A stretch of 64,000 nucleotides of DNA from Roseibacillus sp. GTDB lineage: Bacteria > Verrucomicrobiota > Verrucomicrobiia > Verrucomicrobiales > Akkermansiaceae. Positions 1 to 64,000 of this stretch are shown piece after piece (the first letter of the stretch is position 1; every line of letters begins with the position of its first letter). The position numbers and the translations under genes are program-made. Under the pieces are notes generated by a model, which did not search any database, was not told where the DNA came from, and was given only the letters and a program-made list of their open reading frames with translations. The stretch lies in contig JAQWTV010000128.1 in assembly GCA_029242545.1 (NCBI GenBank), forward strand, positions 4,817-68,816. Reading direction: 5' to 3'.

Positions 1-2
1 GG

Positions 3-3000
3 TTGGATGTTCCGGTCAGCGTGAAGATTCCGGTGCTGGGGGCCTACAGCAGGACCTGGCCCCTGAACTGTCCAAAGTCGGACAGGATCGTTCGGCAGGT
101 GGCAGATTACCTGTCTCGTCCAGATACCCAGAAGGGGCTGGCCGACATTGGTATGCTCTTTCTCCTTTCCACCGGGGATGACAGGGATCTGGAGGTCGTC
201 AGAGAATGGGCCCGGAAGGCCTCGGCTCACAGGTATCCCTGGTATGTCGGTTACGGAGGCATCGGGCTTGCGGAGTGCTACCTGAGAACGGGCGACCCTG
301 AGATTCTGGCCAATGTGCAGGAGTGGGTCGACAGTGCAGCAAGGACCCAGCACAATGATGCTTGGGCTGGCCGGGGTTCAGCGCTCACGGGCTACGGGCA
401 GGGGCACCTGAATGCAGCGGGAACACACGTGTTGTCCTTTCTGCTGCTCGCCAAGGAATGTGGGGCTAAGGTGCCGGACGAGACATTGCACGGGGCCCTC
501 CGCCATTTCTATCGCTATGCTGGCAGGGGAAACAACCCCTATGGAGATGACCGGCCCTATACCGGATTCGTTGACAACGGGAAGAATGGAAAACTGGCGA
601 TCGCCATGGCAGCAGCGGCGGCTCTCGCTTCCAGAGGAGAGCAATCGGTTTACGCCCAGGCTCGTGATGTCTGTGCCATCCAGAGCTTCTACACCACGAC
701 CTTCATGCTGCATGGACATACCGGAGGGGGCATCGGTGAAATCTGGCGCAGTGCCGCCATGGGTCTCCTGTATGATAAAAGGCCGCAGCACTACCGGGAA
801 TTCATGGATAATCGGAAGTGGCATTATGATCTGTCCCGCAGATTCGACGGCTCTTTTGGAATCCTGGGAGGAGGGGGTTACGACAAGGAACAGTGGGGCG
901 TAGCCTATCCCCTGGCCTATACCATGCCGAGGAAGACTCTCCGCATTACCGGAGCGCCTCCAACCAAGTTTTCCAAGCGCTATCAGCTCCCGGCGCGACC
1001 ATGGGGAACTGCGGCTGATGATGCTTTTGTCAGGCGGGGACCAGTGCGTGGGGAGAATGACAAGCAATACGATTTTTCCTCTGAGACTCTAGCCCGCGAC
1101 TCCAGTCTTCATTTTCTTCGTCGCTTTCATGGCTCCAATGAGCCGGATGACGAGGAGATTCGAAAATACATGCATCACCATGACTTCAATATCCGCAATA
1201 TTGCCGCACACAAGGCATTGGGGATTGCGAGTGGCTATCTTGGCCGACGCACGGGTAGCGGCAAGGTGAGGAAGGACCTGGTGATGGAGTTTTTGAAGCA
1301 CGGCGATCCGAGGGTACGGCGAGCGATATTTGGAGCCCTCCTATCCCGGACTGACGCAGTGACTCCGGAGATTTATGAGCTGACGATCCGGGCCGTGAGG
1401 AACCCGGAGGAGTCTTGGTTCATCAAGGACGCCGCTATTCAGCTTCTGGGACGAGGCTCAGTTGACCAGATCGTAGATCTGGTTGACCTCCTGCTGCCCT
1501 ATCTGAGGCATGAGGAAGCATGGTTGAGGAATGCGGCCCTGACGGCATTGACGCCTGTTGCAGCCGATGAGCGCTGCTTTGAGAAGGTGCTCCCCGCGAT
1601 GGGGGAACTGGTCAGGACCAACCAGAGGGTCTCGGTGACCCATGGGTTTGCCCCGGTCATTCGTGCCAAAATCAAGGCAGCCGGGCCTAAAGTGCAGGAA
1701 CTGGCGACCAAGACCTTGAAGGAAACGTTCACTGGGTTTGCGGGAAGGAAGGTAAGTCCAGCCGGCCAGAATCTGAAACCCACCTATGACTACCACCTTG
1801 AAGCCATTGCGGCTTCCCTCGCCGATGTTCCGGGGGGCATGGATGTGTTGTATGAGATCGCCAGGAAAAGGCACCCCGAGGAGATCCTTCCTTACAAGGA
1901 AATCTTTCTCTCTGCCGATGCCAGCACCTTTGGGCCGAAGCTCAGGAAAGCGATCATCCCTATAATCATGGATGAACTTATTCCGGAGTTTGTTGGGAGA
2001 AACAGGAAGAGATTGGTGCCCCTCGCTGGAGGTGAAGTGCAGTCTGCCTGGCCCGGGGGGCGGGGAGAACCTGTTGATGAACTTGTGGCTCTTTATGAGC
2101 GCGCCGGACACCGGGGCTACGGTTGGCGTATGTTTGCGGACCTCCGGAACGCACAGTGGGATTATCACTGCTTTGATCCGATGGCTGTCGAACAAGTGCC
2201 CTTCGACCAGTTGATTTCCCGTTACCGCGAAGTGACCCTGCCGAAGGGGATGGGGAATTATTACGCTGCTGGATTTGAACCAAAGACAGTCGGCTGGAGG
2301 AAAGGGAAAAGCCCCTTTGGTAGTGACAACGGAAAGCTACCTGAGCGACCGATTACCAAATGTGGGCCACATTGTCTCGGACCGGGGTGTTATGGAGCTA
2401 CCAAGGTAAACACCTTGTGGGAGAAGGAAGTGCTGCTGCTCCGGGGGACGTTTAAGGTTCCTCCCCTGAAAGATGGTCATCGTTATCGCTTACGTGTCAA
2501 TACCGGGGATCATGTCGGTTCAGGCGGCGGACACCTCATCTACCTCAACGGGAAGCCCCTGGTAGAATCCAAGCAGGGGGGAGGTCGTGGCTCAGGAGGG
2601 CGTCCCAAAGGCGCCTATATCACGAAAGAATTCCGGGAGGATTTCAAGAAAGGGGAGGTGACCATCGCGGTGAAGACCTTTATCCGCTACAATGCAAAGT
2701 ATAGCACGAAGCCGACCAGCAAGACTCCACAGGGAAAGTTCAGTCTCCACCTGGAAGAGCAGAAGCTTCCCCCGATGGGATCCGATCTCGTGACCACGTC
2801 AGCCAGAGTGGTTGCGATGCAGTCCTCGGATTGGCAGGCACAACTCAATCCGGAGGATGCATCACAGGATCCGGATAGCTTCCTCTTCCGATGGAATGGC
2901 ACCTTTGTTCCCCATCCGAAGGTGCATGGTGACTGGCAGCTTATCGCACAGGTCTCGGAAATCCCTGAGTTTGAGCCTTCCGGCAAACAAGCAGGGTTAC

Positions 3001-3227
3001 GTAGTCCACCGTTCACTACCATGTCTCTCAAGAACGAGGGAATGACCGGAGATCCAACCTGGGTCTGGTCCGGAGATACCTTGATGGACCTGAACCGCTA
3101 CCAAGCCCTGAAGATTGTTCCCAAGACACTAAGTAACCGGGACTACCTGTTCGTAGAAGCGGGAGGCTTCAGTAGCCGCCATAAACCCGAATGGAAGAGT
3201 CCATGGCTCGTTCTTGTTCGTCGTTAA
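3..3227 (+). CDS. Large hypothetical exported protein with its 5' end outside the window. It has HEAT/ARM-like repeats centrally and a ~200-aa beta-rich module shared with the esterase at 6192..8453.
   Basis: The 1074-codon frame is open at the window start. HEAT-like repeats are visible (HGDPRVRRAIFGALL, HEEAWLRNAALTAL). The segment LWEKEVLLLRGTFKVPPLKDGHRYRL...FSLHLEEQKLPP aligns with the C-terminus of the 6192..8453 product. No family name could be assigned with certainty. Confidence 0.6.
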   Translation: MDVPVSVKIPVLGAYSRTWPLNCPKSDRIVRQVADYLSRPDTQKGLADIGMLFLLSTGDDRDLEVVREWARKASAHRYPWYVGYGGIGLAECYLRTGDPEILANVQEWVDSAARTQHNDAWAGRGSALTGYGQGHLNAAGTHVLSFLLLAKECGAKVPDETLHGALRHFYRYAGRGNNPYGDDRPYTGFVDNGKNGKLAIAMAAAAALASRGEQSVYAQARDVCAIQSFYTTTFMLHGHTGGGIGEIWRSAAMGLLYDKRPQHYREFMDNRKWHYDLSRRFDGSFGILGGGGYDKEQWGVAYPLAYTMPRKTLRITGAPPTKFSKRYQLPARPWGTAADDAFVRRGPVRGENDKQYDFSSETLARDSSLHFLRRFHGSNEPDDEEIRKYMHHHDFNIRNIAAHKALGIASGYLGRRTGSGKVRKDLVMEFLKHGDPRVRRAIFGALLSRTDAVTPEIYELTIRAVRNPEESWFIKDAAIQLLGRGSVDQIVDLVDLLLPYLRHEEAWLRNAALTALTPVAADERCFEKVLPAMGELVRTNQRVSVTHGFAPVIRAKIKAAGPKVQELATKTLKETFTGFAGRKVSPAGQNLKPTYDYHLEAIAASLADVPGGMDVLYEIARKRHPEEILPYKEIFLSADASTFGPKLRKAIIPIIMDELIPEFVGRNRKRLVPLAGGEVQSAWPGGRGEPVDELVALYERAGHRGYGWRMFADLRNAQWDYHCFDPMAVEQVPFDQLISRYREVTLPKGMGNYYAAGFEPKTVGWRKGKSPFGSDNGKLPERPITKCGPHCLGPGCYGATKVNTLWEKEVLLLRGTFKVPPLKDGHRYRLRVNTGDHVGSGGGHLIYLNGKPLVESKQGGGRGSGGRPKGAYITKEFREDFKKGEVTIAVKTFIRYNAKYSTKPTSKTPQGKFSLHLEEQKLPPMGSDLVTTSARVVAMQSSDWQAQLNPEDASQDPDSFLFRWNGTFVPHPKVHGDWQLIAQVSEIPEFEPSGKQAGLRSPPFTTMSLKNEGMTGDPTWVWSGDTLMDLNRYQALKIVPKTLSNRDYLFVEAGGFSSRHKPEWKSPWLVLVRR

Positions 3228-3297
3228 GCAAAAAGAGTGACTCCGTTGTAAGAGTCGAAGAACCCTCACAGTAAGCCCCCTACATCTTCACACAGAC

Positions 3298-6153
3298 ATG
3301 AAAACCACGATGGTGCCGATTCTATTTCTCGCCTTGGCCTGTTCCTCGGTCGGAGCAAAGGAGATTCAACTCGCAGCACCCTTTGCCGACAACATGATCC
3401 TGCAGCGAGAGTGCGCAGTGCCTGTCTGGGGGTCCGATGCCCCGGGAAGCGAAGTGACCGTTGAGTTTGCGGGGCAGGTCAAGGCTGCCAAGGCTGATGA
3501 CAAAGGGGACTGGATGCTCAGGTTGGACCCCCTCGAAGCATCGCTCACCGAGCGAGTCTTCAGGGTGCGGAACAACCGAGGGCAATCTCATGATCTCGAG
3601 GGAGTGCTGGTCGGAGAAGTGTGGTTCTCGTCCGGTCAGTCGAACATGGTCTGGACTGCCGGGCAAAGCATGTGTCGCGATCTTGCCAGTGACCTCTCCC
3701 GGGCAGAGAAGGAGGTTCCAATCAGGGAGATTAATATCAATACGGTCTCTGCCCTCTATCCTCAGAAAAAAGCAACTTCTGAGCAGGGATGGAAAAAGGT
3801 GAAGGAGGCGGGAGGGTTTTCCGCTCTCTCGTTGTCTTTTGCCCACGAGCTCTATCGGGAGTTGCAGGTTCCCATTGGGATCCTTCTCAGTGCTCATAGC
3901 AACACGAGGATTGAGGCCTTTACCCAGCGACAGGCGATTGAATCTCACCCCGGTCTTAGTGATGATAAAAACCTTATTCACGATGCAGACCCTCTTACCG
4001 AACAAGGACGCAGGGCCTTTGAGCAGTATTACGCTGACCTGAAGGCATGGCAGGAGATCGCTGGAAACGCAGCGGAACGAGGAGGGAAGGTGCCTGGTCG
4101 GCCCAAGCTGCCGGGAATCGCGGGCATGTGGAGGGGGCCCTCACAGTTCTTCAATGGGAAGATCGCTCCGGTGATTCCTTATGCGATTCGGGGTGCCATC
4201 TGGTGTCAGGGTACGAGTAATAGCGGGGATGGCAGGGTTTATGCGTCGAGAATGGAAGCGCTCGTCAAGGGTTGGCGCGATGCCTGGGGAATGCCCGAAA
4301 TGCCGTTCTATTTCACTCAGATGCAATGTTACGGTTCTCCTGACCCCGAAAATGTTGGTTTTGCGGATATCAGGCAGGTTCAGCACCTGTTCTTCATGAA
4401 CAACCGGGAAAATGTAGGGATGGTTGTGCAATCTGACCTGAATTCGGCTAATCCCGGTGGGATTCACTATTTCAACAAGCTGCATCCAGGAATGCGCATG
4501 GCGCGCTGGGCACTCGCGAAGGATTACGGTAAGGATGTCGCCTTTACGGGACCGATCTACAGTGGATATGAAGTTCGGGGAGGCAAGGTGATGGTCACTT
4601 TCGAGCGCGGAAGCCTTTTCGGTGGCTTGATGGTGGGGAGTAAGGGGTCAGGCCGTGATTACCGTGAACCGGGCAAATACATCGAGCCCGCCAAGCCCAC
4701 CCCGGGAGCAAAGCTGAATCACTTCCGGCTTTGTGGCCAAGACAGGAAGTGGCACGGCGCGGAGGCGAAGATCGTCGGGAAAACCGTGGTGGTCACTTCA
4801 GCAAATGTGCCTGCCCCGATCGGGGTGCAATATGCCTACAGTGCCGTGCCCGAGAACTCCAATCTCTACAACCAGGCCGGCCTGCCGGCGACTCCCTTCG
4901 CCGCCATTGACGGCAAGTTCATTTTCGAGGAGGACGACCTGGAAAAAGCGGCTGCCCTCAAGGCGAAGTATGCCCGCTGGACCGACCCCGACTATCCCAT
5001 CCTGCAGGTGGCCGAGTATTACCGGGATGGAGTTATTCTTCAGCGCGATCACCCGATAAAAATCTGGGGGCATGTGAACAAAGGCGTCAAGGTAACCGTT
5101 ACCCTCGATGGGGTTGCACAAGCCGTCTCTCCCAACGACCTGGAGCAGTGGGTGGTGACTTTTCCTGCCAGGAAGGCCTCGACCGAACCAATCACCCTTG
5201 AGGTTGAGTCCAGTCATGGCTTCAACCGGACGGTCAGGGATATTCTCATCGGGGACGTTTGGTACCTGACAGGGAGCACGCTGCTGTCCACTGAGTGGCC
5301 TTACGACAGGCGTGCCAAGGAGGTCGAGTTGCCCAAGACAATGCCGCTGGTGAGGGAGTTTTGCAGGAAGACCAAGTCCAGCAGCTTCCCCACCCCTAGG
5401 AAGCGTCGTTTTGAGACTGGCAGTGGAAAATACCGGTCCCATTGGTTGGGCGCTGATTTCTCCAAGGAAGGCAGCGGGGTCACCATGTTTGCCTATGAGT
5501 TTGCCAGAGCCTTGAACCGACCGGGCATCCCGCAGGGGTTTATCACAATGTCATCGGGGCGAGGAGGGCGTAATCGACAGTTCGCCTCTCCGTTGTCCTG
5601 GACCTCGTTCCATGGTGTGAAGGATGTGAAAAACTCTTCTTTCAAGGACCGACTCGATGAGTTGTTCCTGCAGTTTCCAGGGACGAACATCGCAAAGAAG
5701 GCCGCCGACGGGCACGTCGCGGAGGTGCAAGCCTTCGTCAAGACCATCAGCGACGCCGGAAGCCCGAGCCCGAGCCTTCCCCTCCAGGCACCCGCGTTTC
5801 CGGAAGCAGGAAAGCGTGGCACGGTGGCCCCGGACACGATTCCAACCTATGCCTACAACTGGTGTGTGAGTCCGCTGACCCCGATGGGCGTCTCGGGAGT
5901 GATCTGGGTGCCATCGGAAGGCAATATCGGTGAGAACCCGGCCCATTATGCGGCTGAGCTGGAGGCCTACGCCAAGAGCCTCCCAGCCACCTATGGGCAG
6001 GAAAAGGTCCAGTTCCTGTATGCCCAGCCAGTGGGATCGCTGGTCGAGGGTATTACCGCCCCGAAGATCGCAGGTGCCAGGAGGGTTACCTTTGAGCAAT
6101 GGCCGAAAAGCCTGAAAAGCATCGCAGCCGGATTGGCAGGGATTGCGGAGTGA
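3298..6153 (+). CDS. Sialate O-acetylesterase-family (DUF303/SGNH) carbohydrate esterase, present as an internal tandem duplication
   Basis: Signal peptide MKTTMVPILFLALACSSVGA. N-half motifs are ILQRECAVPVWG, VWFSSGQSNMVW and IWCQGTSN. The C-half repeats the same pattern (ILQRDHPIKIWG, VWYLTGSTLLS, IWVPSEGN) but lacks the GQSN nucleophile block. Confidence 0.8.
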   Translation: MKTTMVPILFLALACSSVGAKEIQLAAPFADNMILQRECAVPVWGSDAPGSEVTVEFAGQVKAAKADDKGDWMLRLDPLEASLTERVFRVRNNRGQSHDLEGVLVGEVWFSSGQSNMVWTAGQSMCRDLASDLSRAEKEVPIREININTVSALYPQKKATSEQGWKKVKEAGGFSALSLSFAHELYRELQVPIGILLSAHSNTRIEAFTQRQAIESHPGLSDDKNLIHDADPLTEQGRRAFEQYYADLKAWQEIAGNAAERGGKVPGRPKLPGIAGMWRGPSQFFNGKIAPVIPYAIRGAIWCQGTSNSGDGRVYASRMEALVKGWRDAWGMPEMPFYFTQMQCYGSPDPENVGFADIRQVQHLFFMNNRENVGMVVQSDLNSANPGGIHYFNKLHPGMRMARWALAKDYGKDVAFTGPIYSGYEVRGGKVMVTFERGSLFGGLMVGSKGSGRDYREPGKYIEPAKPTPGAKLNHFRLCGQDRKWHGAEAKIVGKTVVVTSANVPAPIGVQYAYSAVPENSNLYNQAGLPATPFAAIDGKFIFEEDDLEKAAALKAKYARWTDPDYPILQVAEYYRDGVILQRDHPIKIWGHVNKGVKVTVTLDGVAQAVSPNDLEQWVVTFPARKASTEPITLEVESSHGFNRTVRDILIGDVWYLTGSTLLSTEWPYDRRAKEVELPKTMPLVREFCRKTKSSSFPTPRKRRFETGSGKYRSHWLGADFSKEGSGVTMFAYEFARALNRPGIPQGFITMSSGRGGRNRQFASPLSWTSFHGVKDVKNSSFKDRLDELFLQFPGTNIAKKAADGHVAEVQAFVKTISDAGSPSPSLPLQAPAFPEAGKRGTVAPDTIPTYAYNWCVSPLTPMGVSGVIWVPSEGNIGENPAHYAAELEAYAKSLPATYGQEKVQFLYAQPVGSLVEGITAPKIAGARRVTFEQWPKSLKSIAAGLAGIAE

Positions 6154-6191
6154 GGCTGATTACTTAAAACAAAAAACTGAACCCCTTCAAA

Positions 6192-8453
6192 ATGGTACGA
6201 TTAATTCTATTTTCACTGGCCACGACGCTTCTGTCCTTCCCAATCCATTCCGCTGAGGTTCCCTCTTCCTTGCCTGATCCGGACGGCAAGGCTGGCAATG
6301 CGAACAGGTCGGTAAAGGTCTACATTCTGGCCGGGCAGTCGAACATGGTCGGGATGGGCAACCTGAGTGGCGCCAGGAACGTCTACGATGGGGTTTATTT
6401 CAGCTCCAATCCCGATGTGCCTGATGGCCCGCTGCAGATTTATAAAGTTGGGAACTACAGGACTGCTCCCTTGGCCGTCTATCTTCCCGACGGCACGAAG
6501 ACAGACAAACCAATTGCAGAAGGAGGGCTGGAGGTGTCTCAACACGGGGTTTATCAACTGCACTGTGGATTTGGTGAGAATTCCTGCAACATCATGCAAC
6601 TCGATGGCAGGGAAGTTTACCGCTGCCAATCGGGGGGGCAACCGGTCAGGCAGGACGTCACGCTTGAAGCCGGGAAGCGTTACAGGTTCAAGATTTCCGG
6701 TTTCAAGGGCGCCCCGCCGAGGTTCTGGATGCAAAAGACGGATCTCCTGGGTAATGGAGACCTCGAGGCAGTGGTGAAGCGGGAGGGAAAGTTTCCCTGG
6801 TTGCTTGATGCAAAAGGCGAATGGACGGTGCGCAATGACGTTTACTTCCAGGAGGCACGTCTGGCGAAGGACGGCAAGGGTTCACCCCTGAGTGCCACCT
6901 CCAACGGCAAGTCGATCGGCCCGGAACTCGGTTTCGGTCACGTGCTGGGAACGTTTCACGATGAGCAGGTCCTGCTGATCAAGACCGCCCAGGGTAATCG
7001 TTCCCTGGGGTTTGATTTCCGTCCGCCATCAAGCGGTCGAACCGATCCCGGCAACGAGTTTGAATCCGCCGAATACAAACTGATGATCGAAGGTGTGCGC
7101 AAGACTTTGGACAATATCGCCAAGGTCGTCCCCGGATACAAGGGGCAGGGTTACGAGCTTGCCGGGTTTGTCTGGTTCCAGGGGCACAAGGACAGCTTTA
7201 CCGAAGCGTTGATTACTGAATACGAGAAGCACCTCGCCAGCCTGATCAACGATATCCGCAAGGAGTTCAAGAAGCCGAAGCTGCCCGCGGTGGTCGCCAC
7301 GATTGGATTTGGTGGACACCGTATGCAGGAGAAGTTCCTGAAAATTCACCAGGCCCAGATGGCGGTTGGTGATGCCCAGAAACACCCGGAGTATGCCGGC
7401 AATGTCGCTTCAGTCGACACCCGCGATTTCTGGCGTGAGGTGGACGAGTCGCCAAAGGGTGAGGACTATCATTACAACCGCAATGCCGAGACCTACCTGC
7501 TGATCGGGGACGCACTGGGCCGTGCGATGGTCAAGCTTCTCGGCGGCAGAGTCGAACCGTTGCCGCTGACTCCCCGGCCTAAGCGCGTCATTGCAGAGCA
7601 GAGCGTTGAGCCGTCGGAAGAGGAGAAATCCGCTGCCCAAAAAGCGCTGAAGCCCATTATCCTCGATGGGATCGCGGCTTCCTACATTGCCAACCCGCGC
7701 TACAACAAGGCCCTGCTCCAGGAGGCTTCTGGCGAACGGCCACAGCGGGCAAACCAGTTCCTGCGTGGCGCGATGTACGGACTCGGAAACTGCTATCAGG
7801 CTGCCGGAATCAACGACCACGATTGGCATTCCTTCGGTCCCAACCTTGATGCCGTGCAGTGGAGTTACTACAGCTTTGCCCCGAAGGAGAGCCAACCCAA
7901 GGAGAAAGGCAGCCGCTACCGCAAGGTGACCTATCCCGCAGGCATGGAGATGTGGAGCATGCCCGCTTTCGATACGGGGAAAGCCGGCTGGAAGCATGGC
8001 CTGCAACCATTCGGGCAACTGGATGGCAAGCTGGCACCGCTGACAGAAACATGTACGGCGTCATTTTGCCGGTGCGGTGAGAAACCCAGGACCCTATGGG
8101 AAAAGGAAGTCCTGCTGGTTCGTGGTACGGTGGAGCTTCCGCCAGTGAAGAAGGGGCATCGTTACCGCATCGTGGTGGGGGGGGCGGCCCACGTGAATTC
8201 CGGGGAAGGTTATGCGATCTATGCCAACGGCAAGTTGCTTGCCGAGTCAAAAACCGGGGTTGCGGTCAGGCAGGGGGGGCAACCTCGTGGGGCCCATGTC
8301 TACAGCGATTTTCTCGATGAATTCAAAGGCGGTCAGGTCACTCTCGCGGTGTCCAGTTTCCTGCGCTATAATCATCCACGTCGCGGTCTTCAGCCGCCCC
8401 GGGGTCATATCTCCCTGCAAATCGAGGAGCAAAAACTGCCTCCACTGAAATAG
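6192..8453 (+). CDS. DUF303/SGNH-type carbohydrate esterase with a PA14-like insertion and a C-terminal beta-rich module
   Basis: Signal peptide followed by YILAGQSNMVGMG. The core is paralogous to 12536..13729 (LLIKTAQGNRSLGFDFRPPSSG, AGFVWFQGHKDS). An extra ~140 aa follows block I (GVYQLHCGF...LEAGKRYRFKISGF). The C-terminal ~200 aa are shared with ORF 3..3227. Confidence 0.75.
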   Translation: MVRLILFSLATTLLSFPIHSAEVPSSLPDPDGKAGNANRSVKVYILAGQSNMVGMGNLSGARNVYDGVYFSSNPDVPDGPLQIYKVGNYRTAPLAVYLPDGTKTDKPIAEGGLEVSQHGVYQLHCGFGENSCNIMQLDGREVYRCQSGGQPVRQDVTLEAGKRYRFKISGFKGAPPRFWMQKTDLLGNGDLEAVVKREGKFPWLLDAKGEWTVRNDVYFQEARLAKDGKGSPLSATSNGKSIGPELGFGHVLGTFHDEQVLLIKTAQGNRSLGFDFRPPSSGRTDPGNEFESAEYKLMIEGVRKTLDNIAKVVPGYKGQGYELAGFVWFQGHKDSFTEALITEYEKHLASLINDIRKEFKKPKLPAVVATIGFGGHRMQEKFLKIHQAQMAVGDAQKHPEYAGNVASVDTRDFWREVDESPKGEDYHYNRNAETYLLIGDALGRAMVKLLGGRVEPLPLTPRPKRVIAEQSVEPSEEEKSAAQKALKPIILDGIAASYIANPRYNKALLQEASGERPQRANQFLRGAMYGLGNCYQAAGINDHDWHSFGPNLDAVQWSYYSFAPKESQPKEKGSRYRKVTYPAGMEMWSMPAFDTGKAGWKHGLQPFGQLDGKLAPLTETCTASFCRCGEKPRTLWEKEVLLVRGTVELPPVKKGHRYRIVVGGAAHVNSGEGYAIYANGKLLAESKTGVAVRQGGQPRGAHVYSDFLDEFKGGQVTLAVSSFLRYNHPRRGLQPPRGHISLQIEEQKLPPLK

Positions 8454-8563
8454 GCAGATCTTCTGCAATGGCCCTTTGACCATATCGCAAAGGCCTGAAA
8501 ACATGCGGATGGCAGGTGCAATGAGATCGTTATTATAGCGTGTTCCTATATCCTGTTCCGGAG

Positions 8564-11116
8564 ATGAGGCGGGATCAAAACAGGAATCGGCAACTGTTGC
8601 TGGGAGCTCTTATGTTCCCAGTTGTGATTCCCTGTTCCTTTGCAAAAGAAACACTTATCGGGTTTGAGGACGTGGTGGCGCCTTTCTTCAAGGCTAATTG
8701 CGTGAAGTGTCACGGGCAAAAGAAGGCCAAGGGTAAAGTGACGCTGCATGATCTTGATGGCAACCTGGCTGGAGAAAAGAACTTGGAGCGTTGGGAGTTG
8801 ATTCTCGACGTGTTGCACGCCAGCGAGATGCCGCCGGAAGAGGAGGAGAATCAACCGAGTGCCGAGGATCGTGCCGCCACCGTTAAATGGATCGAGTCGG
8901 GCCTGCGTGACTACGTAACAAAGGCAAGTAAGGTTGCGGTTCCTACAACAACACGCAGGCTAACCAACTTTGAGTATCAGAATACGATGCGGGACTTATT
9001 GGGTTTTGAACTCGAGCTGGCCAAGGACCTGCCCGTCGATCCGGACAAGCCCTATTATTTCAATAATACTGCGGAAATGATGATGATAGGGCCGGATCAG
9101 CTGGTTCGCTACAAGGAGGCGGCACGCAGGGCGATGGCAAGTGTGATTGTCGATCCTGGAAAGCCGGAAATCCACCGATTTAGCTCGAAGTGGGACCATG
9201 GAAAACCAGGGAAAGGCGGATTGACCCACGCCGAAATTGGCGTCTATCAGGGGCCTGGGGTCGGGAGGAAAACCGTCGGCTTGAAAAACTGGCCCAAGAC
9301 TGGTGAGTTCAAAATCCGCATCAAGGCATCGGGGAATTTCCCTCCGGGGTTCAGGGAAGTGCCACTCCGTCTGGTGATGGGTACCGACCTCCGCCATGAT
9401 TCAGGATCGGGAGTCTATCGGGAAGTGGGAATCGTTCATCTGACAAACGCTCATGATAAACCCAAGGAGTTTGAATTTCGGGGGCGTATCGAAAACATCC
9501 CGGTTCAGTCGGCCAGCAAGCACAGAAACAAGGTGCGCCCACCCAGCATCACCATCACCGCCCAGAATATTTTCGACAACGGCGAACTCAACGACCACCG
9601 CAAGAGCGGCTTTGATGCCTCCTGGAGTGTCAAGGCTCCCCGCGTGGTCCTTGAGTCGCTCGAGTTCGAGGCCCCCGTGTCTGAGGCCTGGCCGCCGGAG
9701 CACCACACGCGGATCTTCTTTGAATCACCTCTGCGTCACACGAACACTGGCGAGTATGCTTACGAGGTTATCAAACGTTTCATGGCACGGGCGTTCCGGC
9801 GACCGGTTGCCAGAGGTGAGGTCGATCATTATTTCCGGATCTACAAAATCTACGATGCAGAGTTAGACACTCTTGAGCAGACGATGCGTGAGACGCTTGC
9901 GATGGTGCTGATATCACCGCAGTTTCTTTATCATACGGTGATTGATGACGCCGCCGCGACGAAGCAATATGAACTCGCCTCACGTCTATCTTATTTCCTC
10001 TGGGGAAGCATGCCGGATCAGGAGCTGTTTGATCTCGCTGCCTCAGGCAAGCTCAATGACCCCACAGCGATTGAGGCCCAGGTCCGCCGACTCTTAGTTG
10101 ACAAGCGTGCGGCAGGATTTGTCGAGAACTTCACCACCCAGTGGCTAAGTATAGCCAAGATGAAAACGGTGAGCATCAATCGCGATCTCTTTCCGCGGTT
10201 TCTCTATACCGTGCACGTCGGTGAGCGACGTGGTCAGGAGCAGCAGTTCCGGCCAACTATCCGCGACTATATGCACGAGGAGACGGTGGGCTTCATCAGG
10301 GAACTGATCAGAAATAACGAGAGTGTCATGAATATCGTCGACTCTGATTTTGCTTACCTCAACGAGCCGCTGGCGGTGCATTACGGTGTCGAGGGCGTGC
10401 AGGGATTAAAGCTTCGTGCCGTTCCGATTAAGCCCGAGCATCGTCTTGGCGGTCTGCTAACGCAGGGCTCTGTGTTGGTGGGGAATTCCACGGGTTCGGC
10501 TCCACACCCGATCTATCGTGCTGTCTGGTTGCGGGAGGCCATTCTAGGCGATGAGGTTAAGCCGCCACCTGCTGAAGTTCCGGCATTATCTGACTCAGTT
10601 GGTGATTCTGCTGAGGAAGCGGTTTCGATCAAGAACCTGCTCGCGCTCCACCGTAATAAGGAAAGCTGCAACGATTGCCACATACGGCTCGATCCATGGG
10701 GGATTCCATTCGAACGCTACAGCGCGATCGGTAAATACCAGCCCTTGGTTCCCAAGAAGAAGGTCCGGGTGCGTGGGGTTAACCATCAGCAGGACAAGAG
10801 TCTCGCAAGCTACCAGGCCTATCTGAAATCGATCTATACGGAAGAAGTGGACGCCTCCTCGCGCGTGCCTTACGGCCCCATGGTGGACGGCATGCAGGAT
10901 CTCAAGAAGTATTTGCTCAAGGCTCGCAAGGATGAGATCGCCAAAAACATCATTCGCAAGCTCATGACTTACGGTATCGGCCGGGAGCTAACCTATCGCG
11001 ATCGATTTGAAGTTAAGAAATTGCTGACACTGGCCGAAGAAAACGGATATACACTGCAGGACATGATTATATCCATTTGCCAGAGCCCCACATTCACAGG
11101 TGTCCTGACCAAGTAG
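8564..11116 (+). CDS. DUF1592/DUF1585-type 'Planctomycete cytochrome c' family protein (PSD family), function unknown
   Basis: A CxxCH haem motif lies near the N-terminus (FFKANCVKCHGQKK). The long conserved body is typical of DUF1587/1592/1595/1588/1585 proteins (TQWL, PHPIYRAVW, CNDCHIRLDPWG). It is immediately followed by a DUF1552 partner. The track ORF starts at GTG 8540; ATG 8564 (MRRDQNRNRQLLLGALMF...) gives a signal-like N-terminus. Confidence 0.8.
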   Translation: MRRDQNRNRQLLLGALMFPVVIPCSFAKETLIGFEDVVAPFFKANCVKCHGQKKAKGKVTLHDLDGNLAGEKNLERWELILDVLHASEMPPEEEENQPSAEDRAATVKWIESGLRDYVTKASKVAVPTTTRRLTNFEYQNTMRDLLGFELELAKDLPVDPDKPYYFNNTAEMMMIGPDQLVRYKEAARRAMASVIVDPGKPEIHRFSSKWDHGKPGKGGLTHAEIGVYQGPGVGRKTVGLKNWPKTGEFKIRIKASGNFPPGFREVPLRLVMGTDLRHDSGSGVYREVGIVHLTNAHDKPKEFEFRGRIENIPVQSASKHRNKVRPPSITITAQNIFDNGELNDHRKSGFDASWSVKAPRVVLESLEFEAPVSEAWPPEHHTRIFFESPLRHTNTGEYAYEVIKRFMARAFRRPVARGEVDHYFRIYKIYDAELDTLEQTMRETLAMVLISPQFLYHTVIDDAAATKQYELASRLSYFLWGSMPDQELFDLAASGKLNDPTAIEAQVRRLLVDKRAAGFVENFTTQWLSIAKMKTVSINRDLFPRFLYTVHVGERRGQEQQFRPTIRDYMHEETVGFIRELIRNNESVMNIVDSDFAYLNEPLAVHYGVEGVQGLKLRAVPIKPEHRLGGLLTQGSVLVGNSTGSAPHPIYRAVWLREAILGDEVKPPPAEVPALSDSVGDSAEEAVSIKNLLALHRNKESCNDCHIRLDPWGIPFERYSAIGKYQPLVPKKKVRVRGVNHQQDKSLASYQAYLKSIYTEEVDASSRVPYGPMVDGMQDLKKYLLKARKDEIAKNIIRKLMTYGIGRELTYRDRFEVKKLLTLAEENGYTLQDMIISICQSPTFTGVLTK

Positions 11117-11126
11117 GAATAATTCC

Positions 11127-12467
11127 ATGAAACAGAAATCCTGGCATATTCATCGACGTGAGTTCGTCAGGGGAGGTGGCATTGCACTGGCCCTGCCGTT
11201 TCTCCAGGGCATGTCATGGGGCAAGGTGGCAACTGGCAAGTTGCTGCCAAAACGCATGGTGGTCAGCTACATCGCCTACGGTGTCTACGAACCTAAAACC
11301 AAGGACGGTTCGCACCACGACTGGAACTGGTGGCCGTGCAAGGGCGCCGGTCCGCTCACTTTTAATCAATCAGCAGCTCCCTTTGCGCCATTGAAGGATT
11401 CTGTGAGTTACCTGCGCGGACTTGAACACGCAGGAGGGGTCGGAATGGGCGGCCACAGCAGTGGCGATGTTTTCGCCACCGGCGCCAACATGTCTGGAAC
11501 GGAAAAAACAAACAACATCTCCGTCGATCAACTCGCCGCGAAGGTGAGCGGACATAAGACCCGTTACGCCTCACTCGTGTTAGGCACCGAGGGTGGCACG
11601 GGATTATATGGCAGCGCCAAGACACTCTCGCACTACGGTCCCGGTCGCCCGATCCCGTCGATGCACCGACCCCAGGATATTTTTAACCGCCTGTTCAATC
11701 CCTACTCAGGCAAAGGGGTCGAGCAAGTACGTGCCGACCTCAAACGAGAAGCGAGTGTGCTCGACCTGATGATGGAGGACTCCAGGAGACTCCAGGGTCG
11801 GCTTGGAAAAGAAGACCAGCAGAAAATGGAGGAGTATCTCGACTCCGTTCGCGCTCTGGAAAATCGTGTCGAACGTAACAGTCAATGGACACACCAGCCA
11901 TTGCCGAATGTCGATACCAAGGGGCTGAATCTTGAGATTTCCCACAAGGATCCGGAGGAATACACCCGATGCATGTATGACTTGCTCTACCTTGCGTTAC
12001 AGACCGATTCCACCCGCTTTGCCACCCTCATGCTCGAAAGTGAGCATTCCAGTGGCAGCGAGATGTGGAACTACGCCAACTACGTTCTCGGCTACAAAGG
12101 AGCCACTCACGACATCGCGCACAAGCGCCCAACCGAATCAGGAAAGTGGGACAACTGGCGTGCCAAACAGCATGCCTACTTCCTGGAGCGCTTGCGAAAT
12201 ACTCCGGAAGGGGACAGCAACATGCTCGATCAGACCGTAGTCGTCTGGGGGTCAGCTCATCCACACGCCTCCCACAATACCAGGAACTACCCGATTCAGG
12301 TGGCGGGGGGAAATGCGCTTGGATTCAAGCACGGGAACTTGCACTCCTTCGAGGGCGACAGGAAGGTGCCGCTTGCCAACCTGTTCGTCTCGATGCTTCA
12401 TGCAGTGGACGTGCCAGCGAAGTCGTTTGCCGACAGCACGGGGTCGATGGCCGAGGTGCTTGTATAG
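11127..12467 (+). CDS. DUF1552 domain protein, the usual partner of DUF1592 proteins
   Basis: Tat-like N-terminus (HRREFVRGGGIALALPFLQG). Length is ~446 aa. It starts 10 nt after the DUF1592 gene ends, which is the canonical gene pair in Planctomycetes and Verrucomicrobia. Confidence 0.8.
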   Translation: MKQKSWHIHRREFVRGGGIALALPFLQGMSWGKVATGKLLPKRMVVSYIAYGVYEPKTKDGSHHDWNWWPCKGAGPLTFNQSAAPFAPLKDSVSYLRGLEHAGGVGMGGHSSGDVFATGANMSGTEKTNNISVDQLAAKVSGHKTRYASLVLGTEGGTGLYGSAKTLSHYGPGRPIPSMHRPQDIFNRLFNPYSGKGVEQVRADLKREASVLDLMMEDSRRLQGRLGKEDQQKMEEYLDSVRALENRVERNSQWTHQPLPNVDTKGLNLEISHKDPEEYTRCMYDLLYLALQTDSTRFATLMLESEHSSGSEMWNYANYVLGYKGATHDIAHKRPTESGKWDNWRAKQHAYFLERLRNTPEGDSNMLDQTVVVWGSAHPHASHNTRNYPIQVAGGNALGFKHGNLHSFEGDRKVPLANLFVSMLHAVDVPAKSFADSTGSMAEVLV

Positions 12468-12535
12468 GCATGAAAGCTCTTCTCTGCATTCTTCTGCAAA
12501 GGCCTCGGCCTGACTCCCTTCAACTTACCCAAACC

Positions 12536-13729
12536 ATGAAATTACTCCTAATAAGTCTTGTGGCCCTGTTGGGCGTTTCTTTTTCGTTGTCGGCCAAGCC
12601 GCTGAAAGTCTACCTGTTGGTCGGCCAATCCAATATGCAGGGGCATGCGGCAGAGCGAACGTTGGGGCACCTGGAGATGGATCCGAAAACGGCTCCGTTG
12701 TTGAAAGCGATCCAGAATGCGGATGGCTCGGCCAAGGTGCATGATCAGATTTGGATTTCATCAATAGAGACCTCTGAGGAGTCCGGTGTGAAGGAAGGGA
12801 AACTGACTGTCGGCTACGGCGCAGGAGGGCGCGATCCCAAGATCGGTCCGGAGTTGACCTTCGGCATCACCATGCAAAAGCACGCTGGTGAGCCAATTCT
12901 TTTGATCAAGGCATCGTGGGGGGGCAAGTCTTTGAACACGGATTTCCGGCCACCCAGTTCGGGGGCCTATGTTTTCAACGAGCAGCAAATCGAGAACTTC
13001 AAGAAGCGAGAAAAGGATCTCGCTGAGGTGCGCCAGGAAAAGATCAATTCCACCGGAGTTTATTATCGGCTCATGCTCGAGCATATCCGCAAGGTGCTCG
13101 GTGACATCAAGCGCGTGTATCCGGCTTACGATGCCAAGGCGGGGTACGAGGTGGCGGGATTTGTGTGGTTCCAGGGCTGGAACGACATGGTCGATGGCGG
13201 CACCTATCCCACGCGTGGCCAGCCGGGCAGCTATGATGCCTACAGCAAGAATCTTACGCACTTCATACGCGATGTGCGCAAGGATCTCAAGGCACCCAAG
13301 CTGCCGTTTGTGATCGGTGTGATGGGTGCGGGTGGGCCCATTACCAAGTATGGTCCGGACCAGAAACGCTACGCCGGCATCCACGGTGAATTCCGCAAGG
13401 CCATGGCCGCACCAGCCAAGTTGCCGGAATTCAGGGGTAACGTCACCGCCGTGCTGACGGAAAATTACTGGGACGGAGAGCTCTCCGAGCTTGTCGATCG
13501 CCGCGGCAGGATCAACGCCAAACGCCGCGAGCTTTCAAAGGATAAATCACTCAACCGGGAACAACGTGATAAGGCCCTTGCTGAGCTCAATGCCAAGCTG
13601 TTCACCAAGGAAGAGCTGAAGATCCTGGAACTTGGCGTCTCCAATGCCGCCTATCACTATCTGGGATCGGCCAAGATTCTTGGCCAGATCGGCAAAGCCT
13701 TTGCTGATGCGCTTGCCAGAATGAACTAA
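12536..13729 (+). CDS. DUF303/SGNH-type carbohydrate esterase (sialate O-acetylesterase-like), minimal version
   Basis: Signal peptide MKLLLISLVALLGVSFSLSA followed by VYLLVGQSNMQGHA, LLIKASWGGKSLNTDFRPPSSG and AGFVWFQGWNDM. The track ORF 12065.. extends upstream over the DUF1552 gene. ATG 12536 is in frame and gives the signal peptide. Confidence 0.8.
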   Translation: MKLLLISLVALLGVSFSLSAKPLKVYLLVGQSNMQGHAAERTLGHLEMDPKTAPLLKAIQNADGSAKVHDQIWISSIETSEESGVKEGKLTVGYGAGGRDPKIGPELTFGITMQKHAGEPILLIKASWGGKSLNTDFRPPSSGAYVFNEQQIENFKKREKDLAEVRQEKINSTGVYYRLMLEHIRKVLGDIKRVYPAYDAKAGYEVAGFVWFQGWNDMVDGGTYPTRGQPGSYDAYSKNLTHFIRDVRKDLKAPKLPFVIGVMGAGGPITKYGPDQKRYAGIHGEFRKAMAAPAKLPEFRGNVTAVLTENYWDGELSELVDRRGRINAKRRELSKDKSLNREQRDKALAELNAKLFTKEELKILELGVSNAAYHYLGSAKILGQIGKAFADALARMN

Positions 13730-13757
13730 CCTGCAAAAAAGAAGGCAACCAACTCAT

Positions 13758-14795
13758 ATGACTCGATTATTTCTACTGTGTCTGCTCTGCACGGCTTTGT
13801 TCAATGATCTGGCAGCTCAGCAGGGCAATCCTGAAGCGGCCGCCCCTCAAGGTGACCTTTGGTTAACGTATCCGGGGTCAAAGGGACCGGGAAAGGGAAA
13901 GCATGTTGTGCTGATTGCTGCTGAGCAGGAGTACCGCAGTGAACAATCCATGCCGATGCTGGCGAAGGTTCTCTCCAGTCATCATGGCTTTGATTGCACC
14001 GTTCTGTTTTCCGTGAATGAAAAAGGGGAAGTTGACCCAACGATGCCGGCTCCGTTCAAAGACAAAGAAAAACGCCATAATATCCCAGGTCTTGATCACC
14101 TGGAAAAGGCTGATTGCGTGATCTGGATCTCGCGCTTCATGCATCTTCCTGAAGCTCAGATGCAGCATTTCTATGACTACTTTGATTCAGGAAAACCACT
14201 CATTGCCCTGCGAACTGCCAACCACGGTTTCTGGGGTGGGCTCAAATACAAGAAGGGAGGTAAAAATGTTTCCCTGCGCGAGATGCTGGGAGGCACTTTC
14301 ATGGGCCATCACGGGGGCTGGCATCGTGAGGCGACACGCGGAGTGATTGTTCCTGAGAACAGGAAACATTCTATTCTCAGCGGAGTCGGGGATATCTGGG
14401 GAACTTCCGATGTGTATCGGTGTCATAATGACAAGAATCCTTTCCCGGAGGATTGTAAGTCATTGGTCCTGGGCCAGCCATTGATCAATCTTGAAAGGGA
14501 TGCTCCACCCAATACCAAGAAGGAGCCATTACCTGTTGCTTGGACGAAAACATGGATCGGGAACAAGGGTCTGGAATCCAGAATATTTCATTTCACGATG
14601 GGCTCCGCGATGGATCTGGAAAATGACGGAGTGAGAAGAATTACGGTAAACGCCGTCTACTGGGGGCTAGGTATGGAAAAAGCAATCAAGGGGGACAGAT
14701 CAATTGAAATCATTGGCGATTACAGCCCGCTGAAGGCCGGTTTTAATTACGAGAAGCTGGGCGTTAAACCTCGTAAGGTAGAGTATTATCGGTGA
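13758..14795 (+). CDS. ThuA-like (class-I glutamine-amidotransferase-fold) exported protein
   Basis: Signal peptide present. The pattern HVVLIAAEQEYRSEQSMPMLAKVL...ADCVIWISRF...GKPLIALRTANHGF resembles ThuA-domain proteins. Assignment is by motif memory only. Confidence 0.55.
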   Translation: MTRLFLLCLLCTALFNDLAAQQGNPEAAAPQGDLWLTYPGSKGPGKGKHVVLIAAEQEYRSEQSMPMLAKVLSSHHGFDCTVLFSVNEKGEVDPTMPAPFKDKEKRHNIPGLDHLEKADCVIWISRFMHLPEAQMQHFYDYFDSGKPLIALRTANHGFWGGLKYKKGGKNVSLREMLGGTFMGHHGGWHREATRGVIVPENRKHSILSGVGDIWGTSDVYRCHNDKNPFPEDCKSLVLGQPLINLERDAPPNTKKEPLPVAWTKTWIGNKGLESRIFHFTMGSAMDLENDGVRRITVNAVYWGLGMEKAIKGDRSIEIIGDYSPLKAGFNYEKLGVKPRKVEYYR

Positions 14796-14886
14796 TATGA
14801 CCGCGTGATTCAGCGAGAACCGCCTGAGATTTCCTGATTGCCGTGGGATTCGAAAGAGCTGGAATTCAGAAAGTGGAAAAAGCATC

Positions 14887-16044
14887 GTGCGGGCATCAAT
14901 GAGCCTGTATCGACCGATAGTCACTGCCCTGCTTGTTATTACTGGATTATCGGTCACCTCCCGCGCCGGTGACGGACTGGAAGATTTCCTCGGGAAACCA
15001 GTTTTCGAGAAACAGCGCCTGTTCGATGATCAGCGCTATCCCAATGTGGTAGTGACCACCCGCGGAACGGTAATTTCTGTCTGGGGTAACAATGGGGTGG
15101 TGGTGCGCCGGAGTGAGGATGGAGGCAGGGCGTGGGGTGGACTCATCACCGTCTCCGAAAAGGGATATCATGGTGGAGGTGCAACGGTTGAAGAAAAATC
15201 TGGGGATATCCTGGTCTTCGTCGAGGACCGGCAGCCGCCGGCACCATTGACTGTATATCGTAGTCGTGATGATGGTAAGACGTGGCAGGCGCAGGTGACG
15301 GTGATTGAGAAGGACGTAAACGGGAACACGCCTTCCATGCACATGAATGAACACGGTATCACATTGCGGCATGGCAAGCATAAGGGACGCCTGCTGCGCC
15401 CGACTCGCTACTACGGTCCTAATGGAGGTGGTGCAGAATGGCCCCTGCAATATACCAATGCCATCTACAGTGACGACGGCGGAGAGTCATGGAAGACGAG
15501 CGGGCCTTTTCCTGAAAAGGGGACGGGGGAGGCGACCCTTGTGGAGTTGTCGGATGGGCGCATTTACTATAATTCGCGGGTGCATTGGCCCGAGCGTCCA
15601 CGGAATAAACGCCGACGAGAAGCATGGAGTGACGATGGCGGAGTAACGTGGAAGGATTGGCGTATCGTGGAGGCGCTTCCAGATGGAGATCAGGGCAGAC
15701 CCTACGGATGCATGGGAGGATTGACGCGATTGCCGTTAGAGCAGCGTGATGTCCTGATCTTCAGCAACCTTGATACCGACGCCTCGCATCGTGAGAGGGT
15801 CTCGGTATGGGCGAGTTTTGATGGTGGGAAGACCTGGCCTCTCAAGCGATTAGTGGATTCTGGACGAAGTGGCTACTCATCGCTCGCGGTCGGTCGGGTC
15901 CAGACCAAATCGAACGGGTGGATCTATCTTCTCTACGAGCACGATCCATTCAAGGGAGCTTACATTGCGCGATTCAACCTGGCATGGCTGCTTGACGGTG
16001 AACTCACAGGAGATGGGAAACTACCGCGTATTAAGAGCAGATAG
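14887..16044 (+). CDS. BNR/Asp-box exo-alpha-sialidase-like glycoside hydrolase (GH33-like)
   Basis: Five canonical Asp-boxes (SxDxGxxW): SEDGGRAW, SRDDGKTW, SDDGGESW, SDDGGVTW and SFDGGKTW. Signal peptide present. An RYP motif sits near the N-terminus where sialidases carry RIP. The start is GTG 14887, or alternatively ATG 14899. Confidence 0.8.
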   Translation: MRASMSLYRPIVTALLVITGLSVTSRAGDGLEDFLGKPVFEKQRLFDDQRYPNVVVTTRGTVISVWGNNGVVVRRSEDGGRAWGGLITVSEKGYHGGGATVEEKSGDILVFVEDRQPPAPLTVYRSRDDGKTWQAQVTVIEKDVNGNTPSMHMNEHGITLRHGKHKGRLLRPTRYYGPNGGGAEWPLQYTNAIYSDDGGESWKTSGPFPEKGTGEATLVELSDGRIYYNSRVHWPERPRNKRRREAWSDDGGVTWKDWRIVEALPDGDQGRPYGCMGGLTRLPLEQRDVLIFSNLDTDASHRERVSVWASFDGGKTWPLKRLVDSGRSGYSSLAVGRVQTKSNGWIYLLYEHDPFKGAYIARFNLAWLLDGELTGDGKLPRIKSR

Positions 16045-16057
16045 AGAACGAGTCGAG

Positions 16058-17443
16058 TTAACGGCGGCTGCTTCGTTGTTCGAAGTGCTTCTGTAATTCT
16101 TCCCTGCTGAGGGAACCGTTTTCGTCAGTGTCCATCATCTTGAAGCGGTCGATCATCGGTCCACGTGCCTCTTCGAGGGAGATGGCTCCATCCCCGTTGG
16201 CATCCATTCGTTCCAGCATCTGCCCTGCATCAGGACGGCGACGTTGGCCGAAGCCTCCTCGACCGCCGCCCGGTCGCTGGCGCCTGTCAAGGCCTCTCCC
16301 TGCTCCCGGAGAACGCACCGAACCGGCATCCCGGTCACGCCTGAGTTCGATTTCGTAGCGATGGGTGACAGCCCGGCACCAGCCCTCTTCGTCATCGCAG
16401 GCAAAATAGGAAACCGTAAGTTCGAGAGGCTGCTCAATCCGTCCGGTACTGGAATCGATCTCGATCAAGAACTCACGTGGATCAATATCCGAGGGGGTCT
16501 TGACCTTGGGAGCGGACCCTTTGCTTGTGCTCAGCTTGATCCCCTTGGTGGTCTTGAATTCAAAATGAAGGGGGTCTGCAAGGTTGTTCCAATGCACCGT
16601 ATGGACAGGGTCGAGGTGGAAGCCGATATGGAGTTTTCCCTTCCCCTGGTCCATCAGTCCCCGATCCGCCTCGGCACGGAGTTTAATGTAGAATGTCTCC
16701 TTTGCCTGTTCCTTTTCGCCCTTAGGAGAGATGGGACGGACAATTACAGCCATTGCCCCTTCGGGTTTTTCCGTCCGGGGAACGATACCGCTAGCGATCT
16801 TGCTTGCCGGGGCGGCCTTGGTCTTTCGATTCAGATCGGATGGTGAGGTTATCGTCTTTGTCTTCCCAATGAGCTTCTCCAAGTCAGCTCTCAGGGTTTC
16901 AGGATCGCTCCAGCTTCGGGCGACAAGAATCCTGCCTTCCGGGGAAATGATGAATTCCGAGTTGGGCCGATCGCCAAGTGCATGCTTGAGATCGTTCGCC
17001 ATGGTGTCGGCAAGCCATGGGATTCTCGTGTCGAGTTGCCTGCGGGCGGCAGAGACATGCTTGAGTCTCTCCTCGATGGTTATGGGTTGGACGAGTCGGT
17101 CGCGTTCCGGATGGGCAAGGGATTTGTAGACATAGTAGAAGACGAGCTTCTCGCTCTTCTCCCGGTAATCATGCTGAATTGCCTCCAAACTGGAGACATT
17201 ACGAAGGAAAGGGGGTCAGGTCAGGCAGCCAAAGACGAGAACGGCATGTTTTCCCTTGAGCTTCTCTCTTAGGCCAAAGCTGCGTCCCTGAGCATCGAAT
17301 ACGTCGATATCCGGAATCGCACTGCCGATCGCGGGAACCTTATCGTCACCTCCTCTCCGCTCTCTTCGGTCCTGCCCTTGGACAAGAGATTGGAGGGAGC
17401 AGGCAGTCAAGAGGACCACCGTGATTGCTGTGCTCTTTATCAT
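16058..17443 (-). CDS. Candidate selenoprotein: a lipoprotein with a deiodinase-like thioredoxin fold (CxxU), a DsbD-N-like domain, an RG-rich linker and two EF-hands. The in-frame UGA at 17218..17216 is read as Sec.
   Basis: ORFs 17216..17443 and 16058..17188 share one frame and are separated by a single TGA. Read-through gives VLVFGCLT-U-PPFLRNVSSLEAIQ...LVFYYVYKSLAHPERD. The lipobox is VVLLTAC. The motif LTVSYFACDDEEGWC is DsbD-alpha-like. The EF-hand loops DANGDGAISLEE and DTDENGSLSREE are canonical. Confidence 0.6.
17181..17198 (-). other. Candidate bacterial SECIS hairpin downstream of the in-frame UGA
   Basis: The mRNA reads UGA-CCCCCUUUCCUUCGUAA-U GUCUCCA GUU UGGAGGC A. This forms an 8-bp stem (one G.U pair) with a GUU triloop starting 17 nt after the UGA. 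G is the first loop base. Confidence 0.4.
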
Positions 17444-17669
17444 TTCAATCCGAGCTAACAGACCATCCGTGTATTTTACAAGATCCGTAGTTGTAGTTCA
17501 TTGATTTTCAGTGGCCCGATCGGTCTAAGAGAGATGTTCTGTGGGGAGGGAAAGGGGGCTATCACAAGATTATTGAGGCGGGGATCTTATAAATGCAAAA
17601 AAATCGCAATTGGAACTTGATAACAGAAGCGGATAGGTGATTGTTGCGAAGAAGTTGCATTAATACCTC

Positions 17670-18455
17670 ATGAAACAAACATTCAGTTTTATCTGCATTT
17701 TAGGCGTTCTAGCCAGTCCATGGTCTCTGGGAGCCCTCTGGCAATCGGGACACGGTGACATTGGCATTGGTTTCGACGGAACTGACTGGGATCCGCACTT
17801 TCACTTTCATGAAGAGGAAGGTGAGCACGAGGGAGAAGAGCACAAGGGGGAAGACCACGATGACGACGAGGATCACGATCACGAGGGAGATAATCATCCG
17901 ATTATTGACGGTCTTGAAGCTACCGAGGAAGAGTATGAAATAGATGCGCTATCCGTATTGGTCCCTGGGCCAACCCTGCCGGGGGCTGGGGCTGCGGATT
18001 CGGGTGCAGCGAATGTTTACGTTTTGGCACAGGATGAAACCCTCGCGACGGCTCAGGGAAGTCCCTGGGTCGGCCTAGCGGTTGAAGAAATCAGTCCGGG
18101 TCTACTCCTCGACGATGTTGTAAATTTGAGCCTTGTAGATGTCTCAGGCCCGGGTGTGTTCTCGCTCTGGACGACGGATGCGTTCGGTGGAGACAGCGTT
18201 CTGATGTCGAGTGCATTGGGATCTGATGCTGCGAATGAGGTAGGGCTTGCACTTGAGCCGGGACATTATCATTTCAACATGGGCTTCAGCGAAGAGGGGA
18301 TCTATGACGTGACCTTCCGGAGTGAAGGAGAGTTGGCCGGAGGAGGACTCACCGGAACTGACTTTTCGGTGCGTTTCAATGTAGTGCCAGAGCCCTCCTC
18401 GCTCTTCCTTCTTGCGTTGGGCGCGTTTGCGACATTACGTAGGAGGAGAGTCTAA
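17670..18455 (+). CDS. PEP-CTERM-anchored surface protein with a His/Asp/Glu-rich tract and a 'GHxHxN-GF-xxGxY' beta domain (choice-of-anchor/TIGR03769-like)
   Basis: Signal peptide present. The His/acid tract is DPHFHFHEEEGEHEGEEHKGEDHDDDEDHDHEGDNHP. The motif GHYHFNMGFSEEGIYDVTF is present. The C-terminal sorting signal is VVPEPSSLFLLALGAFATLRRRRV. Confidence 0.8.
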   Translation: MKQTFSFICILGVLASPWSLGALWQSGHGDIGIGFDGTDWDPHFHFHEEEGEHEGEEHKGEDHDDDEDHDHEGDNHPIIDGLEATEEEYEIDALSVLVPGPTLPGAGAADSGAANVYVLAQDETLATAQGSPWVGLAVEEISPGLLLDDVVNLSLVDVSGPGVFSLWTTDAFGGDSVLMSSALGSDAANEVGLALEPGHYHFNMGFSEEGIYDVTFRSEGELAGGGLTGTDFSVRFNVVPEPSSLFLLALGAFATLRRRRV

Positions 18456-18496
18456 GCGGGACGTCCTGACCAGGAGCCCGAGACTTGCAGGGCAAC

Positions 18497-19207
18497 ATGA
18501 GGGCGCGTGGTTTCACTATGGTTGAAGTGTTGGTGGCAGTAGCCATCATCGCGGCTCTTGCTGCGTTAGGCACGGGAGCGGTCTTCTCTGGCATTGCCCG
18601 TGCCAAGCAAGTTCATTGCGCTAGTAATATGCGCCAGATCGGGGTGGCCCTGACAGCACATGCGCTAAACAACAACGGGTTCTTCCCGGAGACAACTCAT
18701 ACGGCAGCGGTGAACAAGGCTTGGATTGCCGCGCTGGAAGACGAAATGGGTCCCCACTATGATGAATTACGTCTTTGCCCGGCAGATCCATACAGAGAAG
18801 AGCGACGGGAGCGGGGAGGGACTAGCTACATTCTCAACAGCTTTATCTTTGTGCCAGAGATTGGTCCTTTTGGCGAGGAGCTGAGTTCTCCCTGCAACAA
18901 TATGCAGTGCATCGATGAGCCCGCCCGCACCTTGATGGCATTCATTGTATCGGAAGATCAGACGGTGGAAACCACGATGGATCATACTCACTCGCGGGGA
19001 TGGACAAGAAGCTGGGAGAGTGTCTTGAGAGACATCCAGCCGGATCGCCACCGGACCGGGCGGCCAGACAGTGACCACTCCAAAGGATCTGCGAATTATC
19101 TGTTTATAGATGGGCACGTCGAGACTTGGAAGGCCAGCGATGCAAAGCAACGCATCGAGTCCGGGGAGAATTTTGCTGAACCTCCGAGTTTACGAGAGGA
19201 CACCTGA
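18497..19207 (+). CDS. Prepilin-type N-terminal cleavage/methylation domain protein of the H-X9-DG (DUF1559-like) class
   Basis: The N-terminus is MRARGFTMVEVLVAVAIIAALAAL (a G/FTxxE pilin leader). The C-terminal motif is HSKGSANYLFIDGHVETW. The track start is TTG 18485, but ATG 18497 is more likely. Confidence 0.8.
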   Translation: MRARGFTMVEVLVAVAIIAALAALGTGAVFSGIARAKQVHCASNMRQIGVALTAHALNNNGFFPETTHTAAVNKAWIAALEDEMGPHYDELRLCPADPYREERRERGGTSYILNSFIFVPEIGPFGEELSSPCNNMQCIDEPARTLMAFIVSEDQTVETTMDHTHSRGWTRSWESVLRDIQPDRHRTGRPDSDHSKGSANYLFIDGHVETWKASDAKQRIESGENFAEPPSLREDT

Positions 19208-19210
19208 GCG

Positions 19211-20395
19211 ATGAATAGGAATTCGAATACAATCAGGTGGGGAAATCTAAGGGGTCAGAGTTGGTTGGCCCTCATTATGGTTCTCCTGATTCAGGGGGTG
19301 CAGGCTGGGACGCTCCTGAAGCGAATCCACGTTGACCATGCCTTTCGGTATCAGGGAGGGGACTGGGAGATCGCGATTCATGGAATCGATGGAGATAGCG
19401 ATCTCGATCCTGAGGAAGCAGTAATGGTTGTAATTGATAAGCCATTTCCCGAGGAAGGGGGTAGAGCAAATCGTCCGCCTAGCGAGCAATGGGACTTTCT
19501 TGGGGTTAGGGAAAATGAAGAAGTCTGGCTCATTCCGCAGGCTTTCACTTCCCTCATCTGGCCGGGATGGCGGTCAGAAGGTGCCTTTGCCCGTTATTTC
19601 AATGGAGATTCAAGGTTAGGGTTCTCGGCACCGTTCGTGAAAATTTCTCTCGAAGGAATTAGTTATTCAGGCTTGGGCAATGGGCACTTCTCGATTTGGA
19701 GTAATCAGACTGGTGGGGTTACCAAGACTTGGATCTCAAGCGCCGACGGGCTCACAGAGGACGATGCCTATTATTTTTCATCCGGTCACTCTCACACCAA
19801 CATCGGATTCAGTGATCCGGGAGTTTACCGGGTTGATTACATCGCATCGGCCTATCTTTCCAACGACGGAGGAGATCCTCTCGTTGGAACCAATCCGGTG
19901 ACCAGCCCGGTCCAGGGATTCTACTATGCAGTCGGGACTTATGCTGAGTGGAAAGCCTCCTATTTTGAGCCTCATGAGTTGGTCGGAGAGGATCCTTCTG
20001 ACGGGGTTCTGACTACTACCGCGTACGGCTCGGATAGTGATCAGGATGGAGTACCGCTTCTCCTCGAGTATGCTTTCAATCTTTCGCCGGTTGAGGCCGA
20101 TCAGAGGGTTCTTGTTCCAGGTTCGGAAACTGGAGGGATGCCGTTGGTGCGCTTTGATGACTCCATCGCACAACCGAGATTGGTAATTGAGTATCTTCGC
20201 CGTCGCGAAGAAGGATCTCCACGTCTCTCTTACTACCCTGAGTTTTCGTCTGCGCTGGAATCAGGGTGGGAGGGGGCGACAAGTGAGACGGTAGTGCCTA
20301 TCAATGCTTTGTGGGAACGGGTTAGAGCGGAGGACGTAGTCAGCTCAAACGAGGATTCCGCGCGATTCGGGCGGGTTCGGGTGGAGCTTAGGTAA
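19211..20395 (+). CDS. Secreted paralog-domain protein (same GHxHxN-GF-xxGxY domain as 17670..18455) with a C-terminal DSDxDG-LLEYAF module
   Basis: Signal peptide present. Motifs include VWLIPQAFTSLIWPGW, SGHSHTNIGFSDPGVYRVDY and the Ca-binding-like DSDQDGVPLLLEYAFNLSP. It starts 4 nt after the pseudopilin gene ends. Confidence 0.7.
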   Translation: MNRNSNTIRWGNLRGQSWLALIMVLLIQGVQAGTLLKRIHVDHAFRYQGGDWEIAIHGIDGDSDLDPEEAVMVVIDKPFPEEGGRANRPPSEQWDFLGVRENEEVWLIPQAFTSLIWPGWRSEGAFARYFNGDSRLGFSAPFVKISLEGISYSGLGNGHFSIWSNQTGGVTKTWISSADGLTEDDAYYFSSGHSHTNIGFSDPGVYRVDYIASAYLSNDGGDPLVGTNPVTSPVQGFYYAVGTYAEWKASYFEPHELVGEDPSDGVLTTTAYGSDSDQDGVPLLLEYAFNLSPVEADQRVLVPGSETGGMPLVRFDDSIAQPRLVIEYLRRREEGSPRLSYYPEFSSALESGWEGATSETVVPINALWERVRAEDVVSSNEDSARFGRVRVELR

Positions 20396-20422
20396 CGGCG
20401 CGCTTTGAGCCGCGTGAGAGAC

Positions 20423-21169
20423 TCACAGGTGGGGTGTTTCGACCTCGTTACGGGCGACCTTGATGAAGACGTCATCGAGATCCTTGCCTTCAAAGCGGGA
20501 CTTGATCTCTCCTGCCGTTCCAGAGGCAAGGATTCTGCCTTGGTGTAGGAAGAGAATACGGTCGCAGACTTCTTCGATATCCCGCATGTTGTGGGAGGTA
20601 TAGAGAATAGCCGGGGAGCTTTCCTTCTGGAGGCGGCGAACGAGTTTACGAACCTTGTCCGCGATATCTGGATCGAGAGAAGCAGTGGGTTCGTCCAAGA
20701 GAAGAAGTTCTGGGTCGTTGAGCAGGGCCTTAGCGAGGTTTACCCGGGTGCCCTCCCCTGCGGAAAGGCGCCCCGTGATATTGTTGCGAAGGTGGTGAAT
20801 TCCAAGCATCTCGAGAAGCTCCTCGATCTTCTCGCCTGGATTCTTCACCCCGTAGAGCCCGGCGAAGACCCGGAGGTTCTGCCAAACCTTGAGGTTCGAG
20901 GGAAGGTTGGCATAAGTTGTGCAGAAATTGGTTCGCTTCAGGATCTCTATCCGATGCTTCTGAAGGTCTTTTCCGAAGACGTGGATGCTTCCCTCGTTCG
21001 GAATGGTCAGGCCGAGAATCATGTTCATCACGGTGGTCTTGCCGGCACCGTTGACACCTAGGAGACCGATGACCTCGCCCGCCCGAACGTCGAGGTCTAG
21101 ACCGTCGACTGCAACGATGTCCCCAAAGCGTTTAGTCAAGGATCGAGCCTGAAGGATAGGAGGAATCAT
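20423..21169 (-). CDS. ABC transporter ATP-binding protein (ABC-2/NatA-like)
   Basis: Walker A is GVNGAGKTT, the signature is LSAGEGTRV, Walker B is LLLLDEPT and the H-loop is YTSHNM. Confidence 0.9.
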   Translation of the reverse strand: MIPPILQARSLTKRFGDIVAVDGLDLDVRAGEVIGLLGVNGAGKTTVMNMILGLTIPNEGSIHVFGKDLQKHRIEILKRTNFCTTYANLPSNLKVWQNLRVFAGLYGVKNPGEKIEELLEMLGIHHLRNNITGRLSAGEGTRVNLAKALLNDPELLLLDEPTASLDPDIADKVRKLVRRLQKESSPAILYTSHNMRDIEEVCDRILFLHQGRILASGTAGEIKSRFEGKDLDDVFIKVARNEVETPHL

Positions 21170-21203
21170 GACGTGAGGAGTTCTGGTACGGTCGCTTAGG
21201 ATC

Positions 21204-22667
21204 CTAGTGCAGAAGCTTTTCTCTGATTGAGTCCGTGACCTGCTTTGGATTGGCCTTGCCCTTGGATGCCTTCATGACCTGGCCAGTAAGCCAGTTAACG
21301 AGTTTTTCGTTGCCACCTTGGATCTCAGATACCTTGTCTGGATTGGAGGCGATGGCCTCGTCGATGAGGGTATCGATCGCTCCGGTGTCAGCCGGTTCAA
21401 ATCCGAGGTCCTTAGCAACCTCGTCGGGGTTCTGGTCGGGGTTAGCCCAGAGGGAATTAAAAACCTCACGCGCCTGATTGTTGGAAATGGTTCCCTCCTC
21501 AATGAGGTCTACAATACTGGCAAGTTTTTCAGCAGAGAGGGGAGAGGCTGAGGGAGTGAGGTTATCCTCATTGAGATGCCGAAGAAGAGTATTGATTACC
21601 CAGTTGGCAATTTTCTTAGGAGTCGCTGTAGATGCCTCTGCGGCAGTCTCGAAATAGTCAGCAAGTGAGCGATCCGAGGAGAGGACATAGGCATCATAGC
21701 TGGTGACCTTAAAATCTCGTTCAAAACGCGCCGACTTGTCAGCAGGGAGTTCAGGAACATGGCTCCGCATTCGTTCGACCATGCTTCCCGACCGGACTGG
21801 AAGGAGATCAGGATCCGGGAAATAGCGATAATCATGAGCGTCCTCCTTGCCTCGCATGAACTCGGTAACGCCTGCATCGTCATTCCACCGCCAGGTAGCT
21901 TGAGCGTGTGTTCCACCTTCCTCGAGAACTCTCACCTGACGCTCTATTTCGTGGTGGAGAGCGCGGCGGACTGCAGAGATGGAGTTCATGTTTTTGAGCT
22001 CGATCTTGGTACCAAGCTTTTCAGTGCCCTTTTTACGGACGGACACGTTGACGTCACAGCGCAGCTGCCCCTTTTCCATATCAGCGTCAGAAATTTCTCC
22101 ATAAATGAGGATTTGCTGGAGAGTTTTGAGATAAGCGAAGGCCTCTTCTGGGGTTTCAATTTCGGGTTCAGAGACAATTTCCATGAGAGGAGTCCCGGCA
22201 CGATTGAAATCAATTACACTGGAATTAGCCAAGTGAGTGGATTTCGCGACGTCCTCTTCAAGATGAATACGGGTTAGTCCGATTTTCTTTCCTGGGTTCG
22301 CAATGTCCTGCTGATAATCCTTTGGATAGCTGTAGTCAGGCAATGGGACGCAGCCCCCAAGGCAAAGTGGCAGATCAAATTGCGAGATCTGGTAGTTCTT
22401 GGGCATGTCAGGATAGAAATAATTTTTTCTATCCCACTTGGATATTTCCGGGGTCGTGCAATCGAGAAGTAGTCCAGCTAGGATAGTTTGCTCGATTGCG
22501 ACCCTATTGAGAACGGGAAGAGCTCCGGGAAGGCCCATGCAGGTTGGGCATACATGGCTGTTTGGTTCTTCTCCAAAGCTGGTTCTACACGAGCAGAACA
22601 TCTTGCTCCGGGTCTTGACCTGGCAGTGGACTTCGAGCCCGATAGTAGCGATATAGTCCTTGTGCAT
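21204..22667 (-). CDS. gatB: Asp-tRNA(Asn)/Glu-tRNA(Gln) amidotransferase subunit B
   Basis: MHKDYIATIGLEVHCQVKTRSKMFCSC..., with a C-terminal YqeY/GatB domain. The track ORF starts 36 codons upstream at 22775. ATG 22667 gives the canonical N-terminus. Confidence 0.9.
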   Translation of the reverse strand: MHKDYIATIGLEVHCQVKTRSKMFCSCRTSFGEEPNSHVCPTCMGLPGALPVLNRVAIEQTILAGLLLDCTTPEISKWDRKNYFYPDMPKNYQISQFDLPLCLGGCVPLPDYSYPKDYQQDIANPGKKIGLTRIHLEEDVAKSTHLANSSVIDFNRAGTPLMEIVSEPEIETPEEAFAYLKTLQQILIYGEISDADMEKGQLRCDVNVSVRKKGTEKLGTKIELKNMNSISAVRRALHHEIERQVRVLEEGGTHAQATWRWNDDAGVTEFMRGKEDAHDYRYFPDPDLLPVRSGSMVERMRSHVPELPADKSARFERDFKVTSYDAYVLSSDRSLADYFETAAEASTATPKKIANWVINTLLRHLNEDNLTPSASPLSAEKLASIVDLIEEGTISNNQAREVFNSLWANPDQNPDEVAKDLGFEPADTGAIDTLIDEAIASNPDKVSEIQGGNEKLVNWLTGQVMKASKGKANPKQVTDSIREKLLH

Positions 22668-22826
22668 CGACAGGAATGGGGAGGCAACGTTCGTGTAGTT
22701 GTAGTAAGACCGAAGTGTGAGGTCCGAGGGAGGCAAGTGCAAGGGCGGGAACCAAGCCGGATCTCCAAGGTTCAATAATTAAGAACCTCTATTGTCAGGA
22801 CGATACGGCACGCTGGAGTTCAGACT

Positions 22827-23702
22827 TTAATTGCCTTCTTGAGCTGGCAGCAGCCCGATAGCAGCTTCGATATCAAGATTCGCCAGCCTGGAACGAGCGT
22901 TTTCCTCCGCGCAGACTTTCTTGATTGAGTCAGAATTGAGTAATTGAGCAGTTTGCCCCTGACTATAGAGAGCTTTCAGCTGAGCTTTCTGTTCCGTTAG
23001 AAGATAATCAATCTGAGCCTGCTTAGCTGCTGCCCGGACATCCGGCTTCAAGTTAGCGCGGGCCCACACTCTCTCGTTATCAACAAGAAGGGTGAGTTTA
23101 GATAGGTTTGCGCGGGCCCGATTATTGAAAAGATCATACTGTCCATGGAGTTTTCCAGCAATGGTGGCATCAATTTTCCGCTTCAGTTTTGATAGAGCAG
23201 GCTGGGCAGGTTGCTTGGAAAGACGATCCTCTGGGGTTGAGGCGCTGATCCACTCCTTGCTTGAGAGGGCGTCTCTGACCCAGTTCAGTTCATCGAGGGT
23301 GCCCACGTAGCGAATTCCTGAAAGGCAGAACCACGTGAAGGCAATCCCCATGACAAATCCGAGGATGCCTCCGCTTGGAGTGAATCTTCTTTTTGTGCCC
23401 TCCTTTGGTTTCGCCGGAGTCAGGATGATTCCAAACAGGGCGCGGGCGACGAAGAAGGCCGCAAATCCAATAATGAGGCCTACCGCTCCATTCATCCAAG
23501 TGTCGGGATCGTCAATGAGGAATCCTGCCAATGATGACCCGTTCTGGAAGCCCCAGAACCCAGCCCATGCTCCCGCAGAGAGAGCAATGAGGCCAAAGGT
23601 CATGCGAATAAATCCCTTAAGCAGTCCGATAATAATGAACGCGATGATAATTAGCCCGAGGACACCGTAAATCGTGAGGTCAGGGGAGGAGATCGCGAGC
23701 AT
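22827..23702 (-). CDS. cvpA: CvpA-family integral membrane protein with a C-terminal soluble extension
   Basis: The N-terminus has four predicted TM helices in the CvpA pattern (GLLKGFIRMTFGLIALSAGAWAGFW). Assignment is by motif memory only. Confidence 0.55.
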   Translation of the reverse strand: MLAISSPDLTIYGVLGLIIIAFIIIGLLKGFIRMTFGLIALSAGAWAGFWGFQNGSSLAGFLIDDPDTWMNGAVGLIIGFAAFFVARALFGIILTPAKPKEGTKRRFTPSGGILGFVMGIAFTWFCLSGIRYVGTLDELNWVRDALSSKEWISASTPEDRLSKQPAQPALSKLKRKIDATIAGKLHGQYDLFNNRARANLSKLTLLVDNERVWARANLKPDVRAAAKQAQIDYLLTEQKAQLKALYSQGQTAQLLNSDSIKKVCAEENARSRLANLDIEAAIGLLPAQEGN

Positions 23703-23721
23703 ATCTTAATAGAAGAGGAAA

Positions 23722-24825
23722 TTATTGAGGAACAGAGGCCACCGCCCCGCACTGGGCCCTGTGACGGAGCAGGTGATCACAGAGAACCAGAGTAGTCATT
23801 GCCTCGATCATGGGGACGGCGCGTGGAAGAACACAGGGGTCATGCCGGCCGCGACCTTTCAGTTCTGTGTCAGAACCGGAGCTGCTGACAGTTGCCTGCT
23901 CAGTCATGATGGTGGCCGTTGGCTTGAAAGCGACCCTGAACAAGATGGGTTCTCCGTTTGAAATCCCTCCCTGAATGCCCCCGGAGTGATTAGTTTGAGT
24001 CCTCACACGGCCATCCTCCATATAGAAGTGATCGTTGTGTTCCTTTCCCGTGAGTAAGGTGCCCTTGAACCCGGATCCAATCTCAAATCCCTTGGTTGCA
24101 GGGAGGCTCATCATGGCTTTGGCGAGTTCTGCCTCTAACTTGTCGAATACGGGTTCTCCGAGGCCCGGCGGGCAACCGCGCACGACTGCTTCGATTGTTC
24201 CACCGAGAGAATTTCCCTCGCTCCGGGCCTTCTTGATCAGGGTAATCATTTCGTCGACCTTGGAGGGGTCTCCAGTTCGCACGATATTGCCCTCAATCTG
24301 CTCAGAGTTGATTGATCCAGGATCCACATTGGCCTCGAGCTCCTGAATGGAGGAAACCCATGCAAGAATTTCGATTCCCGGGGCCATAGCATTCAGGACT
24401 TGCCTGGCAACCGCTGCTGCGGCAACCCGGCCTATGGTTTCGCGGGCGGAGGCCCTGCCGCCCCCCTGCCAATTCCGAATTCCATACTTCGCGTCGTAGG
24501 TATAGTCCGCATGGGAAGGCCGGTATTTCGTGGACATCTCCTCATAGGCCGCGGGACGGGCATCCTTGTTTCGAACAAGAATGGCAATGGGGGAGCCCAA
24601 GGTCATCCCGTCGAAGACACCGGAGAGTATTTCGCACTCATCAGCTTCGTCGCGGGGGGTGACGATCTCACTTTGACCTGGTCGCCGCCTGTTCAGTTCA
24701 CCCTGGATCTGTTCTTCGGTGAGAGGGATGCGAGGAGGACATCCATCGATCACAACTCCTACCCCGCCGCCATGGGATTCACCCCAGGTAGCAATATGAA
24801 AGCAGCGGCCGAGGAAACTAGACAT
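23722..24825 (-). CDS. aroC: Chorismate synthase
   Basis: [40 protein letters not shown] and [17 protein letters not shown]. Confidence 0.95.
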
Positions 24826-24945
24826 CGGGAGCAGCTTAAGGGTAATGGATTATCAAGGCAATCACTGCTTCGGAATGATTGGCGGCGGGACCCCGGGATG
24901 GGTTATGGGCTTGTCGAGCGCTTTCCCTTGTTCGGCGAAAACCCC

Positions 24946-25593
24946 ATGGTAAGGTCCGTATCCGTAGTGCCTGAGCAGGCTAATAAATTGTTGCTGGATT
25001 GCCCGGTTCTCGTGTTGAACCGTCTTTGGCAGCCGATTCATACCTGCTCAGTAAAGCGGGCGATCAGGCTCGTGTGCCTTGGTCATGCTCAAATTGTCCA
25101 AACCGATGGAGATGCTCAGTATCAGACTCACGACTTGATTTCGTGGGCAGAACACTCCTCCGGGCATCTGGCTGGAGAGTTAATAAGAACAGTGCGTCAT
25201 GCTTTCCGCGCCCCAAGAATTATCGTGCTGGCGCTCTATGACAGGATACCTCGGAAAGAGGTGAGGTTTACCCGGCAGAACGTGTTTCTCCGGGATGATC
25301 TGGTGTGCCAGTATTGTGGCCAGAACTTTGCGGAGCGTGATCTGAACCTTGATCATGTCGTGCCCCGGGATAAGGGAGGGAAGACCACCTGGGATAATAT
25401 CGTAACGTCCTGTATTCGCTGCAACACAAGGAAGGCGAACAAATTGGCCTACGAAGCAGGGATGAGCTTGTTGCGAAAACCGAAGGCCCCGCGGTGGCGC
25501 CCGATCTATGGAAAACGTCCGGAGCTTTCTGAAGATGAGAGCTGGGCGCAGTTCCTGCAACCCGACCGGGAAAGAGTCAGAGTCAGTGGTTGA
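24946..25593 (+). CDS. Stand-alone HNH endonuclease-family protein
   Basis: VFLRDDLVCQYCGQNFAERDLNLDHVVPRDKGGKTTWDNIVTSCIRCNTRKANK. The upstream part of track ORF 24400.. is antisense to aroC. In-frame ATGs at 24898 and 24946 are the realistic starts. Confidence 0.75.
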   Translation: MVRSVSVVPEQANKLLLDCPVLVLNRLWQPIHTCSVKRAIRLVCLGHAQIVQTDGDAQYQTHDLISWAEHSSGHLAGELIRTVRHAFRAPRIIVLALYDRIPRKEVRFTRQNVFLRDDLVCQYCGQNFAERDLNLDHVVPRDKGGKTTWDNIVTSCIRCNTRKANKLAYEAGMSLLRKPKAPRWRPIYGKRPELSEDESWAQFLQPDRERVRVSG

Positions 25594-25619
25594 GCGCCTG
25601 GTGAGAAATGTGATCTCTC

Positions 25620-27104
25620 TTAGCCTCCTATTACCCAGAGGATGGGATTTGGCCAGAAGCCGAAGAGGATAGTAAGTGCTGTCAGGCTGAGGATGACGAT
25701 CCTGCTGATCTGGGGAACTGGGACCTCTTCTTCATTGGCGGGTTCTCGCCAGTAGATAGCGCGGACGACCTTGAGGTAATAATAGAATGAGGCAGCGACA
25801 CCAATGAAACCGATGCCAACACCCAGCCAGAGCGCCTTGTTGGCGCTGGCTGAGCTGATAGCCAATTGAAAGGCGAAGAATTTACCGATGAAGCCAGCAG
25901 TCAGGGGAAGGCCTGCGAGGGCGGAGAGAAGGATGGTGGCACAGGCTGCGAGGGATGGGTTTCGTTGGCCGAGCCCATCAAATGCTGAGATTTCATCGCT
26001 ACTCTCCGAATTGCGCACGACCACCAGGACAAAAAAGGCCCCTAAGGTGATCACGAGGTAGGTTGCGAGGTAGAGGGAAACAACTTGGTGGGTGCTCAGA
26101 GAACCCGCATCTCCTGGATGCCACGCTGCAATAGCTAGCAGGATAAAACCCGCGTGAGCGATCGAGGAGTAGGCGAGGAGGCGCTTGAAGTTGGTTTGCG
26201 CAATGGCAGCGAGGTTACCCAGCAGGAGAGTAAGCCCAGCCATAATGAGAACGATGAGAGTCGTCTGAGTTCTTGTGATCTCTGATGCAAAGAAGGGCTC
26301 GAGAATACGTAAAGCGACTATGAAGCCAGCGGCTTTTGACCCAACGGAGAGAAATGCGGTGATTGGGGTAGGTGCTCCCTGATATACATCTGGAATCCAC
26401 AGGTGCATTGGGACTGCCCCAATTTTGAAGGCGAGGGAGAGAAGCATTAAGGACAGCCCAAAAAAGAGAGGCGAGGGGTTGGCGGCGATTCCTGAGTCCG
26501 GGTCGGCAATCGCAATGCTGATCTCAGCGAGATTAGTGGTGTGGGTGACGCCGTAAATCCAGGCCATTCCATACACAAGGAAGCCAGTGGAAAGAGCTCC
26601 GAGAATGAGATACTTAACGCCAGCCTCAAGAGAGCCAACTTGGCGTCGCATGTAGCCTACTAGAATATAGAAGGTGATGGTGACGAGTTCTAGGGAAACA
26701 AAAATAGAGACAAGATCTCTGGCAGAGGCCATCCACATCATGCCCGCACAGGCAAACACCGGGAGGGCATAGAATTCACCTGTACCATGATCTGTCCCTG
26801 GTTCTTCGGTGAACTGGTTCAGGACCCTGCGGTAGTCATAGGCCATCAGGAGGACAAGGATCGTGGCAACGATGGCGAGAAGCTTGAAGAAGACAGCCCA
26901 GTTGTCATAGATATAGAAGCGGGAAAGCTCAGCGTTGTCGGGAGAGGGAGCAACCGCGAAGTAGAGGGGAACAAGAGTAAAGGCGAGTCCTCCAATCGCG
27001 ACTCTTCGGAGCAGTTCCCGGCTGGTTGATTTCCCAAAGGCCTCCATCAAGAGCAGGATGAGCCCGAGGATGACGACAGTAGCTTCTAACCAGTAGGCAG
27101 GCAT
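25620..27104 (-). CDS. nuoN: NADH-quinone oxidoreductase subunit N
   Basis: Polytopic antiporter-like subunit and last gene of the nuo cluster. Contains motifs such as LLAYSSIAHAGF. Confidence 0.9.
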   Translation of the reverse strand: MPAYWLEATVVILGLILLLMEAFGKSTSRELLRRVAIGGLAFTLVPLYFAVAPSPDNAELSRFYIYDNWAVFFKLLAIVATILVLLMAYDYRRVLNQFTEEPGTDHGTGEFYALPVFACAGMMWMASARDLVSIFVSLELVTITFYILVGYMRRQVGSLEAGVKYLILGALSTGFLVYGMAWIYGVTHTTNLAEISIAIADPDSGIAANPSPLFFGLSLMLLSLAFKIGAVPMHLWIPDVYQGAPTPITAFLSVGSKAAGFIVALRILEPFFASEITRTQTTLIVLIMAGLTLLLGNLAAIAQTNFKRLLAYSSIAHAGFILLAIAAWHPGDAGSLSTHQVVSLYLATYLVITLGAFFVLVVVRNSESSDEISAFDGLGQRNPSLAACATILLSALAGLPLTAGFIGKFFAFQLAISSASANKALWLGVGIGFIGVAASFYYYLKVVRAIYWREPANEEEVPVPQISRIVILSLTALTILFGFWPNPILWVIGG

Positions 27105-27113
27105 AGCGAATTG

Positions 27114-28667
27114 TCAGTTGGCCAGTATGGCTTGCTGGGATTTAGGCTCGGGATCCGGTAAAAGGACCTGCTTCGAGGGGGGCTGTAGTTCACGACTCTC
27201 GGAAGATTCGCTTCCGGAATCCCCCAGCAGGCCGAGAAGAAGATTGGGAAAGATGCCCACGATCACCAGAACGAAGGCGAGAAAGATTGCGGGTTTCCGC
27301 TCGCTGGGAGAAAGGTCTTCGGCTTTTGTGGTGTGCGATCCCTTCGGTCCCTGGAAAGTTTTACGGTAGGCCCTTAGCATGTAGACCGCGCTGATAACCA
27401 GTCCCCACAGGGCGATAATAGTGGCGATTTGCACTGAGCCCATCCCGCTGCGCGCTTGCCATCCTTTAAAACCGGCAATGAAGACCATCACCTCTCCTGC
27501 GAAGTTTGCGAGACCAGGCAGGCCGATGGATGCCATTGCTGCGAGTCCGAAGAGAAATGCTAGCCTGGGGGTGAGGCTGGCCAATCCCCCGAGGTTTCGT
27601 AAATCGAGGGTCCCGGTTTTCTTCTCAATACGATCGGTGAGCCCCAAAAGCATGGCGATCGTTACTCCATGAGCAAACATGAGGAGAATTGCGGCGGGCA
27701 TTGCTACGGGGTTTTCCGCTTCTGATCCGGCTTCAATCAGAGCCGCAAAGGCTAGAAAAATATAACCCATGTGCATGACGCTGGAGTTGCCAAGCATGAG
27801 ATCAAGACGCTTCTGATTGATGGTCACAAGGCCAACCCAGAGGATGTTCCCGATGAGGAGGACGATCACGAGGTTAAGCCAGTGACTCATCCCCTCCGGA
27901 ACAAGAGGATGAAGTCTGAGTAGTCCGTAGAGGCCGAATTTCTTCAAGACTCCAGCGTGAAGCATGGAAATGGGAGCCGGTGCACTGGCATAGGTTGGCG
28001 CCGCCCATGAATGGAAGGGGAAGAGAGAAACCAGGGTGCCAAAACCAATAATGAGAAAAAGAGCAATGCCTTGCTGGTCTTCACTCGGAATGGATGTCTT
28101 GAGTAAATCCTCGAAGGCGAGGCTGGACGTTCCGCTGGATGATACGAGCCAAAGTAGTCCCGCGAGGAGGACAATTGATCCGAAGGCGAGGTAAATGGTC
28201 GCCTTCCACGCAATGATTTTACGTTCCCCGCGACCGAGGATGCCAATCATCAGGAAGGTAGGAATCAATGCCAGTTCATGGAACGCGTAGAAGAAAAAGA
28301 GATCAGTCGAAATAAATGCACCAATGGCTCCTGCCGCAATGAGAAGAAGAGAGATGTTCCAGAGAGCCTCATGGCGTTTTTCACAGGAACCCGTACGCGC
28401 AGCAGCAAATGCGACCGTGACCGAGAGAAGCATCATGATGACGCTCATGCCATCGTAGAGCCCAAGACCGAGACGGATTTCGGGTTTATTGAGAACAATC
28501 GGGTCCATGGACAGCCCTTCCCGGATTCCCATGGCCCATAACCCGGCAAGGAGTATGCCAGTTATCAGCATCACGGTAGTTGTTAGCCGCGCGGTGGCCT
28601 TTGGATCCCGCCCCATGAGGATAGCAATGACCCCAATGAGCGGTGTTAAAACGAGGCAGGCAGTCAT
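27114..28667 (-). CDS. nuoM: NADH-quinone oxidoreductase subunit M
   Basis: Antiporter-like subunit identified by WAPTYASAPAPISMLHAGVLKKFGLYG and by its position between nuoL and nuoN. Confidence 0.9.
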   Translation of the reverse strand: MTACLVLTPLIGVIAILMGRDPKATARLTTTVMLITGILLAGLWAMGIREGLSMDPIVLNKPEIRLGLGLYDGMSVIMMLLSVTVAFAAARTGSCEKRHEALWNISLLLIAAGAIGAFISTDLFFFYAFHELALIPTFLMIGILGRGERKIIAWKATIYLAFGSIVLLAGLLWLVSSSGTSSLAFEDLLKTSIPSEDQQGIALFLIIGFGTLVSLFPFHSWAAPTYASAPAPISMLHAGVLKKFGLYGLLRLHPLVPEGMSHWLNLVIVLLIGNILWVGLVTINQKRLDLMLGNSSVMHMGYIFLAFAALIEAGSEAENPVAMPAAILLMFAHGVTIAMLLGLTDRIEKKTGTLDLRNLGGLASLTPRLAFLFGLAAMASIGLPGLANFAGEVMVFIAGFKGWQARSGMGSVQIATIIALWGLVISAVYMLRAYRKTFQGPKGSHTTKAEDLSPSERKPAIFLAFVLVIVGIFPNLLLGLLGDSGSESSESRELQPPSKQVLLPDPEPKSQQAILAN

Positions 28668-28673
28668 TGGTTC

Positions 28674-30512
28674 CTAGCGGGCGAATACGGTGAGATAGAT
28701 GATCAGAATGATGCCTGCTCCGAACAGGAATGCATATCCCTGCAGGTTCCCGCTCTGGAGCTTCCGGAAAAGATTGCCGACTCCTGATGCGCTTCTAACC
28801 AAGCCCCCGACGATAAGATTTCCGATTACAAAATCATCGAGGAAGTGAACGACTACCGCGACTGCGTTCTGGAATACCCGGACTAGGACGAGGTAAGCCT
28901 CGTCGAAGTAGAATTTATTGCGAAAGACCTTGAACAAGCGATTCCCTGCAAGGGGGTCGCTATCCCGTCCCCGGTAGAGAAGAATGCCGCTGCTGATTCC
29001 AATCAGAAGAGCGGCCAGAGAGATCAGAAAGACTGGGTTGGTTGGGCTGAAGGAATGAGAGGGATGATGAAATGCTGGCGATAACTTTTCTGCCACGGGT
29101 GTGAAACCGGCAATCACTGACATGCATGAGAGCGCGAACAGTGGATATAGCATGATAGGTGGAACTTCCTTAGCTTCCTGCGCACCATGTCCTCGGCTTT
29201 TTCCAAGGAAGGCCACGATGAAGAGTCGAGTCATGTAAAATGGCGTCAAAGTGGCAACGATGATCGCCAGCCAGAATAAGACCGGTTGGTCATGGTGAGC
29301 AGCTTCGAGGATCTGCTCTTTGGACCAGAAACCTGAAAGCGGGTAAATGGCCATGAGCGCTGCAGTTCCGATGGCAAAAGTGATTGTGGTCTTCCGCATT
29401 CTCTGGAATAGGCCGCCCATCTTCCAGATGTTCTGTTCGTGATGGCATGCATAAATCACGGCGCCAGAGCCAAGAAAGAGCAGAGCTTTGAACCATGCAT
29501 GGGTGTAAAGGTGAAACATACCAGCTTCGCCGCTGTGATCCCCTGCCAGTCCCACGGCCATGACCATGTAGCCGAGTTGAGAGAGAGTGGAGTATGCCAA
29601 GACCCGTTTTATATCGTCCTGTTGAGTGGCCATTAGAGCAGCCAGGAGAGAGGTGATTCCACCAACCCAGGCTATGGTGGTTCCGGCAAAGCCCTCGAAT
29701 ATTTCGATGCCGGCGGAGAATTGTAGCCGGAACAGCATATATACTCCGGCAGCCACCATGGTGGCCGCGTGAATCAGAGCAGATACTGGAGTGGGGCCCT
29801 CCATGGCGTCGGGTAGCCAGACATGGAGCGGGACTTGCGCAGATTTTCCCAGCGCTCCACAGAAGACAAGAAGGACCGCAATTCCAGTGAGGGTGCTATT
29901 GCTATCCACCAGTACTGTTGCGCTGCCCGCCATCTCCCGGAATGCAAAGGTGCCGAGGATGCCCCAGAGCATAAGTATGCCGATCATGAAACCGAAGTCG
30001 CCGATTCGATTGACCAGAAACGCTTTCTTCGCGGCTTCAGCTGCGGAATCCTTTTGGAACCAATGACCAATGAGGAGGTAGGAGCTGAATCCGACAAGCT
30101 CCCAGAAGATGAACATCATGATGAAGTTGCTCGCGAGCACGATCCCTGTCATCGAGAACATGAAGATGGAAAGTCCGGCAAAGTAACGACCTCGCGCCTC
30201 GTCCTCCTTCATGTATGCGAGTGAGAACAGATGAACGAGGAGCCCCACACCTGTCACCACGATCATCATGCCGCGCGAAAGGTCATCGATGATCAGCCCG
30301 ATCTCGATATGAAAGCTGCCGGCATTTGCCCACTGAACTGTCAAAGTCCTGTCCTCGCTTTCGAGCAGTAAAAGCGCGATGACAAAGGTTGCAGCGACAG
30401 ACCCCACCGAGATGCGGATCGCTGTATCAGCCATCTCCCGAAGCAACAGCTGGATCACCGCTGCGGAGCAGAGCGGGAGCAGCAGCATGGTCCAGGAGAG
30501 AAGTTCGAGCAT
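28674..30512 (-). CDS. nuoL: NADH-quinone oxidoreductase subunit L
   Basis: FIFWELVGFSSYLLIGHWF, WLPDAMEGPTPVSALIHAATMVAAGVYM and the long C-terminal lateral helix region. Confidence 0.92.
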   Translation of the reverse strand: MLELLSWTMLLLPLCSAAVIQLLLREMADTAIRISVGSVAATFVIALLLLESEDRTLTVQWANAGSFHIEIGLIIDDLSRGMMIVVTGVGLLVHLFSLAYMKEDEARGRYFAGLSIFMFSMTGIVLASNFIMMFIFWELVGFSSYLLIGHWFQKDSAAEAAKKAFLVNRIGDFGFMIGILMLWGILGTFAFREMAGSATVLVDSNSTLTGIAVLLVFCGALGKSAQVPLHVWLPDAMEGPTPVSALIHAATMVAAGVYMLFRLQFSAGIEIFEGFAGTTIAWVGGITSLLAALMATQQDDIKRVLAYSTLSQLGYMVMAVGLAGDHSGEAGMFHLYTHAWFKALLFLGSGAVIYACHHEQNIWKMGGLFQRMRKTTITFAIGTAALMAIYPLSGFWSKEQILEAAHHDQPVLFWLAIIVATLTPFYMTRLFIVAFLGKSRGHGAQEAKEVPPIMLYPLFALSCMSVIAGFTPVAEKLSPAFHHPSHSFSPTNPVFLISLAALLIGISSGILLYRGRDSDPLAGNRLFKVFRNKFYFDEAYLVLVRVFQNAVAVVVHFLDDFVIGNLIVGGLVRSASGVGNLFRKLQSGNLQGYAFLFGAGIILIIYLTVFAR

Positions 30513-30583
30513 GGCTAAGGAGTCCTAGGGGTAAGGGCAAGTTTGTCTGTTATTTGATCGGTAAGCTTTGATGGAGTGGGCGT

Positions 30584-30904
30584 TCACCCCCTCATGGAGG
30601 TCAGATCTTTAACGTCAACTGTCTGGCGAGCCCGGTAGAGGGCCACGATGATTGCGAGTCCTACTGCAACCTCGGCAGCAGCCACGGTTATGATGAAGAA
30701 AACAAGCACCTGCCCGTTGTAATCCGGGAGTCCGTTCTCTCCGGTATTGAAACGGGAAAACGCGACAAGAGTGAGGTTGGCGGCGCTCAGCATCAGTTCG
30801 AGGCACATGAAAATCACAATAATATTGCGTCGGATGAGAACCCCTGCCAACCCAATGGCGAAGAGGAGTCCCGATATGAAAAGGTATTCCTGGAGAGACG
30901 CCAT
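30584..30904 (-). CDS. nuoK: NADH-quinone oxidoreductase subunit K
   Basis: 106 aa with three TM helices. Contains [12 protein letters not shown] and [17 protein letters not shown]. Confidence 0.92.
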
Positions 30905-30907
30905 GTG

Positions 30908-31540
30908 TTAGCTTTCAGAACCTCCGGATTTGGATTTTTTTTTCTTCAGGGAGAGCGCGACAACTCCAACGGTCGCAACGAGTAGAAGGACTCCTGTGAT
31001 TTGTAACGGAAAGTTGTATCCGGGTGTCCGGATGGAGGCGTTGTCACCCTTGTGACCAAACAGAGTGAGGCCGACGAGATTCACATCTGGCAGAGATTTC
31101 TGCCGCAGGCTGTTGTAGATTTCCGACTGCTTGTCAGGATCCCGGTCCTTATCGTAGAAGCCTTTCGCAGCCTCTTCGAGCGGAAGAGCTTGGGGATTTC
31201 CACCACGAACTTCGGGAAGCACCGCTGAGAGTTGGATGACAAAAGTAAAGGGAATGATCAAGCCGCCCACAATGACCATAGGGCTTGAACGTTTGAAAGT
31301 CGAGGGGGCCTTCAAGTCCAGAAGCATGATGATAAACAGAAATAACACCATGATGGCGCCCGCGTAGACGAGGATCTGAATGATCCCCACGAAATAGGCA
31401 TTCAGTCCGATAAAGAGAGCTGCGAGCCCGACGAAGGAACCAACCATGGAGATCGCGGAGCTTACCGGGTTACGAAAACATACGAGGGCTATTGCACCCA
31501 CGATGGATATGGCGGCGAAGGCGTAGAAGAAAACAGGCAT
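30908..31540 (-). CDS. nuoJ: NADH-quinone oxidoreductase subunit J
   Basis: VCFRNPVSSAISMVGSF...ILVYAGAIMVLFLFIIML, in gene order between nuoI and nuoK. Confidence 0.88.
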   Translation of the reverse strand: MPVFFYAFAAISIVGAIALVCFRNPVSSAISMVGSFVGLAALFIGLNAYFVGIIQILVYAGAIMVLFLFIIMLLDLKAPSTFKRSSPMVIVGGLIIPFTFVIQLSAVLPEVRGGNPQALPLEEAAKGFYDKDRDPDKQSEIYNSLRQKSLPDVNLVGLTLFGHKGDNASIRTPGYNFPLQITGVLLLVATVGVVALSLKKKKSKSGGSES

Positions 31541-31625
31541 CCCTAGAAGATCGATTCTTTTGGCGCCTTACAGGCTGGATACTCCCCAGAGAATCCGGAT
31601 AGGCAAATGTTCTCAGTCCAATTCA

Positions 31626-32192
31626 TCATTTCAGCTCATTCCATTTGTTGACTAGGCCCTCGCGGATCCCCCCGATCTCATAAAGGCGGTCCTTATCATT
31701 GACCATTTCCAAACGGCTAACCCCGGTCATGGCATAGTCCTGCCTCAGGAAGATGGCCTGTTCTGGGCATACTTCCTCGCACATCCCGCAATAAATGCAG
31801 CGAATCATGTCGATGTCGAACTTCTGCGGAGCCTTCTCCACCTTGGCCCATGGGTCCTCAGACTGAATCTCACCAGGCATTATGGTTATTGCCTTGGGGG
31901 GGCAGATGAATTCGCAGAGTTGACAGGAGACGCACCGCTCTCGTTTTTGTTCGTCTGTGACAAGGGCAGGAACTCCCCGGTAATATTCAGGCAGCTGAGC
32001 GTCCCACTTCTGTTCAGGATACTGCATGGTCACTCCCAGTCCGGAGGAGGCCAGTTCTTTGCCGCCCTGAGCTTTTCCACGAAGCGAAGCGATGGCGTGC
32101 TTGAGCGTAATGATCAAACCCTTGAGAATTGCCGGCAGATAAAGGTGCTCATACCAATATAGCTTTGGGCGTTTGACTTTGACGATGGCCAT
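31626..32192 (-). CDS. nuoI: NADH-quinone oxidoreductase subunit I (2x[4Fe-4S])
   Basis: Two ferredoxin motifs: CVSCQLCEFICP and CIYCGMCEEVCP. Confidence 0.93.
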   Translation of the reverse strand: MAIVKVKRPKLYWYEHLYLPAILKGLIITLKHAIASLRGKAQGGKELASSGLGVTMQYPEQKWDAQLPEYYRGVPALVTDEQKRERCVSCQLCEFICPPKAITIMPGEIQSEDPWAKVEKAPQKFDIDMIRCIYCGMCEEVCPEQAIFLRQDYAMTGVSRLEMVNDKDRLYEIGGIREGLVNKWNELK

Positions 32193-32257
32193 CAGGTAGG
32201 GGAAGTGGAAGGGCTTTAGGTATTTGGGAAAGAAAGAAGAAGGGAGTGAATATTGTA

Positions 32258-33544
32258 TTATGTAACCTTCGCCTTTCGTCTGACTTCGTTTGCCTTCGTG
32301 ATGAAGAACATGAGCAAGGCGGTAATGACCAGAGCCGGTATTCCGAAGAGAAAGGTGTTTAGAAGGCCGATATGAGGGGCGGCTATGATCAGGGCCGCGA
32401 GAAAAATGTTAAAGAGAGCCAGTTCGAAGAACACGACCCAGCCCAGTTTCATAAGTTGGTCATAACGAAAGCGTGGAACGGTCCATCGAACCCAGATGAA
32501 AAAGATAATAAAGGCTACAGTCTTGGCTAGGAAGGCTCCCATGTGAATGAGCCCGGCATACCATTTCCAGTCTCCTTCAGAGGTTTGGAGCAGGGCGCTG
32601 TCCAAACCGAATCCAAGTGACCACCCTCCCAGAAATATCGTTACGATGAGAGCAGAACCAACAATCATCGCCGCATATTCACCCATGAAAAAGAGGGCGA
32701 ATTTCATGGACGAATATTCCGTATGGTAACCGCCTACCAGTTCGGTCTCACACTCGGGGAGATCGAAAGGCATTCGGTTCGTTTCGGCGAAGATGGAGGT
32801 GGTAAATACGAAGAAGGAAATCCCCATCGGGAGAAGAAGTAGCCATTGTTGCGAGCTGGTCTGCCAATACGCTTCGTGGATCAAAGTGCCATTTTCGTTC
32901 CAGAGAGGGAGAAGAAGCCATCCGTTAGCCGCTTGATATGTTACGATATCACTAAGGTTTAATTTTCCGAAGAAGAGAAGGACAGGGATGACGGAAAGGC
33001 CCAAGGCGATTTCGTAGGAGATCATCTGGGCACATGAGCGCACTCCGCCCAAAAATGGATACTTCGAGTTCGATGCCCAGCCTGCAAGGGTGATTCCATA
33101 AACACTAAGGGAGGCAATCGCGAAAATGAAGAGAGGGCCAACCCCTATGTCGGCAATGACCATCTTGATTTCGTATCCAAATATGGTGACGGCACTTCCG
33201 AAAGGGATCACACAAAGGCTTACGAAAGCAGGCGCTGCGGTAAAGGCAGGTGCCATCCAGTAAAAAGATTTTCTGACGTGTGCCGGGGTGAAGTCCTCTT
33301 TCAACAAGCCTTTCACGCCGTCGGCAAGAGGCTGAATTAGGCCAAAGAGCTTCAGATCTTTTTTGAAGCCAAAAAGAGTGGCCGGGATGCCGACTCTGTT
33401 TGGGCCGACTCGATCCTGAAGGACAGCGGATACCCTGCGCTCGGCATAGGTGGAATAGGCCACCAAGGGAAGGATCACCAGAAAGGTGAATCCGAAGATT
33501 TTGACAGCCGAGGCGATAATGAAAAAGAAATCCATCGAAATCAT
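32258..33544 (-). CDS. nuoH: NADH-quinone oxidoreductase subunit H
   Basis: AERRVSAVLQDRVGPNRVG, and ETNRMPFDLPECETELVGGYHTEYSSMKFALFF. Confidence 0.93.
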   Translation of the reverse strand: MISMDFFFIIASAVKIFGFTFLVILPLVAYSTYAERRVSAVLQDRVGPNRVGIPATLFGFKKDLKLFGLIQPLADGVKGLLKEDFTPAHVRKSFYWMAPAFTAAPAFVSLCVIPFGSAVTIFGYEIKMVIADIGVGPLFIFAIASLSVYGITLAGWASNSKYPFLGGVRSCAQMISYEIALGLSVIPVLLFFGKLNLSDIVTYQAANGWLLLPLWNENGTLIHEAYWQTSSQQWLLLLPMGISFFVFTTSIFAETNRMPFDLPECETELVGGYHTEYSSMKFALFFMGEYAAMIVGSALIVTIFLGGWSLGFGLDSALLQTSEGDWKWYAGLIHMGAFLAKTVAFIIFFIWVRWTVPRFRYDQLMKLGWVVFFELALFNIFLAALIIAAPHIGLLNTFLFGIPALVITALLMFFITKANEVRRKAKVT

Positions 33545-33552
33545 TCGAATAT

Positions 33553-35307
33553 CTAGCCGACAATTTCTCCCGCAGTTATGCGGGTTTTTTCCGACTCCAA
33601 GAGTGGAATGCTCTGACCGGTTTTCATGATGGGAATCCCAAGGTCGGTAATCTTGGAAAGATTTAATTCTTCAAATTCGTCTACCTCTTCCGCGATTTCA
33701 CTGAAGACTTCCTCGAGGAGGTATCGGGAGGGTTCCTCCGGATCGAGGGCCTTGATCAAGTCGCGGATGATCTCCCAGTCGTCCATGGCGCCGGGCGGTG
33801 GGGAAATGGCCTGGTTCAGGCGCTGAAGGCGTCCCGTGATATTGACGAGGGAGCCTCGTTTCTCAGCAAAACCTGCGCCGGGCAAAACGACATGACTCGC
33901 TTTTGCGGTGCCGTTGGTCAGAATATGGTTCGATACAAGAAAGTCGAGGTTGGCCAGATCGTCGGCCTCAAAATGCGCATCCCCGAGAAGGTCCTCGTAG
34001 AACACAATGAGGGCCTTGATTTTGCCCTCGGCCACTCCCTGACGAATAGTCTCCAGCTTGGAATATGGATTTTTGGACGCCCAGATCAGCTTGGCGCCCG
34101 AGGTGTTGGGATTCCGGTCAGCACAAATCAGCTTTCCATCGGACTCTCCGAGCCTTGGAACCAGAGAAAGAAGGTCCGTTTCGAGAGTATCTGAAAGCCG
34201 CCGGAGCAAATATAGCTCCTCATTGGTCATGCGCCCGGAGCCGATGACGGCTACTTCCTCTCCCTTAAAGCTGTTGAGTCCCTCCGCTGCCTTTGAGATC
34301 GCACTGGGCCAGTCAGAAACCTCATGCTTGGAGCCGGTTCTCACAAACGGATCTCCGAGGCGGGTTTCTGCGTGGAGGTAGTGAAAGTTAAGTCTGTGGC
34401 TGTCAGGCATCCACGAGGAATTCACTTCGTTATTTTCCCTAGGAGTTACCCGAAAAATTTCATTTCCCCGAGTCCAGATCACGGTGTTGCATCCGGTCCC
34501 ACAGTTGACGTCGATGCTTTTTGTCTCTTTCAGGAACCAAACTCTCATCTGGAAGCGGAAGTCGTTTGAGGTGAGAGCTCCAACAGGGCATATGTCGGCG
34601 GTGTTGAGCGAGTAGTTACTGTCCAGACGACGGCCAGGATGGACGGTAAGCTTTGTGTGAGTCCCACGATCAATGAACCCGAGGACGGGGTCATCGGCTA
34701 CCTCATCCATGAAGCGGATACATCTGCTGCACATGATGCAGCGTTCATCATCGAGCCGTATCCGAGGGCCTATATCTACATTCTTAGGCTTCTTGACCTT
34801 CATTTCCTCGAACCTCGATGAACCACGTCCGTGTTCCACTGAGAACTCCTGAAGGCCGCACTCACCGGCCTGGTCGCAAATCGGGCAGTCGAGCGGGTGA
34901 TTGATGAGGAGAAATTCCATCACTCCATTGCGGCACTCTTCAACGAGTTCACCTGTCGTCCGGATTCCCATGTTCTCAGCAACAGTGTTAGCGCATGCGA
35001 TAACGGGGCGAGGCATCCACGAGATCTGCTGGTAGCCATCATCCTCATAGCTGGGTGATTCACCCGGAGCAGGACGGTTCGGCATGCCCATCTGCACGAG
35101 GCACATCCGGCAATTTCCGGGCGATGAAAGCTTGGTATGGTAGCAGTAATGAGGAACTTCCTTTTCCGCCATTTTACACACCTCGATCATCCGGGTGCCG
35201 GCGGGAACCTGGATCCATGTGTTATCTACCTGCACATTGACCAAGCCCTTCTCGGCGGCGAGGTCCTTGGGCAGCTTTTCAGCGGTCGCTGGTGCGGAGT
35301 CTGCCAT
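33553..35307 (-). CDS. nuoG: NADH-quinone oxidoreductase subunit G (short form)
   Basis: N-terminal 2Fe-2S and 4Fe-4S motifs (YCYHTKLSSPGNCRMCLV, NHPLDCPICDQAGEC, CIMCSRCIRF), followed by a molybdopterin-oxidoreductase-like domain. Confidence 0.9.
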   Translation of the reverse strand: MADSAPATAEKLPKDLAAEKGLVNVQVDNTWIQVPAGTRMIEVCKMAEKEVPHYCYHTKLSSPGNCRMCLVQMGMPNRPAPGESPSYEDDGYQQISWMPRPVIACANTVAENMGIRTTGELVEECRNGVMEFLLINHPLDCPICDQAGECGLQEFSVEHGRGSSRFEEMKVKKPKNVDIGPRIRLDDERCIMCSRCIRFMDEVADDPVLGFIDRGTHTKLTVHPGRRLDSNYSLNTADICPVGALTSNDFRFQMRVWFLKETKSIDVNCGTGCNTVIWTRGNEIFRVTPRENNEVNSSWMPDSHRLNFHYLHAETRLGDPFVRTGSKHEVSDWPSAISKAAEGLNSFKGEEVAVIGSGRMTNEELYLLRRLSDTLETDLLSLVPRLGESDGKLICADRNPNTSGAKLIWASKNPYSKLETIRQGVAEGKIKALIVFYEDLLGDAHFEADDLANLDFLVSNHILTNGTAKASHVVLPGAGFAEKRGSLVNITGRLQRLNQAISPPPGAMDDWEIIRDLIKALDPEEPSRYLLEEVFSEIAEEVDEFEELNLSKITDLGIPIMKTGQSIPLLESEKTRITAGEIVG

Positions 35308-35384
35308 GAGTCAGATTCGGGCGGAGCCTCCCATTAGGTTCAGTTGAAAATATGCATTGAGGAACCAAGCGGAACAAGCGCACT

Positions 35385-35402
35385 TTGTGAAATTTTTCAC
35401 AA
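35385..35402. promoter_or_regulatory. CRP/FNR-family-type palindrome TTGTGAAA-TT-TTTCACAA (TGTGA-N6-TCACA) in the nuoF-nuoG intergenic gap
   Basis: A perfect 8-bp inverted repeat read directly from the sequence. It matches 22/24 nt of the site at 38833..38856. It lies ~86 bp upstream of the nuoG start in an unusual 159-bp intra-operon gap. Confidence 0.45.
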
Positions 35403-35466
35403 GCGATATAAGGTCCTGACTGTCTGGGGATTGCATTTCTATTTTCCTTGGTCCTAAATCCTAGCG

Positions 35467-36897
35467 TCAGGAACTTCCAACCTGAGCACCGACTCCCTTG
35501 AGATAGCGACGTTGTGCTTTCTGCTCCGGGTTTCGGGTGACGGCAGCATGATCCTCGGCCGTATCTGTGAGGAGTTCGTCGCGGAACTTGTCGATCATCC
35601 CTTCCACTGGCCACGAGCAGGCTTCTCCGAAGGCGCAGATCGTTTTGCCATCAATCTGATAGGCGACTGACTCAAGGGTATCGAGATCCGCAGGGCTCGC
35701 TTTTCCGGCGACCAGACGGTCAGTGATCTTTTTCATCCATGTAGAGCCTTCCCGGCATGGAGTGCACTGGCCACAGCTCTCATGAGCATAGAACTCATTG
35801 ATGTTGTTTAGGACCCAAGACATTCTGCGGGAGTCATCCATCACGATGACACCTCCGGATCCTGCCATTGACCCGCAAGCAGCCATCGTGTCGAAATCGA
35901 GAGGGATTTCATCGAAGGTGATCTCTCGTTTGTCAGTGCCGGGAGGGCAAGACACATTGTAGGTGTCTGAACACCGGAGAATCTTTGCCGAGGATCCTCC
36001 CGGAATGACGGCCTTGAATGTTCGCCCTTCCAATGGCCCACCGCATACATCGTTGAGTAGTTCTCCCATGGTCATCTTCCCAACTTCGATCTCGTAGTAG
36101 CCCGGCTTCTGCACGTCGCCTGAGACGCAAAGTATACGGGTCCCGGTGTTACGGGGCGTTCCTATTTCCGCATATGAGTCGCCACCCATTTCAATGATGT
36201 GTTTTACGTGGCACAGAGTTTCCACGTTATTGACGATGGTGGGGCACATGTAGAGGCCCATCGCGGCGGGAAAGTAAGGGGGCTTGATGCGGGGGTAGGG
36301 GCGTTTTCCTTCGAGGGATTCGATCAGTCCTGTCTCCTCACCGCAAATGTAGGCTCCGGCGCCGCGATGGACATAGAACTCGCAGCTGAAGTCACTTCCG
36401 CAGATCTTTTCGCCCAGGAAACCAGCCTTCCTTGCCTCTTTGATAGCGTTTTCAACGATTCTTGCGGCCTCGGGAAACTCCTCGCGAATATAAATGTAGG
36501 CCAGTTTGGCGCCGACCGCGAAGCAGGAGATGACCATCCCCTCGATGAGTTGGTGAGGGTCTTGATGGACGATGTAGCGATCCTTGAATGTTCCGGGTTC
36601 TGACTCGTCGCAGTTACAGATAAGATACACCGGCTTCTTGTTTCCGGGTGGAATGAACCCCCATTTGACGCCAGTCGGAAAGCCTGCGCCGCCTCGACCC
36701 CGCAGGCCAGACTGTTTTACTTCCTGGGTGATCTCTCCGGGTTCCATCTGGAGGGACTTTTCGAGGGCCTTGTATCCTCCATCAGAGAGATATTTCTTCA
36801 GGGAAGGATTCCACCCTTTCCGGTCTATGTTCCGAAAGATCAGACGGCGTTCGCGCTCGTCCGGCTCCTTACCTTCGATGTAGGTGACTTTTGGCAT
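35467..36897 (-). CDS. nuoF: NADH-quinone oxidoreductase subunit F (NADH/FMN-binding)
   Basis: GLRGRGGAGFPTGVKW, YICGEETGLIESLEG and ESCGQCTPCREG. Confidence 0.95.
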   Translation of the reverse strand: MPKVTYIEGKEPDERERRLIFRNIDRKGWNPSLKKYLSDGGYKALEKSLQMEPGEITQEVKQSGLRGRGGAGFPTGVKWGFIPPGNKKPVYLICNCDESEPGTFKDRYIVHQDPHQLIEGMVISCFAVGAKLAYIYIREEFPEAARIVENAIKEARKAGFLGEKICGSDFSCEFYVHRGAGAYICGEETGLIESLEGKRPYPRIKPPYFPAAMGLYMCPTIVNNVETLCHVKHIIEMGGDSYAEIGTPRNTGTRILCVSGDVQKPGYYEIEVGKMTMGELLNDVCGGPLEGRTFKAVIPGGSSAKILRCSDTYNVSCPPGTDKREITFDEIPLDFDTMAACGSMAGSGGVIVMDDSRRMSWVLNNINEFYAHESCGQCTPCREGSTWMKKITDRLVAGKASPADLDTLESVAYQIDGKTICAFGEACSWPVEGMIDKFRDELLTDTAEDHAAVTRNPEQKAQRRYLKGVGAQVGSS

Positions 36898-36906
36898 TCT
36901 TACCGA

Positions 36907-37473
36907 CTACTTGTAGCTCTCAAGAAGTTCAGATGCTTTCTCCGCTGGGAGATCCTCGTGAAAATCATCATTAACCAGACACACAGGTGCCGAACCGCAG
37001 GAGGCAAGACATTCTGCGAATTCTACTGACCATGTTCCGCAGGGAGACACTGCAACGGGGTTGTGGTGAGAGGTCTGTGAACGATTGATTCCTGCCAGTT
37101 CACAAATTTTATCCATCAGCTCATAACTTCCTCCCATGGCGCAGCTCAGGGTCCGGCAGACCCGGATATGATATTTCCCGGGAGCATGCTGGCGCAGGCC
37201 CGGGTAGAAGGTGACTACTTCCTCCACTTTGATGGGCTCCACATCCAGCTTGGCGGCAACCCATTCGATCGCGTCGGAGGAAATGTAACCAAACTTTGAC
37301 TGGACGATGTGCAGGAGAGGGAGCACTGCTGAACGTTTCTGTTCAGCCGGGTATTGATCGATACGTGCGTTGGCTTCTTTCTCAATAGCTCTATCAGCCT
37401 CGAAAGGAGGGTGGTGTTTTGTCCCGGTGGTCTCATGAGAAGTGACCTGGTCGGTGAGGATTGTTTGAGGCAT
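36907..37473 (-). CDS. nuoE: NADH-quinone oxidoreductase subunit E
   Basis: Thioredoxin-like 2Fe-2S pattern: IRVCRTLSCAMGG...CLASCGSAPV. Confidence 0.92.
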   Translation of the reverse strand: MPQTILTDQVTSHETTGTKHHPPFEADRAIEKEANARIDQYPAEQKRSAVLPLLHIVQSKFGYISSDAIEWVAAKLDVEPIKVEEVVTFYPGLRQHAPGKYHIRVCRTLSCAMGGSYELMDKICELAGINRSQTSHHNPVAVSPCGTWSVEFAECLASCGSAPVCLVNDDFHEDLPAEKASELLESYK

Positions 37474-37518
37474 GGTGTTAATTCGCCGTGAGACTGGCTC
37501 CTGAGACAGCTCTGCTTT

Positions 37519-38784
37519 TCATCGGTCACACTCTCCCATTACAAAATCGAGTGAGCCAAGAATGGTGGGAATATCAGAGACCATGTGGCCAACGAGGAGG
37601 TCGGAAAGAATCGAAAGGTTCACGAAGGAAGGAGCTCGTATTTTCAATCGGTGAGGAACTCCTCCGCCCTTGGAATTGATGTAGAATCCTAATTCGCCCT
37701 TGGGGTTCTCGGCGCCGAAATACACTTCGCCTTCTGGGGCTTCGATTCCCTGAGTCGCGACGATAAAATGGTGGATGAGCTCCTCCATTTTCATCATGAC
37801 TTTTTCTTTTTCTGGCAAGCTGCTCTTGGTATCGGCGACGTTAACGGGACCGTCAGGTAGCGTATCCAGAACTTGCCTGACGATGGAGATCGATTGGCGC
37901 AGCTCTTCCATTCGAACTAGGTAACGGTCATAGCAATCTCCCAGCTCTCCCACAGGGACATCAAACTCATACTGCTCATACCCAAGGTAGGGCCGGTCTT
38001 TCCGCAGGTCACGGCAGGGCCCAGAGGCGCGAAGGTTTGGCCCGGTCAGCCCGTAGGAGATCGCAGTCTCAGCGGATATTATACCCACGTCCTTCGTGCG
38101 GATGAGGAAAATTTTGTTTCTGGTGAGAAGCCTGTCTACTTCATCGACGGTATTTTCACATTCAGTCAGGAAGGAGCGTAAGCTATCAGTAAAGCCCTCC
38201 GGGAGGTCGCGGATCTGGCCGCCAACCCTAGTATAGGAGGTTGTGAACCGGGCGCCCGTGAGTTGCTCTGAGAGGTTATAGATTTTCTCTCTCTCGGTAA
38301 AAGTGTAGAGAAAAACGGTCATTGCACCCACGTCCATTGCGTAGACGCCAACTCCGAGGAGATGAGAGGAGATCCGTGCGATCTCACAGGCGAGAACCCG
38401 AATTGCCTGGCCACGGGGAGGGAGCTCCCATCCCATCAATTTTTCTACGGCGCAGGCATAGGCCACGTTGTTGGCCAAGGGGGCGAGGTAGTCCAGTCGG
38501 TCCGTGTAGGGAACAAACTGGTTGTAGTGCATATTCTCGGCAATTTTCTCGTCACCCCGGTGAAGGAAACCAATATCTGGGTCAGCCTTGGTCACAACCT
38601 CGCCATCCAGTTCGAGAATGAGACGCAGCACCCCGTGGGTGGCGGGGTGAGATGGCCCCATATTGAGGACCATTTTCTCCCCCAGGAGGTCTTCGGTGCC
38701 TGACTGATAGTCGGTTGCAGCCTGCGCCGCTGTCGCGGCCGCATCAGGAACCTCGTAAATCGTTGTGGCAGAGGTCTCGCTCAT
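37519..38784 (-). CDS. nuoD: NADH-quinone oxidoreductase subunit D (not fused to NuoC)
   Basis: LNMGPSHPATHGVLRLILELDGE..., with C-terminal DFVMGECDR. It is the first gene of the cluster, and no nuoA, nuoB or nuoC lies upstream. Confidence 0.93.
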   Translation of the reverse strand: MSETSATTIYEVPDAAATAAQAATDYQSGTEDLLGEKMVLNMGPSHPATHGVLRLILELDGEVVTKADPDIGFLHRGDEKIAENMHYNQFVPYTDRLDYLAPLANNVAYACAVEKLMGWELPPRGQAIRVLACEIARISSHLLGVGVYAMDVGAMTVFLYTFTEREKIYNLSEQLTGARFTTSYTRVGGQIRDLPEGFTDSLRSFLTECENTVDEVDRLLTRNKIFLIRTKDVGIISAETAISYGLTGPNLRASGPCRDLRKDRPYLGYEQYEFDVPVGELGDCYDRYLVRMEELRQSISIVRQVLDTLPDGPVNVADTKSSLPEKEKVMMKMEELIHHFIVATQGIEAPEGEVYFGAENPKGELGFYINSKGGGVPHRLKIRAPSFVNLSILSDLLVGHMVSDIPTILGSLDFVMGECDR

Positions 38785-38828
38785 TGACGGGAGTCACAAG
38801 AATAAGGCCCCAAACAGGACGTTCGCGC

Positions 38829-38860
38829 AAGGACTTTGTGAATTTTTTCACAAAGTCCTT
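38829..38860. promoter_or_regulatory. Perfect 14-bp-arm palindrome AAGGACTTTGTGAA-TTTT-TTCACAAAGTCCTT with a TGTGA-N6-TCACA core, in the divergent nuoD / HDAC-like intergenic region
   Basis: Read directly from the sequence. It is centred ~60 bp upstream of the nuoD start and ~156 bp upstream of the HDAC-like start. Both flanking genes diverge from it, so a terminator role is unlikely. Confidence 0.5.
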
Positions 38861-39000
38861 CTGTGCCAGCAAAGAGGGTTTTATGGGCGAAAATCACCCG
38901 AAACAGACAAGTTTCTATAAACGAGCACCGATATTTAAGAGATCCTAAGTATTGCCAGCAGTGGTTATTTTTGCCAGAATATCCGAGTCTGCTGATTGTT

Positions 39001-39933
39001 ATGGGTTACTCAATGCGCTGCTTCTACTCCCCGGAGTTCTACTTGGATCTTCCGTCGGATCACCCCTATCCCATGCAAAAGTTCCGCATTTCGAAGGATA
39101 TGCTCCTGGAACGCGGAACGGTAAGGCCCGAAGATATCGTGGAAGTGCGCCCGGCGGCAACCCACGTGCTGGAGAGGGCCCATACCCCGGCGTATCTGCA
39201 GAAGATCTATTCAGGCCAGTTGGATCGGAAAGAGCAGATTCAGCTTGGGCTTCCCCTGACTCCTCAACTCTACACTCGAAGTGCTCTTGAGGTGGAGGCA
39301 ACCCGGCTTGCGTGTGAGGCGGCTCTGCAGGATGGCGCCGCAGTTGTTCTGGCCGGAGGAACGCACCATGCCTTCCGGGAACACGGGGAGGGCTATTGCG
39401 TTTTTAACGATATAGCGGTCGCAATCCGTAGCCTGCAGGTCAAGAGGCCTGGAATCAAGGTCATGGTAGTGGATACTGACGCGCATCAGGGAAACGGGAC
39501 AAACAGCCTGCTCGATAACGATCCCAATGTCTTCACGTATTCAATTCACGTCGGACGTAATGACCCGGTGCGCAAGGTGAAGGGGTCAATGGATGTTGAG
39601 ACCGTGCGGTATGTCGAGGGAGAGATGTACTTGAAGCAGCTTTTCTCGACCCTGGCTGCGGCAATGGACGTTTTCTCCCCAGACCTTGTTATCTGGATCG
39701 CAGGGGCGGATAACCATCGCAATGATCAGCTCGGGCAAATGATGCTCACAGTGAAAGATATTCAGAGACGAGATGAGGTCATCCTTGGGGCCATGCTCCG
39801 GAATCGCATCCCGATCGCATTACTCTATGGTGGGGGCTACAACCGTCAGCCGGAATATACAGCAAAATTGCACCGGAACACGGTTGTGACAGCCAAGCGG
39901 ATTCTTGGTGAGGTGCAAGGGCTTGTGTCCTGA
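39001..39933 (+). CDS. Histone deacetylase-family (class I/II HDAC / acetylpolyamine amidohydrolase-like) protein
   Basis: GGTHHAFREHGEGYCVFNDIAVAI and VVDTDAHQGNGT. The track ORF starts at 38863, whereas ATG 39001 (MGYSMRCFYSPEF...) gives a typical N-terminus. Confidence 0.85.
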   Translation: MGYSMRCFYSPEFYLDLPSDHPYPMQKFRISKDMLLERGTVRPEDIVEVRPAATHVLERAHTPAYLQKIYSGQLDRKEQIQLGLPLTPQLYTRSALEVEATRLACEAALQDGAAVVLAGGTHHAFREHGEGYCVFNDIAVAIRSLQVKRPGIKVMVVDTDAHQGNGTNSLLDNDPNVFTYSIHVGRNDPVRKVKGSMDVETVRYVEGEMYLKQLFSTLAAAMDVFSPDLVIWIAGADNHRNDQLGQMMLTVKDIQRRDEVILGAMLRNRIPIALLYGGGYNRQPEYTAKLHRNTVVTAKRILGEVQGLVS

Positions 39934-39937
39934 GATC

Positions 39938-40855
39938 GTGCGCCGAATCGCGATTGTCGGGTCAGGGGCAATTGGTTGCTACTATGGTGCGCGGCTTGTA
40001 GCTGCGGGCATGGATGTAAGGTTCCTCGCGCGTTCTGGCTATTTGGCCCTCAGGGAAAAGGGTCTCGGGGTCAAAAGTCCGGATGGCGATCTTGAACTAG
40101 GTTCGGTTCAGGCCTTCCGGTCGGCTGAGGACATCGGTCCAGTGGATCTCGTTGTCCTTGCGTGGAAAACCACCTCGAATGGATCATGTCGCGAGGTAAT
40201 TAGCCCATTACTGCACGAGGGGACGGTGATTCTGGCTCTCCAAAACGGACTCGGGACTACCGAGTATCTTGCAGAAACCTTTGGAGAAGATCGAATTTAT
40301 GGAGGGCTCTGCTTCGTCTGTATCAATCGTCTCGCCCCTAACCGGATCAACCATATCGCCCAGGGACTGGTCACAATTGGCGACTTCAATGGAGCTGATC
40401 CGGAGCGGCTAGAACAGCTGGTATCTCTCTTCGCGAATGCGCAAATTCCCTGCAGGGCGGTAGAGGACCTGCCAACTGCTCAGTGGGTCAAGCTGATTTG
40501 GAATGTGAGTTTCAATGGGCTTTGTATCACCGAAGGTGGGGTCACCACTGAACAGTTACTTGCGAGTGCGGAAGGGGAATCCCGAGTCAGGAAGATCATG
40601 GGAGAGGTTATAGATGGAGCGACTGCGTTGGGGATGGACATACCCGCCAGTATCATTGATGAGCAGGTTGTATCCACGCGGGAGATGGGCTCATACCGTC
40701 CTTCAAGTCTAATCGATTACCTTGAGGGACGTGAGGTCGAGCTCCAGGCCATCTGGGCTGAGCCACTGGGCAGAGCGGAGAGGGCAGGAGCTCGTCTGCC
40801 TGCCTGGAATCAATTGCTCGCAGACCTTAGGACACGTCTCGCGGAGCGGGTCTGA
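39938..40855 (+). CDS. 2-dehydropantoate 2-reductase-like (ApbA/PanE family) oxidoreductase
   Basis: Rossmann N-terminus RRIAIVGSGAIGCYYGARL and the LQNGLG motif. The likely GTG start at 39938 sits just after the HDAC-like stop. The track start 39905 overlaps the HDAC gene. Confidence 0.7.
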   Translation: MRRIAIVGSGAIGCYYGARLVAAGMDVRFLARSGYLALREKGLGVKSPDGDLELGSVQAFRSAEDIGPVDLVVLAWKTTSNGSCREVISPLLHEGTVILALQNGLGTTEYLAETFGEDRIYGGLCFVCINRLAPNRINHIAQGLVTIGDFNGADPERLEQLVSLFANAQIPCRAVEDLPTAQWVKLIWNVSFNGLCITEGGVTTEQLLASAEGESRVRKIMGEVIDGATALGMDIPASIIDEQVVSTREMGSYRPSSLIDYLEGREVELQAIWAEPLGRAERAGARLPAWNQLLADLRTRLAERV

Positions 40856-41297
40856 GTGCTGAATCTCGATCTCCATCCGATTCGGGCTCTCCAGGGTCAA
40901 GTCCGCCTGCCACCATGCCCTTGGGGAGATAAGGGTCGAGAAATGCTTCGGTGAATTCGTAATGGTTAGCGAAATCTTCGCGCGTATCAGAATCTTGTTT
41001 GCCGAACATGCCCTCCTCGATCAGCTCGAAAACCATGTCTCCCACATCGGAGCACTGCGCGACGCCCCATTCCTGAAGCAGAGTCAGGGCCATTGGCCCA
41101 AACTCCTGCAGAGCGTGGTCACGAAACCCAAGAATAAGTTCAGCGCCGCTTACGTGGCGCTCTTCGCCATGCTCCTCACGAGTTCGTTTCAGAGTGAAGT
41201 CCAGAGCGTCCTTGAGGAGAAAGTAGGCCCCCGCCTCAAACCGCGTTTCACGCTCGAGAATTTTTTCAACCGCAGTGTCAAATCGCAATGCCTGCAT
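40827..41297 (-). CDS. Small conserved hypothetical protein (resembles the Planctomycetes/Verrucomicrobia 'Minf_1886' family), last gene of the PBP operon
   Basis: 156-aa ORF starting 15 nt after the upstream PBP-like gene ends. It has coherent coding character, and the family assignment is from memory only. Its 3' end overlaps the panE-like 3' end by 29 nt. Confidence 0.55.
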   Translation of the reverse strand: MQALRFDTAVEKILERETRFEAGAYFLLKDALDFTLKRTREEHGEERHVSGAELILGFRDHALQEFGPMALTLLQEWGVAQCSDVGDMVFELIEEGMFGKQDSDTREDFANHYEFTEAFLDPYLPKGMVAGGLDPGEPESDGDRDSALRPAPRDVS

Positions 41298-41312
41298 GAT
41301 GTCTAAGTAAGG

Positions 41313-43157
41313 TTATTTTTTGGCTGGGGACGCTGAAGCCAGTTTCGGTTGAGCGGCTCCCAAACGCTGGATGGAATCTTTGAGTGTTGAAAGAAGTATA
41401 TCGGGTGAGTCAAGGCGGGTCGGCGTATCGTAACCAATCCAGAGGCAGGTGGTATGCTCCGATCCGAGCCATACAGCCCAAGCATCGGTTTTTGATAGGC
41501 TAGTCCCCAGAAGGAATGGGGATTGATCATCGGGAAAATGGGTCTCCAGAGCGGCTCTCATCGAGGCCGGCGCAAACGCAGATTTGGCCGAGGGCTCAAT
41601 TGAGAGAATTTGATTTCCACCTGCATCGAGCAACTGACGAAGGAAGTATGTGCGGGGTTTTTGCCCCTTAGCTGTCAGGGCTGCTGATGCGGCAGCAACT
41701 TCAAGAGGGGTGGCGCTGACTCCACCCCTGAATAAATCATCTCCCTCGAGGAAAGGCCCCCTGAATCCAAATCTTTCCGCCAATCTGATGAGGTCTTCCG
41801 TTCCAAGTTCTCGGCCTAGTGTCACTGGTTGCCCTTGTCTTGGTTCAATACCTCTTTCTGCTGCGGCGGCATAAACAAAGGGGGTGAAAATCTCCCCGAG
41901 GTCGCGTCGAGCATCGAGGGCTCGGTTGAAGGAGGTGTTCCCGGTTGCGCGGCCTCCTACGATACCTCTGATTCCACCGGTTCTAGTGTCGATGCAAACG
42001 GCGGCAATCTCGGGAGATCCGGGGATTTTTTCCAGGAGTGCTTGTGCTTCTGCCTCGAGGAGCTCCTGCGTGTTGGAACTGATCGTGCTCTGGAGACGGA
42101 GGCCTCCATTGCGAATATCCCTCGCGTCGATGAGTTCCTCAAAGTGGCGACGAACAGCTTGCAGTGCCCGATTTCCTCCTGTGGAGCCCCCGGCGGGACT
42201 AAGGCCGAGATCGCTGGATTGGATTCTTGAAGCCTCTTCCGGGCTGAGGCTCTTCTCAGTTACCATACGGGCAAGGACTTCGTCCTGCTGGTGAGTGGCT
42301 TTTTCCAGCGCTCGTAAGGGTGAGCAGGCATGTGGGGCACGAATGATTCCGACCAGGAGTGCACACTGGCGGCTCGTAAGGTCGGTTGCACTTACCCCAA
42401 AGTAGCGCCGAGAAGCCTCCTCCAGACCGTGACAGCCTGATCCGAAATAGATTCGATTGACATAGGCGGAGAGAATCTCGTCCTTCGAGTAAGAGGCCTC
42501 GATCCGTAGCGCGATTGCAATTTCTACCAGCTTTCGGTGCAGGCTTTTCTCTCGGAGATTGAAGCTGTTACGGGCGAGCTGCATGGTCAGAGTTGAGGCC
42601 CCCTGAGTAAAGGACATGTCCGAGGCGTTGCGCATGGTTGCTCGCAGGATGCCTCGAATATCGACCCCGCTATGAGTGAAGAAGCGCTTGTCTTCGCGTG
42701 CTTCCAGGGCGGAAACAAAGAAATCGGGTATTTCCATGCGAGAAATAAGGCGCCGGTTCTCTCCGTGGAGAGTAGCCAGTTCCTTGCCATCGATGTCGAA
42801 AATGACCGAACGTTCGGGCATCTTCTGTATTTCGCCGATATCGTAACTGAGCGACGCGGTGAAGTAGAAGGCGCCAACACCAATAATCAGTATGATACAG
42901 ATCATTGCCGTGCGGAACCCGGAGCGAAGGATTTTCCCCGCCCATGGTGGCAGCCACTGAGGGGGAATTGATTTCCGTTGGGCAGGTTTCCAGCTGGAAT
43001 CGTTTTCGGTGCCGTTGCCCTCTATGGACTCTCCAGTGAATCCAGGTGCCTCATCAGGCTGGTCTCCAGCGTCGCCTCGCGCTGTTTGCGTTCCTTCGGC
43101 CTCTGAAGAGGGCTGCCGGGCTGATGGGGCGTCGGACATTGGATAGCGGGTTGGCAA
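41313..43157 (-). CDS. Class-A PBP-like protein with an intact GT51 glycosyltransferase domain and a degenerate (non-catalytic) transpeptidase domain
   Basis: The GT51 motifs EDKRFFTHSGVD, GASTLTMQLARN and RKLVEIAIALRIE...YFGSG are intact. At the SxxK position it has GEIFTPFVY, and at the KTG position it has LGTSLSKTDAW. It has an acidic ~80-aa N-terminal tail and one TM helix. Confidence 0.85.
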   Translation of the reverse strand: MPTRYPMSDAPSARQPSSEAEGTQTARGDAGDQPDEAPGFTGESIEGNGTENDSSWKPAQRKSIPPQWLPPWAGKILRSGFRTAMICIILIIGVGAFYFTASLSYDIGEIQKMPERSVIFDIDGKELATLHGENRRLISRMEIPDFFVSALEAREDKRFFTHSGVDIRGILRATMRNASDMSFTQGASTLTMQLARNSFNLREKSLHRKLVEIAIALRIEASYSKDEILSAYVNRIYFGSGCHGLEEASRRYFGVSATDLTSRQCALLVGIIRAPHACSPLRALEKATHQQDEVLARMVTEKSLSPEEASRIQSSDLGLSPAGGSTGGNRALQAVRRHFEELIDARDIRNGGLRLQSTISSNTQELLEAEAQALLEKIPGSPEIAAVCIDTRTGGIRGIVGGRATGNTSFNRALDARRDLGEIFTPFVYAAAAERGIEPRQGQPVTLGRELGTEDLIRLAERFGFRGPFLEGDDLFRGGVSATPLEVAAASAALTAKGQKPRTYFLRQLLDAGGNQILSIEPSAKSAFAPASMRAALETHFPDDQSPFLLGTSLSKTDAWAVWLGSEHTTCLWIGYDTPTRLDSPDILLSTLKDSIQRLGAAQPKLASASPAKK

Positions 43158-43189
43158 GAAGATGACCTCTGCCGGAGATCAAGAGGCGT

Positions 43190-45487
43190 CTACTCCACTG
43201 GGATCGCTCTCAGGGGGTGCTTGGGGCAGAAATCGGTGGCGTGCGGTTCGAGATCGACGGGGATGAAATCGTCGTAGGCTGTCTTTGCCTTTTCGCATCC
43301 CGGGGTCGCATGTTTGCCCGAGGATCGACAGAGTCGGACGGAGTTCATTTCCACAGGAGGTGTAAAGCTGCTGAATTCGTATCTTCCCAGCCGGTCGGCG
43401 GTTTTCATAACTCTGACCCATATGGGGAGCGCGAGGTCTGCCCCGTAACCTCCTTCCACGATGGGCTTAGGTTGATCGAGTCCCACCCACACGGCGCAGG
43501 TTAGACTGGATGAATATCCAACAAACCATGCGTCTTGATATCCATCAGTCGTCCCCGTCTTTCCTCCGGCCGGGCGCTGAAAGCCGAGTTGGCGCCGCAT
43601 GCTCGAGGCTGTTCCTGACCGGGTAGTGTCTTCGAGAACGGATGAAGTCGTCCATGCAGCTCCCTTTCTGTCGACTGCCTCATAGCCTAGCGGCTTGTGG
43701 GCCCAGAGTTCCTTTCCGTCCCGATCCAGAATTCTACTTACAAAGTGCGGGCCGTAACGCGTCCCTGCATTGGGGAAAATAGTATAAGCGCTTGCAACCT
43801 GTTCGGGTGTTGCCTCCCACGAGCCAAGATATGATGATGCCTTGCTGGGAATGGTAATGGCGAAGGAGCGGTGGGCTAGGGAACGAACGCTTTCCATTCC
43901 CGCGTAATTGCCAATACGGACAGAGGATGTATTGCGGGAATTCATCAAGGCCTCTCTTGCTGTTACAGTAGGTAAATACTTGTCGTCCGAGTTTCTTGGG
44001 TCCCAGTCCCGGGGCGCATACCTGATCTGCCCGGGTTTGATTCTCGAGTCATCTACGAAGGACCCGGGACGCATCCCCTTGTCGAAGGCGGCAAGATATA
44101 CGAAGGGTTTAAACACAGACCCCACCTGGCGGCGGGCATGAATAGCGCGGTTGAATTTCGACTCATCTGCGTCCCGTCCACCGACGATACAGCGGATTGC
44201 ACCGGTGCCGTTCTCTACAACCACAATCGCGCCCTGGAGGTAGTCAGGAGCTTTCCGTTGGCCCGGGGGCGTGGACTGCCAATTGCTGCGTGTGTTGTGA
44301 CGGTAACCGGGGCGCCTTTCGATTTCGCTGAGTTTGGAGTTGAGATGGCGCTCAGCGGATTCTTGGAGATCCTTGTCAATCGTGGTGATGATCTTAAGTC
44401 CACCTTGTTTGATGTATTTCTTCTCAAGGTGGCGCTCAATATCCCGCCTAATCGCATCTAGGGCGTAGGTGTCTTCAATAATACGGCGATTTTCCGGACG
44501 GATATGGAGGGGTTCAGCCTTCGCGGCTTTAGATTCCAGATCAGTAATGAAGCTGTTCGCAACCATCGAATCCAGAGTCGAATTTCTCTCCTTCTTCGTA
44601 TTTTCGACATCGTCGAAGGGAGAAAATGCATTGGGTCCGCGAATGATCCCCGCCAGCATCGCTGCTTCGGACAGGGTAAGGTCTTCAGCAGATTTTTCGA
44701 GGTAAGCCCGCGAGGCTGCTTCTACACCGTGAATGGATCCTCCCCAGAATATGAGATTCATGTAGTGCTGCATGATCTCGTCTTTTTCGTAAGCGTCCTC
44801 GATCCGAAAGGCGAGGGCGAGCTCGAGGAACTTGCGGTCAAGTTGTTGCCACTTGGGTCCCCTGGTGGGTAACCGGAAAGCGTTTCGTGCCAGTTGCATT
44901 GTGAGAGTCGAGGCTCCCTGGGCGAACGATTTCCGCTTAATGTTTTCTACGATGGAGCGGGCGACACCCCGCGGATCCACGCCGCGGTGCTGGTAAAAGT
45001 TCTTGTCTTCACGAGCAAGAAGAGCTCTGCGAAAGTGGGGGGAGACCTCCGCCAGATTAACGACGTGACGATGAGCTCCATGCAGGCGTCCGAGTTCCTT
45101 CATGTTTCTGTCGTAAATAATTGACCGCTGAGGCATTTCAGCCACTTGACTCATGTCGTATCTGAAAGATCTCAGAAAGTAGAAGAGTCCGCCCAGAATA
45201 AGTAATGTAATTGCTCCGCAAGCTCCGTAGGAGATCCCCTTAGCTGGGATCCGGAGAAGGCCAGGCCAGTTGCCCACAAGTCGATTGATGATGAGATAAG
45301 GCCAGAATAAGAATACGAAAAGTGGGCTATGACCTCCACCTGCTTTTCGCTTTCCCTTTGCTCCAGGCCTGCGGGACCTCGTCTTCGTGCGAGCTGTTTT
45401 TCGTGTCCGCTTACGAGATGGTTTCCGCCGCGCCGAGTGAGGTCTTTGGCGAGCGGGCGCTTTCTTTCTTGGTCTGCGACTGGACAT
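43190..45487 (-). CDS. mrcA: Penicillin-binding protein 1A (bifunctional transglycosylase/transpeptidase)
   Basis: GT51 motifs are EDKNFYQHRGVD and GASTLTMQLARN. Transpeptidase motifs are GSVFKPFVY (SxxK) and GKTGTTDGYQDAWFVGY (KTG). It has a ~55-aa Arg/Lys-rich N-terminal tail. Confidence 0.9.
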   Translation of the reverse strand: MSSRRPRKKAPARQRPHSARRKPSRKRTRKTARTKTRSRRPGAKGKRKAGGGHSPLFVFLFWPYLIINRLVGNWPGLLRIPAKGISYGACGAITLLILGGLFYFLRSFRYDMSQVAEMPQRSIIYDRNMKELGRLHGAHRHVVNLAEVSPHFRRALLAREDKNFYQHRGVDPRGVARSIVENIKRKSFAQGASTLTMQLARNAFRLPTRGPKWQQLDRKFLELALAFRIEDAYEKDEIMQHYMNLIFWGGSIHGVEAASRAYLEKSAEDLTLSEAAMLAGIIRGPNAFSPFDDVENTKKERNSTLDSMVANSFITDLESKAAKAEPLHIRPENRRIIEDTYALDAIRRDIERHLEKKYIKQGGLKIITTIDKDLQESAERHLNSKLSEIERRPGYRHNTRSNWQSTPPGQRKAPDYLQGAIVVVENGTGAIRCIVGGRDADESKFNRAIHARRQVGSVFKPFVYLAAFDKGMRPGSFVDDSRIKPGQIRYAPRDWDPRNSDDKYLPTVTAREALMNSRNTSSVRIGNYAGMESVRSLAHRSFAITIPSKASSYLGSWEATPEQVASAYTIFPNAGTRYGPHFVSRILDRDGKELWAHKPLGYEAVDRKGAAWTTSSVLEDTTRSGTASSMRRQLGFQRPAGGKTGTTDGYQDAWFVGYSSSLTCAVWVGLDQPKPIVEGGYGADLALPIWVRVMKTADRLGRYEFSSFTPPVEMNSVRLCRSSGKHATPGCEKAKTAYDDFIPVDLEPHATDFCPKHPLRAIPVE

Positions 45488-45621
45488 CCCGGAAAAGGAG
45501 AGGCAATGGAGCGTGGTTGTGGCTAATCGGCTGTTTTTTCGAAGCTTTTGATTCGGCAGACCAGATTAGACGAAAACTACTGATATTGACGCTTTCTGGG
45601 TAAGCATCATATTTCACAGCG

Positions 45622-46623
45622 ATGAAACTAGCAAGTTCGGGGGCTCCAATATCTTTAATTCTGTCGATCGCGTTGATCTTCTCGGGGATGGCTGCTGGAG
45701 AGTCCGCTACCAGTCCGGAGCAACTGCGAGCACTTCAGAGCAAGGTGCACGATGTTGCAGGGAGAGGGTTGACTGCGACCGTATCGCTCTTTTCAGAGGC
45801 AAGTGAATCTTCTGGCAGCGGCGTAATAATCTCAAGAAGCGGACTGATCCTTACTGCGGGGCATGTCGTTGAAGGTTTGGAGGAAGTGACAGTGGTTTTT
45901 TCCGATGGTAAGCAGGCAGCGGGCAAAGTGCTCGGGTCCAATCTTTCGAAAGACGCCGCCATGGTAAAGCTGGAGGGAGACCTGGAATGGCCATTCGTCG
46001 AGCTGGGGGACTCGAGAGGAGTTGAGGTTGGCGATTTTGTTGTATCCCTTGGTCACGCTGGAGGGTTTGATGCCCTTCGCACCCCGCCAGTAAGGTTTGG
46101 ACGGGTTGTGGCGCTCAATCCGCTCGGATTTATTGGAAGTGACTGCGCTCTCATTGGAGGTGATTCAGGAGGGCCGCTCTTTAATCTCGAGGGGGAGGTA
46201 ATCGCCATTCACTCGTCCATCGGAGCGAGTCTGAGAGCCAATAATCATACCGGGGTGCAGAACTTCAAGGCGGACTGGGAGCGGCTGATAAATGGGGAGA
46301 CATGGGGGAGATTAACAATGAATCCATTGATGAACCCTGACCGACCGGTAATTGGCTTCAATGTGGCGGGCGCCGTTGAAGGAGGGGTTCGACTTGGAGA
46401 AGTCTATCCCGATTCGCCTGCTGATGTGGCAGGGATACGTCAGGGAGATATCGTTGTCAGCATTGACGGTAAGCCCGTTGAGAGTCTGCGGGGATTACAG
46501 GGAATACTATCGGGGTATGAACCGGGGAATGAGGTGGAATTGACCTTCAATCGTGAGGGTGAAAGCAGAACCTGCAGTATCAAGTTGGCTCGTCTGGCTG
46601 ATGTGATGCCCGAACAGAAATAG
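45622..46623 (+). CDS. S1C (HtrA/DegP-like) trypsin-fold serine protease with a PDZ domain
   Basis: Signal peptide present. The triad contexts are TAGHVVEG, DAAMVKL and GGDSGGPLF. The PDZ motif is GIRQGDIVVSIDGKPV. Confidence 0.85.
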   Translation: MKLASSGAPISLILSIALIFSGMAAGESATSPEQLRALQSKVHDVAGRGLTATVSLFSEASESSGSGVIISRSGLILTAGHVVEGLEEVTVVFSDGKQAAGKVLGSNLSKDAAMVKLEGDLEWPFVELGDSRGVEVGDFVVSLGHAGGFDALRTPPVRFGRVVALNPLGFIGSDCALIGGDSGGPLFNLEGEVIAIHSSIGASLRANNHTGVQNFKADWERLINGETWGRLTMNPLMNPDRPVIGFNVAGAVEGGVRLGEVYPDSPADVAGIRQGDIVVSIDGKPVESLRGLQGILSGYEPGNEVELTFNREGESRTCSIKLARLADVMPEQK

Positions 46624-46640
46624 GCTACTCGATTGGAAGC

Positions 46641-47813
46641 ATGTCGATTATGAAGATCATCTTTCTTACAGGGGTTCTTTCCTTCGCTTTTTGGACGCAG
46701 CTCTTTGCGCAGGACCCTGAGTCGTCTCCCGAAAACCAAGCTCTTCTCGATGAGCAGGCAGCCGATATTTTTAAGGCTCTGGTTCCGGTCGTAAAGAAAG
46801 GAGCATCTGGAACAGTGGAGGTGAGAGTCTGGCGTAAGAGGGTCAGCTACGGGACGATAGTGGGACCCGATACGGTGCTGACCAAGTGGAGCGAGGTGAG
46901 TCGGGATCTGCGAAGTCTTAGTTGCCGAACCGGCGCTGGTCAGTGGTTGCCTGCTGTCGTCAGTGGGGTCTATCCCGATGCGGACCTCGCTGTCATCAAG
47001 GTCAAGGGCTTGAAGGTAGACCCGGTGGAATTTTCGAATGAGAAGGATTTACGGCCCGGCAGCTTTCTTTCTCTCGTGCGCCCTGATGGGGAGGCTGCGG
47101 GCATGGGAGTGGTAAGCGTTATGCCTCGGAGCCTTCGTAGTTCTGACCGGGCTTTTCTCGGTGTTGTCATGGATCTGGAATTCAAGGGTCCTGGAGTTCG
47201 CGTGCGACGTGTTGAACCAGGAACCGGAGCAGAGCAATCGGGCCTTAGGGCCTTCGATGTGATTCTGGAAGTGACAGAAAGAAAGGTGAATGGAAGCTTC
47301 GAGCTTAGCACCCTCTTGCAGCGCATGGAGCCGGGCCAGAAGGTGAAGATCCGCTACGCGCGTGGTGGAAATGAGAGTGAAGTCGAAGTGGAGCTGGGCG
47401 GGCGGCCCCGGGCGCCACGAATACCCTATAGCCGGATGGAGCAGATGAACAATATGGGAGGGCATAGATACAGCGAAGTGCGGGATGGATTCTCAAGTGT
47501 GGTTCAGTCGGACATGCAGATCGAACCGGAAGATTGTGGTGCTCCGGTTGTCGATCTGGAGGGTAGGATTGTGGGTGTCGCCATCGCGCGGGCTGGAAGA
47601 ATTAAGACTTTCATCATTCCATCCTCGGCAATTGAGCAGATTCTTGCTTTGGAGCCAGCAGCCCCCGATGCCCAGCTTGGGAATGCGGGTAGAATCCCTC
47701 TTCCCGAGGCTCGGAAGCCGGTGGACGACCCGTTTGAGGTGATGCGTCGCCGGTTAGAGGAGATGAGGCGGCTGATGGAGGAGATTGAGGAAGGCGATCA
47801 GCAACGGCCTTGA
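46641..47813 (+). CDS. S1C-like/PDZ paralog with a non-canonical catalytic site (probable pseudoprotease)
   Basis: Same fold pattern as its neighbour (DLAVIKV, PDZ-like GLRAFDVILEV). LTKWSEV replaces the His context and EDCGAPVVD replaces GDSGGP. It starts 18 nt after the upstream protease gene ends. Confidence 0.7.
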   Translation: MSIMKIIFLTGVLSFAFWTQLFAQDPESSPENQALLDEQAADIFKALVPVVKKGASGTVEVRVWRKRVSYGTIVGPDTVLTKWSEVSRDLRSLSCRTGAGQWLPAVVSGVYPDADLAVIKVKGLKVDPVEFSNEKDLRPGSFLSLVRPDGEAAGMGVVSVMPRSLRSSDRAFLGVVMDLEFKGPGVRVRRVEPGTGAEQSGLRAFDVILEVTERKVNGSFELSTLLQRMEPGQKVKIRYARGGNESEVEVELGGRPRAPRIPYSRMEQMNNMGGHRYSEVRDGFSSVVQSDMQIEPEDCGAPVVDLEGRIVGVAIARAGRIKTFIIPSSAIEQILALEPAAPDAQLGNAGRIPLPEARKPVDDPFEVMRRRLEEMRRLMEEIEEGDQQRP

Positions 47814-48062
47814 GGTGAGATAGTCACCCAATTGTAGTGGATCCTCCCACGGAGTCCGCAGTTGAGTCAACCGGCAGGTCTCTGAGGGGTAGGAGCATGA
47901 AGTGCTCTGAAATAGCGATTCGTCTTATTCAGGCTGTTGCTAGAACAGGTGGAGCTGTGGGGCCTGGTCCGTCTGCCAATGAAGTTTCCTAGATGGAGAT
48001 TGGCTCAAGGCAGAAAATAAAGGGTAGGGATTGCTCCCGTCTGCTCGATCTCTCTGTGAGAG

Positions 48063-48698
48063 CTACTCGGTAATCTTGGGGGATGGTTCCTCGCTCTGGA
48101 GTTGGGTGATCATGGCACGTAGTTGATCACGCTCTGCAAGGAGCTTCTCCATTTGGCCTTGCGTAGGTGCCCCGGTCGACTGTTGTTGCAAAGCTCCCAG
48201 GCGGGACTCGGCAGCATTTGCCCTTGAGAGGGCCTCCTCGAGCTTCCTGTGCAGATCATCGTTATCGATAGTTGCATTCGTTGCGCTCGCCAGTTGACTG
48301 CTGAGAGAGCGAACAGTTGTCTGCGACATTTGAAGCTCCCGACGCAGCGTTTCCACAGATGCTTGGAGTTGGCTCACGATCGTTGCGAGTTGTGAGGATT
48401 CTGTAGAAAGACGGGTAGCCATCTGAGCTGGCGATTCCTGAATGGGAGCTGTAGTCCCATCAACAAAACCCATGCTTTGCCGTTTCGCATTGAGTTGCTC
48501 ACGAAGCTTTTCAAGCTCTGATTCCCCCCCGCTAAAATCAGGATTAGTTATCTGGAGGGCCAACAGCGAAAGGACGATGACGACTACCCCAAGAACAAGG
48601 CCTACAACTAGATTCTGATTTGTCTTGGAGTTTGTTCCGGAGTCGGGATCAGGTTGTGTTGGCGGGGCAGGGGAAGTGCCGGAAGGTTGGTCTTTCAT
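48063..48698 (-). CDS. Hypothetical single-pass membrane protein with an extracytoplasmic coiled coil
   Basis: A Pro/Thr-rich N-terminus is followed by a TM helix (LVVGLVLGVVVIVLSLLAL), then heptad-like Q/L/E-rich sequence. No recognisable family. Confidence 0.5.
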   Translation of the reverse strand: MKDQPSGTSPAPPTQPDPDSGTNSKTNQNLVVGLVLGVVVIVLSLLALQITNPDFSGGESELEKLREQLNAKRQSMGFVDGTTAPIQESPAQMATRLSTESSQLATIVSQLQASVETLRRELQMSQTTVRSLSSQLASATNATIDNDDLHRKLEEALSRANAAESRLGALQQQSTGAPTQGQMEKLLAERDQLRAMITQLQSEEPSPKITE

Positions 48699-48809
48699 GT
48701 CACGAGGGGCGCGGTGTTGTTCTCATCTGGAACGCTCCCGGGAGTTTTTCAAGTGTCCTACCCCCAAATAATGATAAGAGCAAGGATGCCTTGCGGTGAG
48801 GTCTAGACA

Positions 48810-49499
48810 CTAGAGGATCTTGAGAAGCTCACAGGGTTGATCTATGAGAAAAGCGGGCTTCTCATTGGATAATGATCCTCGAGAATTTAAACCCCAAGTG
48901 ACCCCGACCGCTTTTACCTTCGCCTTACGGGCAGCTCGTAGATCTCGAATTTCGTCGCCAACGTAGGTAATTTCCCCAGGCGAAAGAGAGAAAGTACGGG
49001 CGATGGAGCGGAGGTGCCTAGCCTTGCCGCTCAGCTTGCCAATGCTGCGGATAAAAGTGAACTGATCCCGGATCCCGTGAACCTCAAGGAAGCTCTCGAT
49101 ATTCTCTGGAATATTGGAGCTGAGAATTCCCATCTTCTCAGAGCGCTCCCGTAAGGAGGGCAGAACATCCCGGATGCCCTCAACAAGAGGTAAGTGCTCG
49201 ATACGGCTCCGAAGGCGCCGCATTGCGGTCGCGAGGTGAAACGGGAGCCTGCGTTTTGGGACGCCGAGGTGCTTCAGAAGACCTTTAGTATCTAACTCCC
49301 GTAATTCATCCAAATGTTCTGGGTTTATGAGATTATAGCCATTCTGCTCTGCCAGTTCATTATAGATACTCAAACCTTCACCGAGTGTGTCGGCGATGGT
49401 TCCGTCGAAATCAAATACGAGGCAGCGTCTCAATGTAAGTCTCTCTTCAAAAAGTTCAGTCCTGCTAGCACAGAGAAAAGTTGGGGTCAATATCCTCAC
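48810..49499 (-). CDS. HAD-superfamily hydrolase (phosphoglycolate phosphatase-like)
   Basis: Motif I is LVFDFDGTIADT and motif IV is YVGDEIRD. The ATG at 49499 overlaps the tsaD end by 35 nt. An in-frame TTG at 49433 (xRRCLVFDFDGT) is an alternative start. Confidence 0.8.
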   Translation of the reverse strand: MRILTPTFLCASRTELFEERLTLRRCLVFDFDGTIADTLGEGLSIYNELAEQNGYNLINPEHLDELRELDTKGLLKHLGVPKRRLPFHLATAMRRLRSRIEHLPLVEGIRDVLPSLRERSEKMGILSSNIPENIESFLEVHGIRDQFTFIRSIGKLSGKARHLRSIARTFSLSPGEITYVGDEIRDLRAARKAKVKAVGVTWGLNSRGSLSNEKPAFLIDQPCELLKIL

Positions 49500-50490
49500 T
49501 CATGGATCCAGTTGCTCCGTTCCGGATCTTTAAAAGTGCGGCGAAAGCAATCATCGCCGCGTTGTCGGTAGACAAACCGGGAGGGCAGGCTAGAAAATGC
49601 AGGCCCTCGGCCATACACTTATCGTTGAGGGCAGAGCGAATGGCTTTATTGCAACTCACTCCTCCAGACAGGGTGATGATATTGCAACCGCATTCATGAG
49701 CAGCCCGCAGAGATTTCGACACGAGGACATCAGTAACAGCCCTCTGGAAAGAGGCGCAAATATCAGGCGCTCTTGTGGTAAGATCGTCGATCTTTGGGAG
49801 TGTATAGCGAACTGCGGTCTTAAGGCCGGAAAAAGAAAAGTTGAGTTCTCCGGGCATCGATCGTGGAAACTGGAAGGCCTCCGGATTTCCCTTTCTTGCC
49901 TGTTTTTCTATCTCGGGACCCCCGGGGTAGGGGAGTCCCAGCATGCGCGCTACCTTATCAAAGGCCTCCCCTGCTGCGTCGTCCACTGTGCGGCCAACCA
50001 TGTGGTAATCACCAGCCTGTCTGGCATGGATCAGCATGGTATGTCCTCCGGATACGATCAACGCCAGATGAGCAGGAATCATTAGACCGGGGCTCTTCCA
50101 AGACGTTCTACTGTTGGAAAGAAAGGGGGAGAGCAGGTGCCCTTCCATGTGGTTCACCGAGAGAAAATTCCCGCCAGACGCTGCGGCAAGGGCTTTGGCC
50201 ATGGTATGCCCAACTAGGAGGGAAGACGATAATCCGGGACCCCTTGTGGCGACAAAAGCATCGATGTTGTTGGATTGGAGGCCTGCCTCGTCAAGCGCTT
50301 GTTCTACGAGGCTGCGCAGAATAAGAGAATGGTTACGAGACGCTACCTCCGGGACAACTCCACCATAAGAACGGTGCAGTTCTATCTGAGAGGAAACCAA
50401 GGAGCAGAGGATTTCTGCGGGTGCCGTGGCGGTCTGTCGCAGAATTGCCACAGCGCTCTCGTCGCATGACGTCTCGATTGCGAGGATCAT
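49465..50490 (-). CDS. tsaD: tRNA N6-adenosine threonylcarbamoyltransferase
   Basis: MILAIETSCDESAVAI, NHMEGHLLSP and GGVSCN. The track ORF starts at 50586 and overlaps the upstream peptidase gene. ATG 50490 gives the canonical N-terminus, and ATG 50538 is an alternative. Confidence 0.9.
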   Translation of the reverse strand: MILAIETSCDESAVAILRQTATAPAEILCSLVSSQIELHRSYGGVVPEVASRNHSLILRSLVEQALDEAGLQSNNIDAFVATRGPGLSSSLLVGHTMAKALAAASGGNFLSVNHMEGHLLSPFLSNSRTSWKSPGLMIPAHLALIVSGGHTMLIHARQAGDYHMVGRTVDDAAGEAFDKVARMLGLPYPGGPEIEKQARKGNPEAFQFPRSMPGELNFSFSGLKTAVRYTLPKIDDLTTRAPDICASFQRAVTDVLVSKSLRAAHECGCNIITLSGGVSCNKAIRSALNDKCMAEGLHFLACPPGLSTDNAAMIAFAALLKIRNGATGSMSEDIDPNFSLC

Positions 50491-50539
50491 CAGAGTTTCT
50501 GGTTCCTCTTTTGGGGCTGGCTGCTCGGCACCGGGCATC

Positions 50540-51808
50540 TTAGTTCGGGACGTATTTTTCTGAGATCGCCTTGAGAGCTCCAGCAATTACGGGGTCCTCC
50601 CATGATTCAAGTAGTTGTCGCTCATCTGGACTCAGCGAGTCACTGCGTCGTTGCCTCGCTAGATTCTTATGGTCTTCATGGGAGGTGTCCACCTCGATGT
50701 CAGGGAGGATTCCTACCCCCTGGGGGCTCCTGCCCGAAGGCGTGTGGTAGGTTGCAATAGTGAGCCTCAGGGCCGTATCGTTCATCGGCATGATACGCTG
50801 AACAGACCCTTTGCCGTAACTGGTCTCTCCAATGATGATCGCGCGCTCTAAATCCTGCAGGGCTCCAGCGACGAGTTCTGACGCACTGGCTGAGTTTCGA
50901 TCAAGAAGGACAGCAACAGGGTAGCTGCGGTTTCTCCGCTTTCTTGCAGGGGTCTTCATGGGAGGGCTGTTGTGTTCGGGATTACGCCCCCTCGTAAAGA
51001 CCACCTCTGTTGATGGAGGGAGAAATTCTCCAAGGATGGAAACCGCTGCGGTCAGGAGGCCTCCGGGGTTGCCCCGCAGGTCAAGGAGGAGCGCTTCCAT
51101 ACCGCGGTCCTCAAGGTCGTCGAGGGCTGCTTCAACATCGCGATGAGAGGTCGCCGTAAATTCCGAGAGGTGGAGATACCCGGTCTTCTGATCGCTAGCG
51201 AGGCGGTCTTCTAGCAGTCGTGCTGCCGGGACAGGCGATTCTCTGACAACCCTACGAAGGATAGGAACTTCGTGAGTCTTAGGGCTGCTCGTGCGGGAGA
51301 GGGTAAGAACAACGCGCTCACCCGCAGGCCCTTGCAGTTTTTTCAGGATGGCAGTCAGGGTCAGCTTGGTGGCCGGATGATCATTGATTGCGAGAATGTA
51401 ATCGCCGGGGAGAATGTCAGCTTCATCTGCGGCGGATCCGGAGTGCACGGCCGTCACCTTGATCCGATCCTCGCTCTTGCCCAGAGTGATGCCCAGTCCT
51501 GGCAGGGAAGGCTCTCGTTTCTTGTCGCTGATAAAAGAGTAGGTTTCAGGGTGATAGAAACCTGAGAATTTGTCTAGTGAGTTTAGCATGCCCTCAAGGG
51601 CATGGTTTATAAGGCGGTCGTAGCTTAGTTTTTCGCCGTCAGGATGATTCAAGCGGACCTGTTCGAGGACATTGATGAGGCGCTCGACGTGCTCGTAGCC
51701 CATGCCTTCATCTGGGAGTGGTTGGAGAGCAGGGCTGATTCTTTGCTGAGAGTAACACAGCTGCGGAAACAGAACGGCAGCAGCAGCGATGATCATACGG
51801 AAAGACAT
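50540..51808 (-). CDS. S41-family C-terminal processing peptidase with a PDZ domain
   Basis: LDLRGNPGGLL, NSASASELVAGALQD, GETSYGKGSVQ and the PDZ motif GDYILAINDHP. Signal peptide present. Confidence 0.9.
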   Translation of the reverse strand: MSFRMIIAAAAVLFPQLCYSQQRISPALQPLPDEGMGYEHVERLINVLEQVRLNHPDGEKLSYDRLINHALEGMLNSLDKFSGFYHPETYSFISDKKREPSLPGLGITLGKSEDRIKVTAVHSGSAADEADILPGDYILAINDHPATKLTLTAILKKLQGPAGERVVLTLSRTSSPKTHEVPILRRVVRESPVPAARLLEDRLASDQKTGYLHLSEFTATSHRDVEAALDDLEDRGMEALLLDLRGNPGGLLTAAVSILGEFLPPSTEVVFTRGRNPEHNSPPMKTPARKRRNRSYPVAVLLDRNSASASELVAGALQDLERAIIIGETSYGKGSVQRIMPMNDTALRLTIATYHTPSGRSPQGVGILPDIEVDTSHEDHKNLARQRRSDSLSPDERQLLESWEDPVIAGALKAISEKYVPN

Positions 51809-51864
51809 GGTCTCATCTTAAAGGACCAGTCCGGAAAGTGAAGAGTCTTCCGAGGGGGTGGAGA

Positions 51865-53139
51865 CTAGGCCGCATCCGCGCGTTTCTTGCGGATCGCGGG
51901 TGACTTTGTTCCTTCCACCACTCCGCGGCTGATGGAAACGGACTCAATGTCCTTCCGCGAAGGGATATCGTACATGATATCGAGGGTGATAGCTTCGAAG
52001 ATGGAGCGGAGAGCTCGCGCACCAGTTCCTCTTCTTACTGCTTCCTCCGCCATTGCTCGCAAGGCGTCCCGTGAAACCTTGAGCTTCACATCATTGAGAG
52101 CGAGTTGCTTCTGGTATTGTTTGACCAAGGCGTTCCGCGGCTCCGTAAGGATCCGGATGAGTTCATCCTCGTCGAGCCGTAGAAGGGACGAGTGAACAGG
52201 TAGGCGCCCAATGAATTCTGGGATGAGGCCAAAGTGTAGCAGGTCTTCGGGCTGGACCTTGTTCATCAGGTCCTCATCAGATCGTTCAGCGAGGGCTGTT
52301 TTCTCCGCAGCTGCAAATCCGAGAGCATTTCGGCCCAGGCGCCTCCGCACGATATCTTCCATTCCTACAAATGCCCCGCCACAGACAAAGAGAATGCGTT
52401 CCGTGTTGACCTGAATGTATTCCTGTTGGGGATGCTTACGGCCACCTTGAGGAGGAACATTGCAAATGGTGCCTTCGAGGATCTTCAGGAGAGCCTGCTG
52501 AACGCCCTCTCCTGAAACGTCCCGGGTAATGCTGACGTTTTCCGTCTTCCTTCCGATTTTATCAATCTCGTCGACGTAGATAATGCCCTGTTCTGCTTTT
52601 TCCACGTCGAAGTCTGCAGCTTGGAGAAGGCGCAAGATGATGTTTTCGACATCCTCCCCAACGTATCCCGCTTCGGTCAGAGTCGTGGCATCGACGATGC
52701 AGAAGGGCACGTCCAGAACTCGTGCCAGCGTTCGTGCCAGCAAGGTCTTGCCGGACCCTGTCGGGCCGAGAAGGAGGATGTTGGATTTTTCGATTTCAAC
52801 ATCTGCGAGTTCTGGTGGAGTGTGCGAAGAATCCTGGTGTAATCGCTGGTAGTGATTGTAGACCGCAACGGCTAGCACCTTCTTGGCCTGTTCCTGCCCG
52901 ATAACGTATTCATCAAGCTTCTGGCAAATCTCGCTTGGGGTTGGGGCAGGAACCGCTTCCTCGAAATCGGGACCGGACTCAACCTGCTTTTCCTCCGAGA
53001 ATTCCTTATCGAGAATGGTGGAGCAAACCTCGATGCATTCGTTGCAGATGTATACTCCGGGGCCAGCAATCAGCTTTTTGACCTCTGAGTGGCTCTTGCC
53101 ACAGAAGGAACACATCGTGAGGTTGGATGCCCGCGCCAT
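51865..53139 (-). CDS. clpX: ATP-dependent Clp protease ATP-binding subunit ClpX
   Basis: The zinc finger is [30 protein letters not shown], Walker A is GPTGSGKT, and IYVDEIDKI is present. Confidence 0.96.
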
Positions 53140-53241
53140 AGTGAGTATTTATATTGGAGGAATGGCTAGGTTCTTTCGAGCCACCCCATGCCGTAGAATA
53201 GCAGAGGACCTCGGTCTCTGCCGTCTCTTTTTTCAGGAATG

Positions 53242-53898
53242 TCAGGATTCGTCCGCCTCTCCAAGGTCCTTCCTGTTCTCCAGGACTCGGTCAACAAGCC
53301 CGTAGTCAGCAGCCTCTTGCCCGGACATGTAGTTATCCCGATCAGCATCACGGTCAACGGTATCGAGATCTTTTCCGGTGTGCTTGGACAGAATTCCATT
53401 CAGGCGCTTTTTCAGTTCAAACATGAATTCAACCGTCCGTTCGACATCGGAAGCAGTTCCCTGGGCTCCGCCCGAGACCTGATGAATCATTACGTGAGAG
53501 TTGGGTAGACAGAAGCGCTTGCCCTCAGTGCCCGCGGTGAGCAGGACAGCCCCCATGGACGCGGCAATCCCGATGCAATAGGTGTTCACGTCGCAGGTGA
53601 CAAACTGCATGGTATCGTAAATTGCGAGTCCTGCTGTCACGCTTCCTCCGGGGGAGTTGATGTAAATATGGATATCCTTCTTTGGGTCGGCCATCTGCAG
53701 GAACAGCATCTGGGCGATCACCGAATTGGCTACGAAGTCATCGATTGGGGTTCCAATAAAGATAATCCGGTCTTTCAGGAGCCGGGAGTAAATATCAAAG
53801 GCGCGTTCTCCGCGGCCATCCTGCTCGATAACGGTCGGGACAAGGTAGGAATTTCGTGGCGATGGAGGGCTCACGGATGTTGGATCGAAGTTACTCAT
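53242..53898 (-). CDS. clpP: ATP-dependent Clp protease proteolytic subunit
   Basis: [39 protein letters not shown] and MIHQVSGG. The ATG at 53898 overlaps the tig stop (ATGAGTAA), suggesting translational coupling. The track start 53943 lies inside tig. Confidence 0.95.
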
Positions 53899-55324
53899 CG
53901 TTGTTTTCGGATTCTTCTGTTGCGTCACTGGTTGGAGTGTCATCCCCGGACTCTACGGCCGGATCTCCGGAATCGGCTTGGCTGGTCTCTTCTGCAGCGT
54001 CGTTCTCCAGTTGCTCGCTGGTCTCACTGACCTTCGCGTGCTCCAACAGGAAGTCAATGGTCTTACTCAGGATCATCGAGTGCTGAATCCCTCTCAGCTG
54101 TCCATTCTTCTGGAGTTCTGAGGCAAAAGATTTGATCGGTTTCTTCGCCTGGTTCGCCATTGCGGCTACCCTGTTGGCCAGCTCTTCCTGGGTAATTTGA
54201 ATGTTCTCTTCCTCGGCAATTCTCTGGAGGAGGAAATCTGTCTTCAGATTGGTCTGAGCCCTCTGCGAGGCGGCAGCGAAGATCTCGTCCTGACGCCCTT
54301 CAATTTCGTCCTCAGACATTCCGGAGCCGAGACCGCGTTCTACCATTTCGTCAGCTTGGCCCTGTGTTTCTGCGGAGACTAACTCCGGAGGAAGTTCGAA
54401 TTGAACCATCGAAGTCAGTTTCTCGAGAAGTTGGCTGACTTTGAACTCCTCTATCTGCTGGTTGAGTTGGTGTTCGAGATTGCCCCTGATCATCTCACGG
54501 AGGCCGTTGATATCAGATCCAGGCAGGATTTCTGCAGCAAGCTCGTCGGTAAGCTCGGGGAGCTTCTGAATCTTGATGCCTTTGACGGTGACATGGAAAT
54601 CGAGCTCCACCTGACGCAACTCTTCAACAGGAAATTCCTCTGGAACGACACATGAAAAATTTCGTTCCTCGGCAAGAGCCGCTCCCTCGAGAGCCTGAGA
54701 GAACCCAGGAAGAATCGAGTCGTCTTCCATTTTGAGCCAGTAGTCCTCTCCGGTCCCAAGGTAGCCCACCGATTGCCCCACCGCTTCTTCGGTTGGTTTT
54801 CCGTCCAGTTCGGACCGATAGTCAATGATGGCAAAATCTCCGGCCTGCAAGGGACGGTCCGTCACGTCAGTATAGTCGGCGTATCGGGATTTTACGTTTT
54901 GAATTTCATTCTCAATATCTTCCTCCCCGATTGCGCGGTCAGGAATTTCGAGTTGAATTGTCTTATAATCAGGGAGCTCAAATTCAGGAGCAACGGTCAG
55001 CATCGAGGAAAAGGTGAGGGCCCCGTCAGGGTGGTATACGGTGTCTTCCGGCGTCTTGGCGTCAATGACCCGCAAATTTTCCTTCTCGGCGGTATCACTC
55101 AGCGCCTCCTGCATCATCCGCTGCTCTAGTTCGCTGGTAATCTGCTCGCCGTAGCGCTTCTCAATCACCGTGCGTGGAACCTTTCCCGGGCGGAATCCGC
55201 GGATTCGAGCCTGGTTGCCGAACGACCGGATGATTTTGAGGCGCTCCTCCTTGAGGTGGGCAGGGGGGATTTCGACCGTGAGCCGGGCCGCACAGTCAGA
55301 CTGTCTTTCGACGGTAATTTTCAT
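53891..55324 (-). CDS. tig: Trigger factor with an acidic C-terminal tail
   Basis: [20 protein letters not shown]...[17 protein letters not shown], in the classic tig-clpP-clpX order. Confidence 0.92.
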
Positions 55325-55331
55325 GATTTCT

Positions 55332-55429
55332 GCCGGATTCCGTCCGGTTGCGGGGGCGGAACGCTAGAGCGCGAATGGAGGGTGGTCAAGGACACTGCCC
55401 GCGATCAGGCCAGCCGGATTCCGGCCGGT
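55332..55429. repeat. Two copies of a 17-nt GC-rich motif GCCGGATTCCG(T/G)CCGGT, 81 bp apart, upstream of tig
   Basis: The copies at 55332..55348 and 55413..55429 match at 16 of 17 positions. Each contains a CCGGA...CCGG inverted element. Confidence 0.4.
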
Positions 55430-55573
55430 ATCCGGGGTCGGGATGCGGTGATTGCCATGAGAAGAGGAGGTCGAAATTAACGCAAAAATGGTAATATTAT
55501 TTTATGTTCATTGACCTTGGCTGGGAGACAGGTAAATGGTCTGGACCGCTGGCGAGGGAAAGGTCCTCCCAGC

Positions 55574-57937
55574 ATGTTAGTCATGACGATTTTTACGCTT
55601 TGGATATGCCGCATAACAGGCTGCGCTGCAGCAGCCTTGGTATCTGCGATTCTACTGGGTTTTGGAGTTCTTTCGGCTCAGGAAAACCAAGAGGCGGCCG
55701 GCCCACTTAATCTTGAGGAGCGCATTATCTCGGCGGTCAAAATTCGCTACCAGGGCGCGAAGACGGTGGATGAGTCCCGCCTGAGGGACTACATGTCCGT
55801 GCGGGCAGGTCAGAAATACAACCCCGAAATCCTCGATAAGGATGCAGCCAGCCTCTACGAGAGTGGGTTGGTGGATGATGTGAGCTTTTTGGGAGACCCC
55901 GTCGGGGATAAGCAGATTCTGCTTATTGTGGACGTGGCAACCCGTGGACAGATCGTTGAAGTCGGATTTTCAGGGAACACTGTATTTAGTGATCGGAAGC
56001 TGGCCGCAGAGGCGACGGTAAAGGCTGGGGTTGTTAGTGATGCGGTGATTTTGGAGGCTCGCCGAAAGATTGAGGAGCAGTATACAGGCTACGGCTACCC
56101 CGACGTGCTTGTTTCTCACCGGTTGAAGGAAACAGACCGTCCCGGGCAGTATCAACTCGTGTTTGTTATTAAGGAGGGCGGAAAGAGTGAGGTGCGTAAG
56201 ATTTTGTTCGAGGGTAATACCGCCTTTTCGCGTGCCGAGCTTCGGCGAGAGATGGAGACAAAGCAGAAGGGCTTGCTTTCCTTCCTGAGTAAGAGTGGGC
56301 GCATTGATACCGAAAAGCTGCAGCTTGATTTACTCAAGCTGGAAGACTTCTATCGTAACAAGGGCTACCGGATGGTGCGGATCGATTCAGTGCGTCGTGA
56401 ACCCGCCACGCGAGGACGGGTCGATCTTGTTATTCCAGTTTATGAGGGGCCAAGATACAAGGTTGGCAAGGTTGCTTTCGGGAAAATCACCGTCTTCACC
56501 TCTGAGGAGCTGACGCCTGCATTGAGCGTGGCAGAGGGACAAGACTACTCTGGGATGAGGGTAAACGATGACGTGCGCATGATTCGTAGCTACTACGGGT
56601 CACGGGGTTACGCAGATGCGCGGGTGACTCCGGAAATGCGGGACGTTTCTCCGGGCGTTGTGTCGATTACCTATAAAGTCGTGGAGGGAACGCTCTATCG
56701 AGTGGGTAAGGTCAACATTCAGGGGAATACTATTACGAAAGACAAGGTGATCCGCCGGGAAATCCCCATGCGCCCCGGGGAGTATTACAGCTCCGTAGAC
56801 GAAGAGACGACTAAATCGCGCCTTCAGAACCTGCGCTACTTCAAGCAGGTGCAGGTTACTGGTTCTCGTAGTAACCAGGCGGGATATCGTGATGTTAACG
56901 TTCTGGTCAGTGAGGCCAAGACAGGTCAGGTGAGTTTCGGTGCGGGATTCAGCTCGGTCGACAGTATCGTGGGATATCTTCTCCTTGAGCAAACAAACTT
57001 TGATATCGCCAATCCGAAGAATTTCTTCAGGGGAGGAGGTCAACGCTTTAGTACCCGGGTACAGCTGGGTAATGAGCGACGTGACCTACGGCTCTCACTT
57101 GTTGAACCATGGTTCATGGGACGAAAGCTCTCGCTAGGAGGGGAAGTGTTCTATCGGGATCTGCTCTTTCTCAGTGATGAATACGACCAGAGTAATGCCG
57201 GAGGAGCGGTTTTTGTGCGCCGTCCCATGGGTGGAAAAGGGTATCTCAAGGCGGAGTATCGCATCGAGCAGGTTGGGATCGACGTCGAGCCTGTGCCTGC
57301 CGGTTCTGAGTTTCTCGCTGAGGACGGGGACTATCTCCGGAGCGCAGTTTCGGTAAACTATGTTTATGACAGCAGGGATAGCAACATGGTGCCGAGGCGT
57401 GGGCATCGCCTTAATCTAGGGGCTACTCTGGCAGGGGGCTTTCTGGGTGGAGATGTCGAAACCTACACTCTCAGTGCAACGGGATCGAAGCACTGGAACC
57501 TTCCCTGGGATCTGATTCTGAATTTAAGTGGCGCAGTCAACGTGGTGGATGCCCTCAGTGGCAGAGTTCCAATCTTTGAACGGCAGATGCTCGGAGGTGC
57601 TCGTAACCTTCGGGGGTTTGATACGCGGGATGTGGGCCCGAGGGATGCGGCAACAGGATCTGTTCTTGGGGGGAATACCTCCGCCTACGGGACAGTGGAG
57701 GTGACCTTCCCGATTGTAGGAGAGGTGAGGGGAGCAGTGTTCGGTGATATGGGGTTCGTCAATTCCGATTCCTATGATTTTAGTCCGGATCAGATCCACA
57801 GTGATGTGGGCATAGGGGTGAGGGCAAGCATACCGTTCTTTGGTCCGATGGCACTTGATTATGCCTTCCCGATACAAAGCGAAAGCCTCGCTGATGACGG
57901 TCCTCGTCTTCAGATCTACGTCAACTACCAGTATTAG
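55574..57937 (+). CDS. bamA: Outer membrane protein assembly factor BamA (POTRA repeats + Omp85 barrel)
   Basis: Signal peptide followed by repeated POTRA-like units (I..I...GN......I). The C-terminal barrel ends ...RLQIYVNYQY. The track start is TTG 55511, but ATG 55574 is more plausible. Confidence 0.9.
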   Translation: MLVMTIFTLWICRITGCAAAALVSAILLGFGVLSAQENQEAAGPLNLEERIISAVKIRYQGAKTVDESRLRDYMSVRAGQKYNPEILDKDAASLYESGLVDDVSFLGDPVGDKQILLIVDVATRGQIVEVGFSGNTVFSDRKLAAEATVKAGVVSDAVILEARRKIEEQYTGYGYPDVLVSHRLKETDRPGQYQLVFVIKEGGKSEVRKILFEGNTAFSRAELRREMETKQKGLLSFLSKSGRIDTEKLQLDLLKLEDFYRNKGYRMVRIDSVRREPATRGRVDLVIPVYEGPRYKVGKVAFGKITVFTSEELTPALSVAEGQDYSGMRVNDDVRMIRSYYGSRGYADARVTPEMRDVSPGVVSITYKVVEGTLYRVGKVNIQGNTITKDKVIRREIPMRPGEYYSSVDEETTKSRLQNLRYFKQVQVTGSRSNQAGYRDVNVLVSEAKTGQVSFGAGFSSVDSIVGYLLLEQTNFDIANPKNFFRGGGQRFSTRVQLGNERRDLRLSLVEPWFMGRKLSLGGEVFYRDLLFLSDEYDQSNAGGAVFVRRPMGGKGYLKAEYRIEQVGIDVEPVPAGSEFLAEDGDYLRSAVSVNYVYDSRDSNMVPRRGHRLNLGATLAGGFLGGDVETYTLSATGSKHWNLPWDLILNLSGAVNVVDALSGRVPIFERQMLGGARNLRGFDTRDVGPRDAATGSVLGGNTSAYGTVEVTFPIVGEVRGAVFGDMGFVNSDSYDFSPDQIHSDVGIGVRASIPFFGPMALDYAFPIQSESLADDGPRLQIYVNYQY

Positions 57938-58803
57938 GAGTTGCGGACTCGGACCTGATCATTCGCTGGAGAATCTGTCTCTGGCAGAAGGCTAAAGGAT
58001 TCGGTCTGATTGAATCTGCGCCGACGGTAACCAAGTGCAAAACTTCCAGGCTCTCCGGACAGGAGATCAGTGACGGTCGTGATCTCACCTGCCTCGAGAC
58101 CGTTGGAATAGATAGGACAAGGTGGATTGGTATCGGAGGAGACCAAGAATTTAGTGAGATGTCGCGGGACCTTTCCTGCTCGCTTCATCCGGGAAACTAC
58201 TTCCTGCCCGATGTAGCATCCCTTTGCGTAGGATATGGTGTCATTCTCTAACCCTGCCTCCTGTGGCAGTTGACTGAATTGAAGCTCTGATCCCCACTTG
58301 GGAATCCCATGAAGTGCTCGGAGGGCTTCATAGTAGTCTTCTGTCGCTACTCCTACTCCCTCGATTGGAAGCCCGGTCCTGGAAAAAATGTCCAAACCTC
58401 GTTCCCCAAGCCGTTTCGTAACCCAGGAGAGTTTCCCAACTGGACGATCTGGATAGTTGAGAAGATGAGTGATGGCCCAATCATCTGACTCATCCAAGAT
58501 CTCAACGTCATCAGCGATAAGATAACGGTCGAGGCGGGCCATGAGATGCTCCCGTAATTCAATCGGAGCATCGATTAGGTAGCTGTCTTCGTAGATCCGG
58601 ATGTGGCATACGGCATCGAGTTGGCCTTTGGCGTTGAGGACGCAGGTATACGCAGCCTCCGTTTCAGTAGCGAGTGATACATCTTGTGATACCTGACCGC
58701 TGAGAAAGCGGAGGCGATCCGGACCGGTCATACGCAGGACGGCTCGCGGAGACAGCGGGATTTGTAGCGGAGAGGATTCTTGCTCGTGAACTAGATTGCT
58801 CAT
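57934..58803 (-). CDS. ygfZ: YgfZ/GcvT-like folate-binding protein
   Basis: The signature KGCYIGQEVVSRM is present and the length is ~290 aa. It has a 4-nt convergent stop overlap with bamA. Confidence 0.8.
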   Translation of the reverse strand: MSNLVHEQESSPLQIPLSPRAVLRMTGPDRLRFLSGQVSQDVSLATETEAAYTCVLNAKGQLDAVCHIRIYEDSYLIDAPIELREHLMARLDRYLIADDVEILDESDDWAITHLLNYPDRPVGKLSWVTKRLGERGLDIFSRTGLPIEGVGVATEDYYEALRALHGIPKWGSELQFSQLPQEAGLENDTISYAKGCYIGQEVVSRMKRAGKVPRHLTKFLVSSDTNPPCPIYSNGLEAGEITTVTDLLSGEPGSFALGYRRRRFNQTESFSLLPETDSPANDQVRVRNS

Positions 58804-59654
58804 TCCTGGGTGAATTGTCTGAAGAGTATGGAGAAGTCCCTCTCACCCTCACCGAGATCATTACGTTTTTGCATCTGAGCAGTTGTATTTGCGATTCCGG
58901 GGGTTTCAAGTCCTGCTCTTTCTGCGAGGTCCAGCATGTAGCGAGCATCTTTCAGCATGTTGGAGAGGGAGAAGTGTGGATCGTAATCTCCTTCCGTCAT
59001 GGTAGGGCCCTTCATTTCAATGAGCGCAGACGCACAGGCGTTTGGATCGATTGCTGAAAGATAGGTATGGGCTGGAATCCCGTGGGCAATATTAATGCTC
59101 AGACCCTCTGCGAGTGCCTGAACGGTGGAGGCCGTAATGAGATTAGTTGTCAGCTTTAAAATTGTAGCAGCCAAAGGAGACGGGACTCTCATGACATGCG
59201 CGGAAGTAGTTTTTAGGAAAGGTTGCAGGCGCTCGATTAGATGTTCGTCGCCTCCAGCGTAATAGACGAGGGAAGCTTTGCCTGCCGCCACCTTGCTGCC
59301 GGTGAAAGGAGCATTCAGGAATGCGCAGCCCTTTCGCTCGCACTCGGTCACTAGATATTCAGTAGTTTCATAGTCGATTGTAGCATGATTGATGAAGGTC
59401 TTTTCCGGGCATAGGACGGGCTTGATTGTCTCGAAGGTCTTTCTTACGGCCTCGACGTCCTTGAGGTAACAGGCGATTATGTCGGCTTTATCAGCGGCTG
59501 CCTTCGGGTCGGCTTCGAAATCTGGCCGGTCTCTGGCGCTGCGGCTCCAAGTTATAGAGGGATACCCTCCGTTAGCTATGTGGTCGGCAGCTTGAGATCC
59601 GATGATTCCCAGACCAAGAATAGCTACAGTAGGCAAGGGTTGGTTTTGGTTCAC
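58800..59654 (-). CDS. NAD(P)-dependent 3-hydroxyisobutyrate/6-phosphogluconate dehydrogenase-family oxidoreductase
   Basis: Rossmann motif VAILGLGIIGSQAA and the C-terminal all-helical domain pattern. It has an ATGA overlap with the ygfZ start. Confidence 0.8.
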   Translation of the reverse strand: MNQNQPLPTVAILGLGIIGSQAADHIANGGYPSITWSRSARDRPDFEADPKAAADKADIIACYLKDVEAVRKTFETIKPVLCPEKTFINHATIDYETTEYLVTECERKGCAFLNAPFTGSKVAAGKASLVYYAGGDEHLIERLQPFLKTTSAHVMRVPSPLAATILKLTTNLITASTVQALAEGLSINIAHGIPAHTYLSAIDPNACASALIEMKGPTMTEGDYDPHFSLSNMLKDARYMLDLAERAGLETPGIANTTAQMQKRNDLGEGERDFSILFRQFTQE

Positions 59655-59885
59655 GTTATTCCTCTAGGGGGGAGATTGGGTTCTTGCAAGAGTGACTACG
59701 CCTGCAGCCGAACTGCTCCCGAGAAGAGTTAACAGAGCGGAAGCTCATAAATACGCCGGGACTGTGAATAAAGGTTAAGAACTTGACTTTCTAGGGGGTA
59801 TCGGGCAAAGCGCTTTAGAGGTTGGACGCTCTTTCGTAGCTCTTGCACCCGTTCTTGAACGTATTACCAATCTACTACAAGCAAC

Positions 59886-61382
59886 ATGGAATTTCTAAAA
59901 TGGAGCTGGTATGTAGCCTACGTCTTGGCCCTCCTTGGCCTCTCTGGGTATGGCTGCCACAGGCTGTGCATTGTCTACCTCTATCTGAGGCACTCTTGGC
60001 GGCGCCCGGAGATTAAGACGAGGTTTTCTGAGCTTCCTCTCGTTACGGTCCAGCTCCCGGTGTTCAACGAGATGCATGTCGTGAAGCGCTTACTAACCTC
60101 GGTAGCGCAACTTGATTACCCTAAGGACAAACTCCAGATCCAGCTACTGGACGACTCAACTGACGAAACAACCTCAATAGCCGAAGGAGAGATCCTTAAG
60201 CTTCAGGGCGAGGGCTTTGATGCTGAGCTTATTCACCGGGAAGACCGGACTGGATTCAAGGCTGGAGCTCTTGAAAATGGATTAGAAACGGCGAAGGGGG
60301 AATATGTGTTCATTCTCGATGCAGACTTCGTGCCTAATCCTGATGTTCTGCAGAAAACGATCCATTATTTTACGGATGACAAGATCGGTCTGATTCAGAC
60401 TCGATGGGGGCACCTCAACCGGAATTACAACCTGCTCACAAGGGTTCAGGCTATGTTTCTCGATGGGCATCTTGAGCTTGAGCAAACAGCCCGTAACCGC
60501 AGTGGCCGATTTTTCACTTTCAATGGTACTGGAGGTATCTGGCGCAAGGAGTGTATCAGCGATGCCGGCGGATGGGAGCATGATACCCTCACTGAGGATA
60601 TGGACCTCAGTTACCGTGCACAGTTGAAGGACTGGAGATTCATCTTCCTGAATGAAGTCGAGACTCCGGCAGAGCTCCCGGTAGACATGGATGGTTTCAA
60701 GAGTCAGCAGCACCGGTGGACCAAGGGGTCGATTCAGTGCTGTAAGAAAGTCCTGCCAGCCATCTGGAAGAGTAAGTTTCCTTTGTATGTGAAGCTAGAA
60801 GCAACAGCCCACCTGACTTCGAACTTCGCATGGTTGCTTCTAATGGCTCTTTGCTTCCTCATTTTCCCGAACACGAAGTATCAGCCAGAAATGAGTCTCT
60901 GGGTGAAAGCGCTGATTCATATCCCTATTTTTATCTTTGCCTCAGGGTCAGTGGTCTTCTTTTACCTCATGTCTCAGAAGGCTCTTCACCCCAAGAGTTG
61001 GTGGAAGGAGATCGTTTACCTGCCCTGCCTCCTTGCTCTCGGGATTGGGATGTCCATAAATAACGCCCGTGCGGTAATGGAGGCGCTGCTCAATATGGAG
61101 TCCGGATTTGTTCGGACGCCTAAATATGGAGTGGAAAAAATCAGGGAGGAAAAGTCATCCTCTCCCAGAAAGAGCCGATACAAGGCAATCAAATCCGCGA
61201 CGCCGATTTTAGAATTTTTCTTTGGGGTGTTCTTTCTCTTTGTGCTGATCGACGCACTCCTCAGCGGTAATATGGTTTCCTTTATTTTCCTGCTTCCCTT
61301 TCCTTTGGGCTTTTTCTATACTTCCATATCGTCGTTCGCGATATCTTGGAGTGCTGCCACCGGGGACCGACAGGTGGAGTAG
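59886..61382 (+). CDS. GT2-family processive beta-glycosyltransferase (CslA/cellulose-synthase-like)
   Basis: VQLPVFNE, LLDDSTD, ILDADF, TEDMDLS and the Q(Q/R)xRW motif QQHRWTKG. TM helices flank both sides. Confidence 0.85.
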   Translation: MEFLKWSWYVAYVLALLGLSGYGCHRLCIVYLYLRHSWRRPEIKTRFSELPLVTVQLPVFNEMHVVKRLLTSVAQLDYPKDKLQIQLLDDSTDETTSIAEGEILKLQGEGFDAELIHREDRTGFKAGALENGLETAKGEYVFILDADFVPNPDVLQKTIHYFTDDKIGLIQTRWGHLNRNYNLLTRVQAMFLDGHLELEQTARNRSGRFFTFNGTGGIWRKECISDAGGWEHDTLTEDMDLSYRAQLKDWRFIFLNEVETPAELPVDMDGFKSQQHRWTKGSIQCCKKVLPAIWKSKFPLYVKLEATAHLTSNFAWLLLMALCFLIFPNTKYQPEMSLWVKALIHIPIFIFASGSVVFFYLMSQKALHPKSWWKEIVYLPCLLALGIGMSINNARAVMEALLNMESGFVRTPKYGVEKIREEKSSSPRKSRYKAIKSATPILEFFFGVFFLFVLIDALLSGNMVSFIFLLPFPLGFFYTSISSFAISWSAATGDRQVE

Positions 61383-61414
61383 CTTCTGGAGCCAATTCTC
61401 CATTTCACTGTTTG

Positions 61415-62068
61415 ATGACCGAAGCAATACTTCCAAGCCGAGCAGGGATTCTTTTGCTAGGTGGGTTGCTCTCCCTTCTCCTCAGCAGCTGTGCAAAGAT
61501 TGATCCGGGGAATGAGGTCATTGTCAGCGTGCGTGACCAGAAAATGATGATTTTCAAAGAGGGGGCACCGGTGAAAAGCTATCGTATTTCGACCTCAAAA
61601 TTTGGATTGGGGGATAAGCCCGGAAGTATGAATACCCCTCTCGGAACGATGCGAATTGCTCGGAAGATAGGGGAGGGGGCACCAGCGGGAGCGGTATTTA
61701 AAAGCCGGCGCCGGACTGGCGAAATCCTCAGGCCCAATTCGCCAGGACGAGATCCTATCGTTTCGAGAATCATCTGGCTTAAAGGGACCGAGAAGAAGAA
61801 CCGAAATGCCTTCCGCCGCTATATATATATCCACGGTACTCCCGAGGAGCGAACGATTGGGAGGCCTGCCAGCTACGGTTGTATCCGAATGAAATCCCGT
61901 GATGTCATAGACTTCTACAGACGGGTTGGGGTTGGAGCCGAGGTCCGGGTGATTAGAGGCTCGCTTTTCGGTCTGCCGCTTTTCCCCGCGGGGGAAGGCG
62001 TTGCGGAATGGCGTCCTGAGGAGGGAACGGGACAAACTCGTATTTTCAGGGGTGGCCCGTCAATTTAA
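61415..62068 (+). CDS. L,D-transpeptidase (YkuD-fold) lipoprotein
   Basis: The lipobox is LLLSSC and the catalytic motif is IHGTPEERTIGRPASYGCIRM. The track ORF 61346.. overlaps the GT2 gene, and ATG 61415 gives the signal peptide. Confidence 0.85.
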   Translation: MTEAILPSRAGILLLGGLLSLLLSSCAKIDPGNEVIVSVRDQKMMIFKEGAPVKSYRISTSKFGLGDKPGSMNTPLGTMRIARKIGEGAPAGAVFKSRRRTGEILRPNSPGRDPIVSRIIWLKGTEKKNRNAFRRYIYIHGTPEERTIGRPASYGCIRMKSRDVIDFYRRVGVGAEVRVIRGSLFGLPLFPAGEGVAEWRPEEGTGQTRIFRGGPSI

Positions 62069-62114
62069 CTGGGCGGGAATTACCGAGGGTTCCTTGATTT
62101 TCAGTTGCGCGTGC

Positions 62115-62142
62115 TTGACAGAGGCGTCTTCTTGCCTAGGTT
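62115..62142 (+). promoter_or_regulatory. Possible sigma70-type promoter of rpsT
   Basis: TTGACA (62115..62120), a 16-nt spacer, then TAGGTT (62137..62142). A GGGGA Shine-Dalgarno-like element lies ~7 nt before the rpsT ATG. This is pattern matching only. Confidence 0.3.
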
Positions 62143-62166
62143 CGTCGGCCCCTCGGGGATTTTATA

Positions 62167-62436
62167 ATGGCTAATTCAAAATCAGCGCTGAAGCGGGTTC
62201 GTCAGGCAGAGCGGCGGACCGATCGCAACAAGACACTCAGAACGAGGGTGAAGTCCCTCAGGAAGAAGACGCTCGAAGCTGCTGAAGCTGGGAACACTGA
62301 AGAGGCGCAAAGCGGAATGAAGCTTCTCGCATCGGCGGTTGACAGGGCAACTCTCAAGGGGCTCTACCACAAAAACAAGGGAGCCAATATCAAAAGCAAG
62401 ACAGTTAAGGCAATCAAGGCTGCTGCCGGTTCCTAA
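62167..62436 (+). CDS. rpsT: 30S ribosomal protein S20
   Basis: MANSKSALKRVRQAERRTDRNKTLRTRVKS..., 89 aa and highly basic. Confidence 0.95.
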   Translation: MANSKSALKRVRQAERRTDRNKTLRTRVKSLRKKTLEAAEAGNTEEAQSGMKLLASAVDRATLKGLYHKNKGANIKSKTVKAIKAAAGS

Positions 62437-62507
62437 TCTGTCCTCTCCCGATCTGAGGCACCTCCCTTGTGGAAACCTCGTCGTAAGTCACACACGCCCC
62501 AAGCGCT

Positions 62508-62735
62508 GTGGAAACTGCTTCAAGCGAACGCCTAGCCAAGGCGAAGGAAATTGCCTCAAACCCCGGGGAGTATCAGGTGTGCGAGGGGTGTGAGTCGATT
62601 GTGGGTTTGGCCACGGCGGTGTGTCCGAATTGCCATAGTTATCGGTTCGACGGAAGTTCAGCCCGGGTTGTTGATCAAGCCCTTCTCCTGGGTTCACGGG
62701 AAAAGCGTTCAGTCACTGCTGAAGATCTCGCCTGA
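62508..62735 (+). CDS. Possible small zinc-ribbon protein (hypothetical)
   Basis: 75-codon ORF with two CxxC pairs (CEGC...CPNC). It has a GTG start and no clear SD, so coding status is uncertain. Confidence 0.3.
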   Translation: METASSERLAKAKEIASNPGEYQVCEGCESIVGLATAVCPNCHSYRFDGSSARVVDQALLLGSREKRSVTAEDLA

Positions 62736-62754
62736 GACGAGTCGGTTTTCTCCG

Positions 62755-64000
62755 CTACCTAAAGCTGATGGGAAGTGTGTCCCTGAGGTGTCCTAGCGTT
62801 TTCTGGTGGGCAGTATCAACCTCCTTACTCGTGACGGTCCTATCGTCGGAGCGATAGTGAAAGGTGTAGGCGAGAGATTTTCTCCCTGCGTCCAGTTGCT
62901 TGCCTGTCGGGTCTCGAAATACATCGAAGCATCCGAAGGAGACAAGAAGGGGCTCATTCAGCTTTCGAATGGCCTTTTCGATATCAGTGTTGGCCAAGTC
63001 TGCGGGGACTTCCATGGCTGCGTCGCGCGAAGAGCCCGGGAATTGAGGGAGCTCCGTAATGCGCGAGCTTCGTTTCCGGAGTTCACACACTCTGTTGAGG
63101 TCCAGCTCTGCGAGGTATACGGGAAATCCGAAGTCCAGTTCGCGACCCCGGGAGGGCGACAGCTGAGCAAAAGAACCGATCGTTTTTCCGTTGGCCAGAA
63201 TCTGGGCGCTAAGGAGAAAATTTTCCGACTTTACCGGAGAGAGCTGGACTTCTACACCGGGTAGAATCGAAGCGAGGACACCCTTCAGATCAAACGCATT
63301 GGTCATCTTAATGTTATTGTCCTGCCAGGAGCTCGGGTTTTTCCGTCCTCCGAGGATAATCCCAATCACGTCTGTCTCTAAATCAGTCGCTTTTCCGCCC
63401 CCAGCATTCCGAAAACATCTTCCCGTTTCAAAAAAGCGTATTTCCTTCGCTCCCTGTCGGACATTCCGGCTTGCGGTAGAGAGAAGAGCGGGGCTGATGC
63501 TCGGGCGCATTACACTATGATCCTCACTGAGAGGGAGTCGGACCTTTATGAGGTCTCCTTCCTGCATGGGGCGGAGGGGAAGAGCATCACGCAGTTGGTC
63601 TTCAGAAATCAGCTTTATGCACTGAGCTTCAAAGAAACCCAGTGCGGCCAACTGCATTTTCAGGGCGATTTCGAGATCATAGCGGGCATCAACTTTTCCG
63701 AGCGGAGCAGCGGTGGATAGATTTCGCGAAGGGATGGAATCCAGTCCATTGACGCGAACGATTTCCTCCACAAGATCTACGTGGCGCTGAAGGTCCATGC
63801 GATAGCTTGGAATCTTCCACTGGTTATTTCCCTCTTGGACTAGTCCGAGGCGCTCAAGGGCTTTCTGGGCAGAATCAATTGAGATAGACCCTCCGACCAT
63901 CTGATGGAGGCGTTCCGGTTCCAGGGAGACGCTGCCTGTCATTTCCGGGGCCGCGCCCGCAAAGACAGGGGCGCCTTCGATATCTCCACCTGTCAGTTCA
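62755..64000 (-). CDS. pheT: Phenylalanine--tRNA ligase beta subunit, C-terminal part (5' end beyond the window)
   Basis: B5 domain (LHQMVGGSISIDSAQKALERLGL), B3_4/core and the C-terminal FDX-ACB-like domain (DVFRDPTGKQLDAGRKSLAYTFHYRSDDRTVT). The frame stays open from 63942 to the window end. Confidence 0.9.
   Translation of the reverse strand, partial: ELTGGDIEGAPVFAGAAPEMTGSVSLEPERLHQMVGGSISIDSAQKALERLGLVQEGNNQWKIPSYRMDLQRHVDLVEEIVRVNGLDSIPSRNLSTAAPLGKVDARYDLEIALKMQLAALGFFEAQCIKLISEDQLRDALPLRPMQEGDLIKVRLPLSEDHSVMRPSISPALLSTASRNVRQGAKEIRFFETGRCFRNAGGGKATDLETDVIGIILGGRKNPSSWQDNNIKMTNAFDLKGVLASILPGVEVQLSPVKSENFLLSAQILANGKTIGSFAQLSPSRGRELDFGFPVYLAELDLNRVCELRKRSSRITELPQFPGSSRDAAMEVPADLANTDIEKAIRKLNEPLLVSFGCFDVFRDPTGKQLDAGRKSLAYTFHYRSDDRTVTSKEVDTAHQKTLGHLRDTLPISFR

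Follow-up and report, generated by a model that had tools for sequence, protein, structure and literature searches.

On the minus strand of the analyzed DNA, a 64-kb stretch from Roseibacillus sp. hereafter called the window, an ATG-initiated open reading frame (ORF) of 75 aa (17443..17216) is ended by TGA (17218..17216), and ORF analysis showed that, beyond this codon, the frame stays open to TAA (16060..16058). Translated through the TGA, the product reads ...KGKHAVLVFGCLT-U-PPFLRNVSSLEAIQHDY... and comprises 461 codons. The following features were recognized:

16058..17443, minus strand: probable selenoprotein coding sequence, complete at 461 codons (Sec76 counted), with the stop TAA at 16060..16058; one frame, with TGA as the sole interruption.
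17375..17443, minus strand: predicted signal peptide, residues 1-23 (MIKSTAITVVLLTACSLQSLVQG, followed by Q); a hydrophobic N-terminus and a site of the AxA or G-before-Q type are present in every orthologue.
17216..17218, minus strand: UGA, the probable Sec codon, residue 76, at the second redox position of C73-L-T-U76; TGA in orthologues, Cys in homologues.
17180..17198, minus strand: putative bacterial SECIS hairpin, UGUCUCCA-GUU-UGGAGGCA, 8 bp with the 3-nt loop GUU, 19 nt in total; identified from the fold, consensus criteria, and comparative data.
16844..17332, minus strand: deiodinase/peroxiredoxin-like thioredoxin-fold domain, approximately residues 38-200; identified from Pfam, NCBIfam, the structure model, Foldseek, and a PDB match.
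16328..16762, minus strand: beta-sandwich middle domain, approximately residues 228-372; delineated by invariant columns and modelled at pLDDT 89.
16064..16231, minus strand: C-terminal EF-hand pair, approximately residues 405-460; Pfam EF-hand models above their cutoffs.

The initial annotation of this DNA had placed the two listed ORFs in the same frame, parted by the TGA, and its read-through sequence is exactly the one obtained here. It also located the start of the listed downstream ORF at a TTG inside a hairpin, which the position of this codon (17188..17186, covering the final loop base and the 3' arm) bears out. The accompanying statement that the downstream piece has no ATG holds for the start of the piece only; further on, the earliest in-frame ATG, Met148, lies 72 codons after the TGA, in agreement with a 314-aa database protein (P0002). 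The expectation that gene callers would annotate fragments matches what we saw in the database proteins and public assemblies examined. About 96 of the best 120 database proteins consist of the post-TGA part only, gene callers applied to relatives always gave an ORF of 71-80 aa plus one of 326-394 aa, and every public assembly examined shows the gene as two pieces, a small ORF and a shortened 'hypothetical/EF-hand' protein. No selenoprotein-specific NCBIfam model matches the protein, and the family thus exposes a systematic annotation gap, with the gene split everywhere examined and no such model covering it.

Taken at face value, the gene callers' output describes two separate genes, one encoding a 75-aa secreted peptide and the other encoding the C-terminal part translated from an internal start (TTG 17188 or Met148). 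Gene callers everywhere annotate the locus in this way, an in-frame TTG and the later ATG are present, and inefficient Sec insertion should in any case leave some ribosomes terminating at the UGA. However, a protein made from the downstream piece would be missing the signal peptide, the initial beta-strands of its thioredoxin fold, and the redox motif as a whole, which the TGA cuts in the middle; moreover, Cys-form homologues are single full-length proteins, and after the TGA there is no conserved start codon or spacing but, instead, constraint on an RNA hairpin. We therefore regard two independent genes as very improbable and treat the locus as a single coding sequence.

A scan of 185,579 species-representative genomes yielded 402 stretches encoding relatives, and the best 80 of these loci were examined. 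TGA occupies the codon in all 79 informative loci (78 intact copies and one decayed copy; in the 80th locus, the contig begins past the site). These loci span at least five phyla (Verrucomicrobiota, Planctomycetota, Acidobacteriota, Latescibacterota, and Krumholzibacteriia). Among metagenome loci (L083-L162), TGA was found in 75 of the 80 motif-bearing sites. More than 150 independent assemblies, drawn from several phyla, have this TGA at the same codon. The sequence GCLT*PPF(L/I)RNV is kept on either side of the TGA, with the GCLT[U/C]P flanks invariant. In the residue-76 column, Cys (TGT/TGC) is found in 25 full-length homologues, whereas the homologue P0022 has Trp, suggesting that its caller read TGA as Trp. 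Conservation of TGA among orthologues, with both flanks retained and Cys in full-length homologues, is the pattern by which the initial annotation had proposed to recognize a Sec codon.

Roseibacillus metagenome-assembled genomes match residues 1-461 at 82-86% identity in tblastn, and the window copy carries no disabling changes apart from the TGA. The pN/pS ratio is 0.11-0.17 for the part before the TGA and 0.10-0.12 for the part after it, and purifying selection acts on both. A lone in-frame stop does look like what a recent nonsense mutation or a wrong base call produces, and one related copy, that of Roseibacillus sp. NP58 (L014), has truly decayed: it carries a deletion and additional stops. 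Nevertheless, the possibility that the gene is dead, or that sequencing or assembly turned a true TGC/TGT into TGA, is exceedingly small and is effectively refuted by the recurrence of TGA in orthologues, the low pN/pS (~0.1-0.17 on either side), and the constraint on synonymous sites described below, which are held for the hairpin and which a dead gene would not keep.

The hairpin begins 17 nt past the UGA, and its loop begins 25 nt past it. The bacterial SECIS consensus comprises an apical loop of 3-9 nt, an upper stem of 4-16 bp, G in the first two loop positions, a location 16-37 nt from the UGA, and a minimum free energy <= -7.5 kcal/mol (PMC13188914 Fig. 2). The window hairpin passes all four criteria (loop GUU, 8-bp stem, 25-nt spacing, -10.4 kcal/mol), in accord with the claim of the initial annotation that it falls within the bacterial spacing and G-in-loop rules. 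That annotation was also right about the 8-bp stem, the GUU loop, and the 17-nt distance; the span that it gave, 17181..17198, is corrected here to 17180..17198. The three structural criteria are passed by all 136 unique TGA forms, the energy criterion by 85 of the 136 on the local hairpin, which is weaker than -7.5 kcal/mol in the other 51, and by 132 on a 63-nt segment. Single-sequence folding is unremarkable relative to shuffles (z = 0.36) and was not counted as evidence, the significance of the hairpin coming from comparative data rather than from folding energy alone.

In the family alignment, 89% of the hairpin cells are paired, versus 30-56% in slid registers, and four pairs covary, with changes on both sides, a number reached by none of 500 shuffles. 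Across the family, the third codon positions numbered 24, 27, 30, and 33 hardly vary; four-fold-degenerate sites are almost invariant within the stem and loop, whereas all four bases are used outside. The stem contains a C.A mismatch in two thirds of the family, and the commonest loop is GGUCU (80 of 136 sequences). The hairpin was lost in five of the six non-redundant Cys forms and is retained, as an apparent fossil, in the Cys form L081. Within one subfamily (58-69% identity), its energy is -9 to -12 kcal/mol in TGA forms versus -2.5 to -4.5 kcal/mol in the Cys siblings, in which PPFLWNV is changed to PPSMWNI. The check in orthologues that the initial annotation had envisaged thus came out in favor of the hairpin, which shows compensatory changes and is, as the comparative data indicate, under RNA-level selection tied to the TGA state. 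With a single hairpin whose distance from the UGA is constant among TGA forms, frozen synonymous sites, hairpin loss after Sec-to-Cys replacement, and one fossil hairpin, the family is an unusually clean natural experiment in SECIS evolution. Rfam gave no match across the whole window at the gathering threshold, and under permissive settings, 17100..17260 gave nothing beyond a chance lncRNA match; the hairpin has no Rfam model.

Hairpin-dependent recoding of UGA is the standard bacterial mechanism (PMC13188914). The window contains no tRNAs, and 60 related loci yielded a few tRNAs, none of them tRNA-Sec. A Pfam survey of 20 window proteins detected nuo, gatB, aroC, tig, penicillin-binding proteins, and PEP-CTERM proteins but no sel genes, and tblastn with E. 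coli SelD and SelA (approximate query sequences) gave no match in the window plus 168 loci (1.13 Mb). A literature search on Roseibacillus and selenocysteine found nothing. Sec machinery is documented in Planctomycetes/Planctomycetota (PMC4807772, Table S8), and in the genome of another carrier of the family (L165), the neighboring gene encodes a canonical Sec-peroxiredoxin, which indicates Sec use in a genome with the deiodinase-like family. We infer that the Roseibacillus genome itself decodes Sec. Around the gene in Verrucomicrobia, Acidobacteria, and the other lineages examined, neither a conserved neighborhood nor a conserved redox partner was seen. Within the window, both a strict scan and a relaxed scan for a redox motif plus hairpin returned no selenoprotein gene other than the minus-strand 17443..16058 gene.

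The failure to find Sec machinery in either the window or the related loci (~1.1 Mb), along with the Trp at this codon in database entry P0022, would also be compatible with decoding of the UGA as Trp, Cys, or Gly through code reassignment or near-cognate or suppressor read-through. However, TGA is a genuine stop in six of the 20 confident genes of the window, including those for NuoD, NuoF, and NuoM, and the code is therefore not reassigned. Apart from that entry, the codon aligns only with Cys, inside a CxxC-type redox motif; SelB-dependent recoding has its specific mark in the conserved downstream hairpin, whose small apical loop contains G-U and begins 25 nt after the UGA, and this hairpin vanishes (five of six non-redundant Cys forms) where the codon is TGY; and the Sec-peroxiredoxin gene lies next to the family gene in L165. 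Insertion of a standard amino acid accordingly appears highly unlikely.

The most probable reading, to which we assign a probability of about 0.92 from the sequence and comparative evidence, is that 17443..16058 on the minus strand is one gene for an exported selenoprotein in which selenocysteine is inserted at the UGA (17218..17216). The standard bacterial Sec-insertion mechanism would act at this codon, such that translation would proceed through it with Sec rather than terminate.

The product would carry a cleavable signal peptide, predicted to be cut by signal peptidase I at the putative site after residue 23, and the structure model renders this segment as a helix at low pLDDT. A lipoprotein reading of the LLTAC sequence was ruled out since the Cys is not conserved, leaving no lipobox. 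In the thioredoxin-fold domain, modelled at pLDDT mostly >85 with one 10-residue block at 75, the invariant residues are G72, C73, T75, P77, A110-H111-P112, D146, and N150. The Pfam deiodinase model PF00837 scores 25.6 bits, below the gathering cutoff of 27 (E 8.9e-6, residues 64-173), and has precomputed matches on two homologues (P0089 and P0097). NF038285 ('deiodinase family protein') scores 70.2 bits versus a cutoff of 250 and aligns over model positions 158-321 of 347 only; the protein is related to this family but has a different architecture. Foldseek superimposes the domain on mouse Dio3 (4tr3, TM 0.71) and Dio2 (9h48, TM 0.76) with an rmsd of ~3 A, and the best PDB sequence match is the type III deiodinase 4tr3 (E 8.8e-5), with FG..T(C/U)PPF, Y..AHP, and DTMAN aligned. 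The assignment of the UGA to the active-site position of the deiodinase family, made in the initial annotation, agrees with these matches to Dio sequence and Dio cores.

The middle domain has the invariant motifs HWNNL and DPREF and an invariant Cys pair, C349-x6-C356 (16397..16399 and 16376..16378), which the model places at a beta-hairpin. Foldseek returned weak matches to DsbD N-terminal domains (E 2e-3 to 1e-2, TM 0.26-0.47) amid generic Ig-like, GAE, and NEAT folds. Pfam gave no match to this part of the protein; PF11412 in particular did not reach E <= 1, although it is precomputed on 3 of the best 120 homologues, and a PDB sequence-profile search with this domain gave no match. On the basis of the model, the middle domain may weakly resemble the N-terminal domain of DsbD. 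Next comes a Gly/Arg-rich disordered linker (residues 379-401, pLDDT <50), which precedes the EF hands, whose helices are well modelled. Here, EF-hand_5 scores 40.5 bits (cutoff 25.9), EF-hand_1 31.8 (25.4), and EF-hand_6 31.6 (25), and the region gives profile matches to lanmodulin, calbindin, and calmodulin. Both the Cx6C beta-sandwich and the EF-hand pair had been missed in the initial annotation.

The protein may resemble nDsbD (PF11412) and the C-terminal module of DipZ (2hyx, 5cyy) in having a putative Ig-like beta-sandwich beside a thioredoxin fold, here with a Cys pair of redox type at a beta-hairpin, and the best two-domain Foldseek match is DipZ-C (E 9e-10). In contrast to nDsbD, the Cys spacing here is Cx6C, and no DsbD/CcdA transmembrane domain is fused or encoded nearby. 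The DipZ sandwich is described as carbohydrate-binding-module-like, and we know of no Cx6C-type Cys pair in it.

Under our working model, the product would be a periplasmic thiol/selenol oxidoreductase in which the Cys73-x-x-Sec76 center could cycle between the selenol/thiol and selenenylsulfide states, the DsbD-N-like Cx6C sandwich could exchange reducing equivalents with the CxxU center, and Ca2+ binding could stabilize or regulate the protein. A far more speculative scenario, which we consider improbable, is that of a Ca2+-dependent periplasmic selenoenzyme in which the Cx6C sandwich would relay electrons to CxxU and which would dehalogenate or reduce halogenated or oxidized compounds of marine algae, the near-identity of the SECIS across five phyla stemming from horizontal transfer of gene and recoding signal as a unit. 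If true, such a dehalogenating selenoenzyme would be a bacterial functional counterpart of the animal deiodinases.

Animal Dio1-3 (PF00837) share with the bacterial protein the thioredoxin/peroxiredoxin-like fold, Sec after Thr in FG..T-U-PPF, and the Y..AHP and DTMAN motifs, at just 20-22% identity. The partner Cys is at -3 (CxxU) in the bacterial protein versus -2 in the Dio3 catalytic core (FGSCT-C/U-PPF), and the putative SECIS is in the coding region rather than in the 3' UTR as in the animal deiodinases. Two additional domains and a predicted secreted, soluble state further distinguish the bacterial protein from Dio1-3. A thyroid-hormone substrate is not expected in bacteria (PMC1088965). 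For the deiodinase fold outside animals, the family provides a bacterial system amenable to study.

The putative SECIS itself is comparable to that of E. coli fdhF, with an in-ORF hairpin right after the UGA and a small apical loop with G then U (or G). In fdhF, the minihelix loop is GGUC, which the family loop GGUCU resembles, and it starts ~18 nt after the UGA, compared with 25 nt in the window gene. As in the fdhF-type system, the UGA-to-loop spacing is inside the 16-37 nt bacterial SECIS range (criteria of PMC13188914); unlike in that system, the stem of the deiodinase-like family often has a C.A mismatch.

The parent 'deiodinase-like protein' family was described in the Sargasso Sea and GOS selenoproteomes (PMC1088965 and PMC2398784; listed in PMC13188914 Table 1), and a fusion selenoprotein combining a deiodinase-like domain with an EF-hand was reported by Xu et al. 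2021 (PMC9402790 Fig. 2B). In common with that fusion, the window protein has a Sec-containing deiodinase-like thioredoxin domain (here with U76), a C-terminal EF-hand (PF13499; here the pair at residues 405-460), extra conserved Cys (here the invariant C349 and C356), and a marine origin, with a bacterial SECIS directly after the UGA. Identity with the PMC9402790 family is deduced from the shared architecture. The redox motif is CxxU (C73-L-T-U76) here, whereas UxxC is given for the deiodinase-like family in a 2026 review (PMC13188914 Table 1). PMC9402790 does not include a DsbD-like description of the Cx6C middle domain or the distribution across Verrucomicrobiota, Planctomycetota, and Acidobacteriota found here. 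The selenoprotein family combining a deiodinase-like domain with EF hands is real, widespread, and already described, and the present gene is an unannotated member. The initial annotation did not recognize the family as published; a reading of the sequence alone can correctly recognize a recoded UGA.

A 75-aa ATG-initiated ORF on the minus strand (17443..17216) is terminated by TGA 17218..17216, past which the frame remains open to TAA 16060..16058, giving 461 codons in total. The initial annotation took the two same-frame ORFs, separated by only this TGA and nine sense codons, for one candidate UGA-encoded selenoprotein; both the observation and the interpretation proved right, as the frame 17443..16058 is otherwise stop-free and the TGA and the hairpin that follows it are conserved comparatively. 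We put the probability that this is a genuine selenoprotein gene at about 0.92. The read-through peptide, ...HAVLVFGCLT-U-PPFLRNVSSLEAIQHDY..., is the one originally given, and the listed "start" of the downstream ORF is indeed a TTG (17188..17186) within the hairpin; the earliest in-frame ATG lies 72 codons past the TGA.

Features of the gene, its product and its surroundings
17216-17443, minus strand: upstream split call in the ORF list
16058-17188, minus strand: downstream split call in the ORF list
17180..17198, minus strand: hairpin UGUCUCCA-GUU-UGGAGGCA, starting 17 nt past the UGA
8540-16044 and 20423-23702: syntenic flanks of the selenoprotein gene, shared with L166 and L167 (TARA Oceans Roseibacillus scaffolds)
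Residues ~38-200: thioredoxin-fold domain (AlphaFold model)
Residues ~228-372: beta-sandwich middle domain (AlphaFold model)
After the beta-sandwich: disordered Gly/Arg linker, then an EF-hand pair (AlphaFold model)

A protein search retrieved 941 homologues, of which the best 120 were inspected for coverage. Most of these cover 68-82% of the query, that is, start past the TGA, and about two dozen are full length. In the alignment of full-length homologues, the TGA column holds Cys in 25 sequences (GCLTCP) and Trp in one (P0022), which suggests that a gene caller translated TGA as Trp. Scanning 185,579 species-representative genomes uncovered 402 stretches that encode relatives. The best 80 of these comprised Roseibacillus and Akkermansiaceae MAGs at 82-86% identity, with the rest from other Verrucomicrobiales, Planctomycetota/Pirellulaceae, Acidobacteriota, Latescibacterota and Krumholzibacteriia. 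Among these 80, 78 are intact with TGA at the homologous codon, one contig (L013) begins past the site, and one copy (L014) keeps the TGA and is otherwise decayed. A metagenome scan, despite being seeded with Cys-form proteins, recovered 75 TGA and 5 TGY sites (L083-L162); with two separately fetched Cys forms (L081 and L082) added, TGY accounts for 7 of 82 tabulated sites. In the ortholog comparison initially suggested, the peptide VFGCLT*PPF(L/I)RNV is conserved on either side of the TGA; crude pN/pS values, calculated with three Roseibacillus orthologues, are 0.11-0.17 for the part upstream of it and 0.10-0.12 for the part downstream. Reassignment of TGA in the genetic code was rejected because TGA is a genuine stop in 6 of 20 confidently identified window genes, including NuoD, NuoF and NuoM.

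The decayed copy (L014:5001-6274; Roseibacillus sp. NP58, PBTP01000063.1) has a stop within the signal peptide, a ~25-aa deletion and the substitutions LAHP to PARP and GCLT to GCLA.

The hairpin exists where it had been placed, 17 nt after the UGA and with a GUU loop, and its span is one base longer than first described. Its folding energy is unremarkable alone (z = 0.36), so the case for a bacterial SECIS rests on comparative evidence. Across 75 distinct TGA sequences, the hairpin keeps a constant register (+21 to +39, counted from the UGA's U) and the form GUC(U/C)CC-(G)GU(C/U)(U)-GGAG(G/A)C, with 89% of cells paired in this register versus 30-56% after shifting the 3' arm by 1-3 nt. Two-sided changes occur in four of eight stem pairs (for example, C-G to U-A in L011, L012, L027 and in L072), and the observed covariation was reached by 0 of 500 shuffles. 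The clearest signal comes from near-fixed synonymous sites: within the hairpin, third codon position 24 is only C or U, 27 is C in 74/75, 30 is U in 71/75 and 33 is G in 74/75, and the four-fold sites beyond it (6, 9, 15, 18, 42, 45 and 48) use all four bases freely. As to the spacing and G-in-loop rules invoked initially, the window hairpin lies within all four published bSECIS limits (PMC13188914, Fig. 2 legend), with a 3-nt loop beginning with G and then U, an 8-bp stem, 25 nt from UGA to loop and -10.4 kcal/mol; all 136 non-redundant TGA forms lie within the three structural ones. Stem pair +25/+35 (window 17194 and 17184; columns 40 and 50 of the nucleotide alignment) is U-A in the window and 25 of the 75 sequences, and a conserved C.A mismatch (Pro CCC replacing Ser UCC) in the other 50, so that this SECIS stem seems to tolerate or even favour the mismatch.

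Cys forms serve as a working negative control. In one subfamily (58-69% identity), the hairpin persists in the TGA forms (T*PPFLWNVSGLEAV; -9 to -12 kcal/mol), whereas Cys siblings (TCPPSMWNI.GLEAV; L083, L085, L091, L098 and L119) have lost it (-2.5 to -4.5 kcal/mol) and encode an altered peptide there. Over unique sequences, local energies average -9.0 in TGA forms (n=132) versus -4.4 in TGY forms (n=6). One TGT Cys form (L081:3244-3303; P0098, Logan SRR33394507) carries a complete GUCUCC-GGUCU-GGAGGC hairpin (-9.1 kcal/mol) that looks like a fossil SECIS from a recent Sec-to-Cys replacement.

Since the 64-kb window contains no tRNA, sel gene or second selenoprotein candidate, we infer indirectly that this organism decodes Sec, from the evolutionary signature, from the Sec machinery documented for a phylum in which the family also occurs (PMC4807772), and from a neighbour elsewhere. 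On the 3.0 Mb ENA contig ERZ26222911 (L165:7163-7700, plus strand), a second split selenoprotein lies directly downstream of the deiodinase-like gene: a signal-peptide-bearing peroxiredoxin with a canonical PxxxTxxU site (AWYPKAFTGG-U-TAEC), which the pipeline reports as a Redoxin fragment of 67 aa.

All orthologues have an N-terminal signal peptide; signal peptidase I cleavage would be likelier than lipidation because the Cys of LLTAC varies among them. Pfam matches are clear for the EF hands, weak for Redoxin/AhpC and just below threshold for T4_deiodinase (25.6 versus 27 bits). The sole NCBIfam match is NF038285 "deiodinase family protein" (70 bits, cutoff 250); selenoprotein-specific NCBI models in that search gave none. 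The deiodinase-like thioredoxin fold originally proposed is borne out by the AlphaFold model (pLDDT 84), whose first domain resembles the catalytic cores of mouse Dio3 and Dio2 (Foldseek TM 0.71 and 0.76), and by sequence, with Dio3 the top PDB match (E 8.8e-5; FG..TCPPF, Y..AHP and DTMAN aligned). Prx/ResA proteins are also near this domain; overall, the C-terminal part of M. tuberculosis DipZ, which comprises two domains, ranks first. In the middle domain, the motifs HWNNL and DPREF are invariant and a beta-hairpin bears the pair C349-x6-C356; no sequence-level match came from Pfam or the PDB profile search. Modelled separately (pLDDT 89), it gives weak fold matches, among which DsbD N-terminal domains recur beside generic Ig-like folds; hypothetically, it could be a DsbD-N-like redox relay. 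No CcdA/DsbD gene was found adjoining family loci. Four relatives (L057:799-1818, L062:551-1561, P0060 and P0094) carry an additional EF-hand region at the N-terminus, the first two with LQHPE in place of LAHPE, and P0081 has a fused C-terminal esterase/lipase domain.

The first description of bacterial deiodinase-like selenoproteins came from the Sargasso Sea (PMC1088965), and the 2026 catalogue, which covers 119 families of prokaryotic selenoproteins, includes them (PMC13188914). By architecture, the window gene agrees with the deiodinase-like plus EF-hand selenoprotein of Xu et al. (PMC9402790), who noted additional conserved Cys residues in their fusion (Fig. 2B); the kind is therefore already known, and this gene is an unannotated example of it. 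New here are the occurrence in this Roseibacillus-like genome, the distribution at phylum level, the quantified SECIS consensus with its Cys-form control, the tentative DsbD-N-like reading and the finding that today's annotation pipelines everywhere continue to cut the gene in two. NCBI, JGI, ENA and Logan name the shortened product "hypothetical protein" or "EF-hand domain-containing protein," and none of the best 120 homologues carries a selenocysteine annotation.

The window consists of ordinary chromosomal DNA, with the nuo operon, gatB, aroC, tig, PBPs, and PEP-CTERM and DUF1552 proteins. In the synteny with L166 and L167, one flank runs PSCyt/PSD cytochrome-domain protein, DUF1552/HXXSHH, SASA, ThuA, BNR sialidase-like and then the selenoprotein; past it come PEP-CTERM, N-methyl protein, ABC, GatB and CvpA. 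This shared order assigns the window to a Roseibacillus-like verrucomicrobium of marine origin. No neighbourhood is conserved among the family loci compared. Two metagenome contigs (L100:388 and 1726; L110:379 and 1723) carry tandem pairs of TGA-containing paralogues ~1.3 kb apart, each with the hairpin.
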